Sequence record: PZ445524.1
Strand: one strand, 5' to 3'
DNA: 64,000 nucleotides
Origin: a phage
Part shown: positions 1 to 64,000 of the stretch, one piece after another
Layout: each line of letters opens with the position of its first letter
Numbering within the stretch: the stretch's first letter is position 1
Program-made: the position numbers and the translations under genes
The notes under the pieces: generated by a model
Told to the model about the DNA's origin: nothing
Seen by the model: the letters and a program-made list of their open reading frames with translations, nothing else
The model's database searches: none

Positions 1-265
1 GTTGACGTTTTAACTCTTTTATCATTTCTTCGTTCATCGTAATATAAAGATCGCGTAAAGCAGGTTTTAACATTCCATTTACTGGAGAACTAAATGGACA
101 TACATAATCTTTTCCTACAAGCTTTTTGGTGAATTCCATATCACAGAACTTAAATCCCGGCTCATTGGTATAAATTCCCCAATTAGTTGACATCATTTTA
201 TTGGCATATTCCAGTGCCTGGATTTGATTCATAATTCCATCAATTTGAAACTTTTTAATATTCAT
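1..265 (-). CDS. hypothetical protein, 5' part only (gene runs off window edge)
   Basis: ATG at 265-263 overlaps stop of upstream ORF (TAATG); frame open for 88 codons down to position 1 ([14 protein letters not shown]...); absent from ORF track because truncated. Confidence 0.45.
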   Translation of the reverse strand, partial: MNIKKFQIDGIMNQIQALEYANKMMSTNWGIYTNEPGFKFCDMEFTKKLVGKDYVCPFSSPVNGMLKPALRDLYITMNEEMIKELKRQ

Positions 266-726
266 TAGTAAAGGTCCTCAGAGTAAAGTTCTTTTTCACT
301 ACCACCACGTTCAATACGTACTTGTCCAGCGTAAGTTGCAATAATCATTGCTTCTTCACGTGTCCAATAATTACTATATTGGTCAATAAACCCTTGGTCA
401 TCATCACAAACTTGCTGAGTAACTAATTGAGGTTTAACTACATCTAAAACTTCTGCCATATCTTTAGAATAATGACGAGCACCTGGAATAATAAGAGTTC
501 GTCCATCTTTTAATTTAAAACGATTAGCTGCGCAAACAATTCGTCGTTGATACTTTTGATTTTCATCCCAATATGCAGTCTGCCAACAGATTTCAGGAAC
601 TTCTTTCAGAATATCTTCTTCTGTGCATTTATAACCATGCGCTTTAAATTTTTCAACAAGACTTTCTGGAGTTTCACGAGATAAAGGAACATTCAGCATT
701 TTTAAACGATTGATAAATGGGTTCAT
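265..726 (-). CDS. hypothetical early protein (153 aa)
   Basis: ORF track; same strand and tight packing with neighbours. Confidence 0.6.
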
Positions 727-1052
727 TTAAACCATCCTTTAATACGCTGCCACAAAGTTTTCTGCTGAGCTTTGTTAACACCAATTGAACGAATAACCGG
801 TTGAGATTCCTGGAATTCTTTATAATCGGCAAGGTAAATTTCGTAAGCTGCATCCGTAAATGAACTTATCGCTGCCATAAAATTATTGCGAATACCTACT
901 GGAGCATCTTTACTTTCACGAATAATCATGTATTTACCAGTCTTAATCTTTACAATAGTTCCAAGATAAGCTCCATGGTACCAAATATCCCAACCCTCTT
1001 GAGTAGGTTCTGCGCAACGACGAAGTTCATTAACGATTTCTAACTTGTTCAT
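723..1052 (-). CDS. hypothetical early protein (109 aa)
   Basis: ORF track; 4-nt overlap with downstream gene. Confidence 0.6.
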
Positions 1053-1062
1053 TATTTATTCC

Positions 1063-1698
1063 TCACAGTTCAGATGCTACAGTGATTACAGCTTCAATGT
1101 TTTCTGCCGAGCGTTTAATGTCAAGATACACATTACCGTTTTTAGCGATTTTACATGACATTCCGATATCAGTAAATTTCTGAATATGATGTTCCATCAT
1201 TTTGTATCCAAAAATTCGCATATTTCCATTGTTGTTAATTTCAAAATTACGAATTCCGTTAGTGCGTTTTTCTAAAATAGCAAGATAATTACTACGATAA
1301 ATTTCAACCTTTTTAAGAACAAATCCATTTTTATCTAAAAGTTTTAACACGAGGTCTTTATCTTCTTCCATATCGGAAGTAATCTCGCGAGCTTTACGAG
1401 TTGCTCGTTTTTTCAGTAGTTCCGGAGCATTTTCCTGTGCGTATAAAGTAGCTGCATTTGAAATAATATCCTGAGCTTCACCTGTAATGATTAATCCATC
1501 ACCAGATTTCTCCACCAGGCCTTTTTTAATCAATACCCCAATATTACTATTAACTACTGCGTTACCTAAATCTGGATGCACCTCACGAACTTCTGCAGCT
1601 GTAATGAAATCTTTCTTAGCAATGGTAATTAAAATCGTAGCAGTTTTTTCATTCAGAACATCGTTAGAAGCTTTGATGATGTAAGTTACTTTAGACAT
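1063..1698 (-). CDS. motA: MotA, activator of middle transcription (binds MotA box)
   Basis: 211 aa ORF; sequence recognised from memory as T4 MotA; lies downstream of gene 52 as in T4; preceded by early promoter/leader motif. Confidence 0.9.
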   Translation of the reverse strand: MSKVTYIIKASNDVLNEKTATILITIAKKDFITAAEVREVHPDLGNAVVNSNIGVLIKKGLVEKSGDGLIITGEAQDIISNAATLYAQENAPELLKKRATRKAREITSDMEEDKDLVLKLLDKNGFVLKKVEIYRSNYLAILEKRTNGIRNFEINNNGNMRIFGYKMMEHHIQKFTDIGMSCKIAKNGNVYLDIKRSAENIEAVITVASEL

Positions 1699-1739
1699 TT
1701 TCTAATCTCCGTAATTCTGTATCAGTAGTTGATAGTTGT

Positions 1740-1769
1740 ATAGTACCACAGTATGCTTTGGTTGTAAAC
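1740..1769 (-). promoter_or_regulatory. early promoter (GTTTAC -35, TGg-TACTAT -10) with conserved leader, upstream of motA
   Basis: minus strand reads GTTTAC-N18-TACTATACAACTATCAACT...GGAG-ATG; same module repeated at other sites. Confidence 0.6.
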
Positions 1770-1795
1770 CGTTTTGTGAAAAAATTTTTTGAAAT

Positions 1796-1822
1796 AAAAA
1801 AAGGGAGAGCCTCGGCTCTCCC
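1796..1822 (-). terminator. rho-independent terminator (GC hairpin + U-run on minus strand)
   Basis: minus strand GGGAGAGC-CGAG-GCTCTCCC followed by TTTTTTT; directly after stop of small gene at 1828. Confidence 0.6.
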
Positions 1823-1827
1823 TAAAA

Positions 1828-1977
1828 TTACTGCATGAATGTGATAACTATCATGATAACACGTTGAATTCCGAACGCAAGAAGACCTCCTGCTACGGCT
1901 GGAACAACACCTAACCCCGCCAGTAAAATGCTACCAGATACTAATGCAGCGCTTGTAATACCAATGAATGGACTCAT
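1828..1977 (-). CDS. small membrane protein (49 aa)
   Basis: hand-translated: MSPFIGITSAALVSGSILLAGLGVVPAVAGGLLAFGIQRVIMIVITFMQ; ATGA start/stop overlap with gene 52; below track size cut-off. Confidence 0.5.
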   Translation of the reverse strand: MSPFIGITSAALVSGSILLAGLGVVPAVAGGLLAFGIQRVIMIVITFMQ

Positions 1978-3302
1978 TTGATTTCCTCTAAATCTTTGGT
2001 GTATTCTGTAACTACATCAGTAGTTTTCCAATATTCGTTTTCTTCTTTTTTAGCTTTAGCTTCTTCAGCAAGTTTCTTCGCTTCATCGGAAGTCATATGA
2101 AAAATATTCATTCCAACTAGTTTATCAACATAAGAAGAATACATATCGATTTTCGAAAGTTCTTCGGTCAGTTCTTTACGAGTTTTACCCTGTACAACGA
2201 TTTCACCTGAAATTACCTTCTTAATGAAATGTGCCTTGGCAAAGGCTAAACGAAAAGCTGACTCAGTTTCTTTAATTTTGTTATCAATTCGTTTTTGGAC
2301 ATAAGTTTTACGAACTTCAACGAAGTCTTTAATTAAATCGACTACGTTATCGTAAACTTGTAGTTTTCCTTTCTCATTAATAACCGTAATATTCTGGGAA
2401 CGACGCTCAATCAACCCGAAGTCTTTCATAATTTTTGCATGGCGTTCTTCTTCGTTATCGCTCAAAGAGTATTCTTTGCGGAATTTAACTTTGAAGCCAA
2501 AGCCATGCTCACCACAAGCATCATCCCATGTAATGAAGCCTTTATCTTCAAGCGGGTCTAAGATTTTACTCACATAAGTTTCACGATCATACTTATACGG
2601 AATCTCAGTGATATGCATTTGAGTTCGTGAAGTAAACTTGTATGTTCCACGAATTTCATATTGCCCATCAATTTCAACGACTTCACCACGAAATTCTGGG
2701 AATTCTACTTTCGGTTTAGTTACTTTCTTTCCTTGAAGAGCTTGCAGTACAGCTTTCTTAACAGAAGAAACACTATGAGGAAGAATGTAAGTTGCATAAC
2801 CAGTTGCAATACCGGAAACGCCATTAAGAAGAACAGTAGGAATAACAGGCAAATAGAAAGCAGGCGGAATGTGTTCTTTATCTTGATGTACCGGAGCATA
2901 TTCAGTATCTTTATATACGTTATAGAAATTTTTACTTACACGAGCAAAAATATAACGACTTGCTGCTGCCTTTTGGACAGTACGAGAACCAAAGTTTCCT
3001 TGACCATCTAATAGAGGAAAGTTATTATTCCAAGTATTAGCCATCAAAGCGCCCGCATCTTGTGCAGAGTTTTCGCCATGATGATATCCAAGGTCCGCTA
3101 CACCACCTGCGATAGAAGCGAGTTTGTGAAACTTATCTTTATTTCCTCGTGCCAAATCAAGAGCTCGAGCAATAACAAATCGTTGAACTGGCTTAAATCC
3201 ATCAATCATATTTGGAATGGCACGATTTTCAACCGTGTACATAGCATAAGCCAATGCTTCATTATCAATGATACTTTTTAAATCGCGATTATTCAGTTGC
3301 AT
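1974..3302 (-). CDS. 52: DNA topoisomerase II medium subunit (GyrA-like)
   Basis: 442 aa, matches T4 gp52 length; GyrA/ParC-type N-terminal region (PNMIDGFKPVQRF); position beside motA and ndd. Confidence 0.95.
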   Translation of the reverse strand: MQLNNRDLKSIIDNEALAYAMYTVENRAIPNMIDGFKPVQRFVIARALDLARGNKDKFHKLASIAGGVADLGYHHGENSAQDAGALMANTWNNNFPLLDGQGNFGSRTVQKAAASRYIFARVSKNFYNVYKDTEYAPVHQDKEHIPPAFYLPVIPTVLLNGVSGIATGYATYILPHSVSSVKKAVLQALQGKKVTKPKVEFPEFRGEVVEIDGQYEIRGTYKFTSRTQMHITEIPYKYDRETYVSKILDPLEDKGFITWDDACGEHGFGFKVKFRKEYSLSDNEEERHAKIMKDFGLIERRSQNITVINEKGKLQVYDNVVDLIKDFVEVRKTYVQKRIDNKIKETESAFRLAFAKAHFIKKVISGEIVVQGKTRKELTEELSKIDMYSSYVDKLVGMNIFHMTSDEAKKLAEEAKAKKEENEYWKTTDVVTEYTKDLEEIK

Positions 3303-3439
3303 AAATTTACCATACTAGTGAATGTAGTGCCATAATAACATCAGAAATGAAAAGCACGACTTGAATTAATCCGAACATTACTCCATAATATAGTGCTACC
3401 AATAAAGTAGCAAGGGCTAATGAATAGCCCAAGATTTTC

Positions 3440-3598
3440 TTAATCATTAGTAGATAACAACACAAATGTTAAATATGCACACATACCCTGGGCTAAAGCT
3501 TGTGAAAACACACTGCTAGCATCGATACAGATAGTTAAAACACATGCTACTATCCAACAAATAAATGAAATAACTCCTAATAATTTTGCGATATTCAT
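3440..3598 (-). CDS. small membrane protein (52 aa), ac-like
   Basis: track ORF 3440..3628 trimmed to ATG at 3598, which is preceded by GAGGAG SD; single hydrophobic helix; at the position of ac/52.1 in T4. Confidence 0.5.
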   Translation of the reverse strand: MNIAKLLGVISFICWIVACVLTICIDASSVFSQALAQGMCAYLTFVLLSTND

Positions 3599-3608
3599 AA
3601 TATTCTCC

Positions 3609-3764
3609 TCAACTATTTTTAGAACCAATGTACGCGAATAATGATAAAATCGCTAATACGCCCTGAGCTGATGCTTGCAAAAATACTGAAGTTTCTCCAG
3701 TTATTACTGTTCCGATGCATAAAAAGAACCAACAGAAAAAGGCTATACCGTGAACAAATTTCAT
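3609..3764 (-). CDS. small membrane protein (51 aa), paralog of 3440..3598
   Basis: hand-translated MKFVHGIAFFCWFFLCIGTVITGETSVFLQASAQGVLAILSLFAYIGSKNS; shares the SVF.QA.AQG motif with its neighbour. Confidence 0.5.
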   Translation of the reverse strand: MKFVHGIAFFCWFFLCIGTVITGETSVFLQASAQGVLAILSLFAYIGSKNS

Positions 3765-3771
3765 ATTTTCC

Positions 3772-3852
3772 TCACTGGCGTCCGAAGACGCCTTTGGTTT
3801 TAAGATTGTTACGATAGAACTGCATCACATGTTCGTTATGGAAATTACTCAT
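3772..3852 (-). CDS. stp: Stp peptide (26 aa), activator of the host PrrC anticodon nuclease system
   Basis: hand-translated [26 protein letters not shown], which I recognise as T4 Stp; lies between ac-like genes and ndd as in T4. Confidence 0.8.
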
Positions 3853-4307
3853 TAATATGCCTGCAAAACAAATTTAAAGTTATCAGCCAACATACGGTTC
3901 ATTTCTTCAAGTGTTTGATACTCAGAATGATGATTACGAGTAAACGCCAAAGCTAACTGACCTTTTCCAAATCCCGTCGTCAGAGGTTTCATCTTAGAAG
4001 CAGGCAGATAAAACACTGTGTATGGAACATTGTTATTTGCAATAGTACGCGCAAGTTGAGACCGGCGTTGACGAATATGACTTAAAACCGCACTGAATCC
4101 TTGCTTAGAACGTTGATTACCTACATAAAATCGTGCAGACACACATGGATTACTAAATGGACGACCATCTAATTTACTTACTAAAAAGTAAAATCCAGGT
4201 TTAGATAAAATATCTTTATGCGGAGTTCCTAAAAACCATTCACCACCCTTGATTGTACCAATAACAGTTGCGCCTGCATTGTTCAGATCAGTAACAGTCA
4301 TGTATTT
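3852..4307 (-). CDS. ndd: Ndd nucleoid disruption protein
   Basis: 151 aa from [11 protein letters not shown] (track ORF extended 17 codons upstream); length and position match T4 ndd. Confidence 0.85.
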
Positions 4308-4370
4308 CATATTAATTTCCTCTAAATTATTTTCTACTCCAAGGCCGCATGAATACACACGGCCATTAAA

Positions 4371-4586
4371 TTAATCGTCGCAGTCGACGCTCAATTCCCA
4401 AAACTCTTCTACAGTATAAGTTTCAGTATCATTTTCAATACAGAAACGTTCATTACTGTTATTTGCTAAAGTAGCATTAACTGTCGGTTTCTCGCTAGTG
4501 CTCTTAAGAGGTGAAATACGAATTAACTGATCACCGTTATCTAAACAGAAAATTTCACCAACTTTTACATCTTTAAAACTTTTCAT
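4371..4586 (-). CDS. hypothetical protein (71 aa)
   Basis: ORF track. Confidence 0.55.
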   Translation of the reverse strand: MKSFKDVKVGEIFCLDNGDQLIRISPLKSTSEKPTVNATLANNSNERFCIENDTETYTVEEFWELSVDCDD

Positions 4587-4701
4587 AATTCACCTCAAGG
4601 AGTATAAAATCCAAATGCAGTTGTTGACCATCCCATCCAATACGGAAAATTTGCACCAATGTAAAACATGAGAATATAAAACCAACCGCTCAGCAAATTC
4701 A

Positions 4702-4920
4702 TCATTTTACACCATTCCAAATTGTTTCAACCACGGATTTTAAACCATTTTGATGAATATCAATTCCGACTACCGCCATCAAATAAATTCCAACTACAAC
4801 TGAACCTAAGGCAAAAATCAGCATGAAAATGAATAAAGCCGGAAAAATATTATCGAAAAACCATTCAATAAATGTAAAAGCACTGCGTTTACGCTTCATA
4901 TTTTCCTCACATAAATCCAA
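4702..4920 (-). CDS. small membrane protein (72 aa)
   Basis: ORF track; hydrophobic core. Confidence 0.5.
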   Translation of the reverse strand: MDLCEENMKRKRSAFTFIEWFFDNIFPALFIFMLIFALGSVVVGIYLMAVVGIDIHQNGLKSVVETIWNGVK

Positions 4921-5020
4921 AGTAAACGTTTAATACATCAATCATTAAAACGATTGGGAATATACTCAAAACTATTAGTATTATAACTACATTCCATATA
5001 GCTTTAATAATCTTTTTCAT
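4907..5020 (-). CDS. small membrane protein (37 aa)
   Basis: track ORF 4907..5116 runs through an early promoter; trimmed to ATG at 5020, which is preceded by GGAGG in the conserved leader. Confidence 0.45.
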   Translation of the reverse strand: MKKIIKAIWNVVIILIVLSIFPIVLMIDVLNVYFGFM

Positions 5021-5048
5021 TTTCTGTTCCTCCGTAGTTGATAGGGTA

Positions 5049-5078
5049 ATAGTACCACGGAAGAACAGTCTTGTAAAC
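5049..5078 (-). promoter_or_regulatory. early promoter with conserved leader
   Basis: GTTTAC-N18-TACTAT on minus strand, leader ...CAACTACGGAGGAACAGAAA-ATG. Confidence 0.55.
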
Positions 5079-5262
5079 AACTTTTTAAAAATATTCGTAA
5101 TAAATGTGAATACCAACTACTACCGCTGAAACCTGTGCAACCCACCACGCACAAGCAATAAGTACAGAATTCAAAATTTTCATAATAACCTCATCACAAA
5201 AGTAAATGTTAAACAAATTAATGGAATACTAATTAACCAAACAAAACACCACCATAATGAAC

Positions 5263-5535
5263 TCATAGTTCAATCTCAGCGATTTTCATTTCATTACTAT
5301 TAATAGCCGCTTTAAGACTATCTGAAAGAATTACATTCCAATGGTCATTCATATGACCACTAACTAAGCGTGTAATTTCTTCAGGAGTTGAAAAATAAGG
5401 CTGATCAGACTCCCAATGCGATAGTCCCAAGCGAGTATAAATCATACCTTCATCATCGCTAGAATATTCAACTGACACAAACTCATCAGTTATTTTATGT
5501 TTAGCGTAATAAAATTTAAATTTCATTTTACTCAA
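5263..5535 (-). CDS. hypothetical protein (90 aa)
   Basis: ORF track. Confidence 0.55.
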   Translation of the reverse strand: MSKMKFKFYYAKHKITDEFVSVEYSSDDEGMIYTRLGLSHWESDQPYFSTPEEITRLVSGHMNDHWNVILSDSLKAAINSNEMKIAEIEL

Positions 5536-5738
5536 TAATCCGCTAAAAGATCAACGATTGCATCACGAAGACACTTATTCGCAATACGTTTAAGAGCAAT
5601 TTCAGTTTCTGGAGCATTTTGAATAATCATTGAATTCAATTCAGCCTCAGCAAACTGAAGTTCTTTAACTAATTCAGCTTTATATTTTCCTTGCCCTTTC
5701 TTAGCTTTTGCTCGTTTTAATTCAGCTGTAGTAAACAT
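5532..5738 (-). CDS. hypothetical protein (68 aa)
   Basis: track ORF starts at TTG inside leader; trimmed to first ATG (MFTTAELKR) after GGAG. Confidence 0.55.
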   Translation of the reverse strand: MFTTAELKRAKAKKGQGKYKAELVKELQFAEAELNSMIIQNAPETEIALKRIANKCLRDAIVDLLADY

Positions 5739-5772
5739 TTTATTCTCCAAATCCGTATCAGTTGATAGTTGT

Positions 5773-5802
5773 ATATTACCACAGTCCTTGTGGTATGTAA
5801 AC
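5773..5802 (-). promoter_or_regulatory. early promoter with conserved leader
   Basis: GTTTAC-N18-TAATAT then ACAACTATCAACTGATACGGATTTGGAG-ATG. Confidence 0.55.
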
Positions 5803-5820
5803 CGTTTTGGGAAAAAATTT

Positions 5821-6378
5821 TTAAATGGAGAGATACCATCCGTTGTAGTTGCTTTTTCTTACAACCTTACGAAGGTCTTCTCTATCACCGATGAATTTCG
5901 GAGTGTACTGGATGACACCTGGGTGAATTTCTTTAGTGTTGAATATAATTATACAGTCAGCGACTTGGTGATTCAGAATGGGCCCTAGATTTATTCCAGA
6001 ACCGTATGGATACTCTCCGCTGCATCCGGTTGTTACCGAAATCCAACGTGAGTCAGTTTGATGTGTCTTAACTTCTACACGAAGCCCACAGTATTTTGGA
6101 TGCGCCAATACATCCCATGCATATGTGTACGGATCATCGACATCTTCTTGACCTTTGTTAACATACCCGCTCAGCCAATCTGCTACAAAAAACTCTGCGT
6201 ACACAGCGATACGGCATCTTTCGATAACTTCTGCCTTATCCTGATTTGGGTTTTGTTTTAAAGAGTATCTTGCAGTATCAGCAATTTTGACCTTCATTTC
6301 ACTGGTCAAGTCACTGTTCGATAGGGTAAATGTCGGAATCTGAAATAGTCTCTGTAACCCAGGATTCGTTTTCTGCAT
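5821..6378 (-). CDS. denB: endonuclease IV (DenB), cytosine-DNA-specific ssDNA endonuclease
   Basis: 185 aa, the T4 DenB length; sits immediately downstream of rIIB as in T4; assignment positional. Confidence 0.7.
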   Translation of the reverse strand: MQKTNPGLQRLFQIPTFTLSNSDLTSEMKVKIADTARYSLKQNPNQDKAEVIERCRIAVYAEFFVADWLSGYVNKGQEDVDDPYTYAWDVLAHPKYCGLRVEVKTHQTDSRWISVTTGCSGEYPYGSGINLGPILNHQVADCIIIFNTKEIHPGVIQYTPKFIGDREDLRKVVRKSNYNGWYLSI

Positions 6379-6462
6379 TTAAACTTTCCTTTATGTCGGA
6401 ATCACCGATATTCATATAATAAATCATAATTTCTCTTAAAACAAAAGGGCCGAAGCCCTTAT

Positions 6463-6657
6463 TTATTTGAATTGTGCAATTCTTTTCTCTAGACATTCAG
6501 CATAAGATTTCATTGAGATGAACTGTGAAAGTAGCAGTTCTTGCTCAACTGCGTTAACTGTTAGAAACTTTGTGCTTTCTAAAAATTTACTCAGTGCATT
6601 AATTTTGAGCATTAATTGATCATATTCTTCTTTTACTCGTGCTTGATAACCTAACAT
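6463..6657 (-). CDS. hypothetical protein (64 aa)
   Basis: ORF track; flanked by two GGGC-UUCG-GCCC hairpins. Confidence 0.5.
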   Translation of the reverse strand: MLGYQARVKEEYDQLMLKINALSKFLESTKFLTVNAVEQELLLSQFISMKSYAECLEKRIAQFK

Positions 6658-6689
6658 AATTTTCCTTAATATGATAAGGGCCGAAGCCC

Positions 6690-7628
6690 TTATTTAAATT
6701 GTTCAGTAACGTCTTCAACTACTTCGTATTGGCAGGTACGCATTTTAGCATCGTTGTAATCAATCGGAATTGATACTACATCACGCGGATGTACTTTAAC
6801 TTTTACAACTCGGCTAGTTGAACTGCCAAAGTGACGAATATAAGATTTAGAACACACATGCAGACCACGAGAACAAGTTTGTGTATCATCGTCATTCACA
6901 CGAGTACGTGGCATTTTAACTACTTTACCCGGACTGTTATCAAAGGTGTTTGAGTGACAGTCAAAGTAATTGCTGCGAACTACTTTCCAAGCATAGAAGT
7001 AACCATCTTCTGTAATTTCAATATCGTTTGCTACCAAGAAATCAAAGAGTCGAGATACCGCTTTTTGGCTTGGGTTTTCTAGCAGATTTTCCAAGAACGG
7101 AAAATAAAATTCAAAGTTTTCGCCTTTTTCCATCGAGTCAAGAATACGATCAACCAAACCAGACCGCAATTCAATATTTTGATAGAACAAGCTTCCACCT
7201 TCAATTCGAACATCGCCGGAAATATATTTTTCAACAGCACGACGAACATTAATTTTTTGTGCCGCTTCTTCCAACTTATCCGCTACAAGCAGATTAAGAA
7301 TTTCCTGGAAGTTTGAATGAGTATTAGGAGTTGCGTTATAAGTTACACCGTCAACAGTAATTGAAATGAATTTTTTAGATGCATTCCAAATAATGTCAGA
7401 TTTAGCAACTGGAGCAATAACTGCATCGCTATTAACTTTAACTGTAATATCACCGCTAATAGTAACTTTAGGGTGTTTAGCTTCTTCAGCATTTTTCAAA
7501 ACACGACGGATTGTGTCAACCGATACACCTTGCCAATCAGCCAATTCCTGTTGGGTATAATTACCACTTGAATACAGCTTAACAATTTCAGCTTGTTCGT
7601 TTTTGGTCAGGCATTTAATATTGTACAT
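6690..7628 (-). CDS. rIIB: rIIB protein
   Basis: 312 aa, T4 rIIB length; directly downstream of 725-aa rIIA. Confidence 0.9.
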   Translation of the reverse strand: MYNIKCLTKNEQAEIVKLYSSGNYTQQELADWQGVSVDTIRRVLKNAEEAKHPKVTISGDITVKVNSDAVIAPVAKSDIIWNASKKFISITVDGVTYNATPNTHSNFQEILNLLVADKLEEAAQKINVRRAVEKYISGDVRIEGGSLFYQNIELRSGLVDRILDSMEKGENFEFYFPFLENLLENPSQKAVSRLFDFLVANDIEITEDGYFYAWKVVRSNYFDCHSNTFDNSPGKVVKMPRTRVNDDDTQTCSRGLHVCSKSYIRHFGSSTSRVVKVKVHPRDVVSIPIDYNDAKMRTCQYEVVEDVTEQFK

Positions 7629-7639
7629 AATTTTCCTTA

Positions 7640-9817
7640 TTAGGCCGCAAGGGCCTTCATAGTTTTAGCGATTTGGGAAACTTCATCATCACTTAAAGAG
7701 TTGCGATAACCGATGAAGTCGGAAACAATACGGAATTTCTTGGTAAACTCAGCAACCATTTTATCACTGTTTTTTGAAGCATTATTTGATAATACATCAA
7801 AAAGATTAGTTACTGTCCAGATGTCATGACCGATGGTATCTTTTCCACCATTAAAATATACACCCTGTAATGAACTAACCATATTAGCAAGTCGTGTATA
7901 TTCTTCAGAAACTTCATCTACACTGAAGTACTTCATCATAAAATCTAACTCAGGATACTTGATAATTTTATCAATATATCGTTTAGCTGAACTTGAATAA
8001 CCTACATACTTATCATAATCTACATCATCAAAAGCATCTACATATAAATCACGCAAAGCTTCAAAAATACATTGGCACTGACCGAGTTCTTTTACCTTTT
8101 TCTGTAAAAGCGGACGAATAACATAAAATTCATTAATGCCAATAAGATTAGCCATACGAATCAAAATATTCATAGATGGATGACAAAGAGATGTAGTACC
8201 ATCCATAGAGAAAATATCAGAACGATGCATATACGCTACATAACCAGTAATTTCATCTGCTTCTGATGTGAGCGTAAATAATTCCTCTTTTTCCCAGCGC
8301 CCATCTTTAATTTCAAACTTAAATGCTGTAGCAGCTTTAGGACGAGGAGCTTTACTTTTAACTACCTTTGGAATATAGCTTTTAACTAAAGCTTCAATTT
8401 CTGACAAATAATGAATGTTAACTTCATCACTTTCAAACATCGCCATAATATCAGGAAGTAAATCAATCTGCGATTCTACTTCTGGATTAATAAACAGAAG
8501 ACGCTCATTGTGATGAATATTCAAAGTGTTATTAAATTCACTATCATCTAACGCATGCGCTAATCCACGAACAATATTAACACGATTTTTAATATTATCA
8601 ATAACGATATTAATTTTTGTTGTATTAATACCAAACAGACGATAACTTGATGCAACGGCTGAAGTTTCATGACTTTGCTTAATGCGCTTCAGTCGAGGGT
8701 CAAGATTTACTTCATACACAACTCCTGCATTGCATAACTTACTGTCAGGTTCAAACATGCTCTGCATCTTTTTATATGACAGATTTTTAGTCGTGAATTT
8801 GACTGAATTACTAATCATATAATCTCGAGCAGAATACCCCATCTTCATCAATTCACGATATGTGTGACGAGGAGATGTAGATTCTTTAAATCGTTTTACA
8901 TCTTCATTAAATGCTTTCTCACTGAGTTCTTTAACTCGTTCAATAATATTTTTACGAGTACGATCATCCAGTGAAAGAGCCTCGCGTGATGGAGCAATAT
9001 CCAATGAACCCATTGGAAACTTAATGTAATTCACTTCATTGCGAATGCTTAGCCAGTTACGGTCTCTAATAACACCATCGATAGGATAAACAATACCGCC
9101 GTAGATAGCATATAATCCACCACGATCAGGCCAGTATCTTTCTGGATTTACGCCGTAATAATCATCGAAATCCGGAAAATAATCAATTTCGCGGTCAAGA
9201 CCATTAATGATAGCCAAATCTTTGAATGGTCGCATGATATAAGAAACTTCATAAGCAAAGTTTCTAAAGTCTTTTTCTTCAACTGGAACTACGATTTCAA
9301 TACCAGTTTTATCATCTGGACCCATTTCTTTTACGAATGTAGGTTTAATTTGTGGACCATCGCCATCCATGTAAGCTACATAACCACGAATTTCACCTTT
9401 ATGATACGAAGTAATACTAAATGTATCAGTATAACTAAATGGAGATTTAGAACCTAAACCAAATCCGCCAATGAAATCGTTAGATTCAGCCTTAGATGAA
9501 CTGAAGTATGAATTATACAAACCAGGAGAATTATCATCACCCTGAATATCAAAATCACTCATACCCGGACCAAAATCTCGACAAACAAATCGTGGGTCTA
9601 AACGTCCAGGAACTTGTATGATAAATTTTTCAGGATTTCCATTAAGTGCATGGGCATCAATCATGTTGGTAATCAATTCACGGACTACTGCGCGAATCTT
9701 GTTTGTATACAAATCAGATGATAGAATTTTAAATACTTTAGGAGATGCTGTGATGCTAAATGCTTTTGATTTAGAACCATTACCAAGAATTGTTTCTTTT
9801 TCAGTGGTGATAATCAT
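7640..9817 (-). CDS. rIIA: rIIA protein
   Basis: 725 aa, T4 rIIA length; GHKL-ATPase-like N-terminus; followed by rIIB. Confidence 0.9.
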
Positions 9818-9827
9818 AATTTCCTCA

Positions 9828-10031
9828 TTAATTCATATTACGCTTAATAACTTCAGCAACTTCTAGTAATTCATCTTTAGTTGCGGTGTCGGATTGAATT
9901 TTATCTCTAATATCCTTAAAGCGGTTTTTAAATTCTTCGGCTTCTCCCATATCGAAAAAGCGTTGAATGATTCTATATTCTCGATGAACTGCTTTATCAA
10001 AAAGTTCTAAATTTACTCTATATGATTTCAT
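9828..10031 (-). CDS. hypothetical protein (67 aa), rIIA.1-like
   Basis: ORF track; between gene 60 and rIIA. Confidence 0.55.
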
Positions 10032-10056
10032 TTCAATATCCTCATTTGCCCAATTA

Positions 10057-10086
10057 ATTATACCACATCCTTGTGGTAAAGTAAAC
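10057..10086 (-). promoter_or_regulatory. early promoter (GTTTAC-N18-TATAAT)
   Basis: minus strand GTTTACTTTACCACAAGGATGTGGTATAAT; -35 overlaps gene 60 stop. Confidence 0.55.
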
Positions 10087-10430
10087 TACTGGCTCATCCA
10101 TTCTTTACGAAGGTCAGCATTATCTCCCATGAGCATTTCAAAAAGCTCTTTCCAGTTCTCAGGAAGTTTAACAACATCATATACTGGATTTTGAATCATT
10201 TCACGATATTCAGATTTTTCCAAAGAGCCAAGTCCTTTAATATAACGGATGCTATGTTTAGGTAAAGCATCTTTAGCACTCTCATATTCAGCGACTGTAT
10301 AAAACCATTCTTGTTTTTTACCGACCTGAGCGATGATTACAGGAGTTTTGACAAAGCGAATTCTTCCTTGTTCAAACAGTTCTGGCCAATTACTAAAAAA
10401 TCCGAGCAAAGAAGGATAAATAGAACCTAA
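10086..10430 (-). CDS. 60: DNA topoisomerase II small subunit gp60, segment 2 (codons 47-160, after the bypass)
   Basis: frame resumes with UUA right after landing GGA: LGSIYPSLLGFFSNWPE...; track ORF 10086..10409 is this segment. Confidence 0.9.
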   Translation of the reverse strand, partial: LGSIYPSLLGFFSNWPELFEQGRIRFVKTPVIIAQVGKKQEWFYTVAEYESAKDALPKHSIRYIKGLGSLEKSEYREMIQNPVYDVVKLPENWKELFEMLMGDNADLRKEWMSQ

Positions 10431-10480
10431 TCCAATAATCTCTTAATTATGAGGTATTTCTATAGATAGCCCGAAGGCTA
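10431..10480 (-). other. 60: 50-nt untranslated coding gap of gene 60 (translational bypass element)
   Basis: take-off GGA 10483-10481, stop UAG 10480-10478, UAGCC-UUCG-GGCUA hairpin 10481-10466, landing GGA 10433-10431. Confidence 0.9.
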
Positions 10481-10618
10481 TCCATCGTGATCTGCGTCTG
10501 TCATAATAGCGACATTCGCATAGTTCATTGAAGAGGATTTAATAGAACGACGAACATTGTTCTGCAATTTATATTTTTTCATATCAACGCTAGAAGAATC
10601 AATTTTTACAAATTTCAT
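10481..10618 (-). CDS. 60: DNA topoisomerase II small subunit gp60, segment 1 (codons 1-46)
   Basis: MKFVKIDSSSVDMKKYKLQNNVRRSIKSSSMNYANVAIMTDADHDG then UAG; GyrB-C-terminal-like TDADxDG motif. Confidence 0.9.
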
Positions 10619-11417
10619 TATACACCTCATAGAACTTTTCATCAGGAATCCAACCGCGTTTAAATTCATTAAATGCTCGGCCGAATAATTTTGAATTCAC
10701 AGTTATATTATTAACTGATTTCCATTTAGCAACTCCCGTTCGTTTATAATGATCGGGGTCATATTTCGTGACGTACCATTCATATAAATTTGGTATTAAT
10801 TTTACAGCCTCTGGATTTGTCGCTGATTTATTATACCATGGTTTCGCTTTTTCAAGTTCAGCTGCTTTTGCAGTAGCAGCAACAGTATTTCCAATACCAA
10901 CTAATTTTTCAGCTTTAATGCGTGGATCATTAACATGAAGACGAAAAACTTCGCCTTTTTCATTTTTAAAGCATGTCATGCCTTTAATTCCAGGAAGCTT
11001 AACACCTTTATTAACACCGCACCATTCCTTTGGGTTAAATGATCCTTTAATTAATAAGGCGCATTTACCCGATTTAATACTTCTCATTAAAACTTTATCT
11101 TTCATAAAGTTTTTTGACCATTCAGATACTGCTCTTTGATGGTAAATTCTAGCAATTTCATATAATTTACTAGAACGTAAATATTTTTCAGTGTTTAACA
11201 TTCTATTCATCGCATATGCCATTTCACGATTACGATGAATTTTATATAGTAGAAAATGTGCTAAAAAGTGTTCACGAAAAGTCAGTTTCACCAAATTTTC
11301 TTTATCATCAGAACCTCCCATTGATCTTGGAAGGATATGATGAATTTCACCCTTAAATTTAGAAACGCGGGTTTTACCCCGCACTATTAAGTCATTATAG
11401 ATTTTTTCGTAATTCAC
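10599..11417 (-). CDS. mobA: HNH homing endonuclease MobA
   Basis: 272 aa; HNH motif EIHHILPRSMGGSDDKENLVKLTFREHFLAH; located between 39 and 60. Confidence 0.85.
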   Translation of the reverse strand: MNYEKIYNDLIVRGKTRVSKFKGEIHHILPRSMGGSDDKENLVKLTFREHFLAHFLLYKIHRNREMAYAMNRMLNTEKYLRSSKLYEIARIYHQRAVSEWSKNFMKDKVLMRSIKSGKCALLIKGSFNPKEWCGVNKGVKLPGIKGMTCFKNEKGEVFRLHVNDPRIKAEKLVGIGNTVAATAKAAELEKAKPWYNKSATNPEAVKLIPNLYEWYVTKYDPDHYKRTGVAKWKSVNNITVNSKLFGRAFNEFKRGWIPDEKFYEVYNEICKN

Positions 11418-12948
11418 CTACTGTTATCCATTTACCATTAATCTGTACTTCATCATTTTCATTTACGATAATTGTATCGCCATTTAGTTCGAAAGTAAAC
11501 CACTCGCCATCTTCTTTTTCTTCAAACGCCTTTTCACCAAGAACTAGACCAGTGATTGCGCAAATATCAAATAGTTCTTTGTTTTTAAGCATATCGGCAT
11601 ATGACATACCCCAGCTATTAAGAACTTTACCGCGCAATGGATAACCACCATGAAGTTCTTTATCGCGAACATCAATAAGATATCCGATAGCAGAATCACC
11701 CTCAGTCAAGAAAAGAGTAGTGTCAGCATCTTTACCGCAAAGATTCGCTTTGATATGTTTATGAACCTTAGCTTTAGAAGCCTTTTTAGCTGCTTTAGTT
11801 TCTGCTGCTTTTTCTGCCGCCAATTTACGAGCCAAAGCAGCTTCAATAATCGGCATCAGAATTGCTTCATTATTTAGAATAGCGCGTGAAATCTTTTTAG
11901 CATCAAGCTGAATATGACTACGAATTTCACCAAATGGAGAAGTCAAACGCTCTTTAGTTTGAGAATCAAATCGCATGTTTTTCATATCACGAACAAACAT
12001 AACGATAGTCAAACATTCTTTAACACGTGCTTTAGTTACATCAATTTTGAACTTACGTTTGATTTGTGGAATAAGGTCTTCACAAATATCATCCATAACA
12101 CAGTCAATGTGATGGCCACCATTCTTAGTGTGGATGTTATTCACATAAGTTAATTGACGAAATCCATCCGGTGAACGACCAACCGCAATAGAACAATTTT
12201 CTTGTTCTTGAACAATAGCATGTTCATCATACTGCCGTGCATATTTCTTAAAATTGCCCTGAACCTTTTTACCATTAAAGGTAAATTGGATATCAGGATA
12301 AACAACAGCAAGTGTCTGGAGACGATCTAGTGTAATGTCAAGATAAACTTGGGACAGCTCATTAGTTTCAAATGACATAAAATCAGGAATGAAAGTAACA
12401 CGAGTTCCTTTCCATTTTCCAGGAATATCTTCCCATGATTTATTTTCCATGCCATTTGAACAACGAACTACAATATTATTTTGACCATCGCCAGTTTCAC
12501 CAACAAACATCACAGAAAAAATGTTTGTCAAACTAGAACCAACACCATTCATACCGCCAGTGACGCGTTCTTTATCATCACCAAAGTTACCACCTGCTTT
12601 TGGAATAGTCCATGCAGCAACAGGACCAGGAATTTCTTCACCGGTAGGTGTTTTAACCATCGCTTGTGGAATACCACGACCGTTATCTTCAACTGTTACT
12701 TGATTGTTTTTAATAGTAACATTAATTTTATTTGCGAATTTAAACTTAGTACGAATACCTTCATCTACTGAGTTATCGATAATTTCATCAATAAGCTTAA
12801 CAAGACCAGGTACATACTGAACACTTTCCCATTTACCAAACAGAAAGCGCTCATGCATTTCATTAGCAGAAGAGCCAATATACATGCCGCTACGCTTTTT
12901 GATATGTTCAATATCGCTCAGAATTTTAATTTCATTCTTAATCATCAC
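11395..12948 (-). CDS. 39: DNA topoisomerase II large subunit (GyrB-like ATPase)
   Basis: 517 aa; MIKNEIKILSDIEHIKKRSGMYIGS and GHKL ATPase motifs. Confidence 0.95.
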   Translation of the reverse strand: MMIKNEIKILSDIEHIKKRSGMYIGSSANEMHERFLFGKWESVQYVPGLVKLIDEIIDNSVDEGIRTKFKFANKINVTIKNNQVTVEDNGRGIPQAMVKTPTGEEIPGPVAAWTIPKAGGNFGDDKERVTGGMNGVGSSLTNIFSVMFVGETGDGQNNIVVRCSNGMENKSWEDIPGKWKGTRVTFIPDFMSFETNELSQVYLDITLDRLQTLAVVYPDIQFTFNGKKVQGNFKKYARQYDEHAIVQEQENCSIAVGRSPDGFRQLTYVNNIHTKNGGHHIDCVMDDICEDLIPQIKRKFKIDVTKARVKECLTIVMFVRDMKNMRFDSQTKERLTSPFGEIRSHIQLDAKKISRAILNNEAILMPIIEAALARKLAAEKAAETKAAKKASKAKVHKHIKANLCGKDADTTLFLTEGDSAIGYLIDVRDKELHGGYPLRGKVLNSWGMSYADMLKNKELFDICAITGLVLGEKAFEEKEDGEWFTFELNGDTIIVNENDEVQINGKWITVGELRKNL

Positions 12949-13014
12949 TTATCCTCGTTTGGTTTCGGGAATATTATACTCCAATAATCATAAAGCTAAA
13001 GGCCCGAAGGCCTT

Positions 13015-13284
13015 TTATTTAAAACGAATAGTCGAATCCTTGAAGAATAGTCCAGAACATACTGTTCCTTCTACTTTCTGCCCAGTAGGTCCAATAGCAC
13101 GAAATCCAGTATGCTGGAAATCATTTTCAGAGCAACCGAACCAATTATATCCAGTGATTTCAATATTAGTAAAACCACTTGAAGACAAAACTTTGGTTGC
13201 ATTATCAGCATCAGTACATCCTATTAAAGACACTGCTAATACTAATGCTGCAATAGAACGATTAATATATTTCATAATTTTCAC
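13015..13284 (-). CDS. putative lipoprotein (89 aa)
   Basis: N-terminal signal peptide with lipobox LIGC. Confidence 0.6.
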   Translation of the reverse strand: MKIMKYINRSIAALVLAVSLIGCTDADNATKVLSSSGFTNIEITGYNWFGCSENDFQHTGFRAIGPTGQKVEGTVCSGLFFKDSTIRFK

Positions 13285-13652
13285 TTAAATTTAATGGCTT
13301 GAAGAAGACTAATAACTCTCAAGCGGCTTCTTTCATCTTTAACTGTAAAAGAAAGAGGGTCACCAGATTTCATAGTGATAGTGCATCCAAAATCAAAATT
13401 TTCGGGAACTTCTTCGAAGAAGTCAAATTCTTCAGCATAAATTAGAACATTACTCTGCATACTGTGAAGAATTTTTCCATTATTTCCAGACGCTGTACTA
13501 ATCATCGTAACATTATGACCTTTCATATCTTCAACGATAAATTCGCTTGTAGATATTACAGCATTAATAGAACCATTCCTATAAATAGCAGACATTAGAT
13601 ATTTCTTTTCTTCGCCTTCGCGAATACGATATTTCTTACCGATTTTAAACAT
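13281..13652 (-). CDS. hypothetical protein (123 aa)
   Basis: track ORF starts at GTG 13658; first ATG at 13652. Confidence 0.6.
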   Translation of the reverse strand: MFKIGKKYRIREGEEKKYLMSAIYRNGSINAVISTSEFIVEDMKGHNVTMISTASGNNGKILHSMQSNVLIYAEEFDFFEEVPENFDFGCTITMKSGDPLSFTVKDERSRLRVISLLQAIKFK

Positions 13653-13654
13653 AA

Positions 13655-13831
13655 TCACCCTTTAAGTAAGTCGTAAAAACCACCATTCACATGCTTAGGA
13701 GCAGAAGGCCGACGAGTAGACAAACGATGACATTTAGGGCAAACATCATTTTCTCGTTCAGAAATCTTTTTAATTTTTTCATATTCATGCCCGCAGTCTT
13801 CAGATTGGCATTTATAATCATACATTGGCAT
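13655..13831 (-). CDS. small zinc-ribbon protein (58 aa)
   Basis: hand-translated MPMYDYKCQSEDCGHEYEKIKKISERENDVCPKCHRLSTRRPSAPKHVNGGFYDLLKG; two CxxC pairs; below track cut-off. Confidence 0.55.
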   Translation of the reverse strand: MPMYDYKCQSEDCGHEYEKIKKISERENDVCPKCHRLSTRRPSAPKHVNGGFYDLLKG

Positions 13832-13833
13832 AA

Positions 13834-14253
13834 TTATTCCTTAAAATGAGCTTTCAGCATCTGATACAAAGACCATGCCTGTTCATTATTTTCAATAGTA
13901 ACTTTCATTACCGGGAATTCTGTGAAATCTTCTATTTGTTCTTGCTCTTCCTGCTCTTGTTCTTCAGCAGCCTGATATGGATTTTCAACTTCGTCAAAGA
14001 ACCCAGCTTCGTTAGTAGAGAGCCAGATAAAGTTTTCGTCAAGGATATCACCGCCGGCACAACGTTTGAGTACACCTATGGATGTCATAATTTTAGTAGG
14101 ACGCCCAAGATAATCAGCATCTAAAATTTTAAAAGGCTCCATACCTAAACGTCGTGCATAGATTCCGTTATCAGTATGGTCTTTAATAAAATTTTCTTGA
14201 GCTTGTTTATTTTTAAATTGATACCATTTATTAACTTCAAATTTAATAGCCAT
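13834..14253 (-). CDS. hypothetical acidic protein (139 aa)
   Basis: ORF track; [10 protein letters not shown] acidic stretch. Confidence 0.6.
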
Positions 14254-14468
14254 TAATAAATTTCCTTCCAGTAAGTTGTGCCGTCTTCAGTAATTTCACG
14301 AAATACACCGTAAATTGGCTGTTTATCACCGACTTTCTCATACACATAAACAGAAGTCAAGTGAGTAAACTTGCTAGTATGTTCCTTTTGAACTACTACC
14401 AAATTTGGATCAAATAATACATCTTCAAATTCGTCATTAGTGCAATTCTGAACAATTTTACGTTTCAT
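14253..14468 (-). CDS. hypothetical protein (71 aa)
   Basis: ORF track; 1-nt overlap with upstream gene. Confidence 0.55.
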
Positions 14469-14481
14469 TATAATTTCCTCA

Positions 14482-14751
14482 TTAATTGAACATTGGAGCG
14501 ATACGTTTCAGAAGAGTAGCAGCACCTTTGGCGAATTTTACATCATGAAAAACAGTTTCTTCTTCCGTTACAACACGAACTTTAATGTTTTCACAATCCC
14601 AATTTTTACGAACAATCTTCAAAAGCTGCAGTAAATCTTTACATTCAGCAATATCGATAACACATCCACGAGAATCTTCCATTATCGCACGATAACCGTA
14701 AGCCATACCATAATCGTTGAAAGATTGCTCGATGATAATTAAGTTTTCCAT
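14482..14751 (-). CDS. hypothetical protein (89 aa)
   Basis: track ORF starts at TTG in leader; trimmed to ATG (MENLIIIEQ) after GGAG. Confidence 0.55.
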   Translation of the reverse strand: MENLIIIEQSFNDYGMAYGYRAIMEDSRGCVIDIAECKDLLQLLKIVRKNWDCENIKVRVVTEEETVFHDVKFAKGAATLLKRIAPMFN

Positions 14752-14775
14752 TTTATTCTCCAAGTTGTTTTCTGT

Positions 14776-14818
14776 ATCAGTAGTTGATATTGATATAGTA
14801 CCATAATCAACTACTGAT
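14776..14818. repeat. 13-bp perfect inverted repeat flanking a promoter -10 element
   Basis: atcagtagttgat (14776-14788) and atcaactactgat (14806-14818) are exact reverse complements, 17 bp apart. Confidence 0.8.
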
Positions 14819-14848
14819 GTATATAGTTTTATGAAAAAATTTTAAACT

Positions 14849-15346
14849 TTATGCACAGCGAGCTTTGCTATAGTGTTTAATCCAACTTTCAGGAATGACT
14901 TTGTATGTTCCTAAAAATACCGCGTTGTACAGCTTAACACCATCTTCTACCCACTGATCGGTAATGTATGCGCACATAGCACGAGTACGGTGTTTTTGAA
15001 CAACCCCTTCCTCATCTTCAGTAAATTCGAATTCATAAGGAGCAACGAACTTGATAGCTTGACCGAGTTTCCACTTAAAGTCTACACCTACATGCGAAGT
15101 ATCAATCGTTTCAATTCCTTTAGCAGGAACAGCTTTCAAAAACGCAGATTCAAGAAATTTCGCGCGAACATAACCAAACTGAGGTTTAGACTTTCCATCT
15201 TTAGGAATGATACGCACTTTTACTTCAGAATCTTCATCTTTAACGCCGTGTTTAAGCTGAATGCTTACAATTTCGACCAATTTTCCTGCTGCTTTAGAAC
15301 GGGATTTATCAGATACACGAGCAATTTCACCAATATTAATAATCAT
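14849..15346 (-). CDS. hypothetical protein (165 aa), MotB-region paralog A
   Basis: ORF track; C-terminal block CAYITDQWVEDGVKLYNAVFLG resembles that of 15423..15965. Confidence 0.6.
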   Translation of the reverse strand: MIINIGEIARVSDKSRSKAAGKLVEIVSIQLKHGVKDEDSEVKVRIIPKDGKSKPQFGYVRAKFLESAFLKAVPAKGIETIDTSHVGVDFKWKLGQAIKFVAPYEFEFTEDEEGVVQKHRTRAMCAYITDQWVEDGVKLYNAVFLGTYKVIPESWIKHYSKARCA

Positions 15347-15422
15347 AGTTATCTCTCACTTGTTAAAAAGATTTTATACTCCGCGGGACCATTATACTCT
15401 GGTCCCAAGAGTTTGTAAACTA

Positions 15423-15965
15423 TTAATTTAAAATAGCTACCACCGCACTACGAGGTACTACGCTAAAATCACCTGCATGAACAACGTTCAGAAGTTCAAC
15501 ACCATCTTCAATCCATTGGTCTGTTACCCAACCACAGACCGAAATAAATGGGGTCTTAATAGCTACTGCATGAGTCAAAAGGTCAGTAGGATCAACTTCT
15601 TTGAAGAGGATAAGCTCTGCTTCAAAGACTATAGTTTTAATTACTTCATCATTATCTAAGCGATGTGCTCGAATCACGTAAGCTTTATTCTTATCATACC
15701 AGTTACTTTTTGAAAAGCTTTTAACCACAAACTCGCCTTCACCAAAAGCATTAGTCAATGCTTTATAACCCAAATTTAGTTCAGTAGTTTTAATTTCAGT
15801 TTCAACCAGTTTGTAGGTTTTGCCAATTTCGATGGTCCGAGCAGTCATAAATGTTTCCTTAATTTCTAATGGTTTAACAAGAGTGCCGTACATGCTTGCT
15901 ATATCCATATCAAACGGTTTATCTACAGGATTCGGTGTGTATTCAGGATTATAATTAAATTTCAT
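15423..15965 (-). CDS. hypothetical protein (180 aa), MotB-region paralog B
   Basis: ORF track; C-terminal block CGWVTDQWIEDGVELLNVVHAG. Confidence 0.6.
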   Translation of the reverse strand: MKFNYNPEYTPNPVDKPFDMDIASMYGTLVKPLEIKETFMTARTIEIGKTYKLVETEIKTTELNLGYKALTNAFGEGEFVVKSFSKSNWYDKNKAYVIRAHRLDNDEVIKTIVFEAELILFKEVDPTDLLTHAVAIKTPFISVCGWVTDQWIEDGVELLNVVHAGDFSVVPRSAVVAILN

Positions 15966-15967
15966 AA

Positions 15968-16468
15968 TTATCTCATTTCAATAAAATCTACGAGTTCAGC
16001 ATGCGATTTGCGGAACATTACTTGATGCCCACCAATGATAACTTCATCTTCAGGAACTTCGTATACAGCGAGATAAAATCCTTTAGAAGATAATTCTTCC
16101 CGCTCTTCTCGTGTGAACCATCTCATCATATCATACTCACTAGCGAAAGCAAAATGATAAAGAGCTATAAACCATCCTGGAATATGATATTCTACTCCAA
16201 CATAATCTTTCTTGAACTTAGTATTAATTACTATATTAGCGTTTTTAACTAATAGTTTATCTTCGTGTGGTAAAGGAATTCTTTTATTATTATCGCTATG
16301 ATGCATAAAATTAGGTCTGTCATAACCTACGTGTAATAGCCACTCTTCGCTCCATGAATCTATTATACTCCTGTACGGCGTTATTTGAACACAAAGATTT
16401 CGACGTATTGTTATAGCGTCTTCATAATCAAGAATACTAAACGATGATTCAACACGATAAATTTTCAT
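15968..16468 (-). CDS. hypothetical protein (166 aa)
   Basis: ORF track; early promoter GTTTAC-N18-TATTAT upstream at about 16506-16535. Confidence 0.6.
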   Translation of the reverse strand: MKIYRVESSFSILDYEDAITIRRNLCVQITPYRSIIDSWSEEWLLHVGYDRPNFMHHSDNNKRIPLPHEDKLLVKNANIVINTKFKKDYVGVEYHIPGWFIALYHFAFASEYDMMRWFTREEREELSSKGFYLAVYEVPEDEVIIGGHQVMFRKSHAELVDFIEMR

Positions 16469-16532
16469 TTTTATTATCCTCAGTAGCTATGGTGTTATAA
16501 TACCATAACTAACCGAGGAAGTAAACAACTTT

Positions 16533-17216
16533 TTATCGTTTTGTTGGAAGAGATAGAGGATCGCATTCTTCCTCTGATGGAGCGTCTTCAAGACCCATAG
16601 CATACCGCAAAGCATACTTCATCATCAGGATGTCTTTCGCACAGTCATGAATAGAATCATGTGCAACAAATCCATCTAAAGTTCCCTTTGGAAGGGGGCA
16701 TGTGGTCATATCACGAACAAGGAGAAGTGCTTCAATTCTGGTACGAATATCACGCTGATTCCAGAATTTACATGGTTCTAACTTAAATGTGTCAAGTTCA
16801 TTCTCAGAAACACCATTAAGACGTTGAATATCACGAATGAGATCGACTAAAATTGGAAAATCAAACGACATTCCACGGCACCAGCCTTGAGATTTCCAAG
16901 GATCGATATTATGCGCATTGATGTAATCATTAAATTTTGCAATACCATCGATGGTGCTTACATCTTCATCTGATGGTGCAATATTTTTTCGAGCTTCAGG
17001 AGACTGATTTTTCCACCATTCGATAGTGCTTTTAGTAAAAAGACGATGTCCTTTTTGGCTTTTTAAATCAAATTTGATTTTAATGCCGCGTGAAACTAAT
17101 TCATCAAATGTTTCAACTACTTCTGGGTTAGGGTCAAAAGCAATTACAGCTAAATCAATAACAGCTGCTTTTTCACCACTTCCCATTGTTTCAAAATCTA
17201 TAATAAAATCAAACAT
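16533..17216 (-). CDS. dexA: exonuclease A (DEDD-family 3'-5' exonuclease)
   Basis: 227 aa, T4 DexA length; N-terminal DFET motif; position upstream of dda region. Confidence 0.85.
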   Translation of the reverse strand: MFDFIIDFETMGSGEKAAVIDLAVIAFDPNPEVVETFDELVSRGIKIKFDLKSQKGHRLFTKSTIEWWKNQSPEARKNIAPSDEDVSTIDGIAKFNDYINAHNIDPWKSQGWCRGMSFDFPILVDLIRDIQRLNGVSENELDTFKLEPCKFWNQRDIRTRIEALLLVRDMTTCPLPKGTLDGFVAHDSIHDCAKDILMMKYALRYAMGLEDAPSEEECDPLSLPTKR

Positions 17217-17491
17217 TAAATTTTCCTTGCTAAATCGCGAATTTGACCTACAGTATAGTCTTGAATATAAACTTTATTAATAGGTTCATCAATAAATTTT
17301 GCCATAGATTCAATATCTTTTTGCATCTCTTCAAGACTGTATATTATCTTTAAAGCTTTTTCGCGAATAGTAATATTTTCAGGACCAGAATTTTTCTCAA
17401 TGACAGCTTTAACATTTGTCATAAGAGATTTAAACTGACACCAACTTAATTCAATCATTAATAACCGCCTTATAAAGATGGCTAATTTCAC
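17216..17491 (-). CDS. hypothetical protein (91 aa)
   Basis: ORF track. Confidence 0.55.
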   Translation of the reverse strand: MKLAIFIRRLLMIELSWCQFKSLMTNVKAVIEKNSGPENITIREKALKIIYSLEEMQKDIESMAKFIDEPINKVYIQDYTVGQIRDLARKI

Positions 17492-17711
17492 CTAAAATGT
17501 AATCACTGATTGTAACAGTTTTTACTTCACCACAAAAGAATTCTAACGCAATCAAATCTCGTTCAATTTCTTCCAATTGAAGCATTAACTTGCCTGATTC
17601 AGTTTTCACATTTTTGCGATTTTTGCTATAAGCTATTTCATAAATTTCGCTTACTTTATCTTGAAGAAGATAAAACTGATCTTTAGTTATTTCCACGAAT
17701 AGCTTCCTCAA
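17451..17711 (-). CDS. hypothetical protein (86 aa)
   Basis: ORF track. Confidence 0.55.
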   Translation of the reverse strand: MRKLFVEITKDQFYLLQDKVSEIYEIAYSKNRKNVKTESGKLMLQLEEIERDLIALEFFCGEVKTVTISDYILGEISHLYKAVIND

Positions 17712-17717
17712 ATTTAA

Positions 17718-19037
17718 TCATACATAAAATACATCATAACGACCACGGGTAACACCAACATAAAGAAGTTGTTGGGCCAATTCAGCATCTGCATAATGAA
17801 TACAAGGCGTATAAATGAAAGCACGGTCTACAGACATACCCTGAGCTTTATGGAATGTTGATGCAGGAAGTGCTTTCACTTTACTGAACTGTGATTTAGC
17901 ATCCCAAAAATCACTCCACGGAGCTTTTCCGCCTTTGTTCCAATTTTTATAAGTTTCTGCCGTTTTACCTAAAAATAAATTAAACTTATATAGCTCTTCA
18001 TCAGATGAAATTATTTTAATCTTTTCACGATAATATTCATCATCGCCGTAAGTTTCTACTGTTAAATCCCAATGACGAATTAAGTATTCTCCAGAAACAC
18101 CACGAGCTTTAACAAAGGTTGATGTATACTCTGCTTCTATAATACGAACTAATTGTCCGTTATTAAAAATAATTTCTGACACAGGCTTTCCATCAATTTT
18201 ATATGTTTTAATTAATGGTTCCTGCATTACAATAATTTCACCGACAATAAAATCTTTATCAGTTTCAAAAATCTTTTTACGAATAATGCTATTTAACTTG
18301 TCAACAGATTTATTCGTAAATGCCATTACACGATTTTCAAACAAATCATCTAGTGATTTGACGATTGAAAAATAATTTACCATAAAATCGCGTAAAGCGG
18401 TATCACCAGTAAATCCACGTACTCCATGCCCGTCAACAACTTTATCATAAATCCACTTACCGTTACGAACGTCAGTAGCTACATCAATAATAGGAGCATT
18501 ACTGCGTTTAACTTCAGTGAGTTCACACTGATAAAAATCTTTATGTGTAAAGAATGGACTGATATAAGCAGTATTTTCTCCTGGGTCAACAGGTCTAATT
18601 TGCTTATTATCACCTATTCCAATTATGGTACACCAAGGTGGAATAGTTGAAAGCAGAATTTTAAATAGCTTTCTATCATACATTGACACTTCGTCGCAGA
18701 TTAATACCCTGCATTTAGCTAAATCTGGTACTTCCTTCTGCTCGAAGAGGACATTTTCTTCATATGTTACCGGGTTAATTTTAAGAATGCTATGAATAGT
18801 ACTTGCTTCTTTCCCTGATAGTTTTGAAAGAATCTTTTTAGCTGCATGAGTAGGAGCTGCTAAAATAATACCAGTTTCACCCGTAGATATTAAAGCTTCA
18901 ATGATGAACTTAGTAAGAGTAGTCTTACCAGTACCAGCAGGTCCATTAATAGTTACATGATGTTTCTTTTCTTTAATAGCCTTCATAACAATGTTAAAGG
19001 CATTTTTTTGACCTTCGGTCAAATCATCAAATGTCAT
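17718..19037 (-). CDS. dda: Dda DNA helicase (SF1B)
   Basis: 439 aa; Walker A GPAGTGKTT; T4 Dda length. Confidence 0.95.
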   Translation of the reverse strand: MTFDDLTEGQKNAFNIVMKAIKEKKHHVTINGPAGTGKTTLTKFIIEALISTGETGIILAAPTHAAKKILSKLSGKEASTIHSILKINPVTYEENVLFEQKEVPDLAKCRVLICDEVSMYDRKLFKILLSTIPPWCTIIGIGDNKQIRPVDPGENTAYISPFFTHKDFYQCELTEVKRSNAPIIDVATDVRNGKWIYDKVVDGHGVRGFTGDTALRDFMVNYFSIVKSLDDLFENRVMAFTNKSVDKLNSIIRKKIFETDKDFIVGEIIVMQEPLIKTYKIDGKPVSEIIFNNGQLVRIIEAEYTSTFVKARGVSGEYLIRHWDLTVETYGDDEYYREKIKIISSDEELYKFNLFLGKTAETYKNWNKGGKAPWSDFWDAKSQFSKVKALPASTFHKAQGMSVDRAFIYTPCIHYADAELAQQLLYVGVTRGRYDVFYV

Positions 19038-19345
19038 CGTAAATTCCCTGCAATTGGTATACTAACAATACGCCCAGTATCTAAAATTCGCCGATATAAT
19101 CTTTGTGTGTCTACATCAGGCTTAACATGTTTAACTTCTATTTTATTAAACCAAAACTTGCGTGGAGTCTCAACTAGTCTTGGAATTCCCATACCTAAAG
19201 CTAGTTTATATTGCTCTTTAAGAGTAGTAAATACTTTATCAGCAATCTCCCTTTCAAAAAATACAGCAGGACGATGTTCATCAAGTGGAACTGGCGCCGT
19301 AAATCCGTCTTTGTCTCGGTAAACTATCGCATATACATAAACCAT
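19034..19345 (-). CDS. hypothetical protein (103 aa)
   Basis: ORF track. Confidence 0.55.
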   Translation of the reverse strand: MVYVYAIVYRDKDGFTAPVPLDEHRPAVFFEREIADKVFTTLKEQYKLALGMGIPRLVETPRKFWFNKIEVKHVKPDVDTQRLYRRILDTGRIVSIPIAGNLR

Positions 19346-19346
19346 A

Positions 19347-20093
19347 TTATCCTCGGATAAGTTTAAAAATTGAACAATTTAGCGGATATCCTCTTTTCAG
19401 TTTAAGTTTATCAATAAAAGACAAATTTTGATACCGCTCTACACCTTGAATAATTTTATCACACATATCATATTGCATTTCTGCTTCTGACAACTTTTTC
19501 ACAATTTTCCAATCCGAGCCTTTAAGAAGAACGTTCAGTTTAACAACTTCAGCGCCTTCTGCTATGCGAGAACCATCAATACGAGCTTTAAGTGCTATAA
19601 TTCTTAGCTTAATGTCAGAGGTCTGTTTTGATTTAGAAAGCTGAGAAATGTGTTCAATTCGGTTTTCACGTTTTTTCTGTATAGCTTTAATTTGATTATA
19701 AGTCTTTTTGATTTTAGCCCATTTCTTTTCATCTAAATTTAGTTTATGAACTTTTTTCGCAGATGAACGACCAATTCGCAAAGCAAATAAATCACGTTTT
19801 TCAATCAACTCCTCTAAAGTATAATCAGAACGAAATGTATTATACTTTTTCTTTACTGCAATAACATTCCCTTTAATGTATCCAATGTTATTATCAAAAC
19901 GTTCTAATGATAATTTCTCTCCTTCAATACGATTATCAAAAGGTTCTCCTGAGTAAGCACAAACTTTCTGATCTAAAATGTTCTTAATGTAATTGAAATC
20001 TAAGTTAAAATCTTTAGAACGTCTTTTTGCAGATGCCTGAGTATGCTCTAGACGACGTTTAATTTTACGAATTTGATTATTAGACAGCTTCAT
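19347..20093 (-). CDS. srd: Srd-like protein (host sigma/RNase E modulator)
   Basis: 248 aa; positional match between dda and modA; assignment from memory. Confidence 0.6.
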   Translation of the reverse strand: MKLSNNQIRKIKRRLEHTQASAKRRSKDFNLDFNYIKNILDQKVCAYSGEPFDNRIEGEKLSLERFDNNIGYIKGNVIAVKKKYNTFRSDYTLEELIEKRDLFALRIGRSSAKKVHKLNLDEKKWAKIKKTYNQIKAIQKKRENRIEHISQLSKSKQTSDIKLRIIALKARIDGSRIAEGAEVVKLNVLLKGSDWKIVKKLSEAEMQYDMCDKIIQGVERYQNLSFIDKLKLKRGYPLNCSIFKLIRG

Positions 20094-20216
20094 ATTTTTC
20101 TCACATCTTACGGACGGTTAACTACTTATACTATAACATTTTTACCTTAACTTGTAAACAACTTTATGTAAAAATGCTTTAAAACTTTCATGGTATAATG
20201 AATTTAAGTCCTTCCA

Positions 20217-20819
20217 TTATAGATTAAATCCTTCAAAATCAAGAGTATAGATAGTGTATGTTGAATACTTTTTGTACTCATATCTATCTGCAATTCTAAA
20301 TACACTTCCAGCTGGTATCATTACTTCTTGTTCATCTGAAACTAATTCCATATTACGATAACGATGGCTATCCGGAAACTTAAAGTTTGGATTGTATTCT
20401 TTACAACGTAGAGCTTTTATAGCATACTCCTGGAAATTGAATACCATAGGAGCTTTGAATTCAAAAATAACTTGTGTGTTATACTCTAAACCGGAAGCAA
20501 AATGTAGAGCTATATTTTTATCATATGAAGCTGATACTACTTTATCAAATTTAATAATATCAATTCCTTGATTTAATACTTGTTTAGTCTCAGCTGGAAC
20601 ACCTCTCCAAAGAGGTTTATCGTTTGGAACCAAACGAGATTTGATTATTTCATTTAACCAAGTATGATCATCTGGCTTATTAGTAATACAATGAATTAAA
20701 AGTTCAATTTCAGATAAATTAAACCCTTCAGAAAGTAATTCTTCACGAATAGAAGCACGCACCGATGCATCCATTGATTTTATTTTAAAATCTTTTAGTT
20801 GCATTACTGAGTATTTCAT
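20217..20819 (-). CDS. modA: ADP-ribosyltransferase ModA
   Basis: 200 aa; ART-like R (LWRG), S.S and E.E (EQEVMIP) motifs. Confidence 0.8.
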   Translation of the reverse strand: MKYSVMQLKDFKIKSMDASVRASIREELLSEGFNLSEIELLIHCITNKPDDHTWLNEIIKSRLVPNDKPLWRGVPAETKQVLNQGIDIIKFDKVVSASYDKNIALHFASGLEYNTQVIFEFKAPMVFNFQEYAIKALRCKEYNPNFKFPDSHRYRNMELVSDEQEVMIPAGSVFRIADRYEYKKYSTYTIYTLDFEGFNL

Positions 20820-21439
20820 TCAACTACCTCAATATCATAAACTTTAAATGTTCCAAATGAATCGTGTAATTTTTCTTTTGAAATAGAAGTTATTCTATAC
20901 TTTCCAATTGGAATCATCCATTCTTGTTCACGCACAATCATCATTAAGTTATCAGTACGCTCTGAATCTAGCCCATCAGTATCTTCATACGTGTACTTGA
21001 ACTCAGTATTAGGAGAAGAAAGTATAATATCGCTGATATGGTCAGAATAATTAAAAGCTTTATCAGTTTTTAAGCGAAGTATTATTTTAGTAAAATATTC
21101 AGCATAAGAAAAAGAACATGCTGTGAGTAAACTAGTAGTAAATGAATCTACCCTGTTCGTTGAAAACACTTCTCCAACTTGTAAATCTTTAATAAGTTCT
21201 TCTGTTGATTTTGATATACCACGATATAACTGATAAGGCGATTTAGTTAAATGCTTTTTAATGATTTTATTCAATTGCCGATGAAGAGCTTCATTCTTTT
21301 TGGCTTCCATACATTGCCAAAGAACAGATTGCTCAAAGTCAGTAAATTTTTCACAGACTTTTTTATACATATCATATTGAAAATCAACGCTTTCAGCTTT
21401 TATAGATAACTGTTCAACATCTGCAAGATTAATAATCAT
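20816..21439 (-). CDS. modB: ADP-ribosyltransferase ModB
   Basis: 207 aa; paralog of ModA with LYRG and EQEWMIP motifs. Confidence 0.8.
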   Translation of the reverse strand: MIINLADVEQLSIKAESVDFQYDMYKKVCEKFTDFEQSVLWQCMEAKKNEALHRQLNKIIKKHLTKSPYQLYRGISKSTEELIKDLQVGEVFSTNRVDSFTTSLLTACSFSYAEYFTKIILRLKTDKAFNYSDHISDIILSSPNTEFKYTYEDTDGLDSERTDNLMMIVREQEWMIPIGKYRITSISKEKLHDSFGTFKVYDIEVVE

Positions 21440-21506
21440 GATAGCCTCCGTATACTTCAGAAGCTATCATATCATCGTTAGGAAGGAAAGTAAACAACTT
21501 TTTGAA

Positions 21507-21689
21507 TTATTTTGCCCAGGGAGCCCAGGGCGGAGGGTCAAGATGGTATGAAGCTAGTTCTTCTAGAAGAGCATCTGGGGCTTCAATTCCATAATTCTGT
21601 AATACTATACGGTACTCTTTCTTATAATCACTAGAATCATTCCGGATATTCGTAGAATGATTATCTTCTAACATCTCAAATAAATCCAT
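21507..21689 (-). CDS. hypothetical protein (60 aa)
   Basis: ORF track. Confidence 0.5.
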   Translation of the reverse strand: MDLFEMLEDNHSTNIRNDSSDYKKEYRIVLQNYGIEAPDALLEELASYHLDPPPWAPWAK

Positions 21690-21697
21690 ATTAATTC

Positions 21698-22168
21698 CTA
21701 GCGATAAAAACCAAAATAACGATTAGCTTCAATAATCTTTCTTTCTTCTTCGGACATTCTCCAACGTAGTCCAACATCAAAATGAGCCCAGACCATCTTA
21801 ACAAATGCGTTTATATCTTTAATATCTTCAATAATGAATGTTTTACTTTTAAAAGGCTGACTCGCTAATTTAACTTTATCATCTTCAAACAGGTCAAAAA
21901 GACCATATTCATGAGCTCTTTTATAGCCTTTAATAGTTAAAGCTTCAGAAGAAGAAAACGGTGAATCAGTATCCTGCAAAATATCTTCAGTATGCTTTAT
22001 AATTAGAATAACATTTTCTGGATATTTTCTTTCTTTTATATCTTCAATTAAAAAATCCGGATTTTCTGCTAAAGGAATAATTAATGAGCATTTTTTACCA
22101 AGAGTATTTACTGATTTACCTTCTTTAGACATGAATTCTACTGAATAATGTTTTGCTACTTCAATCAT
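21698..22168 (-). CDS. hypothetical protein (156 aa)
   Basis: ORF track. Confidence 0.6.
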
Positions 22169-22321
22169 GTGATTTCCTTTTGCCTACTAATGGACCATCG
22201 GGAATTTTGTTTTCCTGGATATATTTCTCATTTTCTTCCATCATTTTACGACCAATTTTAAGAAGCAAATCCATTGCTTCATTTGCTTTAGCTTTAGCCT
22301 CTTCTAACGTCATATCTTTGT

Positions 22322-22525
22322 TCATGATTTATCCCCATAGATGTCTCTCATCAATTTAAGCGCTGAGCGCTCTAATTTCTTTTCTTTCTCAGCACTAATC
22401 ATTGATTTCATCCATTCTTCCGATTCGTTCTGCATTTCTTTATTTGCTTGTTCAACCCAACCATCATCAATATACATTGAGTTTGGTCTATTGAACCATT
22501 CAAGAATTTTCTTCAGAACTTTCAT
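22322..22525 (-). CDS. hypothetical protein (67 aa)
   Basis: ORF track. Confidence 0.5.
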
Positions 22526-22997
22526 TTGTTTTACCTAAAACAATAGTAGGATTATCATCAAATTCATGAATTTTGAGTAAATTTGGATTTAAACTATTCC
22601 ATACAGAAGAAATAAAGTATGATAAAGCATCTTCACTCACAATTATAAACTTATTTCCTTTATCTATTTTCCAGTCATATACTGAATCGTACGAATAAAA
22701 AGATAAAGGATTACCATTATATTGTTCTGCGCTAACATTAATGTATTCGGATTTAGTAAATGCTTCAATTGCTCTAAACGGACTATTTGGCACAGTTTCA
22801 ATAATTCCGATCTTTTTAAGTTTTATTTCAACATCTTCTGGAACTGGCATTGAAACGAAATTTTCTACGAGATACATAGGGTTACAATAACCCTTATCAA
22901 TCACTACGGCTACAGTAATTGGAACATCTTTAGCAAACGACATGCTATTACTGCTAATATACATTTCAAACAAAATCGCTTCCATAATTTTCCTCAA
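22500..22997 (-). CDS. hypothetical protein (165 aa)
   Basis: ORF track. Confidence 0.6.
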
Positions 22998-23326
22998 TCA
23001 CAAGATGTAGATGAACAACTAGAATCACAAGAACTTCCACATGAATCGCCCGTCCATACATGAACAGGAACATTAGTATCATATGAATCAGAACTAGACT
23101 GCGCATTAGATGATGTAGTAGGTGTTGACCAGCGCCGAGGATTTTTATAATATTCTTGGGCTTCTTCATAAGTCATAGTAACTGCTTCTACTGTTCCATC
23201 TCCCATATAAACATATTCAACTACAGTTAAAGGAAGGTAGTCATTTGAAATAGGAACTACACCTTCCCCAGGAGTCGTAGAGAAAAAATCCGTAAAGAAA
23301 CTTTTAAACCAATTAAAGATAAACAT
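22994..23326 (-). CDS. hypothetical protein with Ser/Cys-rich C-terminal tail (110 aa)
   Basis: ORF track; tail [18 protein letters not shown]. Confidence 0.6.
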
Positions 23327-23532
23327 TACAAAAAGCCTCTTTTGAATTCAACTTGTTTATCGCCATAATCATATCGAATCTCTGCATTAAATTCGACAGA
23401 ACCATCGGCGTACATCATAAATGAATGCACAACAACTTCTGTAGACCATGGTTGTAGTTCATATTTCTTCATTACATGCCGTGAAATGATAATATCTAAA
23501 TCTTCATTCGGTTTAATCCAACGATTTAACAT
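23326..23532 (-). CDS. hypothetical protein (68 aa)
   Basis: ORF track. Confidence 0.5.
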   Translation of the reverse strand: MLNRWIKPNEDLDIIISRHVMKKYELQPWSTEVVVHSFMMYADGSVEFNAEIRYDYGDKQVEFKRGFL

Positions 23533-23598
23533 AGCGCTCTCCTCTATAAGATAATTCTATTATACCATACTCATTTTGGAAAGTAAACCGTTTAAATG

Positions 23599-23622
23599 AA
23601 AAAAGGACTCCCGAAGGAGTCC
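23599..23622 (-). terminator. rho-independent terminator downstream of soc
   Basis: minus strand GGACUCC-UUCG-GGAGUCC followed by UUUUUU. Confidence 0.65.
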
Positions 23623-23630
23623 TTGAATTA

Positions 23631-23867
23631 TTAACCACCTATTTCTGTTGGCGTAAACATTGCAGCATTCTTAGTTTTCCAGTCAGCTGCATCAGAAACT
23701 ACAGTAGAATATGCCGCCTTTTCAGAAGGAAAGGTCTGATAATGAGAATCTGCAATACGATGCTCGTTAGAATAGATTTCAAATGGAACAGAAACTTCCA
23801 TACCTTTAACTTCTTTACCTTCACCTGCTGGATGAGTAAAGGTCTTTATATTAACGAAACCACCCAT
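23631..23867 (-). CDS. soc: small outer capsid protein Soc
   Basis: 78 aa; HYQTFPSEKAAYSTV block recalled from Soc; late promoter TATAAATA and AAGGAG SD upstream. Confidence 0.8.
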   Translation of the reverse strand: MGGFVNIKTFTHPAGEGKEVKGMEVSVPFEIYSNEHRIADSHYQTFPSEKAAYSTVVSDAADWKTKNAAMFTPTEIGG

Positions 23868-23898
23868 AATAAACTCCTTTATTGTTTAATTACAGGTG

Positions 23899-23906
23899 TA
23901 TTTATA
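23899..23906 (-). promoter_or_regulatory. late promoter TATAAATA (gp55-dependent) for soc
   Basis: exact TATAAATA on minus strand about 30 nt upstream of soc ATG; overlaps stop codon of the HNH gene. Confidence 0.7.
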
Positions 23907-24753
23907 AACCATTTTCAAATCTCTTTATCATGTTTATATAATTTTCGTCAGGATAACCTAGGCTAACTGCTAGCTTTCTAAAATTGACATATTTAGGTTT
24001 GTTGTTATTAATCCATAATTCTCTAAGCTCTTTTTCATAATTCCATTTAAGTTGATTTCTGCGTGCAATTTTGCTTAAAGTTTTTCCTTTAGCTTTTAAA
24101 GCTTTTTCAGATGACTGTTTTAATTTTTGAATATTTAAAACTTCTTCTATAGATAAATTATTTTCCTTTGAATATCTTATGCAAAAATCTTTTACTATGG
24201 CTATTAGGCAATTTTTGTGAGTACCTAAAATTTCTGGATTATTTTCTTCAACTAAAATTCCCCAATACCTTCGATAGCGAGGCATATCCCTTGAAATCCA
24301 GTCATTATACCAAAAATCAAAGTTGGAATACATGAAAGATTTTCTTTTACGAAGAGTATCTTGGTTTATCCATTGCTCACGTTTATCAGCCCATAACTTA
24401 ATAGTAAAGTCTTTCTCTAAGTCAGAAAGCTTCTTAAATTGTGAGCTATTTACTGAGGTCATTCTCTGGAATGCATTCAGCAATCCAAATCTTCCAGTTG
24501 AACATAAGAGATAGTGAACATATATGTGTTGATATATTGGGAGATATACTCTATTCCAAGGATATATTTTAAAATCACTATACTCAGGAAATGCACATTT
24601 AGGAAGTATATGATGGGCTTCTGTTTTAGATTTAATGTGAGTGTTTAACTTATACTTATCTATAATTTTTAAATACTCATCTAAAAGTTCCCATTGCGGG
24701 AACTTTTCTTTAAGAGCAGATTTGAAATTAATATCCATTATCTTGACGTTCAA
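23902..24753 (-). CDS. free-standing HNH homing endonuclease (283 aa)
   Basis: HNH-like motif EAHHILPKCAFPEY similar to MobA/MobD-type motifs; basic C-terminal region; between soc and 56. Confidence 0.7.
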   Translation of the reverse strand: MNVKIMDINFKSALKEKFPQWELLDEYLKIIDKYKLNTHIKSKTEAHHILPKCAFPEYSDFKIYPWNRVYLPIYQHIYVHYLLCSTGRFGLLNAFQRMTSVNSSQFKKLSDLEKDFTIKLWADKREQWINQDTLRKRKSFMYSNFDFWYNDWISRDMPRYRRYWGILVEENNPEILGTHKNCLIAIVKDFCIRYSKENNLSIEEVLNIQKLKQSSEKALKAKGKTLSKIARRNQLKWNYEKELRELWINNNKPKYVNFRKLAVSLGYPDENYINMIKRFENGL

Positions 24754-25246
24754 AATTATGTTTGTTCTTCAAATAATAAAGTTTAAAGATTTCTTCAGCC
24801 GACATTCCAAGAGCAATAAATTTATTCATGAAAAAGTGAAATTGGTCAATCAGTTCAAATTTAATTTCAAGCTGATCTTCGGGAGATAAATCTTGAATTT
24901 TCTTGGATTGCATTTCAGAATAACGTTTCTTCCAAGGTTTCCATACAGCAGAAGCTTCTTTTTCACCATTACTCATACCACCAAGAGAAGTATATAGCTC
25001 GCGAGTTTCGTCTGCGATATAATCGTCTTGGTTTCGCAGCCAAGCAAGAACTTCTCCTGCAGTTTCAAGTGAATCGGGATGACGATTTGTTTCTGGTTTA
25101 TCATTAGCCAAACGAATCTGTAAATGCCGCTGCATATCAAGCATAACCTGCAATGGGTCTTTTTCATCACCGAGAATATCCCAGTATTCATTTTGAGCTT
25201 TATCAACACCTTCGATCAAATGAGCACATTCATTAAAGTGAGCCAT
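24728..25246 (-). CDS. 56: dCTP pyrophosphatase (dCTPase)
   Basis: 172 aa from MAHFNECAHLIEG; MazG-like; track N-terminal extension rejected because it runs through the RBS of an opposite-strand gene. Confidence 0.85.
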   Translation of the reverse strand: MAHFNECAHLIEGVDKAQNEYWDILGDEKDPLQVMLDMQRHLQIRLANDKPETNRHPDSLETAGEVLAWLRNQDDYIADETRELYTSLGGMSNGEKEASAVWKPWKKRYSEMQSKKIQDLSPEDQLEIKFELIDQFHFFMNKFIALGMSAEEIFKLYYLKNKHNFERQDNGY

Positions 25247-25317
25247 TATTTTTCCTTTCAATTCATGGGTTAGTAGATTAATTATACAATAAATATATAA
25301 AGCAATAAGGAGGACAT

Positions 25318-25518
25318 ATGGTACAAAAATTAATGGCACTTGTTGATGCCATAAAAGGTAATAAGAAACGTATAGCTTTTACTATTTCTGCTATGGTAGG
25401 AATTTTACTCTGGAACTTTATTTTATCACCTGTTGCAATTGCACATGGTATTAATATTCCAGTAGTTACTCTTGATACATTCGTAGATTTAGCATTTGCT
25501 TTAGTTGGGTTAATTTAA
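25318..25518 (+). CDS. small hydrophobic protein (66 aa), plus strand
   Basis: perfect SD AAGGAGG at 25307-25313, 4 nt before ATG; intergenic between 56 and 61; two hydrophobic segments. Confidence 0.6.
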   Translation: MVQKLMALVDAIKGNKKRIAFTISAMVGILLWNFILSPVAIAHGINIPVVTLDTFVDLAFALVGLI

Positions 25519-26543
25519 ATCTTAGCATATTTAGATAGCCGCATTTTAGCCATCAACCCCTGGGCAATATTATTTTTCATATATTCCATAATTTGTTCAG
25601 GGGTTGCACCTTCCTTTCTAATCATATCATTAACATCTTTTGATTTCCAGGGAGATTTATCCCAAAACATAACCCTTTCTCCTGCATCAACTAATTTAGT
25701 CATCCGTTTAATAGTGTCAGGGTGACGAGGTTCATTATCTAAAACCCACACTCGTCTATCTTTAAATGGAACAACTTCTAGGTCTAATTGACCACCCGTA
25801 ATAGCTATACCATTTTCAATAAAAAGTGAATCTATAGGTCCTTCTAGAACATATACATCACCATCTTTAACTCGTTCGACTCCATAGATTTTTGTTGCTT
25901 CAGGATAAGCTTTGATGGTGATATATTTTTGAGGAGCATCTTTCTTTAATGCACGTCCTTGAAAAGACTCAGCTTTTCCATTAGCATTATAAATTGGAAT
26001 AACAAGACGAGGCTCAGAAATTTCCTTTTTATATGTTCCCGGTGCTATGCTATTAACCAATTTAGGCCATTCGGTTGTAAACCAAAGATATTTCCATTTA
26101 TCCTTTGGAATACAACGAGCTTTTACATATTTTATAATTGGATGGTCTTCCGCCAGTTTATCTAATCTAACACATGACGGAAGAGATTTAATTATTTTCT
26201 TCTCAGGTTGTTTAGGAAGTTCTTTAGGTTTTTCTACTGGACGACTTTTACCTTTTTCTTTTCTTATTTCAAAGATATACTCACGATATAAATCAGGTTC
26301 AAACTCCTTTAAATATATTCCGATTGGTGCATGATAGTTACAGTTATAACAATGAATATTTCCTTCATTATTATCACCATAATACCATCCACGGGCTTTA
26401 TTTTGGTCGGTTTTTGAATCTCCACACACTGGGCATCTAAACCGTAATTTAAAAGTTGAACTATTATTTACTTGTGTGAATTTAGGTAAATGAGCTAATG
26501 CACGGTATGCAAACTCATTATCAATCCAAGGTATTGATGACAT
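25515..26543 (-). CDS. 61: DNA primase
   Basis: 342 aa; N-terminal zinc ribbon CPVCGDS...CYNC; T4 gp61 length. Confidence 0.95.
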   Translation of the reverse strand: MSSIPWIDNEFAYRALAHLPKFTQVNNSSTFKLRFRCPVCGDSKTDQNKARGWYYGDNNEGNIHCYNCNYHAPIGIYLKEFEPDLYREYIFEIRKEKGKSRPVEKPKELPKQPEKKIIKSLPSCVRLDKLAEDHPIIKYVKARCIPKDKWKYLWFTTEWPKLVNSIAPGTYKKEISEPRLVIPIYNANGKAESFQGRALKKDAPQKYITIKAYPEATKIYGVERVKDGDVYVLEGPIDSLFIENGIAITGGQLDLEVVPFKDRRVWVLDNEPRHPDTIKRMTKLVDAGERVMFWDKSPWKSKDVNDMIRKEGATPEQIMEYMKNNIAQGLMAKMRLSKYAKI

Positions 26544-26545
26544 TT

Positions 26546-26710
26546 TTACTCTTCTTTTTCTTTAGATTCCTCTTTTTTCTTTTTAGGAATCTGTTCAGGA
26601 CCTTTATTTACTACAGCGCCTGATGTTGTTCCAGTAGAGATATTTTCAGGACTACCACCTGAATCTCCAGCGACCATATCTTCTTTGATAAATTCTTTAT
26701 ATGTTTTCAT
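26546..26710 (-). CDS. small charged protein (54 aa)
   Basis: hand-translated MKTYKEFIKEDMVAGDSGGSPENIS...KKKKEESKEKEE; GAGG SD upstream. Confidence 0.5.
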   Translation of the reverse strand: MKTYKEFIKEDMVAGDSGGSPENISTGTTSGAVVNKGPEQIPKKKKEESKEKEE

Positions 26711-26711
26711 A

Positions 26712-27338
26712 TTAACCTCTATTCATAAAAGCATTAAAAATTTGGTCATCAATAGAAACATTTACTTTAGACTGTTTTTCGGATGGTAATTCATATCCAC
26801 ATATTACAATTTTGTGATCAATATCAAAATACACAGAAGCAATATGATTAATGATATTTTCAGTGAAGTCTAAATCAACATCAATGTCTTTTTGACCAAA
26901 GCCCAAAGGATAAATAATGCGAGTAATTCGATTATCTTTAACAAAGATTCCACCGACATACTCTGTGCTGCGTTTAAAGTCTACACGCCGACGAAATGAA
27001 AAATATTCAGGCTCTTTATGAGCTCGGCTCATAGGGCACAACGAATAACTAGAATAAGAAATGTCAAATCCTACGCCTTCAATATGAACTAAATTGTCAT
27101 GATTAAACCAATTATAATCATATGCCAAGTCCATTAGATTGTCATATGTGAAAGGCACCGGATTAACATCATTGGTCACAAGCATATAATTAGCAACTGC
27201 TATAATTTCATTATTTTTAACGAATACAAACCGTGATTGATGCGAATGGCCTGGACCTGCGTTTTCACGATTAATGATATAACACTGGGCACCTTTATAT
27301 TTGTACGTGTCTTTACACTTGTGCATTTGATAAAGCAT
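26712..27338 (-). CDS. hypothetical protein (208 aa)
   Basis: ORF track. Confidence 0.6.
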   Translation of the reverse strand: MLYQMHKCKDTYKYKGAQCYIINRENAGPGHSHQSRFVFVKNNEIIAVANYMLVTNDVNPVPFTYDNLMDLAYDYNWFNHDNLVHIEGVGFDISYSSYSLCPMSRAHKEPEYFSFRRRVDFKRSTEYVGGIFVKDNRITRIIYPLGFGQKDIDVDLDFTENIINHIASVYFDIDHKIVICGYELPSEKQSKVNVSIDDQIFNAFMNRG

Positions 27339-27631
27339 TATTCACCTACCACTTCAGCGATGATATTTTTATTATTAAAGTTTTTATCGCAATACAGAAC
27401 ATAATTATACTGCATTACACCACCAGACTTAAGCTGTTTTTGCACTTCAGCTTTCATTTCAGGACGATCGCGCTCAACGATATTCATAATATCTGCTTCA
27501 ATTTGAGTTTCAACCTCAGTCTGATCCGCAGTCATAGACCATTCGCACAAATCTTTATCATAACCTGCCATAGCAGGCTGAGCAGCACAAGAAGCTAAAG
27601 CAAAAATTGTAGCAAAGATAAATTTTTTCAT
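27338..27631 (-). CDS. sp: Spackle-like periplasmic protein (superinfection exclusion / lysozyme inhibitor)
   Basis: 97 aa with N-terminal signal peptide MKKFIFATIFALASCAAQPAMA; position between 61 and 41. Confidence 0.7.
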   Translation of the reverse strand: MKKFIFATIFALASCAAQPAMAGYDKDLCEWSMTADQTEVETQIEADIMNIVERDRPEMKAEVQKQLKSGGVMQYNYVLYCDKNFNNKNIIAEVVGE

Positions 27632-27691
27632 GATAATCTCCTCAGTAGTTTATGTTTATATAGTATCTCAATTTCCAACAAAAGTAAACAG

Positions 27692-27991
27692 TTATTTTAA
27701 AACTTCTGCATAATCACATGTTACAAACTGTTTCTCTAGCTTAACGATCTTACGAAAATACCTTTTACACTGACGAATCTGTCGCTTCGTAGGACGTACA
27801 GCAAACTTAATAAATTCCACTCGACCAAATGGAGGACTTTCTTCTGCTGGAATATCTAACACCAATTCCCACGTATCGGCAATAAGTGCTTTGAATTGCG
27901 TATTTTTCCTGACGCTATACGGAGTAGGTTTAAATAAAACAATATGCATATTATCCTCGGCAATCCACTTCACATACTTTCTTTTCATCAA
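27692..27991 (-). CDS. hypothetical protein (99 aa)
   Basis: ORF track. Confidence 0.55.
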   Translation of the reverse strand: MMKRKYVKWIAEDNMHIVLFKPTPYSVRKNTQFKALIADTWELVLDIPAEESPPFGRVEFIKFAVRPTKRQIRQCKRYFRKIVKLEKQFVTCDYAEVLK

Positions 27992-28133
27992 TGAAAGCTT
28001 TAACTAATGCTTTATTAACTTCAGCATACTGAGTAGTAGCCCATTGAACGTCATCTTTCATCATTGTGGTTTCTTTAGTAAACATGCTTTCATTCTTAAA
28101 CCACCCCATAAAAACTACCTTTACCAATTCCAT
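27951..28133 (-). CDS. dmd: Dmd antitoxin (inhibitor of host RnlA/LsoA RNase toxins)
   Basis: 60 aa MELVKVVFMGWFKNESMF..., recognised from memory; immediately upstream-adjacent to 41. Confidence 0.75.
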   Translation of the reverse strand: MELVKVVFMGWFKNESMFTKETTMMKDDVQWATTQYAEVNKALVKAFIDEKKVCEVDCRG

Positions 28134-28191
28134 AACAATCTCCTCATTTAACCAACAAGACTACTATACCATAGTCTTGTCAGCTTGTAAA

Positions 28192-29619
28192 CTAAAATTT
28201 TAATTCATTTGCCAAAGCATCTAACTGGGCTCGAGTGGATTCATTTCTTTGATAGCGATTCTGCTCAGCCTGAATCTGTTGTGAACCTGCTACTTCGTTC
28301 ACTTCAGTTGGAGTAGAATCTTGTTCAATTTCTACCCATTTCTGATTTCCTTTTTGAACACCCATCAAAAACTTATTCCATTTGTTCTTATCGCCATATC
28401 GTGATTTGATTTGCTTAATGAGTTGTTGTTCAGCAGCTGCTAACTCCTCGGTTTCAATGACCGCAAGCATAAAATCGGCTGTTGCTGGAAGACCGGCAGA
28501 TTCTGCAATATCGCTCATGTTAACATCAGAAGAATCCCAAGCTTGTTTACCAACCTGTGCTGCAGTCCAAAGAACAGTTTCGGTTTCAACAGCAAGAGCA
28601 CGCAATTCCTCTGCAATAGCTTTAACAGTTGTGTAACTATTTTCTGAATAAACTCTAATGCGGCAAGATTTACAAATACCCAGATAGTCGACAATAATGA
28701 TTGTTGGAACAAAATTCTTCTTGAGCTTCAATTCGTTTAAAAGTGATCGAAATGTATTAGCATCTGCTCCACCGGTAGGATACTGTTTAACGATTAAACG
28801 ACCGAGAGTAGATTTCTCACGCCATTTTTCCATTTTTCCTTTATATTCAGCGTAAGAAATATGCCCATCATCAATGTCATCAAGAGAAACATCAAGCATA
28901 TTAGCATCAATACGCTTAGCACAGACTTCTTCTGCCATTTCCATGGAAATGTAAAGAACATTATGTCCGAGCTGCAAATAATCTGCTGCCAATGAACACA
29001 GACCTAATGACTTACCAACGTTAACGCCAGCCATTAAAACGTTCAGTGTTCCAGTCTCAGCTCCGCCTTTAGTAATTTTGTTTAGAATTCTGAGTTTAAA
29101 TGGAACCTTACGAGCTTTATTCATATAAGATAGCCAACGTGCTTCGTAGTCAGCCATCCAATCATGACCAACGTAGCTATCAAATGAAATTGATAATGCT
29201 TGGCGCATGATGTCAGGAATAGCACCAACATCCGGCATTTTCTTATTTCGTTTTTCCGGAGGAAGCTCAGCATTAGTTTGAATTTCGATTATTTTAGACG
29301 TAGCATTAAACATCGCCCTTTGCTGAACATATTTTTCTGTTTCTTTTACTAACCAGCTGTGGTCTTCCGGAGAATCAGCCAGTTTTGAAATAAGTGTTTT
29401 TACACCAGAATATTCTGTTTCAGTAAATGAACTATTTTCTAATGCAACATTTAACGCATTAATAGATGGAACGCTATGATACTCATTGACATGAGATTTA
29501 ATTAATTTGAATGTATTTTTAGCTGGACCACTTTCAAAATATTCTGAATCCATATATGGCCAAACTTTTGAAAAATAAGCTTGATCAAATATGAGATGAG
29601 AAAGAATAATTTCTACCAC
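28192..29619 (-). CDS. 41: replicative DNA helicase (DnaB-like)
   Basis: 475 aa; Walker A GVNVGKS; T4 gp41 length. Confidence 0.95.
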   Translation of the reverse strand: MVEIILSHLIFDQAYFSKVWPYMDSEYFESGPAKNTFKLIKSHVNEYHSVPSINALNVALENSSFTETEYSGVKTLISKLADSPEDHSWLVKETEKYVQQRAMFNATSKIIEIQTNAELPPEKRNKKMPDVGAIPDIMRQALSISFDSYVGHDWMADYEARWLSYMNKARKVPFKLRILNKITKGGAETGTLNVLMAGVNVGKSLGLCSLAADYLQLGHNVLYISMEMAEEVCAKRIDANMLDVSLDDIDDGHISYAEYKGKMEKWREKSTLGRLIVKQYPTGGADANTFRSLLNELKLKKNFVPTIIIVDYLGICKSCRIRVYSENSYTTVKAIAEELRALAVETETVLWTAAQVGKQAWDSSDVNMSDIAESAGLPATADFMLAVIETEELAAAEQQLIKQIKSRYGDKNKWNKFLMGVQKGNQKWVEIEQDSTPTEVNEVAGSQQIQAEQNRYQRNESTRAQLDALANELKF

Positions 29620-29628
29620 ACTTACTCC

Positions 29629-29991
29629 TTAAAAGAATTTAAATTTTTTCTTTGACCTTTTATTAAATGCATCTTGTAGTTGCATTGTAATACATTTTTC
29701 TACATGAGGAGCTAACTCAGCTTTTCTTTCTTGGTCAAGAACAGCAAAGTCCATTACAACCTTTCCATCAACCCAATCCAGTTTAGTTACATACACTATA
29801 TGTGTAGAACCATCTTCTAGTTTAATGACAATCTCCTGGATAACATTTTCCATAGCGGATTTAATTATCTTAAGAGACTCATTAAAAAGACGTTCTTTTC
29901 TTTCTTCTTCCCCCTCCGAAGAGGGGGATTCATCGATAATTTCTAGATCTAAATCTAAATCATCTTTATTCATTAAATTCTTCCATATCAC
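29629..29991 (-). CDS. 40: gp40 head vertex assembly chaperone (positional)
   Basis: 120 aa ORF between uvsX and 41, as gene 40 in T4. Confidence 0.6.
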   Translation of the reverse strand: MIWKNLMNKDDLDLDLEIIDESPSSEGEEERKERLFNESLKIIKSAMENVIQEIVIKLEDGSTHIVYVTKLDWVDGKVVMDFAVLDQERKAELAPHVEKCITMQLQDAFNKRSKKKFKFF

Positions 29992-31147
29992 TTAACTGTT
30001 CAAGGTCAGTTTCTAAATCAGCTGCTGATTTACTTTTACTTTCTGGAGATTTAAATTTTTCAACCTTTGAGTTAATCAATTCATCAACTTCAGCTTCAAC
30101 AATTTCATTACTATCAATAGCACCTAACTGATAAGCACGTTTAATAGCATCTCGGAATGGTTGATGCTTAAATAAAGGACCCCAGAATGTAGTACAGTTA
30201 GTATCTTTTGCACGCCAAGATTTTTCTTCGCGAATCATCTCGCCGGTTTCTTCGTCAAGAAATTCACGAGCATACCAGCCATTTTTTGGTTTTACTACAA
30301 ATCCTAATTCTAGAGCCATATCTAACAATCCAGAATAAGGATCGATACCACCGTCAAATTTAACATCAATAAAGAATTTACTTTTTTCTTTAACGGTACG
30401 AGATTTTTCTACATTTAGAACAAATTGATACCCCTGAAGATCAGAACCATCTTTAATCTGACGCTTACCGATAATGAATACAGTATCAGCCGAATACATT
30501 ACGCCTGTACCACCTGTCATCACGGTTTTACTAAACATTTCAATTGTTTCAATTGTATGGTTAACCGCAACACATGGAATATTTTTAATGCTAAAATAAG
30601 GAGTAACAATACGGAATAATGACTTCAGTGATTTAGCACGAGTCATATCTGCCACAGATTTTTCATTCAAGGCATCTTCCGTTTCTTTCTTAGAAGCCAT
30701 ATTACCGATTGAGTCGATGAATACAATAACCTTTTCACCACGCTCAATAGCTTCAAGCTGGTTCACCATATCAATTTTCAGCTGTTCAACTGACTGAATT
30801 GGCGTATGAATTACTCGTTCCGGGTCAACTCCCATGGATCGCAAATAAGCTGGAGTAATACCAAATTCGCTATCATAGAATAAACAAACCGCGTCAGGAT
30901 ATTTGTTCAAATACGCTGCAACCATAGTCAAAGACATATTTGATTTAAAGTGTTTAGAAGGCCCTGCGAAAATAGTTAAACCAGACTGCATACCGCCATC
31001 AATCGCACCAGAAATAGCAATATTAAGCATTGGGATTTTTGTGCGAATTACATCCTTTTCATTAAAGAATTTAGATGTAGTCAGTTCAGCAGTCATTTTA
31101 GAAGTGGAAGCTTTAATCAAACGGGATTTTAAATCTGCAATAGACAT
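29966..31147 (-). CDS. uvsX: UvsX recombinase (RecA-like)
   Basis: 393 aa; Walker A GPSKHFKS; RecA fold; T4 UvsX length. Confidence 0.95.
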   Translation of the reverse strand: MSIADLKSRLIKASTSKMTAELTTSKFFNEKDVIRTKIPMLNIAISGAIDGGMQSGLTIFAGPSKHFKSNMSLTMVAAYLNKYPDAVCLFYDSEFGITPAYLRSMGVDPERVIHTPIQSVEQLKIDMVNQLEAIERGEKVIVFIDSIGNMASKKETEDALNEKSVADMTRAKSLKSLFRIVTPYFSIKNIPCVAVNHTIETIEMFSKTVMTGGTGVMYSADTVFIIGKRQIKDGSDLQGYQFVLNVEKSRTVKEKSKFFIDVKFDGGIDPYSGLLDMALELGFVVKPKNGWYAREFLDEETGEMIREEKSWRAKDTNCTTFWGPLFKHQPFRDAIKRAYQLGAIDSNEIVEAEVDELINSKVEKFKSPESKSKSAADLETDLEQLSDMEEFNE

Positions 31148-31454
31148 TCATTTTTTCCATAGGCATCATTATATTTTTCTCGCGGTTTATAATAAAGGGT
31201 TTATACTTAGAGTTTAACTACATTAAAACTTATTTAAGATAGAATAATTTTATCACTCAATCTTTTAGCATTATCGCTTGAAGTCTCAGTTAACTGAGCA
31301 TTTGGCTATTCGATGAACTTCTCTCTTTTCTAATCAATATAACAAAAGAAGTCCCAAAAAGCAAACAGACCTAAACCGATAATAAGCAATAAAGGTCCTA
31401 ACATTTATTCCACCGGTTAAAGATAAATAACTTTCTAATAATAGTTCATAATTT

Positions 31455-32510
31455 TTATAAATCAATAGCTTTTTTGAACGCATCTTGCCATTCGGCTTTC
31501 TTTTCACGGGTTTTATTTAAAATATCATGTTGAATAGAAAGCATCTCTTTACGTAAAACATCACTGTGTTTTAACTCATTGACTCTATCAATGAGTTCAG
31601 CACGATTATTTACATAAAAACGAGCATCATTAATAATTCGATGTTTGGTATCAAATTCTTCGTCAATTAGCATCACTGCATCAGATGCCATTGTTTCCCA
31701 GACGCGTAAGGTAATAAAGTTGTCATTATAATTCTTGTCACCAATAATTAATGCAGCAATAGCTTGACTATTCTTTTCAGATACCATGTTCATAGGAATT
31801 TTTCCAGTGAACACCGGAGCTTTGGTCCAAGGATATTTAGGATTTTTAAACTGTTTTTCTCGTGCATTGCCAAAAAACTCAATATTTAAACCGGTGTCAA
31901 ATAAGAATTCTACCATCTTGGATTCGCGTTGACCGGACCGAAATGAACCGCCATAAATAACATCCAAAGTTTTCTTGGTAGGCTTAGATAATTGAAAATC
32001 GTTCATATGAATTTTATATTGTTCAATAGGAAAATATTCAAATTCAATAACATTATCAACTTTCTTATGCGCAGCCTTAGCAATGTCTAAATTTATACCT
32101 TGGGAAATCACTTTAATTGGTGATTTAATTAATAGCTCTTCTTCAGTGTACAAATATGCCCATGGTCTATTTTTAACATTTGGCCAAGACTGCGAAAACG
32201 GCAAACGTATATCTGTAAATAAATAATAAATTTTACTTTTGTATTTTGCCATAAATTTTTGCGCAGATAAAATTGCTAAATTAGGTTTACCACCAAAAAA
32301 GTTAATAGAAGAATTAACAACTATCAAACGGTCATAATCATTAACATCTACTTCATCAAAAGATTTAGTGTAAACACCATTTTTAAGAGAAATAATGTCG
32401 ACATTAAGACCCATTTCAGAAATAACTTTAAAAAGATAAATAGTTTCAGAAGATGGAACAGTTTTAAAATTAATAACATTATTACCCATATTAATTATAG
32501 CAATTTTCAT
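31455..32510 (-). CDS. bgt: DNA beta-glucosyltransferase
   Basis: 351 aa; sequence recognised as T4 beta-gt (MKIAIINMGNNVINFKTV...). Confidence 0.9.
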   Translation of the reverse strand: MKIAIINMGNNVINFKTVPSSETIYLFKVISEMGLNVDIISLKNGVYTKSFDEVDVNDYDRLIVVNSSINFFGGKPNLAILSAQKFMAKYKSKIYYLFTDIRLPFSQSWPNVKNRPWAYLYTEEELLIKSPIKVISQGINLDIAKAAHKKVDNVIEFEYFPIEQYKIHMNDFQLSKPTKKTLDVIYGGSFRSGQRESKMVEFLFDTGLNIEFFGNAREKQFKNPKYPWTKAPVFTGKIPMNMVSEKNSQAIAALIIGDKNYNDNFITLRVWETMASDAVMLIDEEFDTKHRIINDARFYVNNRAELIDRVNELKHSDVLRKEMLSIQHDILNKTREKKAEWQDAFKKAIDL

Positions 32511-32533
32511 ATTATTCCTTTTATGTTAAACGA

Positions 32534-33274
32534 TTAAGCGTATTTTCCTACATAATCTTTTTTCGAAATATGTGTTTCGCCAGTATTCCACCAATGATCA
32601 ACCAAGTAAAAATGACGAGAATACACATGTAGGCTTCCAACATTCCATATAATGGAACCTGCTTTATACTGGCGAGTTGAATCACCTGCATTCAAATCAG
32701 ATACTAATTTATCTAATACGTATTTTTGCCATGCATAATCATTACGGAATCCGAAGACCACGTCATTTGAGCGCATGTTAACAACCGCATTGATTTTCTT
32801 GTCACGAATCAGGTATTGTACTGTATTCGTGCACATAAAATCTGACATACCATCTTTATTATAGTCAAACTGCATAGATGGACGAGTATAAATCATGATA
32901 CCACGTCGAGAATCAGGATTTTGACCAAGTTCAGCTAAACACATATCATACTGGGCATAGTTATCTTCTGACCAAATAGCCCAACCATAATTCGAGTTAA
33001 TTTCGCCTTTAGAAGATGCTACTTGTTGCCAAATCTTCGGTGTTTCACCCGGAATATCTTTAACGAACAAGCTCTTAGATTTATACCATTCAAGTTCACG
33101 CTGAATGTATTCATCATTAAGAGCGCCAAAAATAAACGGTTCATCTGCTACAAATGATGCGCCAATAATTTCAATAGTTTTAACACCAGTTTTATCAACT
33201 ACGAAATCTTTTTCTTTTAATGCAAGCCCCAAATGAAGACGGATTTCTTCAACTGTCATAGAGTCACTAATCAT
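32534..33274 (-). CDS. 42: dCMP hydroxymethylase
   Basis: 246 aa; thymidylate-synthase-like fold; T4 gp42 length. Confidence 0.9.
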   Translation of the reverse strand: MISDSMTVEEIRLHLGLALKEKDFVVDKTGVKTIEIIGASFVADEPFIFGALNDEYIQRELEWYKSKSLFVKDIPGETPKIWQQVASSKGEINSNYGWAIWSEDNYAQYDMCLAELGQNPDSRRGIMIYTRPSMQFDYNKDGMSDFMCTNTVQYLIRDKKINAVVNMRSNDVVFGFRNDYAWQKYVLDKLVSDLNAGDSTRQYKAGSIIWNVGSLHVYSRHFYLVDHWWNTGETHISKKDYVGKYA

Positions 33275-33427
33275 TTAAACCTCAATTGATACATTCATAT
33301 TTAACTTGTAACAGTAATAAACCCCAACCTAAAATAATAGTTGGAATCATAAGAGGAACCGTTACACTATAGTATATACTTATTATAACCATCAAGATTA
33401 AAAGCAATGCTGCTATAATTTTGCTTT

Positions 33428-33679
33428 TCATTCCTTCTCTCTGATGATAATTACCTGATTTGGCTGTGCAGACTTTTTAGTTTCACCGGCAATTGACCAA
33501 ATAAATGTAATAAACCAACCAATAATTGACCAGTTAAACAGTAAAGATGTGAAAAAGATTCCTACTGTCGATTTTGACCCACGCATCAAGGCAATGAACC
33601 ATGGAAGCATGTATATAATAATAGCCAACACGCCTGAAACTAAAACCATAAAAATTGAACCTGCTACTAAAGTTTCCAT
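33428..33679 (-). CDS. imm: Imm superinfection immunity membrane protein
   Basis: 83 aa, two TM helices; between 42 and 43. Confidence 0.8.
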   Translation of the reverse strand: METLVAGSIFMVLVSGVLAIIIYMLPWFIALMRGSKSTVGIFFTSLLFNWSIIGWFITFIWSIAGETKKSAQPNQVIIIREKE

Positions 33680-33686
33680 GTTTTCC

Positions 33687-34067
33687 TCACTTAGTCAAAT
33701 TTTTTACACATGAATTATAAGAATTCACTACATACTCCATCGGAGCATTTTTACCGGTACGCCACTGGTAATTATTAGCCCAATTTGCCCAAAGCACAGC
33801 ACAGTAGTTTTCAATTTTTTCTTCGCGTGTAATTACATCCGAATTACGATATGCTTGAGCAGATTCATCTGGACGAATAGCTTCGTCAAAATTCGCCTGC
33901 ATTTGTTCTACTGTCTGTTTTGGAGCTTCTTTATAACACTTGACATTAGGATTATAAAATTTGCTTGAACAGTTTACAATTTTTCCTACATCAGACTGAT
34001 TTACTACCGGTCCTTGAGCTACACAACCAGCAAGACCTAATGCAATAACCAAAATAGCGATTTTCAT
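33687..34067 (-). CDS. putative lipoprotein (126 aa), imm.1-like
   Basis: trimmed from TTG to ATG (MKIAILVIALGLAGC lipobox); conserved leader GGAG upstream. Confidence 0.6.
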   Translation of the reverse strand: MKIAILVIALGLAGCVAQGPVVNQSDVGKIVNCSSKFYNPNVKCYKEAPKQTVEQMQANFDEAIRPDESAQAYRNSDVITREEKIENYCAVLWANWANNYQWRTGKNAPMEYVVNSYNSCVKNLTK

Positions 34068-34104
34068 TTCATTCTCCAAATCCGTATCAGTAGTTGATAG
34101 TTGT

Positions 34105-34134
34105 ATAGTACCATAGAAGAACAGGGATGTAAAC
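34105..34134 (-). promoter_or_regulatory. early promoter with conserved leader
   Basis: GTTTAC-N18-TACTATACAACTATCAACTACTGATACGGATTTGGAG. Confidence 0.55.
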
Positions 34135-34219
34135 AGTTTTATGAAAAAAAATTTTTAGGGAATCCAAAGGGTCCAGAATCATCTCTTTTTCATAAGTATA
34201 GATTTATATTACTTGTATG

Positions 34220-34240
34220 AAAAAGGGACCTGGAGGTCCC
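34220..34240 (-). terminator. rho-independent terminator downstream of gene 43
   Basis: minus strand GGGACC-UCCA-GGUCCC followed by UUUUU. Confidence 0.65.
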
Positions 34241-34253
34241 TAGATTTATTCTA

Positions 34254-36950
34254 TCAGCCAAACAGGAAGTCTAACGAAGCTTTTTCTTCATAGTCCATGC
34301 CAGCCGATTCACACATACCCGCAAGCGGTTTAACAAACGATTTTTGGAACAAAGTTGAGTGGTCAATCCAAGATAGTACATCAGAACGAATTTCTTTTGG
34401 AAGTTCTGTACCCGATGGCCAAGCAATGCACTTGTCACCAAATGGATTTCCTTCACGTAATGGAAGAACCATTACCTTATTTCCATCCAAAATTGGAGCT
34501 ACACCCAGACCACTAACAGCTCGACGATAAGTTAGCACACCGCGAATATGGAACGGGCATTTAAATCCTGGCCAACCTTTATCATCATATTTCGCTATAT
34601 CGTTCGCAGTTTTTACTTCAGCAATAACTTTATAGTCAAGTTGACGATATTCTTTCTCGAAGTTCTTGTAGTATTCTTGGACAGACTCTTCACCTTCCTG
34701 AAGAATACGACGAATACTTTCTTCGAGAGCTTCTTGCACTGCTTTTGGTGTTGAACTCTGCTGAGTTTCCATACCCATGATTTTTAGATGCGGTTCAGCA
34801 AATCGTTTATCTTCCATATCATAAACGTTCAGAGCATAACGCTTTTTCGCTTTCCAAAATCCACCAACACCCTTTGAACCAAGTGGAGGGCAAGAAATAG
34901 CTTCACGGTCCATATGCATCAGATGCTCGCGGTTATTCATATAATCACATAACTCACGATATGCAACATCAATCATAGGTTCCATCTTTTTCTTACCGAA
35001 CTGATTCATAAATTCAACCAAATCGTTCTGCTCTTTGAATCGGTCAAGACCTACTTTTTCAATAACTTTATCTACACAAACATATACAGAATCAGTATCA
35101 CCTGCTGCAATGAAATCTTCGCCATTAGTTCCGCATACTTTATTCAGATATTCATTAATTTTACGAGCAATCCACTGAATACCGACTTGACCAAAAATTG
35201 TGATAGCAGTAGCATTTCGCAAATCATAGTAACGGAAATGAATATTACCAAGAGCACCATAAAGACTGTTAATGAGAATTTTACGGTTTAGCTGATTTGT
35301 ATTAGCAAGTGTAGCCGCTTTTTCACATTCTTCAATCAGACTATTGAGAACAGATTCGGTGTAATTCGATAGTTCATTTAAGAAATCATCACTGAACTTA
35401 ACATATCGTTCAACTTCTGGTTTAGTTGAACAAGACCCTGCGCCTTTCATAATAATCTTTTTAATAGCTTCGGCATTCATTTCTTCAGCGAACATTTTCT
35501 TTTTCCAATCTTTACGCTGGAAAAATACTTTAGCGATTTCCTTTGGAATGATACCTTCTTGATGCTTATCATACATCCATCCATTCGGAGAACAAGAATA
35601 TTCATCACTCGGTTTAGGAGCTGTTCCTGCGATATATTCATGAATTGGATGAACTTTAAACTGACCACGAATAGTCTCAGGACTAATGTTAACCTGACGA
35701 ATAATGCTCGGATACAGAGACGTCAAGTCAAAACTCATAATATATCGACGAGCAATTGGTTTAGGTTCAAATACAAATGCACCCGGAAAACTTTGTTTAA
35801 CGTGCGAACCTTGCTGAGGAATAACCTTATGTTCACCTTTCAATGAGTTAAAAATAATAGCATCCCAAGTTTTAATAGGACTCATTACGCCAGAAAAAGG
35901 CATTTTAGCGTAATAAGACATACTTAAAACTAGATCGATAAACCCGCGAATTTTATCGATTGCTTGAACTGATTCTACGTCAATGATGTTATAACTAATG
36001 TATCGTTGATGATTAGTCTCACGAAGTTTATTAATAGGACCGTCGTATGGTAATTTACCTTTTTTGGTTTCATGCTGAGCAACTGATTCCAAAGAGAATG
36101 ACGGCAAATTAGTAAAAGCGAATTTCTTGTACAAATCTAAATAATCAAGAATAGATACGCCATCAATAGAATAAATTTCTTTGCTACCGTACATATTTTG
36201 AATTAGTTTAGATTTTACCCGACCGATTGGAGAGAAGCGTTTCATACTGCGTTCACCCAGAATCATTTTAACGCGATTCATGATATACGGAACGTCAAAT
36301 CCCTCAATATTCCAACCAGTAAAAATAGCAGGTCGTTTCTGTTCCCAGAGATTGATATATTCCATGAGCATATCACGCTCATTATCGAATGGCATATAAA
36401 TTACTCGGTCAAGAATTTCTTGAGGAACTTCATCACCACCTTCACAGTCAAGCTTAGCAGCTAACTTTGCATCCCATTTTGATACTGAACCATACATTGA
36501 ATTCAAAAGGTCGAAAACATAAAAACGGTCATCAATTGAATCGTAATGAGTGATAGCATCAATTTCATATTCAGCTTTCATTGGGTCAGGAAATTTATCA
36601 CCAGTAACCTCAATGTCACAGTTAGCTACACGAACAAATTTTCGGTCATAAACAATTTCTGAACCATACGTATCACTGATATAAGCGAGTTTAAAATCGT
36701 TCATACCGAGAGCTTCGAGACCGATGTCTTCCATTCGCTTCATCCAATCTCGAGCATCTTTCATTGATGGAAATTTTTGAGGAGCGCAATTTTTACCATA
36801 GATGTCTTTGTACTTTGACTCTTCCTTACAATGCCTAAACATAGTCGGAAGATATTCTACTTCACGAGTACGTTCCTTTCCGTTTTCATCAATATAACGT
36901 TCAACAATGTTATTTCCGACTGTTTCAATAGAGATATAAAATTCTTTCAT
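34254..36950 (-). CDS. 43: DNA polymerase (family B) with 3'-5' exonuclease
   Basis: 898 aa; sequence recognised as T4-type gp43; exo motifs and DTDS polymerase motif. Confidence 0.98.
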   Translation of the reverse strand: MKEFYISIETVGNNIVERYIDENGKERTREVEYLPTMFRHCKEESKYKDIYGKNCAPQKFPSMKDARDWMKRMEDIGLEALGMNDFKLAYISDTYGSEIVYDRKFVRVANCDIEVTGDKFPDPMKAEYEIDAITHYDSIDDRFYVFDLLNSMYGSVSKWDAKLAAKLDCEGGDEVPQEILDRVIYMPFDNERDMLMEYINLWEQKRPAIFTGWNIEGFDVPYIMNRVKMILGERSMKRFSPIGRVKSKLIQNMYGSKEIYSIDGVSILDYLDLYKKFAFTNLPSFSLESVAQHETKKGKLPYDGPINKLRETNHQRYISYNIIDVESVQAIDKIRGFIDLVLSMSYYAKMPFSGVMSPIKTWDAIIFNSLKGEHKVIPQQGSHVKQSFPGAFVFEPKPIARRYIMSFDLTSLYPSIIRQVNISPETIRGQFKVHPIHEYIAGTAPKPSDEYSCSPNGWMYDKHQEGIIPKEIAKVFFQRKDWKKKMFAEEMNAEAIKKIIMKGAGSCSTKPEVERYVKFSDDFLNELSNYTESVLNSLIEECEKAATLANTNQLNRKILINSLYGALGNIHFRYYDLRNATAITIFGQVGIQWIARKINEYLNKVCGTNGEDFIAAGDTDSVYVCVDKVIEKVGLDRFKEQNDLVEFMNQFGKKKMEPMIDVAYRELCDYMNNREHLMHMDREAISCPPLGSKGVGGFWKAKKRYALNVYDMEDKRFAEPHLKIMGMETQQSSTPKAVQEALEESIRRILQEGEESVQEYYKNFEKEYRQLDYKVIAEVKTANDIAKYDDKGWPGFKCPFHIRGVLTYRRAVSGLGVAPILDGNKVMVLPLREGNPFGDKCIAWPSGTELPKEIRSDVLSWIDHSTLFQKSFVKPLAGMCESAGMDYEEKASLDFLFG

Positions 36951-36986
36951 AGATATTCCTTAGTTTATAGCCCGAGTTATTAGGCT
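36951..36986 (-). promoter_or_regulatory. gene 43 translational operator (hairpin + SD region bound by gp43)
   Basis: RNA AGCCU-AAUAACUC-GGGCU (5-bp stem, 8-nt loop) at 36986-36969, followed by AUAAACUAAGGAAUAUCU-AUG. Confidence 0.7.
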
Positions 36987-37010
36987 CTTGATATATTATA
37001 CTCCAAATAA

Positions 37011-37024
37011 GGGGCCGAAGCCCC
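37011..37024 (-). promoter_or_regulatory. GGGGC-UUCG-GCCCC tetraloop hairpin between regA and 43
   Basis: perfect stem with UUCG loop on minus-strand RNA, right after regA stop. Confidence 0.6.
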
Positions 37025-37028
37025 TTGC

Positions 37029-37397
37029 TTAATTACCAATCGTATATTTAGGAACGAGTTTCCATTCATGTTTTTGTTTAAAAGAAATAACTCGGAAGTT
37101 ATTAGTTAAATCTTTCATAAAAGTTCTTTGACCAGGAACGATTTCAATCAGTCCCCAATCTTCTAACAGCCATGCAATCGAATCACGACGAACTTCATCT
37201 TCTTCTGTCATTTCAACTTGGCGACCATCCATACGAAGCATTTCTTTAAAATGAACGATATAGTATAGTCCTTTTTTCTGAAGAATATGACAGGACTGAT
37301 ACAGAACTTTATCTTTATTATTAGCAATTCCCATACGAGTCAAAGTTTCTTTTACTTTCAGAAAATCTTCAGGTTTTTTAAGAGTAATTTCAATCAT
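37029..37397 (-). CDS. regA: RegA translational repressor
   Basis: 122 aa, T4 RegA length; position 62-regA-43. Confidence 0.9.
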   Translation of the reverse strand: MIEITLKKPEDFLKVKETLTRMGIANNKDKVLYQSCHILQKKGLYYIVHFKEMLRMDGRQVEMTEEDEVRRDSIAWLLEDWGLIEIVPGQRTFMKDLTNNFRVISFKQKHEWKLVPKYTIGN

Positions 37398-37398
37398 T

Positions 37399-37962
37399 TT
37401 ACCATTCCAATGCTAGTTTTTTGAGTTGTTTCTGTTCTTTTACGTTCTTAGTCACTTCTTTCAAAAAATCATCCGTGACTAAACCTTTTAGTTCTTTTAA
37501 TACTAAAGGAAGTTTTCCATTTTTAGTAAGAATTGATTTATAGTTAATTGCATCATTTGTATTAACTTGATACCGCTTAGCAAGTAACTTAATAATCAAT
37601 ACTTCGGTGGAATCTTCAACCAGTTTTGCCCATTTACCATATCTTTTACCACGAGGAACTGCAGCCATTAGATAATTAAAATGAGCTTCATCACTTAAGC
37701 CTGATCCAATTAAATTCATAGCATATACAGCTGGCATGCACTCTGGAAATTGTGATAATGCATTCTCAACCATGAATTTTGAATAATCTTTTTGAGCAAT
37801 AGAACATTTAGTTTTATTATTGATAGCTCCAATTATTTCAAAAAATTCATTTTCAGCTTTTTCTTTAAAAGAATCAGCAGCGGATTGGACAGCTGTCCAA
37901 TCTTTTGAATACCAAGCAACTTGATGCTCGTTTAATTGAATATCATCTTCAAATAAGCTCAT
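37399..37962 (-). CDS. 62: clamp loader small subunit
   Basis: 187 aa from MSLFEDD; downstream of 44. Confidence 0.9.
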
Positions 37963-37963
37963 A

Positions 37964-38923
37964 TCACTTCCACTGCATTTCACATGCTAATTGAATGAAA
38001 AGATAAGCTAGATGCAATTCAGTATTAGCTGCAATACCATGATACTGATTATTTTCGCCGACAATTTCGTACATACGAATAATACTTTGTGGAGTTACAC
38101 GTGAATAGATTTCTTCGGCAAGTTTACCCACGAACCACGAATAATCAGCTGCATATTTTGGTGCTAAAGCTCTGAGTTGTTTAACATCTTTATTTTTGAG
38201 AGACTCAAGAACATCATCAATAGCACCACGATCGTTAGTAACCAGTGATAAAATACCAGCATCCAAAACACCTTTAGATGAATAACTATCGAGCTCGCCA
38301 ATAGTTTTACGAAAATCAGGAAAATTCTTTTTAACCAAAGCTGCTACAACTTTCATATCAGCTATAGCAATTCCTTCATGCTTACAGATTTCAGTCAATC
38401 GACGAATCATCTGCTTCATCATTTCAATTTTATCTTCATCGGTCGGTTGACCGAATGTAATAACTCGACAGCGTGACTGAAGTGGTTTAATAATACCATC
38501 AATATTGTTAGCAGTAATAATAATACTACAGTTTGAACTATAAGCTTCCATAAAGGAACGAAGATGTCGCTGAGACTCTGCTAACCCTGAGCGGTCAAAT
38601 TCATCAATAACGATTACTTTTTGACGACCATCAAATGAAGCGGCGCTGGCAAAATTAGTCAAAGGACCGCGAACGAAATCAATTTTACAGTCTGATCCAT
38701 TTACAAACATCATATCAGCATTTACATCATGACACAATGCTTTTGCTACAGTTGTTTTACCTGTTCCTGGAGAAGGAGAATGAAGAATAATATGTGGAAT
38801 CTTACCTTTACTTGTAATAGATTTAAAGGTTTCTTTATCAAAGGCGGGAAGAATACATTCATCGATAGTAGATGGACGATATTTCTGTTCAAGAATGTGT
38901 TCTTTTTCATTTACGGTAATCAT
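37964..38923 (-). CDS. 44: clamp loader ATPase subunit (AAA+)
   Basis: 319 aa from [15 protein letters not shown]; Walker A GTGKTT. Confidence 0.95.
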
Positions 38924-38957
38924 AATTTCCTCATTCAAGTTTTAGTGTAAATTATAA

Positions 38958-38971
38958 AGGGCCGAAGCCCT
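38958..38971 (-). promoter_or_regulatory. AGGGC-UUCG-GCCCU hairpin between 45 and 44
   Basis: seen on minus-strand RNA immediately after gene 45 stop. Confidence 0.55.
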
Positions 38972-38974
38972 CTA

Positions 38975-39661
38975 TTAAAAATCGTGGGTAGAATCAGCTT
39001 CAAGAGCTACTACATAATTCGCATGTTCACCTTCAAATTTAGCAGCACCTTGTTTACCTTTTGCCCAGAGCAGAAGTTTATAATTTCCTGGTTGCATTTT
39101 CATATTTGCCATATTGATAATGAAATTAAATGTATTTTCACCATCATAATCACCAAGAGTCAAAGAATATTTAACACGGGTCAAAGCAGAATCTTCTACT
39201 TTATTAAAACCGTTAATTACGATTTTACCTTCTTTTACCGTGATAGCAATTGTATCAATTTGCAGACCACGAGATACACGCAACAGTTGTTGAAGGTCTT
39301 CAGCTTTAATTTCAGTAACAACAGATGCTACCGGGAATGGAATTGGTTTATTAGGAGCAACTACTGTACTCGGATCGGCTGCTGGCCAAAAAATTGTTGA
39401 ACGAGCATCAGCAATTTTAATATTTCCATCTTCTGACTGGGAAATTTCTGCATCATCATTAACTAGAGACAGAATACCGAGAAAACCGTTCAAATCGTAA
39501 ATTGCTACATCAAAATCAATAACGTCAGAAATATTTGCTTCCGCATAAGTTGTACCATTAACTGCACGAGTCATAATAAATTGACCTGATTTAAGCATAA
39601 TGCCAGAGTTAATAGTAGCGAAATTTTTAAGCAGAGCAGTAGTATCTTTAGACAGTTTCAT
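38975..39661 (-). CDS. 45: sliding clamp
   Basis: 228 aa, T4 gp45 length and position. Confidence 0.95.
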   Translation of the reverse strand: MKLSKDTTALLKNFATINSGIMLKSGQFIMTRAVNGTTYAEANISDVIDFDVAIYDLNGFLGILSLVNDDAEISQSEDGNIKIADARSTIFWPAADPSTVVAPNKPIPFPVASVVTEIKAEDLQQLLRVSRGLQIDTIAITVKEGKIVINGFNKVEDSALTRVKYSLTLGDYDGENTFNFIINMANMKMQPGNYKLLLWAKGKQGAAKFEGEHANYVVALEADSTHDF

Positions 39662-39716
39662 GTAATTTCCTTCAATTCAAATGAGATTTAATTTTATAAC
39701 TAATTTAATAAAGCAA

Positions 39717-40106
39717 TTAACGATTAAAATCAGCCGCAATTGTTTCCGCAACAATTTGAGCAGCAACAATTAGACGTTCATCTGCGTTACCGCAATAATC
39801 ATCTTCAAGACGTTCACCACATGAAGTCATAATAAATTTAGCACCGGCGTTTAGGGATTCTGTAGTATGTTTGCGCATCAGTTCAATCCATTTATTACTC
39901 ACTTCACAATCGATAGCTTCATAATATGCATGACGAGCAGGTGCAGATTTAATTTTGTTCTGAATAACTTCCATCGCGTTATCAGAAAGAGACAAAACCC
40001 ATGCTCGACGAATTTTATTTTGGTTTTGTGGATTTGATTCAGAACGCACGTGTTTTGGCTGAATATCTTTTACGTCAACAGTATAATTCACAGTAATTTT
40101 AGTCAT
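39717..40106 (-). CDS. rpbA: RNA polymerase-binding protein RpbA
   Basis: 129 aa; between 46 and 45 as in T4. Confidence 0.65.
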
Positions 40107-40115
40107 AATACACCT

Positions 40116-40304
40116 TTAGTCATAATAATCAGTAACAGTCCAAGCTTCATTTCTATTGGACATTATTTTTGTATATTCTGCTTTAAATGCATTCCTAAGC
40201 ATAGATTCAGTAACTATATGCTCTTCATTAGAAAAATTATTTCTCAGAATATATCGTTTTATTTCAGGAATAGTTAATAGATGCTGTCCAGTTGAATATT
40301 CCAT
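40116..40304 (-). CDS. hypothetical protein (62 aa)
   Basis: ORF track. Confidence 0.5.
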   Translation of the reverse strand: MEYSTGQHLLTIPEIKRYILRNNFSNEEHIVTESMLRNAFKAEYTKIMSNRNEAWTVTDYYD

Positions 40305-40359
40305 GTTTTTCCTCCATAGAGATTATACTCTAATAAATTAAAGCATAATCTCTTATAAA

Positions 40360-42042
40360 TTAAACCATTACAGTAAATCGACCAACTTTCTTCATTTGAA
40401 GATGCTGACCATATTCTTGCGGGTCATGGTCTTTATGCGAAATTATAAAAACATTAGTGTTTTTCATTGAATTTATAATATTAGCTACACCTTTAATACC
40501 TTCGGCATCAAATGACCCATCAAACACTTCATCGAGTATTAATGTACTAATACTAACACCAGATACAGTAGAAGCAATATCACGCCAAGTAAATAAAAGA
40601 GCAATATCAATTCTTGCTTTTTCACCTTCACTAAATGAAGCATAACTAAAATCTTCGCGACCACGGGATTTAATTGTCTCATTAAATTCTTCATCTAATG
40701 TAAACACATAATCCGCTTCCATTATTTTAAGATAATGGTTAATCTGCTTATTAAATAATGGAATGTACTTTTTAATAATAGCACCTTTAATACCAGAATC
40801 TTTGAGCATATCAGTCAAAATTCCTCGGTGGTATTTTTCCATTACTAAATTAGTTTTTGTCTTAACAATTTTATCAAGTTCTTCTTGAAGCAGTGCTATT
40901 TCATCAGCATGGTCAATAAACTCAGAAGATGCTTTTTCTATAGCCGCTTTAACCTTTTTAGCTTTATCTACTGCTGCGATCAGAGATTGCTTTTTATTGC
41001 GAATATCATTTGCCAACGACTGCTGGGTTTTAATATTATCTCGGTATTCATCAACAAGAACTTTTAAATTATCACGATGTGTTGAAAGCTGTTCAAACGA
41101 ATGCGTACATTCAGAAACTTTATCTTTAATTTTAGAAACAACTTTATCACCGGAACTCAATTGCGACAAACAGGTTGGACATAATCCACCTTCGTGATAC
41201 ATATTAATGACTTTATTATATGAGTCAATTTTTGATTTAATTAAAACTGCTTCTTGACCGATTTTATTAAATGCATCAGTCGGGTCTTCATCTAAAACAA
41301 TATTAACTAATCTTTCATTAGCTTCTTCTATTTCCGATTTTAGCGTTCTAGCTTCTTTTGCCAAATCATCATACATATTTTGCAGACGAGTAAGGTTGTC
41401 ACCCGTTAATTTTTTCTGGCGTTCAACGTTATCATTATATATTTTAATTTGTTGGATAATACTATCTTTTTTAACATCAAGCACTTGGTTTTGTGAATTT
41501 AATTCGCGTATTAGTGCTTTATTAAGCTTATCCATTTCAGCTAATGTTCCTACCTCGAGCAGGTCTTCCACAAGCTTTCTTCGCGCAGGGGTCGACAAAC
41601 CCATGAAAGGGGTATACCCTGCTGTACCAAGGACAACAATCTGCTTGAAACTGGCATATGACATTCCGATAAGCTGTTCAAATTCTGCTTGGAAATCTTT
41701 ACTGCTGGCAGATTCATTAAGACGTGTACCGTTAACGGTGATTTCGAAAACGTTTGGTTTTTGTCCTCTTTTGATATAATACTTTTTCTCATCATATTCC
41801 ATCCACAGTTCAACTAAAAGTTCTTTCTTATTTGTGCTGTTTATTAATTGACCTTTCTTTACATCGCGAAATGGCTTGCCAAAAAGCCCAAATGTGATGG
41901 CTTCTAGCATAGTAGACTTACCACCGCCATTTCGTCCAGTAATAAGAGTTTTTTGAACCTTATCTAATTGAATGTCAACTCCATTTTGACCAACTGACAT
42001 TATATTTTTATATTTTACTCTATTAAGTTTAAAATTCTTCAC
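40360..42042 (-). CDS. 46: recombination nuclease subunit (Rad50/SbcC-like ATPase)
   Basis: 560 aa; Walker A GRNGGGKST, coiled coil, CPTC zinc hook. Confidence 0.95.
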   Translation of the reverse strand: MKNFKLNRVKYKNIMSVGQNGVDIQLDKVQKTLITGRNGGGKSTMLEAITFGLFGKPFRDVKKGQLINSTNKKELLVELWMEYDEKKYYIKRGQKPNVFEITVNGTRLNESASSKDFQAEFEQLIGMSYASFKQIVVLGTAGYTPFMGLSTPARRKLVEDLLEVGTLAEMDKLNKALIRELNSQNQVLDVKKDSIIQQIKIYNDNVERQKKLTGDNLTRLQNMYDDLAKEARTLKSEIEEANERLVNIVLDEDPTDAFNKIGQEAVLIKSKIDSYNKVINMYHEGGLCPTCLSQLSSGDKVVSKIKDKVSECTHSFEQLSTHRDNLKVLVDEYRDNIKTQQSLANDIRNKKQSLIAAVDKAKKVKAAIEKASSEFIDHADEIALLQEELDKIVKTKTNLVMEKYHRGILTDMLKDSGIKGAIIKKYIPLFNKQINHYLKIMEADYVFTLDEEFNETIKSRGREDFSYASFSEGEKARIDIALLFTWRDIASTVSGVSISTLILDEVFDGSFDAEGIKGVANIINSMKNTNVFIISHKDHDPQEYGQHLQMKKVGRFTVMV

Positions 42043-42302
42043 AAAAGATTCCTTTTAATGTATCTTTTAGACCATTCTATCATATCATCATAATCTAAAA
42101 AGTATTCATCAAATTCAGCCATGCAAACAACACCTTGTGCTGTTTTTGATGTAATATAAATTATTCCAACATATCTAGAATCTTCTTCGATATAATCAAT
42201 ATTTGCTATGAATTCATCATTAATGTCAAATGTCGAAAACTTCACAGTATGCATCCTTAATACAAGATACAGCCATATCTTGTAGTGATTTAGGTGTGTC
42301 AT
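42039..42302 (-). CDS. hypothetical protein (87 aa)
   Basis: ORF track; start uncertain (overlaps next ORF). Confidence 0.5.
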   Translation of the reverse strand: MTHLNHYKIWLYLVLRMHTVKFSTFDINDEFIANIDYIEEDSRYVGIIYITSKTAQGVVCMAEFDEYFLDYDDMIEWSKRYIKRNLL

Positions 42303-42489
42303 TATCTAAAATGTTGAAGTTAAAAGATACAGCCCAGTCAGTGCAGACTGTAACCTTTTTAATACAATTATCTTCAACTTCTAGCGGTTCAAACCAGTAT
42401 TCAATAATTTCTTTATGCCCAATATCATCTTTTACTTCGCATTCAAAATGCTGACTCATCATAACATTTTTAAATTCATCAAAAGTCAT
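42226..42489 (-). CDS. hypothetical protein (87 aa)
   Basis: ORF track. Confidence 0.5.
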   Translation of the reverse strand: MTFDEFKNVMMSQHFECEVKDDIGHKEIIEYWFEPLEVEDNCIKKVTVCTDWAVSFNFNILDNDTPKSLQDMAVSCIKDAYCEVFDI

Positions 42490-43505
42490 TGTGTTGCCTC
42501 TACATATAGCTGATTTGCATATTGAATAAGTGCTTCACGGTCAGAATCAGTGATGTCTGGAATTGCATTAATATACTCTTCCATTAATGTCTGAAGCGAT
42601 TGAACTTCAACTTCTTCACTGTCATCTGACTCGACAGAGTTATCAATCTTTGACACAACTCGTAACGAATGCACAACTTTTTCTAGTTCAGATTCGAACT
42701 TCGTCAGATTTTTGTCTACTTCAGTTACTATAACACGTACTGATAGATTTGTAAAATCTTTATAGTCAATTTTTCCTTTAAATGGATAATGAATTCTACG
42801 ATGCCAGGTAGTATTGTTTGGAATAAATTCCATTCGTTCTGTTTCTGTATCAAACATCCAGAACCCACGAGGGTCATTCTCGTCACCTGCAGTTAGTGTC
42901 CATGGTGTCCCAATATATCTGACGTTTGCAGCCTCAGAAATAGTATGGAAGTGACCAGACCACACTTCTTTATAAGTCTTAAGGAAATCAGGTTCAAGAC
43001 CGTGAGATTTCATTCCTTTATAAAAATAAAATCCATTCAGTTCCCAGTGACCAACACAAAAAGAAGCAGATGAAGTTTTGATGTGCTCAAGAATTTCACC
43101 AGTATTTTCTTCGCACATCCAAGGAATCAAATCAATCAAACATCCGTCAAAATCTACTGTAGTAGGCTTATCATATACTTTAACATTAGGATATTTAGCC
43201 AAAAGCTCAGTAGAAGCATTTGGAGTTAAAGTATTTTTAAAGTGCATATCATGGTTTCCTACAACAGTATGCAGGGTAATACCAGCATCATCAAGCATTT
43301 GAACTATTTCACGAGCAAACTCCATAGTTTTATGCGTGATTGCTTTTCGCACATCAAAAATATCGCCGTATTGAATCCAGGTAGTAATTCCATTTTTCTT
43401 AGAATATTCTATCGCTTGCTTAATTCCATCCAACTGAATGGATTGAACCCACTCATCATCGGCTTTAACGCCTAAATGCCAATCACCTAAATTTAAAATT
43501 TTCAT
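42486..43505 (-). CDS. 47: recombination nuclease subunit (Mre11/SbcD-like)
   Basis: 339 aa; phosphoesterase motifs DWHLG, GNHD. Confidence 0.95.
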   Translation of the reverse strand: MKILNLGDWHLGVKADDEWVQSIQLDGIKQAIEYSKKNGITTWIQYGDIFDVRKAITHKTMEFAREIVQMLDDAGITLHTVVGNHDMHFKNTLTPNASTELLAKYPNVKVYDKPTTVDFDGCLIDLIPWMCEENTGEILEHIKTSSASFCVGHWELNGFYFYKGMKSHGLEPDFLKTYKEVWSGHFHTISEAANVRYIGTPWTLTAGDENDPRGFWMFDTETERMEFIPNNTTWHRRIHYPFKGKIDYKDFTNLSVRVIVTEVDKNLTKFESELEKVVHSLRVVSKIDNSVESDDSEEVEVQSLQTLMEEYINAIPDITDSDREALIQYANQLYVEATQ

Positions 43506-43642
43506 ATATCAAGAACCGTCATTGAAATGCAAAATAAAATTATTGAAATAAATCCATCTGGAGTGCTAAAGAACCCAATCCAACATGCTCTAGTGAATAG
43601 ATAAAATGCAAGAAAAAGTATCACATATCCAAGAAATATCAT
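43502..43642 (-). CDS. small membrane protein (46 aa)
   Basis: hand-translated MIFLGYVILFLAFYLFTRACWIGFF...; GGAG SD; ATGA overlap with gene 47 start. Confidence 0.45.
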   Translation of the reverse strand: MIFLGYVILFLAFYLFTRACWIGFFSTPDGFISIILFCISMTVLDI

Positions 43643-43667
43643 TATATCAAACTCCGTATAAAGCTAA

Positions 43668-43681
43668 AGGGCCGAAGCCCT
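43668..43681 (-). promoter_or_regulatory. AGGGC-UUCG-GCCCU hairpin at 3' end of alpha-gt
   Basis: seen in sequence. Confidence 0.55.
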
Positions 43682-44884
43682 TTATTTTGTAATAATGTCA
43701 AACTGTTCTTTAAAGCAGAAGCTTGAATCTTGATGCTGATACAAAAATTCATATGCTTTTTCTCGCTCACGGTCATAAAGAGCTCGGTCAGATGACAGTT
43801 CTTTAATACGTTCAAATGTTGATTCCATGTCATTTTCATCAAACCAAATGATACCGCTATCATGCGAGGTCAAAGGAGTATTATCAACACGGAATTTTAA
43901 ATTTTCGCCAGTAGATTTCCAGAAAACAGGAATTGTACCGCAAGCACCTAATTCAAGATGAGTATATTCGAGTGAGCGTTGTAAGTATTTCTGGTTAAGT
44001 TTACTCAACTGATATCCAAAGCCAGATTTACTCATTCGTTCAAGCATTTCACTATTAATATAACAATCTAGGATTTGTGCCGGTTGATTCGGCGCGAGAT
44101 TCATTTTATCAATCTCACGATTACCGTAATATTCATACGGAATACCTTTTTCCTTAATTGCAATAAAAGCAGGGGAACGTTCAAGACCTTCCATTACAGT
44201 GGATTTACCAGAAGGTTTTAAGAATTTTTCGTGAAAATCAAACATCTGATAAAAACCTTTCCATGTAGTCGTACGACCAATCCAACGGTTGATGTTCATG
44301 TTAATTTCAGAAACATCTTTCCAATAAGTTGACCGAACCTTCGCAATATCCATAGGAGGCTGAAAGTTATATACTGTCGGTGCTTCTTCAATATCATCAA
44401 ACAGAGAAACAGTTTCTGGATACCATTCTTTCATCAGAACTTTATTAAAATCACCATTATCAGAATGGCTAAAAATAACATCAGCTCGACGAACAGTTTC
44501 TTCTAATCCCAAATTTCGACGCAAAGAAAGAACAGAATGATCATGCTGATAAACTACAACACGAATAGAAGGTTTAATATTATCTAAAAGTTTTTTATAG
44601 TTATTAATCGTGGCTTCTTGAACGGAAGTAGCAGGAACAGAATTAATAATTAGAATATCACAATCATTAATCAGTTTAAGTGCTTTATCGTATTCTTTAG
44701 CTAAAATAACTGGAATTGAAAATGATTTGTGGTCATGAGAACTTGTACGAGTAAATGATTTATCTTTAGCATAAACCAAAGTTACTTCATGACCATTTTT
44801 AATAAACCAATCACGTTGCTCGAGTGAGAATTTTGTTACACCACAACCTTCAAGACCCCGAGCCAGAAAAATGCATACTTTCAT
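43682..44884 (-). CDS. agt: DNA alpha-glucosyltransferase
   Basis: 400 aa, T4 alpha-gt length; position between 55 and 47. Confidence 0.9.
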   Translation of the reverse strand: MKVCIFLARGLEGCGVTKFSLEQRDWFIKNGHEVTLVYAKDKSFTRTSSHDHKSFSIPVILAKEYDKALKLINDCDILIINSVPATSVQEATINNYKKLLDNIKPSIRVVVYQHDHSVLSLRRNLGLEETVRRADVIFSHSDNGDFNKVLMKEWYPETVSLFDDIEEAPTVYNFQPPMDIAKVRSTYWKDVSEINMNINRWIGRTTTWKGFYQMFDFHEKFLKPSGKSTVMEGLERSPAFIAIKEKGIPYEYYGNREIDKMNLAPNQPAQILDCYINSEMLERMSKSGFGYQLSKLNQKYLQRSLEYTHLELGACGTIPVFWKSTGENLKFRVDNTPLTSHDSGIIWFDENDMESTFERIKELSSDRALYDREREKAYEFLYQHQDSSFCFKEQFDIITK

Positions 44885-44908
44885 TTAATATCCTCTTTGT
44901 TTTGGTTC

Positions 44909-44932
44909 ATTTTACCAAAAAATTTATAAAGC
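44909..44932 (-). promoter_or_regulatory. MotA-dependent middle promoter for alpha-gt
   Basis: minus strand ATTGCTTTATAA (MotA box) - 11 nt - TAAAAT, about 25 nt upstream of ATG. Confidence 0.55.
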
Positions 44933-45128
44933 AATATAGGAGCCGAAGCTCCTATCCACATAATACGCCATACAGAGGCTCGTTAGAACTTTTAAATTTT
45001 ATGCGCTTATATGTTATAGTTCCTTCTGCTTTAGCTTTATCATGAGACTCTTTAAAGCGTCTCATCATTTCCTCTTTAGAGGAACGAATTTTATTATAAT
45101 CTATTTCAGAAGTCTGGGTGTTCATCTT

Positions 45129-45335
45129 TCACAGTTGCCACCATTTTTTGACTTGATAAGAATCAACCCACACTTTCATATTAGGGTCTGCTCTTACAAT
45201 AGGAGGATTAACTTCTTTAATTGAACTATTACGGTATTCTTTTTCAGAAATTTTCACACAAAGATGACCATTCAAAGATTCAGTAAATCCTGCATTAATT
45301 TTAAGACGCTTGAATTTTACGCGTGTAAGCATCAA
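45129..45335 (-). CDS. hypothetical protein (68 aa)
   Basis: ORF track; start uncertain. Confidence 0.4.
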   Translation of the reverse strand: MMLTRVKFKRLKINAGFTESLNGHLCVKISEKEYRNSSIKEVNPPIVRADPNMKVWVDSYQVKKWWQL

Positions 45336-45618
45336 TCATATCCTCAATCTGCGATCTAGTAGTCTTCCAAAGAATACTAATGAGTTCATCGTTATATGGC
45401 TGTTTTAGAATATCCCGACTTTTCTTGATAGCATATTCGTATTGAGCAAAATTATTATTTTCAGCTGCAATCTGAGCGTGCTTATAAAGACGATTCAGTT
45501 CGCGTTTGTTTTTAGACAATAACTTATTTGCTTTTCTTTCTGCTTCAAGACGGTTCTTTTCTTCAATAGAAGAAATAAGCTTTTCCACTTCATCATTAAT
45601 TTCGGGTTTATCAGTCAT
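45301..45618 (-). CDS. hypothetical protein (105 aa)
   Basis: ORF track. Confidence 0.55.
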   Translation of the reverse strand: MTDKPEINDEVEKLISSIEEKNRLEAERKANKLLSKNKRELNRLYKHAQIAAENNNFAQYEYAIKKSRDILKQPYNDELISILWKTTRSQIEDMIDAYTRKIQAS

Positions 45619-45619
45619 A

Positions 45620-45838
45620 TTATTTCTCTAATATAAAATAAAAATCATCATCTGTTAAATGATACCGATAGTTTAATTCTACACCATTAGATTTAAAAGC
45701 GGTATCATACGGATTTTCTGGATCAATATCAATGTCAAGAGCTAAAACTTCCCTGAGATACATTTTAAGTAAATAGGGAATAGCTTCAACTTCAGGTATT
45801 TCTTCCAAGAATCCGGAGAGGTTAATCGTTAGCCTCAT
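45620..45838 (-). CDS. hypothetical protein (72 aa)
   Basis: ORF track. Confidence 0.5.
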
Positions 45839-46379
45839 ATAAAAAATCCAAACTAGGAGAATCGTCTACAACACTTTTCTTTTCAGCCCCCGGTGTTCTA
45901 TAGGTTGATTCTTCGTAATGCGTCATTTTATCGTAGATGTCTTGAATAAAAGTTTCATCTACTAACGCAACCATATCGTCGTCACGACTGTCATAGACAT
46001 TGTGAACGAAGTAACTATATTTCTTTGCAACTTCCTTACGTTCTTTTTTAATACGTTGGACGAATGCATTAAAACAAGCTTGAGTTATATACGCATGTGG
46101 GTTTTTATATTTCGTTTCATCAAAATTATGAAGCCCCTTAATAGAAGCTTCTATACCATCTGCAATCATTTCTTGTTTCCAAGACTGGGTGTATCCTGAA
46201 AAGTTGAAACGTTTAGATAAGCCTTCTGCAATAAGCATAATGGCTAATCCGATAGTATCATTCTGACGAACTACTTTATTTGGGTCTTTATTATTTGCTA
46301 ATTCTGTTTTCCAATCAATAATAGCTTGTAAAAGCTCTTTATTGTTTACGTAATTATATTTAGGCTTAGTTTCTGACAT
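45822..46379 (-). CDS. 55: late-transcription sigma factor gp55
   Basis: 185 aa from [10 protein letters not shown]; region-2-like sigma motif; T4 gp55 length. Confidence 0.9.
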
Positions 46380-46457
46380 TTTCACCTCTTAGCTCAATTC
46401 ATAGATCTATTATATCATAATATTTGAAGATCTATCTTAAAGCATAGAGGATATCAG

Positions 46458-46727
46458 TTATCTAAGTAAGCAGTATGCTTGGAACACTTTCTCCATCATC
46501 TTTTTAAATTCATGAATATCTATATAATGACTAGTTAAATCAGCATGATATAAAAAGTCTAAAAACTTTTCATGTGTGCTAACATATTCACTTTCATTTA
46601 ATTCAGAAACATGACTTTCCCAATATCCAACACCAGTCTTATTTGGGAAAAATGAAATTTTCATGTATTGGTCAACATAGAAAATGCCATAATTTTCAAT
46701 AGTAATAGAAATATTAATAAATTTCAT
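46458..46727 (-). CDS. hypothetical protein (89 aa)
   Basis: ORF track. Confidence 0.55.
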   Translation of the reverse strand: MKFINISITIENYGIFYVDQYMKISFFPNKTGVGYWESHVSELNESEYVSTHEKFLDFLYHADLTSHYIDIHEFKKMMEKVFQAYCLLR

Positions 46728-46945
46728 ACATTCATCAACTTAGCCGCTTCAAGAGCTGCATCTAGTGAATCAAATTGATCGACATATTCAATCAGTTCGC
46801 CGTAATTAGCATATAACCACCATTGGCTAAATTCATACTCAAGGATGAATCCGTTTCCTTCAATTTGAGTTAAACCAATGCCATTTGTATTTACTTCATA
46901 TCCAGCAAGACGCAAATCGTTAATAAGAGCTTCGTTCATATTCAT
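46724..46945 (-). CDS. hypothetical protein (73 aa)
   Basis: ORF track. Confidence 0.55.
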   Translation of the reverse strand: MNMNEALINDLRLAGYEVNTNGIGLTQIEGNGFILEYEFSQWWLYANYGELIEYVDQFDSLDAALEAAKLMNV

Positions 46946-47268
46946 ACCTTAGTAATTTTCAGGTCTGCAAATTTTTTCTTGCGTTGATTTTTCATGCGAC
47001 GAATAGTTTTATCGGAAATTTCATGCTTTTGATAAGCTTTAGATTCTACACCAAAAGCTTTAACATCAAATTCTGACAAGATATATTGAACCAACAATTC
47101 ACGGACAGTATTGCGTCCAATCTTCTGATCATTCTGTTTCATCGTCTGATGAAGCTCTTTTTCCCATTTATCCAAAATTTGAGGAGTTACAATATCGCCT
47201 TTTTCTAGCAAAGAAACTACTTTATCATATGCGTAAGAATTAATGACGTTTTTAATTTGAATAGTCAT
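46942..47268 (-). CDS. hypothetical protein (108 aa)
   Basis: ORF track. Confidence 0.55.
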   Translation of the reverse strand: MTIQIKNVINSYAYDKVVSLLEKGDIVTPQILDKWEKELHQTMKQNDQKIGRNTVRELLVQYILSEFDVKAFGVESKAYQKHEISDKTIRRMKNQRKKKFADLKITKV

Positions 47269-47303
47269 ACATTATCCTCAATTACGTTAAAATTTTATCA
47301 TCC

Positions 47304-47320
47304 AAAAAGGGCCGAAGCCC
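47304..47320 (-). terminator. GGGC-UUCG-GCCC hairpin + U5 terminator
   Basis: directly after stop of 47321..47521. Confidence 0.6.
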
Positions 47321-47521
47321 TTAGCTAAACTTTTTGGCACCCTTCCAGCCTTCGTACATCATTGCGGCTGATATTAATATTGCTCCTGAGCAACTTGAAT
47401 ATTTGTGGTTCCAAAACCAATTCAGAAAAACTTCGTCATCAATACCTTGGGCTATCATATTTTCAAAGAACTGACGACGAGCTTCGGCAATTCGCTGCGA
47501 TAATTTAGATTCAGGATTCAT
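47321..47521 (-). CDS. hypothetical protein (66 aa)
   Basis: ORF track. Confidence 0.55.
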   Translation of the reverse strand: MNPESKLSQRIAEARRQFFENMIAQGIDDEVFLNWFWNHKYSSCSGAILISAAMMYEGWKGAKKFS

Positions 47522-47653
47522 TTAAATTTCCCAATTACCATTTTCATCAATAAATTTAATCCAGTCATTTACTGACCACTTAGTTGTATCGCCTTTTGGA
47601 GTAACATTTAAAGTATATAGTCCTTGCTTAAAAAGCATTCGTTTGATATTCAT
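47522..47653 (-). CDS. hypothetical protein (43 aa)
   Basis: track ORF 47522..47737 trimmed to internal ATG (MNIKRMLFKQ) to remove overlap with upstream gene. Confidence 0.4.
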   Translation of the reverse strand: MNIKRMLFKQGLYTLNVTPKGDTTKWSVNDWIKFIDENGNWEI

Positions 47654-47660
47654 ATTTTCC

Positions 47661-47954
47661 TCAGCTATAACGATAACACTCGTTTGATTTACGCTTAGCA
47701 ACCCGTTGAGAAGTATTATAATCAAAATCATCGTCAATGTAAACTGATTTTTTCAACTTTCTTACTTCACCGCGTAATTGACGATTTAACTCATCTTTAA
47801 CTTCTGAATCAATGCCTTTCATTCTACGCCATTTATCTGAGCGAAAAATGTTTTCAACCATATCTTTATGACTTACCCCATCAGGAGCTTTACGCTTTCC
47901 GAAATAGTCATAATCACGAACTTTCAAGTCTTTACGACGATACGTTTTACCCAT
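47661..47954 (-). CDS. hypothetical basic protein (97 aa)
   Basis: track ORF trimmed to MGKTYRRKDLK. Confidence 0.5.
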   Translation of the reverse strand: MGKTYRRKDLKVRDYDYFGKRKAPDGVSHKDMVENIFRSDKWRRMKGIDSEVKDELNRQLRGEVRKLKKSVYIDDDFDYNTSQRVAKRKSNECYRYS

Positions 47955-48254
47955 GGAGTTTAATTTCCTTAGCAACTGAACTAAATACAGCACGATCACA
48001 AACCATGCGTTTGTTCCATTTAATCACAGTATAATGAACATCTAGATCATCGACTGCTGTAACAATAACGATATGTCCGTTAACACGATAATACTGATCA
48101 ATTTTAATCTCTTTATCAACCATATCAATTCCTCAAAGGCAATTCATGTGTTAATAATACCACAGTTTGAGCTCGTTGTAAACAACTTTGTGAAAATTAT
48201 TTTAGGGAATGATAAGAAGGGAACGATAGCTTAGAATGGTAATATACAGAATGT

Positions 48255-48277
48255 GAGAAAGAAAGGCCCAGAGGGCC
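48255..48277 (-). terminator. GC hairpin + U-rich tract downstream of nrdH
   Basis: minus strand GGGCC-UCU-GGGCC then UUUCUUUCU. Confidence 0.5.
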
Positions 48278-48281
48278 CGTC

Positions 48282-48590
48282 TTAATCTTCTATGATATCT
48301 CTATCATATCCAAGTGAAATGAGAGTTTCTTTGAAGTGTTTAATGTTCTTTTGTCTAGAATCATTAATGAAAATGACTGGATAACGAATGTTAAGAGATG
48401 TGAATCCAGCGCGTTTAGCAAGAGATACAATCAGTGGACGATCATACTCAATCTTACCATTATTTGTAAGAACTTTATAGAAAGTAAAAGGAGCATTGAG
48501 CTCCTTTAGAAGTTTTGTAACTGATTGACATCCAGGACAACGACCTACTTCATCTGGAATTCCATAGACTTCAATCTTATTTTGTTTCAC
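48282..48590 (-). CDS. nrdH: glutaredoxin-like protein NrdH
   Basis: 102 aa; CPGC redox motif. Confidence 0.85.
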   Translation of the reverse strand: MKQNKIEVYGIPDEVGRCPGCQSVTKLLKELNAPFTFYKVLTNNGKIEYDRPLIVSLAKRAGFTSLNIRYPVIFINDSRQKNIKHFKETLISLGYDRDIIED

Positions 48591-48592
48591 AA

Positions 48593-48805
48593 CTATTCCT
48601 TACTAAGAGCAGCATTCAGCTTGTTAGTAATTTTATCCAGACGCTCATTGAACTCACTAGAAGATAAGCCCTTTTCTGGAGAAATCAAACTAATCACGAA
48701 AAATATAGCAATAAAAGGAATAAGGAAAATAGCTCCAACTGCCATAAACAGAAAGAATGTTACAGTTGTAAGAAAATCAGCTAAACCTTTACGAAATTTA
48801 TACAT
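48593..48805 (-). CDS. small membrane protein (70 aa)
   Basis: ORF track; hydrophobic. Confidence 0.55.
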   Translation of the reverse strand: MYKFRKGLADFLTTVTFFLFMAVGAIFLIPFIAIFFVISLISPEKGLSSSEFNERLDKITNKLNAALSKE

Positions 48806-48923
48806 TTACCTTTACCTTTAATTAATTAACCAAGCATTGATAAGCACTAAACTATACTGGGAATAAAATTCTGGACCAAAATGAAAAATCATATCATTTA
48901 TAGTATCCATAATATAATTCAAT

Positions 48924-49394
48924 TTAATCATGTTTCCACACCCCATCGGTATTTGACCAAAGCCGCTGATTATCTGATCCTCGCCACAGCTTTTTAGTCG
49001 GAAGATTTTTCTCATACTTCCCATCAATAATAACATCAACATATTTAAGCATTTCTAGTTGTTTAATATCTTCAAACTTATATCCAGTCCACAACCAAAT
49101 GCTTTTATTGGGATAAAGATTTTTTACTGTTTGAACAATGCAATGAATAACATCTCGGTTATCAGGATAGAGAGGGTCACCTCCGGTTATAGTCAATCCT
49201 TCTATATAATCATTATTCAAACATTCAATTAATTGTTCTAGTGTTTCACCAGTGAATGGAACGCCATTTCTAGCATTCCATGTTGATTTATTATAACACC
49301 CTTCACATTTATGCAAACAGCCTGTAACGAAAAGAACGGTCCTGCAGCCAGGACCATTAATAAAATCGCAAGGATAAAATCTATCATAATTCAT
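48924..49394 (-). CDS. nrdG: anaerobic ribonucleotide reductase activating protein (radical SAM)
   Basis: 156 aa; CxxxCxxC-type cluster motif GCLHKCEGC. Confidence 0.9.
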   Translation of the reverse strand: MNYDRFYPCDFINGPGCRTVLFVTGCLHKCEGCYNKSTWNARNGVPFTGETLEQLIECLNNDYIEGLTITGGDPLYPDNRDVIHCIVQTVKNLYPNKSIWLWTGYKFEDIKQLEMLKYVDVIIDGKYEKNLPTKKLWRGSDNQRLWSNTDGVWKHD

Positions 49395-51208
49395 TGGTGT
49401 TTAACCCTATGCATGATTTCTTTATTTTTGCCGAGATTAAATCCGCGTTCGTTCGGATTTCCCAAATAACCACACGTTCTTCTTATTGTGTTCATCTTTT
49501 TAGGATCAGTTTCTCCACAAATAGAACAAACAAATCCGTTTTCAGTAGGAGTCATTTCATGGGTACTTCCACATGTAAAACATTTATCTACTGGCATATT
49601 AACACCAAAATAATCTAAATGTTGTGCAGCATAATCCCACACGGCCTCAAGACCTTTCAAGTTATTTTTCATATCAGGAAGTTCAACATAAGAAATGTGA
49701 CCACCTGTCGCAATGAAATGATATGGCGCTTCACGAGAAATCTTTTCAAACGGAGTAATATTTTCTTCTACTGAAACATGGAAACTGTTAGTGTACCAAC
49801 CTTTATCGGTAACATCTTTTACGCTTCCATATTTTTCTGTATCGAGTTTACAGAAGCGATAACAAAGGTTTTCAGCAGGAGTCGAATATAAACTAAAAGC
49901 AAATCCAGTTCTTTCAGTCCACTGTTTAAGACGAGCATTCATTTTAGTTAAAATTTCTCGTCCAATATCACGACCGGCAAGAATATTCAATTCGTGAATA
50001 CCAATGTATCCTAAAGACACTGAACTTCTACCGTTTTTAAATAACTCAATTATGTCGTCATCAGGTTTAAGACGAACCCCGAATGCACCTTCTTGGTAAA
50101 GAATAGGAGCAACAGTAGCTTTAACTCCTTTTAAGGAACTAATTCTACACATCAAAGCTTCAAAACATAAATCCATTCGTTCATTAAATAGCTCAACAAA
50201 TTTCTGTTCATTGAACTGTGTTCCAATATAAGAATCTAACGCGATGCGAGGAAGATTCAGTGTTACAACACCAAGATTATTACGTCCATCAAGAATTTCA
50301 TTACCAGTCGAATCTTTCCATACGCTCAAGAAACTACGGCATCCCATCGGAGAAACAGGAACAGATGAACCAGTGATAGCTTTATTGTTCTTAGCTGAAA
50401 TAATATCAGGATACATCCTTTTGCTTGCACACTCTAGAGCAAGCTGCTTAATATCATAGTTCGGATCATCTTTATAAAGATTAACACCTTCTTCGACGAA
50501 CATAACAAGCTTAGGGAAAATAGGAGTTATCCCATCACGACCAAGACCTTTAATACGATTTTTCAGAATTGCTTTCTGAATCATTCGTTCAGTCCAGTCA
50601 GTTCCCGTACCAAATGTAATTGTTACAAAAGGTGTTTGCCCGTTTGAACTAAAGAGAGTATTTACTTCATATTCATAAGCTTGGAATGCATCGTATACGT
50701 CTTTTTCTGTTTTAGATTGAGCATAATTCAACGCATCAGCGATTTGCCATTTTTCTGCATCTTCAATATGTTTTGCATAGGTGCGTTTAACATAAGGAGA
50801 AAGTACTTTATCTACATTCGCAAAAGTCGTTCCGCCGTATTGGTGAGAAGCAACCTGTGCAGTAATTTGTGCCATAATTGCAGTAGCAACACCGATTGAT
50901 TTAGGAGTTTCAATCTGCGCATTACCAAGCTTAAATCCGTTCTCAAGCATTCCTTTTAAATCTACTAAACAGCAATTAGTAAATGGAAGAGCAGGGGAAT
51001 AATCAATATCATGGAAATGAATAATTCCGCTTTCATGCGCTTTCATAATAAAAGACGGGACCATATTTTTGGCAATGTGTTTAGACACAATACCAGCCAT
51101 AAGGTCCCGTTGAGTTGGAAAAACACGAGAATCTTTATTAGCATTCTCGTTTAAAAGGTCTTTATTAGTTTTATGAATCAATCCTTCAATTTCTTTTTCA
51201 ATTGTCAT
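49391..51208 (-). CDS. nrdD: anaerobic ribonucleoside-triphosphate reductase, uninterrupted
   Basis: 605 aa continuous ORF; C-terminal glycyl-radical and Cys-rich region; 4-nt overlap with nrdG. Confidence 0.95.
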   Translation of the reverse strand: MTIEKEIEGLIHKTNKDLLNENANKDSRVFPTQRDLMAGIVSKHIAKNMVPSFIMKAHESGIIHFHDIDYSPALPFTNCCLVDLKGMLENGFKLGNAQIETPKSIGVATAIMAQITAQVASHQYGGTTFANVDKVLSPYVKRTYAKHIEDAEKWQIADALNYAQSKTEKDVYDAFQAYEYEVNTLFSSNGQTPFVTITFGTGTDWTERMIQKAILKNRIKGLGRDGITPIFPKLVMFVEEGVNLYKDDPNYDIKQLALECASKRMYPDIISAKNNKAITGSSVPVSPMGCRSFLSVWKDSTGNEILDGRNNLGVVTLNLPRIALDSYIGTQFNEQKFVELFNERMDLCFEALMCRISSLKGVKATVAPILYQEGAFGVRLKPDDDIIELFKNGRSSVSLGYIGIHELNILAGRDIGREILTKMNARLKQWTERTGFAFSLYSTPAENLCYRFCKLDTEKYGSVKDVTDKGWYTNSFHVSVEENITPFEKISREAPYHFIATGGHISYVELPDMKNNLKGLEAVWDYAAQHLDYFGVNMPVDKCFTCGSTHEMTPTENGFVCSICGETDPKKMNTIRRTCGYLGNPNERGFNLGKNKEIMHRVKHQ

Positions 51209-51678
51209 TTTAAACTCTTTCTAAGCTGCTTCTTGAATGAAGCTATTAATTGTGTTTTGGTGTCAGATTCATTATATTCAAATCCTCTTTGAAGCATCTC
51301 GGCCATCATTTCCTCTTTTCCTAAACGAGAAAATTCCTTTGATTTATCTCCAACAAAGTTAGGGTGAATATTATTTTGGGTGTAATCGGATTTTAAATAA
51401 GTAAGTAAATTTTCTAACCATTCAAGATAATCAACACCTTGTCCCTTTAAGCCAGAACGATTAAATTTATGCTTCATTTGACCTTCTGCGGCATTGCATA
51501 GATTACAAAGCAATCCACGTACCTTTCCTGCTTTTGGTCCATTTAATTCATGGTCATGATCGAGGTGATTAGCTTGAACATCAGGATTTAGTTCTCGTTG
51601 GCAAATTAAGCATTTACCGTTTTGTGCATCATAAAATTTCTGTTTTTCTTCTTTATATAATTTGCCAGTCAATAACAT
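51205..51678 (-). CDS. 49: endonuclease VII (Holliday junction resolvase)
   Basis: 157 aa; zinc-binding CxxC...C motifs; T4 gp49 length. Confidence 0.9.
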   Translation of the reverse strand: MLLTGKLYKEEKQKFYDAQNGKCLICQRELNPDVQANHLDHDHELNGPKAGKVRGLLCNLCNAAEGQMKHKFNRSGLKGQGVDYLEWLENLLTYLKSDYTQNNIHPNFVGDKSKEFSRLGKEEMMAEMLQRGFEYNESDTKTQLIASFKKQLRKSLK

Positions 51679-51719
51679 AATAAACCCTTACCTTAAATAG
51701 ATAAGGGTATTTATTATTT

Positions 51720-52205
51720 TCAAGTATTGTAAAACATTTGATGCAATCGCTTATATTGCCGAATCTTTTGGTCAGAAAAAGAAATTTGAGTTTCAAGCCA
51801 TTCAATATATTCTGCCGCAGCTTGCATCAAATTTCCTTCGTAATCATCAATATCTTTTTTCAACGCCGATTTAGCTAATGCGTATGAAATACGTTCACCT
51901 TGAAAACCGGCTTTAGGCTTCTGAATAACTTGATTAGTTCGCTCTACAACTTCTTCAATTTCGCCATTTTCGACTGATTCAGTATTCCACAAGCACCAAT
52001 ACGTAATTGGCTTATCATAGATGTTAATAATCTTTCCATCAGAAAGTTCAATTTCAATAATTCCAGTATCAGGTTCTATATCATCTTCACATTCTTTTGC
52101 AAGTTCACGAACTTTAAAGACAGTACCTGCACTAAGTTCCGGCCAGTAATTACACAGCCCTATATCAGCACGATTAATTCTAAACCACTTATCTACTGTA
52201 ATCAT
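51720..52205 (-). CDS. pin: Pin-like protein (inhibitor of host Lon protease), positional
   Basis: 161 aa from MITVDKWFRIN; between 49 and nrdC as pin in T4. Confidence 0.55.
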   Translation of the reverse strand: MITVDKWFRINRADIGLCNYWPELSAGTVFKVRELAKECEDDIEPDTGIIEIELSDGKIINIYDKPITYWCLWNTESVENGEIEEVVERTNQVIQKPKAGFQGERISYALAKSALKKDIDDYEGNLMQAAAEYIEWLETQISFSDQKIRQYKRLHQMFYNT

Positions 52206-52327
52206 GTCCCATCTCCATATCAATTAAGTCATTTATTGTAGGTTCATTGTATACTGTTTCTTCATCAGTGTAAACCGGTTCTTCCGGCTCTGGCTCTACA
52301 GTTTCCCATCTAGCCGCCCACCAGGGT

Positions 52328-52537
52328 TTAACCCCGAAGCTTATTAAGTTCTTCATAATCAATCCAGGATTCTAATCCTGATGGCAAATCAGATTCAATT
52401 TCCCAAAGAAGTTCTTCAATTTTATGAAGACGATCTAATTCTTCAGCTGGAATAGTAACCATTGATGGAGTTCTTGATACACTAATATCGTAAATCATAT
52501 TTACCCCAGTTTGACCATGCAATCGCCGTATTTCCAC
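52328..52537 (-). CDS. hypothetical protein (69 aa)
   Basis: ORF track. Confidence 0.5.
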   Translation of the reverse strand: MEIRRLHGQTGVNMIYDISVSRTPSMVTIPAEELDRLHKIEELLWEIESDLPSGLESWIDYEELNKLRG

Positions 52538-52716
52538 TTAGAAATAGACTTTTCGCCATTAGAATAATAAACTTCGAGTTTAGCACGATTATTTTTAATT
52601 TGAATAACCTTGGCTGTCATCAAAGTTCCATATCCATAGTAAACTGCAACTTCATCACCTACATATACCGCGCTTCCGCGGTAATCATGGATATAATCAG
52701 TTCCTTCGAGCATCAT
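52501..52716 (-). CDS. hypothetical protein (71 aa)
   Basis: ORF track. Confidence 0.5.
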   Translation of the reverse strand: MMLEGTDYIHDYRGSAVYVGDEVAVYYGYGTLMTAKVIQIKNNRAKLEVYYSNGEKSISKWKYGDCMVKLG

Positions 52717-52976
52717 TTAAAGTATTCCCGCAATTGGTCAAATCCACCAATATGACTTCCATCAGGAGCAAATACCTGAGGCATTGTCAAGCCGATTTGA
52801 GTATCACGACCTAGTTTAGTCAGAAGCTCAGCAATTTTCTCATCATCAAAAACACCTTTTTCCGGCATAATGTTGATAAATTCAAACGGCTGTTTCTTCA
52901 CAGTCAAAAGACGTTTTGCATTATCGCAATACACACATTTATGGATGTTGCTATCATAACCATATACTTTAAACAT
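52713..52976 (-). CDS. nrdC: thioredoxin/glutaredoxin NrdC
   Basis: 87 aa; CVYC redox motif; T4 NrdC length. Confidence 0.9.
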   Translation of the reverse strand: MFKVYGYDSNIHKCVYCDNAKRLLTVKKQPFEFINIMPEKGVFDDEKIAELLTKLGRDTQIGLTMPQVFAPDGSHIGGFDQLREYFK

Positions 52977-52977
52977 A

Positions 52978-53220
52978 TTATTCCTTAATTCCTAGTACTT
53001 GTTTAAAAGTCTCGTCGTAATCAAGACTTTGGCCCGTTTGTTCTTTATGTTTGTATATAATATCACTTACTTCTGATAGCATATTTTTATATGAACGAGT
53101 TAAAGCTGATTTAAGCACGCTGTATCTATCAGGAAATTTACCGTGTTCATTATAATAAGCTATTGCTAATTCACGGACTGCCTTTTCGGCAGTCTCCATA
53201 TATTCTTTACGCTTGGTCAT
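52978..53220 (-). CDS. hypothetical protein (80 aa)
   Basis: track ORF trimmed to [13 protein letters not shown] to remove overlap. Confidence 0.5.
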
Positions 53221-53503
53221 TTTCTTCTCGGTCAAATCGGTGTTTACAATGGCGACATTTATAACGAAGATTATTAGTCTGCCAATGGACCAATTGCACC
53301 TGTTCAGTTCCACATTCAGGGCAATTAGGAACGTATTTAGAAGCCCTTTCGCGACGTTTAACCATAGCCATAATGGCATCCCATGCTGGAGGTTTAAAAT
53401 CTAAATCGTCAGTAACTAGCAGTCCTTTATCAAACCCAGCGCATGGAGTCCATTCAGGAAAATCTGAAGCTTCGGCAATATCTTCTAATAGACGCTTTTT
53501 CAT
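53207..53503 (-). CDS. zinc-ribbon protein (98 aa)
   Basis: CPECGTE...CRHCKHRF four-Cys motif. Confidence 0.6.
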
Positions 53504-54426
53504 TTCAATACCTCAATAGCATTACGTAAACCATTTGCTTTTGCATTAAGAGCTTTTAACAATTTGGTGTGTTCTGCAATTTGGGCTTCAACTTCAATCA
53601 AACGAGCATTGAGATATTCGCGTTCTTCTTTCATAGTATCATTCCCATGATTGGATTTTGGTGTAGGTTTAAATTCACTAGGGTCCTTTAATTTAATAAC
53701 AAATTTAGTTTCAAACAGTGAAAGACCATAATTCATATTATCATCAAAGGATTTGACTACATCCATATCAGATAATAACACGCGTAAATTATAAGCCAAA
53801 GAACTAATAGTTTCATTGTGTTTATTAGCTTCGCGTGGTTTCATATACGGAAGATTTTTATATATCTCGTGCGGAGCACAAATGATAATTGACAATTCAA
53901 ATTGCCCATTCTGGGACGATGGAGTGAATTTAGCCGTAACCCAGTCTTTTACATTTACATTAATAGTACGGTTATCACCATGACAAAACAGTCTACGAGA
54001 ATGCTTAAAAAGCATATTCACATTATTATTAAATTCGTGTGAAAATTCACTAGCAAATTTTTCTTTACTATCTTTAGAAAACCATTCTTCTAAATAAGTT
54101 CTTTTCACGTCGTTAATAATATTAAATGTAACAACACTAGCATTTGATACATTAGTCTCAATGTAGCTTGGATACATAAATTTTTTAACATTATTAACAG
54201 CTATCACAGAAGATAGTAATCGGGAACGTTTGAACCACTCGAGCAAAGAACCAAGAGAATGTGAATATGCATTTTGTGTATCTTTACAAATATGGTTTTC
54301 CCATCCAATATAGTCTAAAAAATCACGAAGAATATTATTGATTACTGCTCTGTGTCCTATCTGATAATTACGATGTTTAGTAATAAGACTGTCAAAATAA
54401 TCAATATAATGTTTACGAGTTTTCAT
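53500..54426 (-). CDS. hypothetical protein, coiled-coil-tailed family member 1 (308 aa)
   Basis: ORF track; C-terminal heptad-like segment EEREYLNARLIEVEAQIAEHTKLLKALNAK. Confidence 0.65.
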   Translation of the reverse strand: MKTRKHYIDYFDSLITKHRNYQIGHRAVINNILRDFLDYIGWENHICKDTQNAYSHSLGSLLEWFKRSRLLSSVIAVNNVKKFMYPSYIETNVSNASVVTFNIINDVKRTYLEEWFSKDSKEKFASEFSHEFNNNVNMLFKHSRRLFCHGDNRTINVNVKDWVTAKFTPSSQNGQFELSIIICAPHEIYKNLPYMKPREANKHNETISSLAYNLRVLLSDMDVVKSFDDNMNYGLSLFETKFVIKLKDPSEFKPTPKSNHGNDTMKEEREYLNARLIEVEAQIAEHTKLLKALNAKANGLRNAIEVLK

Positions 54427-54478
54427 GTTCTTCTCACTTGGTTAATGATTTATACTCCGAGCCATCCTTGGCTTTAAA

Positions 54479-55480
54479 TTACTTAATTAACTGTAAAGCT
54501 TGTTCCAGACGATCAAGACGATTAACAGATTCTTCCCAAATCCTTTTAGCCTGCTCATATTCTTTCTGCGCTTTATTAGAAATTTCTAGAACTTCTTTAT
54601 AAGCTTTTTCTAGTGCAATAACTTCTGGACGAATTTCTATCGGTTCAGGTGAATCATCAAGACATTCCATTAGTTCCTCAAGGGTAGTTTCTTCTTTAGG
54701 AGTATTCACAATTTCATCACATTTTTGTTGATAAATTTCTTTATCAGTAGGTGAGTACGCGCACTTTACTTCACGAAGACTAATTACAATTTTATATCCT
54801 TCCCAACCGCATATATTCTTAAAAGGATAAGTATGAATATTTTCTACTGTTTCCATACAAAGTAATGCGGTCTCTAATTGACGAGTTATAGTGCTAGCAA
54901 TTGAGAAAAATTTATTAATGTTCTTTTGGTTAGTTTCTGGTGTAAAAAATCCATAATTCACAAAAATAGATACTTTATTTTTATCAAGTTCATATTCTTT
55001 TATGATAATCATATCAGAAGCCAAAGGATGAATTTGACGATAATCGCCATAACATAATTTAGAAGCTGATTTTAGAATCTGTCCTTTGAAAAGTCTGAAA
55101 TTACTAATCCAACGACGAGTAAAAATATTCTCAGGGTCTTCTTTATTATTAAGATGATAAGAATTAACATCACCGAACCAATTATATCCTACTACATCTT
55201 TGGTTCGTTTAATTTCTTTCCCAAAATTACCAAGAATATCCCGATTAACCAAATATGAAAGAAGACGAGACTCTTTAAAGGTTTTCTTGATAAGATCTTT
55301 ATCTACACGGCTAGAAATTTTACGAATTTCATGAATAAATTTAGTAGAAGAAACAATACCTGCATCAACACTATTGAGCCATTGATTGATAATAGAAAGA
55401 ACGCTATTTTGGCCAAACATCGGTATAGCTTTATCATCAATAACGCTATTGAATGATTTGATATATTCGTTACGAGTCAT
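54479..55480 (-). CDS. hypothetical protein, coiled-coil-tailed family member 2 (333 aa)
   Basis: track ORF trimmed (it ran through an early promoter) to ATG after GGAG; C-terminal coiled-coil-like tail. Confidence 0.65.
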   Translation of the reverse strand: MTRNEYIKSFNSVIDDKAIPMFGQNSVLSIINQWLNSVDAGIVSSTKFIHEIRKISSRVDKDLIKKTFKESRLLSYLVNRDILGNFGKEIKRTKDVVGYNWFGDVNSYHLNNKEDPENIFTRRWISNFRLFKGQILKSASKLCYGDYRQIHPLASDMIIIKEYELDKNKVSIFVNYGFFTPETNQKNINKFFSIASTITRQLETALLCMETVENIHTYPFKNICGWEGYKIVISLREVKCAYSPTDKEIYQQKCDEIVNTPKEETTLEELMECLDDSPEPIEIRPEVIALEKAYKEVLEISNKAQKEYEQAKRIWEESVNRLDRLEQALQLIK

Positions 55481-55508
55481 ATTAATCTCCTCAGTAGAAA
55501 GTAAGAAC

Positions 55509-55538
55509 ATTATACCACATCCTTGTGGCAAAGTAAAC
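55509..55538 (-). promoter_or_regulatory. early promoter (GTTTAC-N18-TATAAT)
   Basis: minus strand GTTTACTTTGCCACAAGGATGTGGTATAAT. Confidence 0.55.
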
Positions 55539-56563
55539 TAGTTCAGTGCATTTAGTGCATTGTTCAGTTTAGAACGTTGCTTTGTCAGATTTTGAACCCT
55601 TGACTGAGCTTGTTTTAACACCTTTTCAGCTTCTAGCACTTCATTGGTCGCTTTAACGAGTTCAGCATCTACTGCTTTAAGAGACTTCTCAATCGCATCT
55701 GCATGCCATTTTTCAACAGGTTTAAGACTCGGATTTTCAACAGGAAGAAAATTCACTTTATTGAATTTCCATGCATCTTTATTACCTGAACTATACATCC
55801 AAAATTTAGGATCGTTTGATAAGTAATTGGATAAATTTAAATTTAAGTTATCTTGCACTTCCTGCTTTTTCTCTTGCGGGACTTCGTCCTTTCTCAAAAA
55901 TTCATATTTAAATGAAACGATCATATCAAGTTCATATGATGTTGTATCTAACTTAAATCGTTCAAAACGAGGTAAAATCTTAGATTGAACAGCAGCAACA
56001 ACATCCATATACTTAAATGCTTCTGTCAACTGTGATTTAAGGCATTCACAAATTGAAAGAGAATTTTTTGTATTAGGTTTAAAGCTAATTCGTGCAGTTC
56101 TATTATTTTCTTTTAACGGTCTTACTTCCATCTGAAGAGTATAACCATCAAATTTCAGATTCTTTAAGTTAATATCAGAGCCTTTTAATCGACTAGCAGT
56201 AGACAAAATTTGCTTTAATTGTCTACGGAATAGAGCAATAAATCTCCATTCAAGACGATAATGATTTGGATTGAAAAATCCAGATGATAAATCGACCTTA
56301 CTTTGACCAACGCCTTGAACAAATAGAGGATTTTTATAATCAATAGTTTTACAGAAATCGGTGAGCTGCTCACGAGCAGTCATTTGTGTAATATACCCCG
56401 CTTTACTAAAATGACGTAACCATTCACTGCTATTCATATATTTAAAGTGAATATCACGATTAACTTTATCAGGGTCTAAATTATTTTGGCACAAAAATGT
56501 CATAACATCACGAGTATAGCTGGCATTACGAACCATATCTTCAATTTGAGAACGAGTTTTCAT
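55538..56563 (-). CDS. hypothetical protein, coiled-coil-tailed family member 3 (341 aa)
   Basis: ORF track; N-terminus MKTR... like member 1; C-terminal coiled-coil-like tail. Confidence 0.65.
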   Translation of the reverse strand: MKTRSQIEDMVRNASYTRDVMTFLCQNNLDPDKVNRDIHFKYMNSSEWLRHFSKAGYITQMTAREQLTDFCKTIDYKNPLFVQGVGQSKVDLSSGFFNPNHYRLEWRFIALFRRQLKQILSTASRLKGSDINLKNLKFDGYTLQMEVRPLKENNRTARISFKPNTKNSLSICECLKSQLTEAFKYMDVVAAVQSKILPRFERFKLDTTSYELDMIVSFKYEFLRKDEVPQEKKQEVQDNLNLNLSNYLSNDPKFWMYSSGNKDAWKFNKVNFLPVENPSLKPVEKWHADAIEKSLKAVDAELVKATNEVLEAEKVLKQAQSRVQNLTKQRSKLNNALNALN

Positions 56564-56571
56564 GGTGTTCC

Positions 56572-57459
56572 TTAAGATTTAAGTAAATCAACAATTTTAA
56601 TTAACTTTTCACGCTCAGATTTAGCTTTACTACTCAATCCAGATAGTCTGAAAATTTCATCATCATATTGTTGAATAGAAATATTCAGCTCTTCAATCTG
56701 TTTATTAAAATAATCAATTTGTTCAGAATGTTTTTCGTTACTACGAAATGGTACAAGTTTTGTAGGCAATTTAGTTGAACTGGATTCATTCGGGCGATAA
56801 ATTAAAATGCAATTTGAACCAATCGGGCATTTAGCACCAGATGAATATTCTAACGTTCCAGCTTCTTTTAAAACTTCAAAAGCTAAACAGAGATGATGCC
56901 CCATATTAACATAATCTGTAGAGCGAGCTCTGATGTAATAATCATCTCCACGAGTACTAAATTTAAAGCATTTAAGGTCTTCTGTATTATTGGTCTTAAA
57001 AATCATTTGTTTATCTAGACCTTTAGCTAATCGAGCACCTAATGCTAATAATCGTCGTTGATTTTCCCACAAATCTGCGATCATTTGGTCGAATGATAAT
57101 TTCGGCATTAGTCGGCCATAAAGGTCATATCCTTTATTATAATTACGAAGGATTTCACTCGCGTTAATACGAGACAATGCTCCAATTTTATTAAGGGCTT
57201 TCATAATGCGATTAGATAAACTCATTCCAGACCCGTTTGTTCGCTGTAAATGTTTATCTAATCCAAACCCAATATCAACTTTAAATTTATCTAAAATTTC
57301 TGCATGAACATCTTTATCAATAACATTCAAATCCAAAGTTGGGTTAAATCTATGAAAAAATTTATCTGGCTCTCCACGACGAAGTACAGTCCATTCATTC
57401 AATTTTTTATTAACTAAAGATTTAATTACTGCATTGACATTATTAATTACTACTGACAT
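56572..57459 (-). CDS. hypothetical protein, coiled-coil-tailed family member 4 (295 aa)
   Basis: trimmed from TTG to ATG after GAGGAA; C-terminal coiled-coil-like tail. Confidence 0.65.
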   Translation of the reverse strand: MSVVINNVNAVIKSLVNKKLNEWTVLRRGEPDKFFHRFNPTLDLNVIDKDVHAEILDKFKVDIGFGLDKHLQRTNGSGMSLSNRIMKALNKIGALSRINASEILRNYNKGYDLYGRLMPKLSFDQMIADLWENQRRLLALGARLAKGLDKQMIFKTNNTEDLKCFKFSTRGDDYYIRARSTDYVNMGHHLCLAFEVLKEAGTLEYSSGAKCPIGSNCILIYRPNESSSTKLPTKLVPFRSNEKHSEQIDYFNKQIEELNISIQQYDDEIFRLSGLSSKAKSEREKLIKIVDLLKS

Positions 57460-57466
57460 ATTTTCC

Positions 57467-57874
57467 TCACTCAATTTCAATTTTACTAAATATACAGAAT
57501 AAGATAGAACAGACTATATAAGCACCACACACAGATTGAACTAATACCATTCCAAAGAACCAAACAATATTATCAAACCATGTCTGTTTTACGTCGAAAG
57601 GACGTAAACTTACAGTAATATTATCACCTTTTTCTATTGAAGAATACATCTCCGGTGAAATATATTCGCTAAATCTATAACCGTCTTTGAGTTCATATAC
57701 AGCAATAAACGATAAACTAGACCCCTTTCCTTGAGTTCCTGTAAGGGTATTAACTACAGTAACATCATAATCTTTATAATGCATATAATCATTAATTGCG
57801 TAATAACCATATGCAATTACTATACATAAACAACATATCAATAAATTCAATCTTTTAATTATCAACTGTTTCAT
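57467..57874 (-). CDS. membrane protein (135 aa)
   Basis: ORF track; N- and C-terminal hydrophobic helices. Confidence 0.6.
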   Translation of the reverse strand: MKQLIIKRLNLLICCLCIVIAYGYYAINDYMHYKDYDVTVVNTLTGTQGKGSSLSFIAVYELKDGYRFSEYISPEMYSSIEKGDNITVSLRPFDVKQTWFDNIVWFFGMVLVQSVCGAYIVCSILFCIFSKIEIE

Positions 57875-57929
57875 AATAATCTCAATTAAAAGGGCTTAGA
57901 ACCATTATACCATCCTTGGTATAAAGCGG

Positions 57930-58457
57930 TTATGCGAGTACCGTCTTTAACCGTTCTTCAAACTTCCGAAGAGTGTTCTGGCGTTCAGCTCTTTGCTTTT
58001 TGTAAGTTTCAATACGCTCTGAAATGAGAGTGTATCGTTCATTTACTGATTCTTTCATAAAATCAGGAATTTCACGAGAAGCTTTAATCTCATCAAATTT
58101 ATCAATAACAGCTTGCTCTTCAGCAATTAAGTTATCATACATCAAAATATCTTTCTTGATGAACTCAATATCTTCTTGAGTTACACGAGATAATTTAGAT
58201 GCTTTATCCTTTTTGTACTGTTCATTAGTATCACGAGACCAGTGTAATGTACGATTTTTATTCGTATTTTTGTAAATTTCTACAATACCAATCTCATCGA
58301 TAATAACGATCCAATTCCAACGAGATTTGTAAATTTGCCCTCCGTCAACCGTGATTTCACCTCCGATTGAGATGTCATTAAAGAACTTGCTTTGTGCTTC
58401 AGATTTAAATTTACCATCGTTGTAATTTACCAGGTTGAAAATATCTTTAGCGTTCAT
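57930..58457 (-). CDS. hypothetical protein (175 aa)
   Basis: ORF track; conserved early leader upstream. Confidence 0.6.
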   Translation of the reverse strand: MNAKDIFNLVNYNDGKFKSEAQSKFFNDISIGGEITVDGGQIYKSRWNWIVIIDEIGIVEIYKNTNKNRTLHWSRDTNEQYKKDKASKLSRVTQEDIEFIKKDILMYDNLIAEEQAVIDKFDEIKASREIPDFMKESVNERYTLISERIETYKKQRAERQNTLRKFEERLKTVLA

Positions 58458-58485
58458 TTTGTGTTCCTCCGTAGTTGATAGTTGT

Positions 58486-58515
58486 ATAGTACCACAGAGG
58501 AACAGTCTTGTAAAC
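58486..58515 (-). promoter_or_regulatory. early promoter with conserved leader
   Basis: GTTTAC-N18-TACTATACAACTATCAACTACGGAGGAACAC. Confidence 0.55.
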
Positions 58516-58517
58516 CA

Positions 58518-58832
58518 CTAAAAGAAACTTCTTTCACAATTTTTTCCACTGAACCACGCGCTCACTGCTTTCTTAGTCTCAGGAGCAGTGTTATCCATAA
58601 ACCATTCAAAGGCAGCCTTTTTATGATTCTGGAGGGCTTCTCGGGCTTTAATCTGCTCACGGTCTATTAACACTAACATATGAGCCTTTCTTGTCACCAG
58701 GGGCTTCTTATGATTTTTTGAATACTCCCAATCATTTGTCCATCGCATCGTTGTTGCGAATTGAAGTACAGCTTCTTTAATCTTAGTTTCGTAAATTTCA
58801 CGAGCCTTTGAGTATAACATCATTACCTCCAT
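58518..58832 (-). CDS. hypothetical protein (104 aa)
   Basis: ORF track. Confidence 0.55.
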   Translation of the reverse strand: MEVMMLYSKAREIYETKIKEAVLQFATTMRWTNDWEYSKNHKKPLVTRKAHMLVLIDREQIKAREALQNHKKAAFEWFMDNTAPETKKAVSAWFSGKNCERSFF

Positions 58833-58921
58833 TTACCAGTTTAATTCTAGTCATCTTTTTGATGGCAGTCCATATAATCTATTTCTGAACTGCCTTTTTG
58901 TCACAGAAGGCCTCTTATGAA

Positions 58922-59890
58922 TTATTTCAGAAGAGTAACCTCAGCGATTTCTTCCCAACCGTTTTTGTCGGTCATAATAAAGTCAGCAAGATAAAGAGCA
59001 GTACGCAGTGAAACATTGCGTAAACGGTTAACATTGACTTTCATCCATGATAATGCTTTATAAGTTTCTTCATCAGAAAGACCGCGCTTTTGCATCATGT
59101 CAGTTGAAAGAATAACATCTTCAACCCTGACCATAATTTCTTCATTAGTGTGAACACCCAAATCCAAATAAACTGAGCGGGACACTAATGCTTGTAAATG
59201 TGGAGCAAGTTTAGTACCACGGTCTAATTCGCGGTCAATGTCAACGTTTGTGATAAAAACAATCGTTCCTTTAAATTCAAACTCACGCTCAATGCCTTTT
59301 TCTTCTAAATAAGAAGATGCAGTGCTCCAGCAGACTTTACGGGTCTCTCCAGTGTCCAGAGCAGCTTTCAGAAGATTAAGAATGTCCATATCAGAGAAAA
59401 CATCCACATCATCAATCAAAAGGACAGAATTCTCTTCACGATTATTCCAGAGCTGTTCATAAAGACCGATACCAGAGATTTTACCGTTAATGCTTTTATA
59501 TTCAATGTATCCAATATCATTTGCTTTATTTAAAGCTTTATCTAAAGAATACGTTTTACCAATACCTGCTGCTCCCGAGATAATTAATGAACGAATATTT
59601 CCGTTAATAATACCATTCGTCATCATTCCCATAACATTAAATCTTTTATTAATGCGGGTTTTCATATCTTCATATGATTCTTTAACTTCTTCAACTTTTA
59701 CACCATCATATGAAATGTCTGATTTGTAAACCCAAACACCACGACGTTTACCGTCAATTTCAACAAAAACTTTACCATCTCCTTGTGCATCTACTGGTGC
59801 ATTATCTGGGAACCATTCGCCTAAGAGCTCAAAAGTTCCAGAGATTTCTTTACCGAAGTAGATACCCTTATTGATAGTTACAGTTTTCAT
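58922..59890 (-). CDS. AAA+ family ATPase (322 aa)
   Basis: Walker A GAAGIGKT, Walker B VLLIDDVD; trimmed from TTG to ATG after GGAG in conserved leader. Confidence 0.7.
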   Translation of the reverse strand: MKTVTINKGIYFGKEISGTFELLGEWFPDNAPVDAQGDGKVFVEIDGKRRGVWVYKSDISYDGVKVEEVKESYEDMKTRINKRFNVMGMMTNGIINGNIRSLIISGAAGIGKTYSLDKALNKANDIGYIEYKSINGKISGIGLYEQLWNNREENSVLLIDDVDVFSDMDILNLLKAALDTGETRKVCWSTASSYLEEKGIEREFEFKGTIVFITNVDIDRELDRGTKLAPHLQALVSRSVYLDLGVHTNEEIMVRVEDVILSTDMMQKRGLSDEETYKALSWMKVNVNRLRNVSLRTALYLADFIMTDKNGWEEIAEVTLLK

Positions 59891-59924
59891 TTTATTCTCC
59901 AAATCCGTATCAGTTGATAGTTGT

Positions 59925-59954
59925 ATAGTACCATAAAGCTTTATGCTTGTAAAC
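59925..59954 (-). promoter_or_regulatory. early promoter with conserved leader
   Basis: GTTTAC-N18-TACTATACAACTATCAACTGATACGGATTTGGAG. Confidence 0.55.
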
Positions 59955-59978
59955 AGTTTTGTGAAAAATTTTTGAAAT

Positions 59979-60002
59979 AAAAAAGGGAGCCCGAAGGCTC
60001 CC
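59979..60002 (-). terminator. rho-independent terminator (UUCG hairpin + U-run)
   Basis: GGGAGCC-UUCG-GGCUCCC then UUUUUU, right after stop at 60005. Confidence 0.65.
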
Positions 60003-60004
60003 TA

Positions 60005-61051
60005 TCATTTATAATAACTTCGGTGGTTTTCAAGATAGACCTTCTCAAGGAAGTCATCCCAGAAACCCATGTCTACTTTTTGCTGCATACCGTTCTTAGA
60101 AGCTTCAGTAGATGCTGCTTCTACTTGATCGACCACATCTTCCAAAAACTCTTGAACCGTTTTAAATGGATGTTTACCCAACTTCACGTCGAGAATAAAT
60201 GGAGCGTCTTTGAGTGGATAGACTAAGTCGCCAGTTTTGTAAATTTCCAATAGTTGAAGTCCACCACGACAAGCATGGCTCAGAGCTTTCCAGTCAATGC
60301 CTTCGTTGGCTTCGGCCTTACGAGCGCGTTCACCATATTCAGCATCTAATTTGTTCAGTGACTGCTTAAGCTCAATAAGAGAAAGAGTTGTCTGATATTT
60401 ACGACCCAACACAGTGTAGAACGTTTGTGGGCCTGTTTTCTCATGATTATGAAATACCCATTCACAGAACTCGTTCTCTGGAAGACGATGCTTAATATCT
60501 TCAACTTTAGTGCGACGCTGCTTAATAGAACCATCTTCTTGGTAATCAACCCATTGCTCAGGGATTTGATTAACTACTTTCAATACATCGCGTAATGCAG
60601 CCAAACGAGAACCCTTGACACCGTATTTAGAAGCTTGCTTGCGAACATATCCTAAATATGATTTCATGTTAGTCGTATAAAAACGAGAACGGTTGTCTTG
60701 AATAAACTTCCACACATCAGGCAAATCAGATTTAACCACTAGCTCAGGTGGAGTGTGAAGCATATCTAATGCTACAGTTTCACCATCTGCTGCTAATTTA
60801 AAGAAATACTTAAGACTGTATAGTTCATGGTCAATATCATCTTTAGTGTTTTTAGATGATGTGTTGTTAGTGTTTTTACTCATATGCTCTTTGACGTTTC
60901 CGATAAGAATATCGCGAGCAGGAGGAACAAAAATTTCTTTAAAATCTACATCAGATTCTGGGGTAGAAGTTCCATAAAGATGACTACCAAAATAAGACTT
61001 AACTACAGTTTTCATTATTAGACCTTTCATAATCTTCATTAAATTGTACAA
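60005..61051 (-). CDS. putative nucleotidyltransferase-fold protein (about 335-348 aa)
   Basis: N-terminal GS...D.D pattern (GSHLYGTSTPESDVDF) typical of pol-beta-superfamily NTases; true start may be ATG at 61015. Confidence 0.55.
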   Translation of the reverse strand: MYNLMKIMKGLIMKTVVKSYFGSHLYGTSTPESDVDFKEIFVPPARDILIGNVKEHMSKNTNNTSSKNTKDDIDHELYSLKYFFKLAADGETVALDMLHTPPELVVKSDLPDVWKFIQDNRSRFYTTNMKSYLGYVRKQASKYGVKGSRLAALRDVLKVVNQIPEQWVDYQEDGSIKQRRTKVEDIKHRLPENEFCEWVFHNHEKTGPQTFYTVLGRKYQTTLSLIELKQSLNKLDAEYGERARKAEANEGIDWKALSHACRGGLQLLEIYKTGDLVYPLKDAPFILDVKLGKHPFKTVQEFLEDVVDQVEAASTEASKNGMQQKVDMGFWDDFLEKVYLENHRSYYK

Positions 61052-61778
61052 TCAATCGATGATAATTAGATTTTGGATATCCTAATTTACTTATATAAGT
61101 TCCGAATGACCCACGTTTAGGTCTATTTAATTTAATCCATAACTTATAAAGTAAGTCATAGTCTTGCCAATGTTTACCAGTTCTTTGTCTAATTTTAGAT
61201 GAATTTGATTGTTTCTTTTTAGTTTCAAAATTATTCAAAGATTTTTTGACTGCAGCAGAGTGTTTTTCTTTAACTCCCGGTCGTTTAAAAGCAGCTTTCA
61301 CCCCTTTAGATATTTTTTCTTTAACTTCCGGTTTGTTTTGTGCTTCTAACTGGGATTCTGAAATTTTAGCCCTTATTTCAGGAAGACTTAATGTTATCGA
61401 ACGTTTTTCTCTGTATTCATTAGACTTCCACATTTCTTTCATTGTATTAGAATGTATTTTTGAAAATTTTTCTCTAACTAACTGATATCCTCTTGAAGTT
61501 AATTTGAGATTTCTTCCTAAAGAATCTTCTCCAAAATTATAAAATGACCACCATGCATAAATTAATCCAGGCGAATTATAATGAATTTTAGCTAAAAGCC
61601 AATGGGCTATAAAATGCTCTCTAGCTGTTAATAAAACTAGATTATCAGAATCATCATTACCACCAATACAAGATGGAATAATATGATGCTTTTCCGTATA
61701 AAAATTTAATTTAGATTTATCTAATTTTCTGAGTTTTCCTTTCTTAATTAAATTATTATATACTTTAGTATAATTCAT
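60999..61778 (-). CDS. HNH homing endonuclease, MobD-like
   Basis: 259 aa; HNH motif KHHIIPSCIGGNDDSDNLVLLTAREHFIAH; N-terminus similar to MobA. Confidence 0.8.
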   Translation of the reverse strand: MNYTKVYNNLIKKGKLRKLDKSKLNFYTEKHHIIPSCIGGNDDSDNLVLLTAREHFIAHWLLAKIHYNSPGLIYAWWSFYNFGEDSLGRNLKLTSRGYQLVREKFSKIHSNTMKEMWKSNEYREKRSITLSLPEIRAKISESQLEAQNKPEVKEKISKGVKAAFKRPGVKEKHSAAVKKSLNNFETKKKQSNSSKIRQRTGKHWQDYDLLYKLWIKLNRPKRGSFGTYISKLGYPKSNYHRLIVQFNEDYERSNNENCS

Positions 61779-61852
61779 TGGTTCTTCGTCTCATTTAATT
61801 TTGCTTTGCATTTATAACACATGTCTGTTCCACTTGAAATAAACATATTTCC

Positions 61853-62410
61853 TCACTTTGAAATCATAGTTGGAATAACAGAATCAAGATAAGTCTTTAG
61901 TGCAATAGCTTCGTCTTTGTTTAATGTAATGATATGTGATCGAAAATCGTCAATTTGACGAATAGATACTATATCTCCCTCTTCATAGCATTTTGACACA
62001 TTTAAAATAGTTTCATCATTATGATTACAGGAGTTAGTAATAATAGCATTACATTTTTTAAACCATTTTAAATTATGTTTTCTTTTAGTAGAATCATAAA
62101 AATATTTAATGTTAGTTATAAAATTATCCCAATTATTAATTGATAAGCACATTGACTCGCTTTTAATATTAAATCCTGGGCATGAAGAATAAAAATGAAT
62201 TTTATGCTCATCATTAATGCTTACAATTTTATCAGTGTAAGCATATTCAATTTGGGTTAAACGAACAATTTCGCTAGGCGTAAAATATAACATGTCATCT
62301 TCTTGCGTCAAACGATACATGTTATTTACTTTTTCTATAGCCAATTCACCAAAAAGCGGACTAACTTCTAATACTAATCGTTTCATATTGATTCTCTTCG
62401 ACTCACTCAC
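61853..62410 (-). CDS. hypothetical protein (185 aa)
   Basis: ORF track. Confidence 0.6.
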   Translation of the reverse strand: MSESKRINMKRLVLEVSPLFGELAIEKVNNMYRLTQEDDMLYFTPSEIVRLTQIEYAYTDKIVSINDEHKIHFYSSCPGFNIKSESMCLSINNWDNFITNIKYFYDSTKRKHNLKWFKKCNAIITNSCNHNDETILNVSKCYEEGDIVSIRQIDDFRSHIITLNKDEAIALKTYLDSVIPTMISK

Positions 62411-62740
62411 AATTACATACTCCTTTGAATAATATCAATAATGTTGTTCACCAGATTATAAGTAAACATTGGGTAATTATATTGAATCATCACATACACA
62501 ACAAACAAAATTTTCATTCTCTTCTCCTTGACAGTTGACAAGATTACTATACCATAACCTTGCCAACTTGTAAACCATTAAATGACGTTTTCAATAAAAT
62601 TCTGAAGCTTTGTGTGAGCATCAACCATGATTTTCATTTCTTCCTTTGCGAAAGCTGTACCTCTTTCCCGAGAAGAACATTCATAGTCAGAAACTGCATT
62701 AGCATATTCTTCAATTAGCTTCATTAAAAACATCTGCTTT

Positions 62741-62935
62741 TCAGTTTTCATTATTCCACCTAATCATTTCAAGATATTGAACTAACTTAGCTTTAGATTT
62801 ATCCAAATCCTTTTTAGCTGCTTCTATACCGTCGTATGAATATCCTTCACAATGCTCAACTGCTAATTGGTATGAATCTATTTCAATATCACGTGCTAAT
62901 TTAATGATTTTTTCAAACTGTTCACGTGTTAGCAT
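62741..62935 (-). CDS. hypothetical protein (64 aa)
   Basis: ORF track. Confidence 0.5.
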   Translation of the reverse strand: MLTREQFEKIIKLARDIEIDSYQLAVEHCEGYSYDGIEAAKKDLDKSKAKLVQYLEMIRWNNEN

Positions 62936-62937
62936 AA

Positions 62938-63156
62938 TTAAACTCTCGTATTATGATCGATAATTTCATCAAGAAACATATCTAACGCTTCTAAAGCATT
63001 ATCAACTTTAGCTTCAAGTTCTTCAATACCTGATAAGGCAAAGTTAATGCGTTCCTCATCTGCTTTACGAATTAAAGCTACCAATTCCTTAATTTTATCA
63101 GCTTGTTCGATACTAATCATTATTCCACCACATATGAAAGAGAGAATATTGCACAC
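62938..63156 (-). CDS. hypothetical protein (72 aa)
   Basis: ORF track. Confidence 0.5.
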
Positions 63157-63308
63157 GCCATGTGAGTTGCAACTTCATCACACATATTATAACGTTTCTT
63201 AAGAAGTTCTACAAGTTCTTCACTAGTAACTTCATCCATGTCGACGAAAAAATCACCATTAATGATGACGTAGATATTTCCTTCTTGATTGAGTGCTTCA
63301 ATTTTCAT
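63120..63308 (-). CDS. hypothetical protein (62 aa)
   Basis: track ORF trimmed to ATG (MKIEALNQ) after AGGAG, downstream of promoter. Confidence 0.5.
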
Positions 63309-63336
63309 GATGTTCTCCTCTTTATCCGATGGTTGT

Positions 63337-63366
63337 ATAGTACCACAGCTCAAACGGAAAGTAAAC
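63337..63366 (-). promoter_or_regulatory. early promoter
   Basis: GTTTAC-N18-TACTATACAACCATCGGATAAAGAGGAG. Confidence 0.55.
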
Positions 63367-63376
63367 CGGTAAAATG

Positions 63377-63398
63377 AAAAAAGTCTCCCGAAGGAGAC
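63377..63398 (-). terminator. rho-independent terminator (UUCG hairpin + U-run)
   Basis: GUCUCC-UUCG-GGAGAC then UUUUUU after stop at 63404. Confidence 0.6.
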
Positions 63399-63403
63399 TA
63401 ATG

Positions 63404-63790
63404 TTATTCGAGGGAAAGAAGATACTTACTCTGGTAAAACATTCCAGTAATATCATCTATCGTGCTTTGGATGGCTGGAGGCATTTCTTTATAAATGCTG
63501 TTAGATTGGTCTAGTATGCGATCAATCATTTTAATTGTGTCGGTAGGAAGTTTACTAGCATCTGGAATTGAAGGTGTGTATTTTCTACCAGAATACCCCA
63601 AATATTGCTCACCAAATTTATCAATCAAATCTGGCAACTCGGAGAAAATAAAATCGTATGCTTTGTGTCTAGCATAACTTTTAGTTTCAAAATGTGCAGA
63701 ATGAAAATAAGCTTGTGCAGCCATTAATAAACCTAAGTATTCATCTGCCTTTGAAGGTTTTCCACTTTGTGAAAAGTCGCTGAATTTCAT
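63404..63790 (-). CDS. hypothetical protein (128 aa)
   Basis: ORF track. Confidence 0.6.
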
Positions 63791-63981
63791 TCAGTCTCCA
63801 ATTTAATGTTCATAATTCTAGCGTATGATTGTGCCATCTCCGCGCCTCGTTCTATACATTCAAAATCAGAAGAGCACGGGTCATTTTTATAGGTCGTTCT
63901 CATAAAACTATAGAATTGTTCAGACGATTCTACGCTTTTATTTTCAAAAAGCATATAAACGTGCCTAATACCAGATTCCAT
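63787..63981 (-). CDS. hypothetical protein (64 aa)
   Basis: ORF track. Confidence 0.5.
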   Translation of the reverse strand: MESGIRHVYMLFENKSVESSEQFYSFMRTTYKNDPCSSDFECIERGAEMAQSYARIMNIKLETE

Positions 63982-64000
63982 AAATTTATCAAAATGAGGA

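Follow-up and report, generated by a model that had tools for sequence, protein, structure and literature searches.

Four consecutive genes of a phage genome (sequence record PZ445524.1, of which a 64,000-nucleotide stretch, here called the window, was analyzed) are, as judged from sequence and gene order, orthologues of T4 nrdC.3, nrdC.4, nrdC.5 and nrdC.6. Profile comparisons identify NrdC.3, NrdC.4 and NrdC.5 as true distant paralogues, which probably arose by duplication, and the same modular build of head, linker and coiled-coil tail is predicted for all four products. With moderate confidence, we propose that the array encodes early-made oligomeric stoichiometric inhibitors, with a separate host immune protein as the target of each. 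What is new here is the relationship within the family, its modular architecture and the resemblance of the predicted NrdC.5 head to the tail-terminator fold.

Gene content and organization of the array

The four ORFs lie one after another on the minus strand at the positions that the sequence-only reading of the window had assigned to them (Table 1). Megablast matched 509 T4-like phage records, and both the T4 annotation and synteny are concordant with the nrdC.3–nrdC.6 identities, the order nrdC.4-nrdC.5-nrdC.6 being that of T4. NrdC.6 is 98% identical to T4 NrdC.6 across the aligned 88% of its length. The genes are located between nrdC and nrdC.7, in a setting of accessory and nucleotide-metabolism genes around nrdC, and the array lies downstream of nrdC in a region that is plastic and non-essential.

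Table 1 Features of the nrdC.3–nrdC.6 array in the window
Feature	Positions	Strand	Properties
nrdC.3 orthologue, 308 aa	53500..54426	minus	Predicted head, linker and coiled-coil tail; 90% identity to T4 NrdC.3; phrog_1435
NrdC.3 predicted coiled-coil tail, ~residues 263–308	53503..53640	minus	Heptad score 0.70 vs shuffle mean 0.36
nrdC.4 orthologue, 333 aa	54479..55480	minus	98% identity to T4 NrdC.4; phrog_1435; PF26897 in relatives
NrdC.4 predicted coiled-coil tail, ~residues 286–333	54482..54625	minus	Heptad score above shuffles
Early-type promoter-like site, strong, 5' of nrdC.4	55537..55509	minus	TTTACT-17-TATAAT with upstream TG; 10/12 positions; consensus match only
nrdC.5 orthologue, 341 aa	55538..56563	minus	96–97% identity to T4 NrdC.5; Pfam DUF7235
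NrdC.5 predicted C-terminal helix, residues 285–341	55541..55711	minus	AF2 helix 285–340; heptad score 0.82
NrdC.5 predicted disordered linker, residues 224–283	55715..55894	minus	pLDDT <50; indel-rich in alignments
nrdC.6 orthologue, 295 aa	56572..57459	minus	phrog_2257; PF26899 in relatives
NrdC.6 predicted C-terminal helices, residues 242–294	56575..56736	minus	AF2; heptad score above shuffles

The ATG starts of nrdC.4 (55480) and nrdC.6 (57459) were upheld: they are preceded by the Shine-Dalgarno sequences GAGGAG and GAGG, respectively, and agree with the N-termini of homologues. Longer ORFs with TTG starts at 55531 and 57480 extend into a promoter and into nrdC.7, respectively. The MKTR beginnings noted earlier for two of the products are those of NrdC.3 and NrdC.5; NrdC.4 begins MTR, and the joint alignment has T3 and R4 as invariant positions. 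The description of the genes as separated only by promoters fits the region before nrdC.4, where a promoter-like site is present, but not the nrdC.6–nrdC.5 gap, which spans 8 nt and holds no promoter, nor the boundary with nrdC.7, which directly adjoins nrdC.6.

No domain had been recognized in the four proteins from the letters alone, and catalogued families now exist for all of them. NrdC.5 matches Pfam DUF7235 (PF23882) over residues 1–341 with 402 bits, the gathering score of the model being 30. NrdC.3 and NrdC.4 match phrog_1435 (E 1.9e-101 and 2.3e-168, respectively) and are thus placed in one family by PHROGs, and NrdC.6 matches phrog_2257 (E 9.3e-151). PF26897 is carried by all relatives of NrdC.4, and PF26899 is found in relatives of NrdC.6. 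Beyond DUF7235, Pfam, NCBIfam, PADLOC and PDB sequences gave no informative match, small hits being coiled-coil noise, and family profiles found no relative of solved structure among all PDB sequences. By any test made here, the family members do not appear to be enzymes. DUF7235 was not matched by NrdC.3, NrdC.4 or NrdC.6 in Pfam, and these proteins relate to NrdC.5 via profile-profile comparison or fold only. The genes nrdC.3, nrdC.4 and nrdC.6 are annotated as encoding "hypothetical proteins" and are often mislabelled thioredoxin.

Paralogy of NrdC.3, NrdC.4 and NrdC.5

All-against-all BLASTP of the four proteins recovered only the NrdC.3/NrdC.4 pair, and that weakly (24% over 168 aa, E 0.015), so that profiles were required. 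In hhalign comparisons, NrdC.3 and NrdC.4 matched with P 5.7e-14, and either of them matched NrdC.5 with P 1e-5 to 5e-6, whereas reversed controls gave 0.2–0.3 in both cases. When the head domains of the three proteins were compared by the same approach, P was 5.7e-14, 8.6e-5 and 3.1e-4 (controls, 0.2–0.3). A Klebsiella-phage protein, P0237, bridges all three at 90–93% probability. The landmarks common to them are the start M(K)TR, the motifs F.[KR]S..LS...A...L..F and ..IL..A.[RK]L..GD, and a C-terminal L..A[IL]..LK. The earlier view of four paralog-like genes is therefore sustained by hhalign and P0237 for three of them, while NrdC.6 has a like build with weak sequence support (P 0.007).

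When 1.84 billion representatives were searched exhaustively with profiles, 20 proteins were returned, none of them from the NrdC.6 family, and a search for related loci with NrdC.3 found two near-identical viral contigs only. In another protein, P0235, the tail of NrdC.5 seemed to be joined to a foreign head. P0235 comes from an 803-nt metagenome contig and had no full-length match in 50,697 phage records, and it was set aside as unverified and possibly an assembly chimera.

Predicted head-linker-tail architecture

The C-terminal heptad periodicity pointed out in the sequence-only reading is present in all four tails as a periodicity of apolar residues in long, proline-free segments. Their best-register scores exceed those of same-residue shuffles, of which a fraction of 0.0000–0.009 scored as high, and AF2 predicts long helices there for NrdC.5 and NrdC.6; the length of the tails is ~50–56 aa rather than the 35–45 aa claimed. 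AF2 models cover NrdC.5 and NrdC.6. The NrdC.5 model, for which the merged NrdC.3/NrdC.4/NrdC.5 alignment served as input and which is of moderate confidence only (pLDDT 69.6), consists of a domain (residues 1–223), a disordered stretch (224–283) and a single long helix (285–340, pLDDT ~77–90). In the NrdC.6 model (pLDDT 78), a helix and a beta-beta-alpha-beta-beta unit are followed by a linker and long helices 242–271 and 277–294. A conserved P-V-E-K-W-H motif precedes the NrdC.5 helix, and residues P282, E284, H287, I291, N325, Q329, K332, L333 and A336 are invariant in NrdC.5; in the NrdC.6 tail, DDEIF..L....K.ER...LLK is invariant.

We infer that all four products are cytoplasmic proteins composed of three parts. 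The head would be a fast-evolving globular domain of ~220–250 residues in which a helical N-lobe precedes a conserved core formed by one long helix, a G-D turn and the beta-beta-alpha-beta-beta unit. The linker, of 15–60 residues, is predicted to be disordered, and the tail, an amphipathic helix of 45–55 residues, should oligomerise as a coiled coil.

Relation of NrdC.6 to the family

Homology of NrdC.6 to the other three proteins is suggested by a full-length profile match which, although weak, is collinear over 269 columns (P 0.007 vs 0.27 for the reversed control). Landmarks of NrdC.6 coincide with those of the others (...LSR.NA..IL..Y, NQRRLLALGARLA.G.D, PV..EKH..QI and LLK), and the AF2 models of NrdC.5 and NrdC.6 share the element order helix, beta-beta-alpha-beta-beta, linker, long helix. 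Four models in BFVD, all uncharacterised 300–370-aa proteins of other T4-like phages, were matched by both the NrdC.5 and the NrdC.6 queries (E 1e-3 to 3e-7). The gene is also adjacent to nrdC.3–nrdC.5 on the same strand. Against these observations stand the N-domain profile comparisons (P 0.004–0.15), an HMM-sequence search in which NrdC.6 was not separable from background ORFs (E 0.069, rank 7 of 86) and the search for a bridging sequence, which found none for NrdC.6. Its conservation regime is likewise unlike that of NrdC.3–NrdC.5, with an almost invariant core, YNKGYDLYGR...NQRRLLALGARLA.G.DKQM.FKTN. That NrdC.6 is not a paralogue, and that the shared build results from convergence or from acquisition of a tail module, is thus a serious possibility, if the less probable one. 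Either NrdC.6 split off by duplication much earlier than the others, or it only resembles them.

Diversification of the array

The rapid diversification anticipated from the sequence is borne out by several measures. Cross-genus amino-acid identity is 24–57% for the products of the array genes vs 83–99% for those of nrdD, gp49 and nrdC. The dN/dS ratio is 0.19–0.38 for nrdC.3–nrdC.5, about tenfold higher than the 0–0.03 of nrdD, gp49, nrdC and nrdC.8; with a ratio of 0.07–0.11, nrdC.6 is far better conserved than the other three. Two allele classes of nrdC.3 are found inside one genus, and the copy number of the family among T4-like phages varies from one to four. Because dN/dS is below 1 for every gene, gene-wide positive selection is not demonstrated, and the ratios point to selection that is relaxed or mosaic.

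Heads diverge faster than tails, and each paralogue's own tail is strongly conserved. Compared with the Sf21 allele, NrdC.3 is 93% identical in the tail and 60% in the head, and the corresponding dS values of 0.07 and 0.96 point to a swap of the head by recombination. A natural in-frame chimera, in which an NrdC.6 head is joined to an NrdC.4 tail, is encoded by Salmonella phage Manna. In the Klebsiella T4-like phages with a single family member, the flanking ORFs are unrelated to the family.

Intact ORFs were found in 554–742 phage records for each of the four genes. Members are missing or broken in ACG-C40, Pinarejo and RB69, and some phages, Salmonella phage Manna and ACG-C40 among them, have no nrdC.5. 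In the T4 reference strain, the NrdC.6 tail is deleted by a frameshift and must therefore be dispensable in the laboratory.

Predicted tail-terminator-like fold of the NrdC.5 head

The predicted NrdC.5 head shows fold similarity to solved tail terminators. Its identity to tail terminator and completion proteins (lambda gpU, T5 p142, SPP1 gp17-like proteins and DUF3168) is 5–13%, and the fold class is broad, since nearly the same scores are reached by RNA polymerase alpha and RPB11-like domains. No terminator family of Pfam was matched even with E values as high as 1, and when T4 gp15 was compared with the four family profiles by hhalign, P was at least 0.085; at the sequence level, T4 gp15, gp14 and gp19 were rejected as relatives. 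Compared with tail terminators, NrdC.5 additionally possesses a helical N-lobe, a linker and a coiled-coil tail, and its gene is located in the accessory region around nrdC, outside the tail module.

The fold hints that the four proteins might be virion or tail-assembly components. We regard this as highly improbable, given that the array lies apart from the structural genes, that nrdC.5 is described as early and non-essential (PMC9391042), that whole genes are lost from viable phages, and that no sequence similarity to T4 gp15 was detected.

Proposed counter-defence role

The sequence-only reading had guessed at an anti-defence locus and had called it an uncharacterised module. The first part holds for one member, and the second is no longer wholly true, as the genetics of nrdC.5 were already published: on MG1655 with dsr1 from ECOR17, a T4 deletion clone regains plating when T4 nrdC.5 is supplied on a plasmid (Srikant, Guegler and Laub 2022, PMC9391042). 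The published phenotype is that of nrdC.5 alone (PMC9391042); the T4 protein used there is 96–97% identical to that encoded in the window. Dsr1, a SIR2 defence protein, is triggered by the major capsid protein via a TPR sensor (PMC12803255); the EcDsr1 accession cited there is WP_029488749.1. Within the literature searched, no biochemical mechanism of NrdC.5 has been published.

The T4 capsid protein is encoded by gene 23, a late gene, so that an inhibitor made early would precede the trigger. In the mechanism that we propose, the head would bind a particular host sensor or effector and the tail would render the inhibitor multivalent. Made before the late structural proteins that serve as triggers, the inhibitor would disarm the sensor in advance. 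The target of NrdC.5 is Dsr1, as the genetics of others show for the T4 protein, and it would presumably be bound directly; NrdC.3, NrdC.4 and NrdC.6 would each have a target of their own.

A natural model for such action may be DSAD1 of phage SPbeta. Like NrdC.5, DSAD1 is described as a phage product counteracting a single-chain SIR2 NADase, in its case the defence protein DSR2, whose sensor domain recognises a late structural protein. The two differ in that DSAD1 comes from another host clade and that DSR2 senses the tail tube, whereas Dsr1 senses the capsid protein; the likeness is one of descriptions. To our knowledge, no coiled-coil tail has been described for DSAD1.

NrdC.5 might instead overcome Dsr1 indirectly, by masking or delaying the capsid trigger or by affecting the supply of NAD+ or the stability of Dsr1, while its tail docks it to some other factor of phage or host. 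The C-terminal L..A[IL]..LK kept across the paralogues could dock a common partner, and known NAD+-reconstitution pathways likewise defeat DSR1. We nevertheless consider an indirect route improbable. NrdC.5 has no enzyme-like motif or family match, and few polar residues are invariant in its head. A masking protein would be swamped by the abundant capsid protein, which is produced in very large amounts late in infection, and DSAD1, the best-studied analogue, is described as binding DSR2 directly.

Another version of direct inhibition makes use of the predicted fold. The heads might be re-used tail-terminator-fold domains that, made early, serve as inert decoys and plug the TPR or solenoid sensors of pattern-recognition immune proteins of the host (Dsr1 and Avs-type receptors of capsid, terminator and other virion folds), one sensor per paralogue, with the multivalency of the tail holding oligomeric sensors off. 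This is a speculative reading, to which we assign a slightly lower probability than to the indirect route. If true, the array would be a diversifying "decoy cassette", with heads swapped by recombination at the head/tail boundary.

Because nrdC.5 is published as overcoming Dsr1, nrdC.3, nrdC.4 and nrdC.6 are good counter-defence candidates under the inhibitor-array proposal. NrdC.5 could, however, be the sole counter-defence protein, the other three having unrelated or lapsed roles as host-takeover proteins, regulators or drifting spares. Besides the single published phenotype, this would accord with the many natural phages that lack some members or carry broken remnants (including those listed above and the T4 nrdC.6 frameshift) and with the strong purifying selection on NrdC.6, whose near-invariant core and low dN/dS resemble the marks of a fixed, housekeeping-type interaction more than those of an arms race. 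We consider it unlikely, though not to the same degree as the indirect route: all four genes are intact in hundreds of genomes, dN/dS values well below 1 imply that none of them is drifting, and the tail of each paralogue is strongly conserved. Moreover, paralogous expansion of a known anti-defence protein would usually be expected to track varied targets.

The array resembles the known counter-defence genes of the T4 plastic regions, tifA, dmd, adfA and ipI-III, which laboratory hosts do not require but certain wild hosts do, and which vary from one T4-like phage to another and are readily deleted. Unlike the array, those genes are unrelated in sequence, encode mostly small single-domain proteins and form no tandem paralogous family. 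Even in T4, the best studied among virulent phages, most plastic-region genes are without a function. With NrdC.3 and NrdC.4 as paralogues of the anti-Dsr1 protein NrdC.5, and NrdC.6 as a possible one, the array offers three specific and cheaply testable counter-defence candidates. That the proteins share a head-linker-tail build in which the head diverges faster suggests that the specificity of the head can be separated by experiment from the function of the tail. Natural variation in the array, including the loss of nrdC.5, could help to predict which strains with Dsr1 or related sensors fall within the host range of therapeutic T4-like phages.

The nrdC.3–nrdC.6 array

The window derives from a Tequatrovirus, a genus of T4-like phages, and 509 phage records match the 4.5-kb stretch around the array at 90–97% nucleotide identity. 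The four consecutive genes delineated by the sequence-only reading are present and orthologous to T4 nrdC.3, nrdC.4, nrdC.5 and nrdC.6; the ATG starts chosen there are correct, and a Shine-Dalgarno sequence precedes each. That reading took the array for a candidate uncharacterised module of unrecognised domains. The locus is in fact partly known, because nrdC.5 has been published and all four proteins fall into catalogued DUF/PHROG families. New here are the family relationship, the modular evolution of N-terminal heads and C-terminal tails with natural chimeras and, as a lead from structure models, a tail-terminator-like head fold.

Array genes and neighbouring genes in the window
Gene	Coordinates	Strand	Protein	Identity to T4 protein
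nrdD	49391–51208	minus	605 aa	
nrdC.2 orthologue	53207–53503	minus		
nrdC.3 orthologue	53500–54426	minus	308 aa	90%
nrdC.4 orthologue	54479–55480	minus	333 aa	98%
nrdC.5 orthologue	55538–56563	minus	341 aa	96%
nrdC.6 orthologue	56572–57459	minus	295 aa	98%
nrdC.8 orthologue	57930–58457	minus	175 aa	

The array is flanked by nrdD, gene 49 (endonuclease VII), nrdC, nrdC.7, nrdC.8 and the nrdC.10 ATPase, all on the minus strand. A strong early-type promoter-like site (TTTACT, 17 nt, TATAAT, plus an upstream TG) lies upstream of nrdC.4, and nrdC.6 and nrdC.5 probably share a transcript because the gap between them is only 8 nt. The nrdD gene is uninterrupted, so this phage is without the I-TevII-bearing group I intron found in T4 nrdD; small ORFs in the nrdC-proximal region also differ between the window and T4. 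Homologues of nrdC.1–nrdC.10 are annotated as 'thioredoxin' in many GenBank phage records, a label that appears to derive from the gene name nrdC and to have spread; none of the four proteins has a thioredoxin-family match.

Coiled-coil tails

The proteins are predicted to have a three-part architecture: a variable globular head, a disordered linker and a coiled-coil tail. Heptad periodicity of the tails was borne out for all four proteins: for the last 42 residues of each, the best-register score was reached by at most 0.9% of same-residue shuffles. AlphaFold2 predicts one long C-terminal helix in NrdC.5 (residues 285–340), preceded by a 60-residue segment with pLDDT <50, and two in NrdC.6 (242–271 and 277–294) behind a short linker. 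An L..A[IL]..LK-like C-terminus is conserved at the end of each family alignment.

Some tails are altered in other records. Relative to window positions 56572–56700, the T4 reference (L001:12067-12140) has one nucleotide deleted (GAGCTG[A]ATATT), which frameshifts the last ~45 codons of nrdC.6; as a result, T4 NrdC.6 is annotated at 275 aa without the coiled-coil tail, which the downstream DNA still encodes in another frame. RB69 NrdC.5 (L002:5973-6875, 300 aa) ends in a non-helical C-terminus with cysteine and proline, and its close relative in PhAPEC2 (L008:3976-4935, 319 aa) has the usual tail; RB69 nrdC.5 is likely frameshifted near its 3' end. The C-terminal helix of nrdC.8 is also heptad-periodic and charged, and profile comparisons revealed no link between nrdC.8 and the four-gene family.

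Paralogy and head fold

BLASTP among the four proteins yielded a single weak match, NrdC.3/NrdC.4, and these two are assigned to one PHROGs family. Family profiles establish clear homology between their heads, with a probability of 98% and a P of 5.7e-14. Each profile is also collinear with that of NrdC.5, with full-length P values of 1e-5 to 5e-6 and head-only values of 3e-4 to 9e-5 (reversed-sequence controls for the comparisons among the three, 0.2–0.3). P0237, which Klebsiella phage F48 encodes and which is 315 aa long, matches and bridges all three profiles at 90–93% probability. In a joint MAFFT alignment the three coincide at the M(K)TR start, at an F.[KR]S..LS...A...L..F helix, at an ..IL..A.[RK]L..GD helix-turn and at the C-terminal motif. 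NrdC.3, NrdC.4 and NrdC.5 are thus paralogues, as the sequence-only reading had proposed for all four.

NrdC.6 is probably a fourth paralogue, though this is unproven. It is collinear with the merged NrdC.3–NrdC.5 profile over 269 columns, with the same landmarks opposed, at a P of only 0.007 (reversed, 0.27); HMM-sequence search did not distinguish it from background ORFs, and a search for a bridging sequence found none. The NrdC.5 and NrdC.6 models have a common element order (long helix, beta-beta-alpha-beta-beta, linker, long helix), and both match (E 1e-3 to 3e-7) four uncharacterised proteins in BFVD, a collection of viral structure models, from the distant T4-like phages Cronus, Acj61, Merlin and fHe-Yen9-01. 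A 175-aa protein of Klebsiella phage KPV15 is a weak match in both searches.

No relative of solved structure was found for the family by sequence. The NrdC.5 head model aligns with solved tail terminators (gpU-like tail proteins) over 98–115 residues at 5–13% identity, ahead of RNA polymerase alpha-NTD and RPB11-like domains, which match over shorter stretches; weaker BFVD matches to tail completion/terminator proteins agree. Since profile comparisons gave no sequence support and the genomic setting is non-structural, we do not assign the proteins to the terminator family and record only a predicted fold resemblance of the head core.

Recombination, chimeras and losses

Within one genus, nrdC.3 occurs as two allele classes (140 records at ≥90% identity, 357 at 60–63%). 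Against the allele of phage Sf21, dS is 0.96 in the head and 0.07 in the tail, which indicates recombination of nrdC.3 at the head/tail boundary. In Salmonella phage Manna, one in-frame ORF (L011:2715-3752) joins NrdC.6 residues 1–268 to NrdC.4 residues 251–333 at a D-E-I microhomology common to both parts, and nrdC.5 and the remainder of nrdC.4 are deleted. P0056 (299 aa) is a chimera of NrdC.5 residues 145–273 and NrdC.3 residues 134–308. ACG-C40 keeps only the first ~68 codons of nrdC.5, out of frame and fused to the nrdC.3 tail (L009:4802-5213), and so has lost nrdC.3, nrdC.4 and nrdC.5. In Pinarejo, the nrdC.6 head is gone and the tail-coding end alone is kept (L012:3439-3652). NrdC.6 of Shigella phage Sf25 (P0121, 378 aa) carries an internal tandem duplication of 83 aa (residues 176–258).

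Distribution

Searched exhaustively with profiles, a set of 1.84 billion representative proteins yielded only 20 relatives. All contexts examined are T4-like phages, and some relatives with bacterial names sit on phage-sized contigs. Confinement of the family to T4-like phages is likewise a new result. In the phage collection, NrdC.3, NrdC.4, NrdC.5 and NrdC.6 occur in 654, 554, 582 and 742 records, respectively. Copy number varies by genus from four to one: Tequatrovirus has all four genes, Mosigvirus (RB69, PhAPEC2) is without nrdC.4, Gaprivervirus (VR26) and Dhakavirus (C6) are without nrdC.3, and Klebsiella T4-like phages have a single member at the syntenic site.

Anti-defence function

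The suggestion of a host-interaction or anti-defence locus is supported by nrdC.5, a published counter-defence gene. A T4 clone with deletions no longer infected ECOR17, regained infection when ECOR17 lacked dsr1, and was blocked in MG1655 carrying plasmid-borne dsr1; T4 NrdC.5 suffices to overcome Dsr1, an E. coli SIR2 defence protein (Srikant, Guegler and Laub, eLife 2022, PMC9391042). Dsr1 and Avs7 have a TPR sensor in common, and a library screen identified the phage major capsid protein as the only trigger of cell death mediated by Dsr1 (2026 preprint, PMC12803255). Our literature search found no further open-access paper on the function of nrdC.3, nrdC.4 or nrdC.6, and the open-access literature searched gives no mechanism for NrdC.5.

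By analogy with DSAD1 of phage SPbeta, which is reported to bind the SIR2 protein DSR2, we propose that NrdC.5 may bind Dsr1 directly. Its tail would oligomerise the inhibitor, which, made ahead of the late capsid-protein trigger, would pre-empt Dsr1 activation; the remaining members may aim at other host immune proteins. If NrdC.5 is the sole anti-Dsr1 factor, Manna should be Dsr1-sensitive.

Evolutionary rates

The rapid diversification ascribed to the array is evident in comparison with its neighbours. Amino-acid identity across genera is 24–57% for the four proteins, versus 98–99% for nrdD, 83–89% for gene 49, 83–92% for nrdC and 67–85% for nrdC.8. Within Tequatrovirus, dN/dS is 0.19–0.38 for nrdC.3–nrdC.5, 0.07–0.11 for nrdC.6 and 0–0.03 for these neighbours, values that indicate raised rates rather than positive selection across whole genes. 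Among orthologues, tails are always more conserved than heads (58–69% versus 27–37% in NrdC.6). NrdC.6 is much more tightly conserved than the other members, with a near-invariant core, YNKGYDLYGR...NQRRLLALGARLA, and caution is therefore due in assigning it the same role.

Conservation of nrdC.8 (67–100%) is far above that of the four genes. The nrdC.2 orthologue has just 62–66% identity to T4 and Sf21; the adjoining nrdC and nrdC.1 have 99–100%. Its dN/dS against T4, 0.88, is the highest in the region, and the C-terminal end of its protein bears a zinc-ribbon-like motif, CPEC...CRHC.
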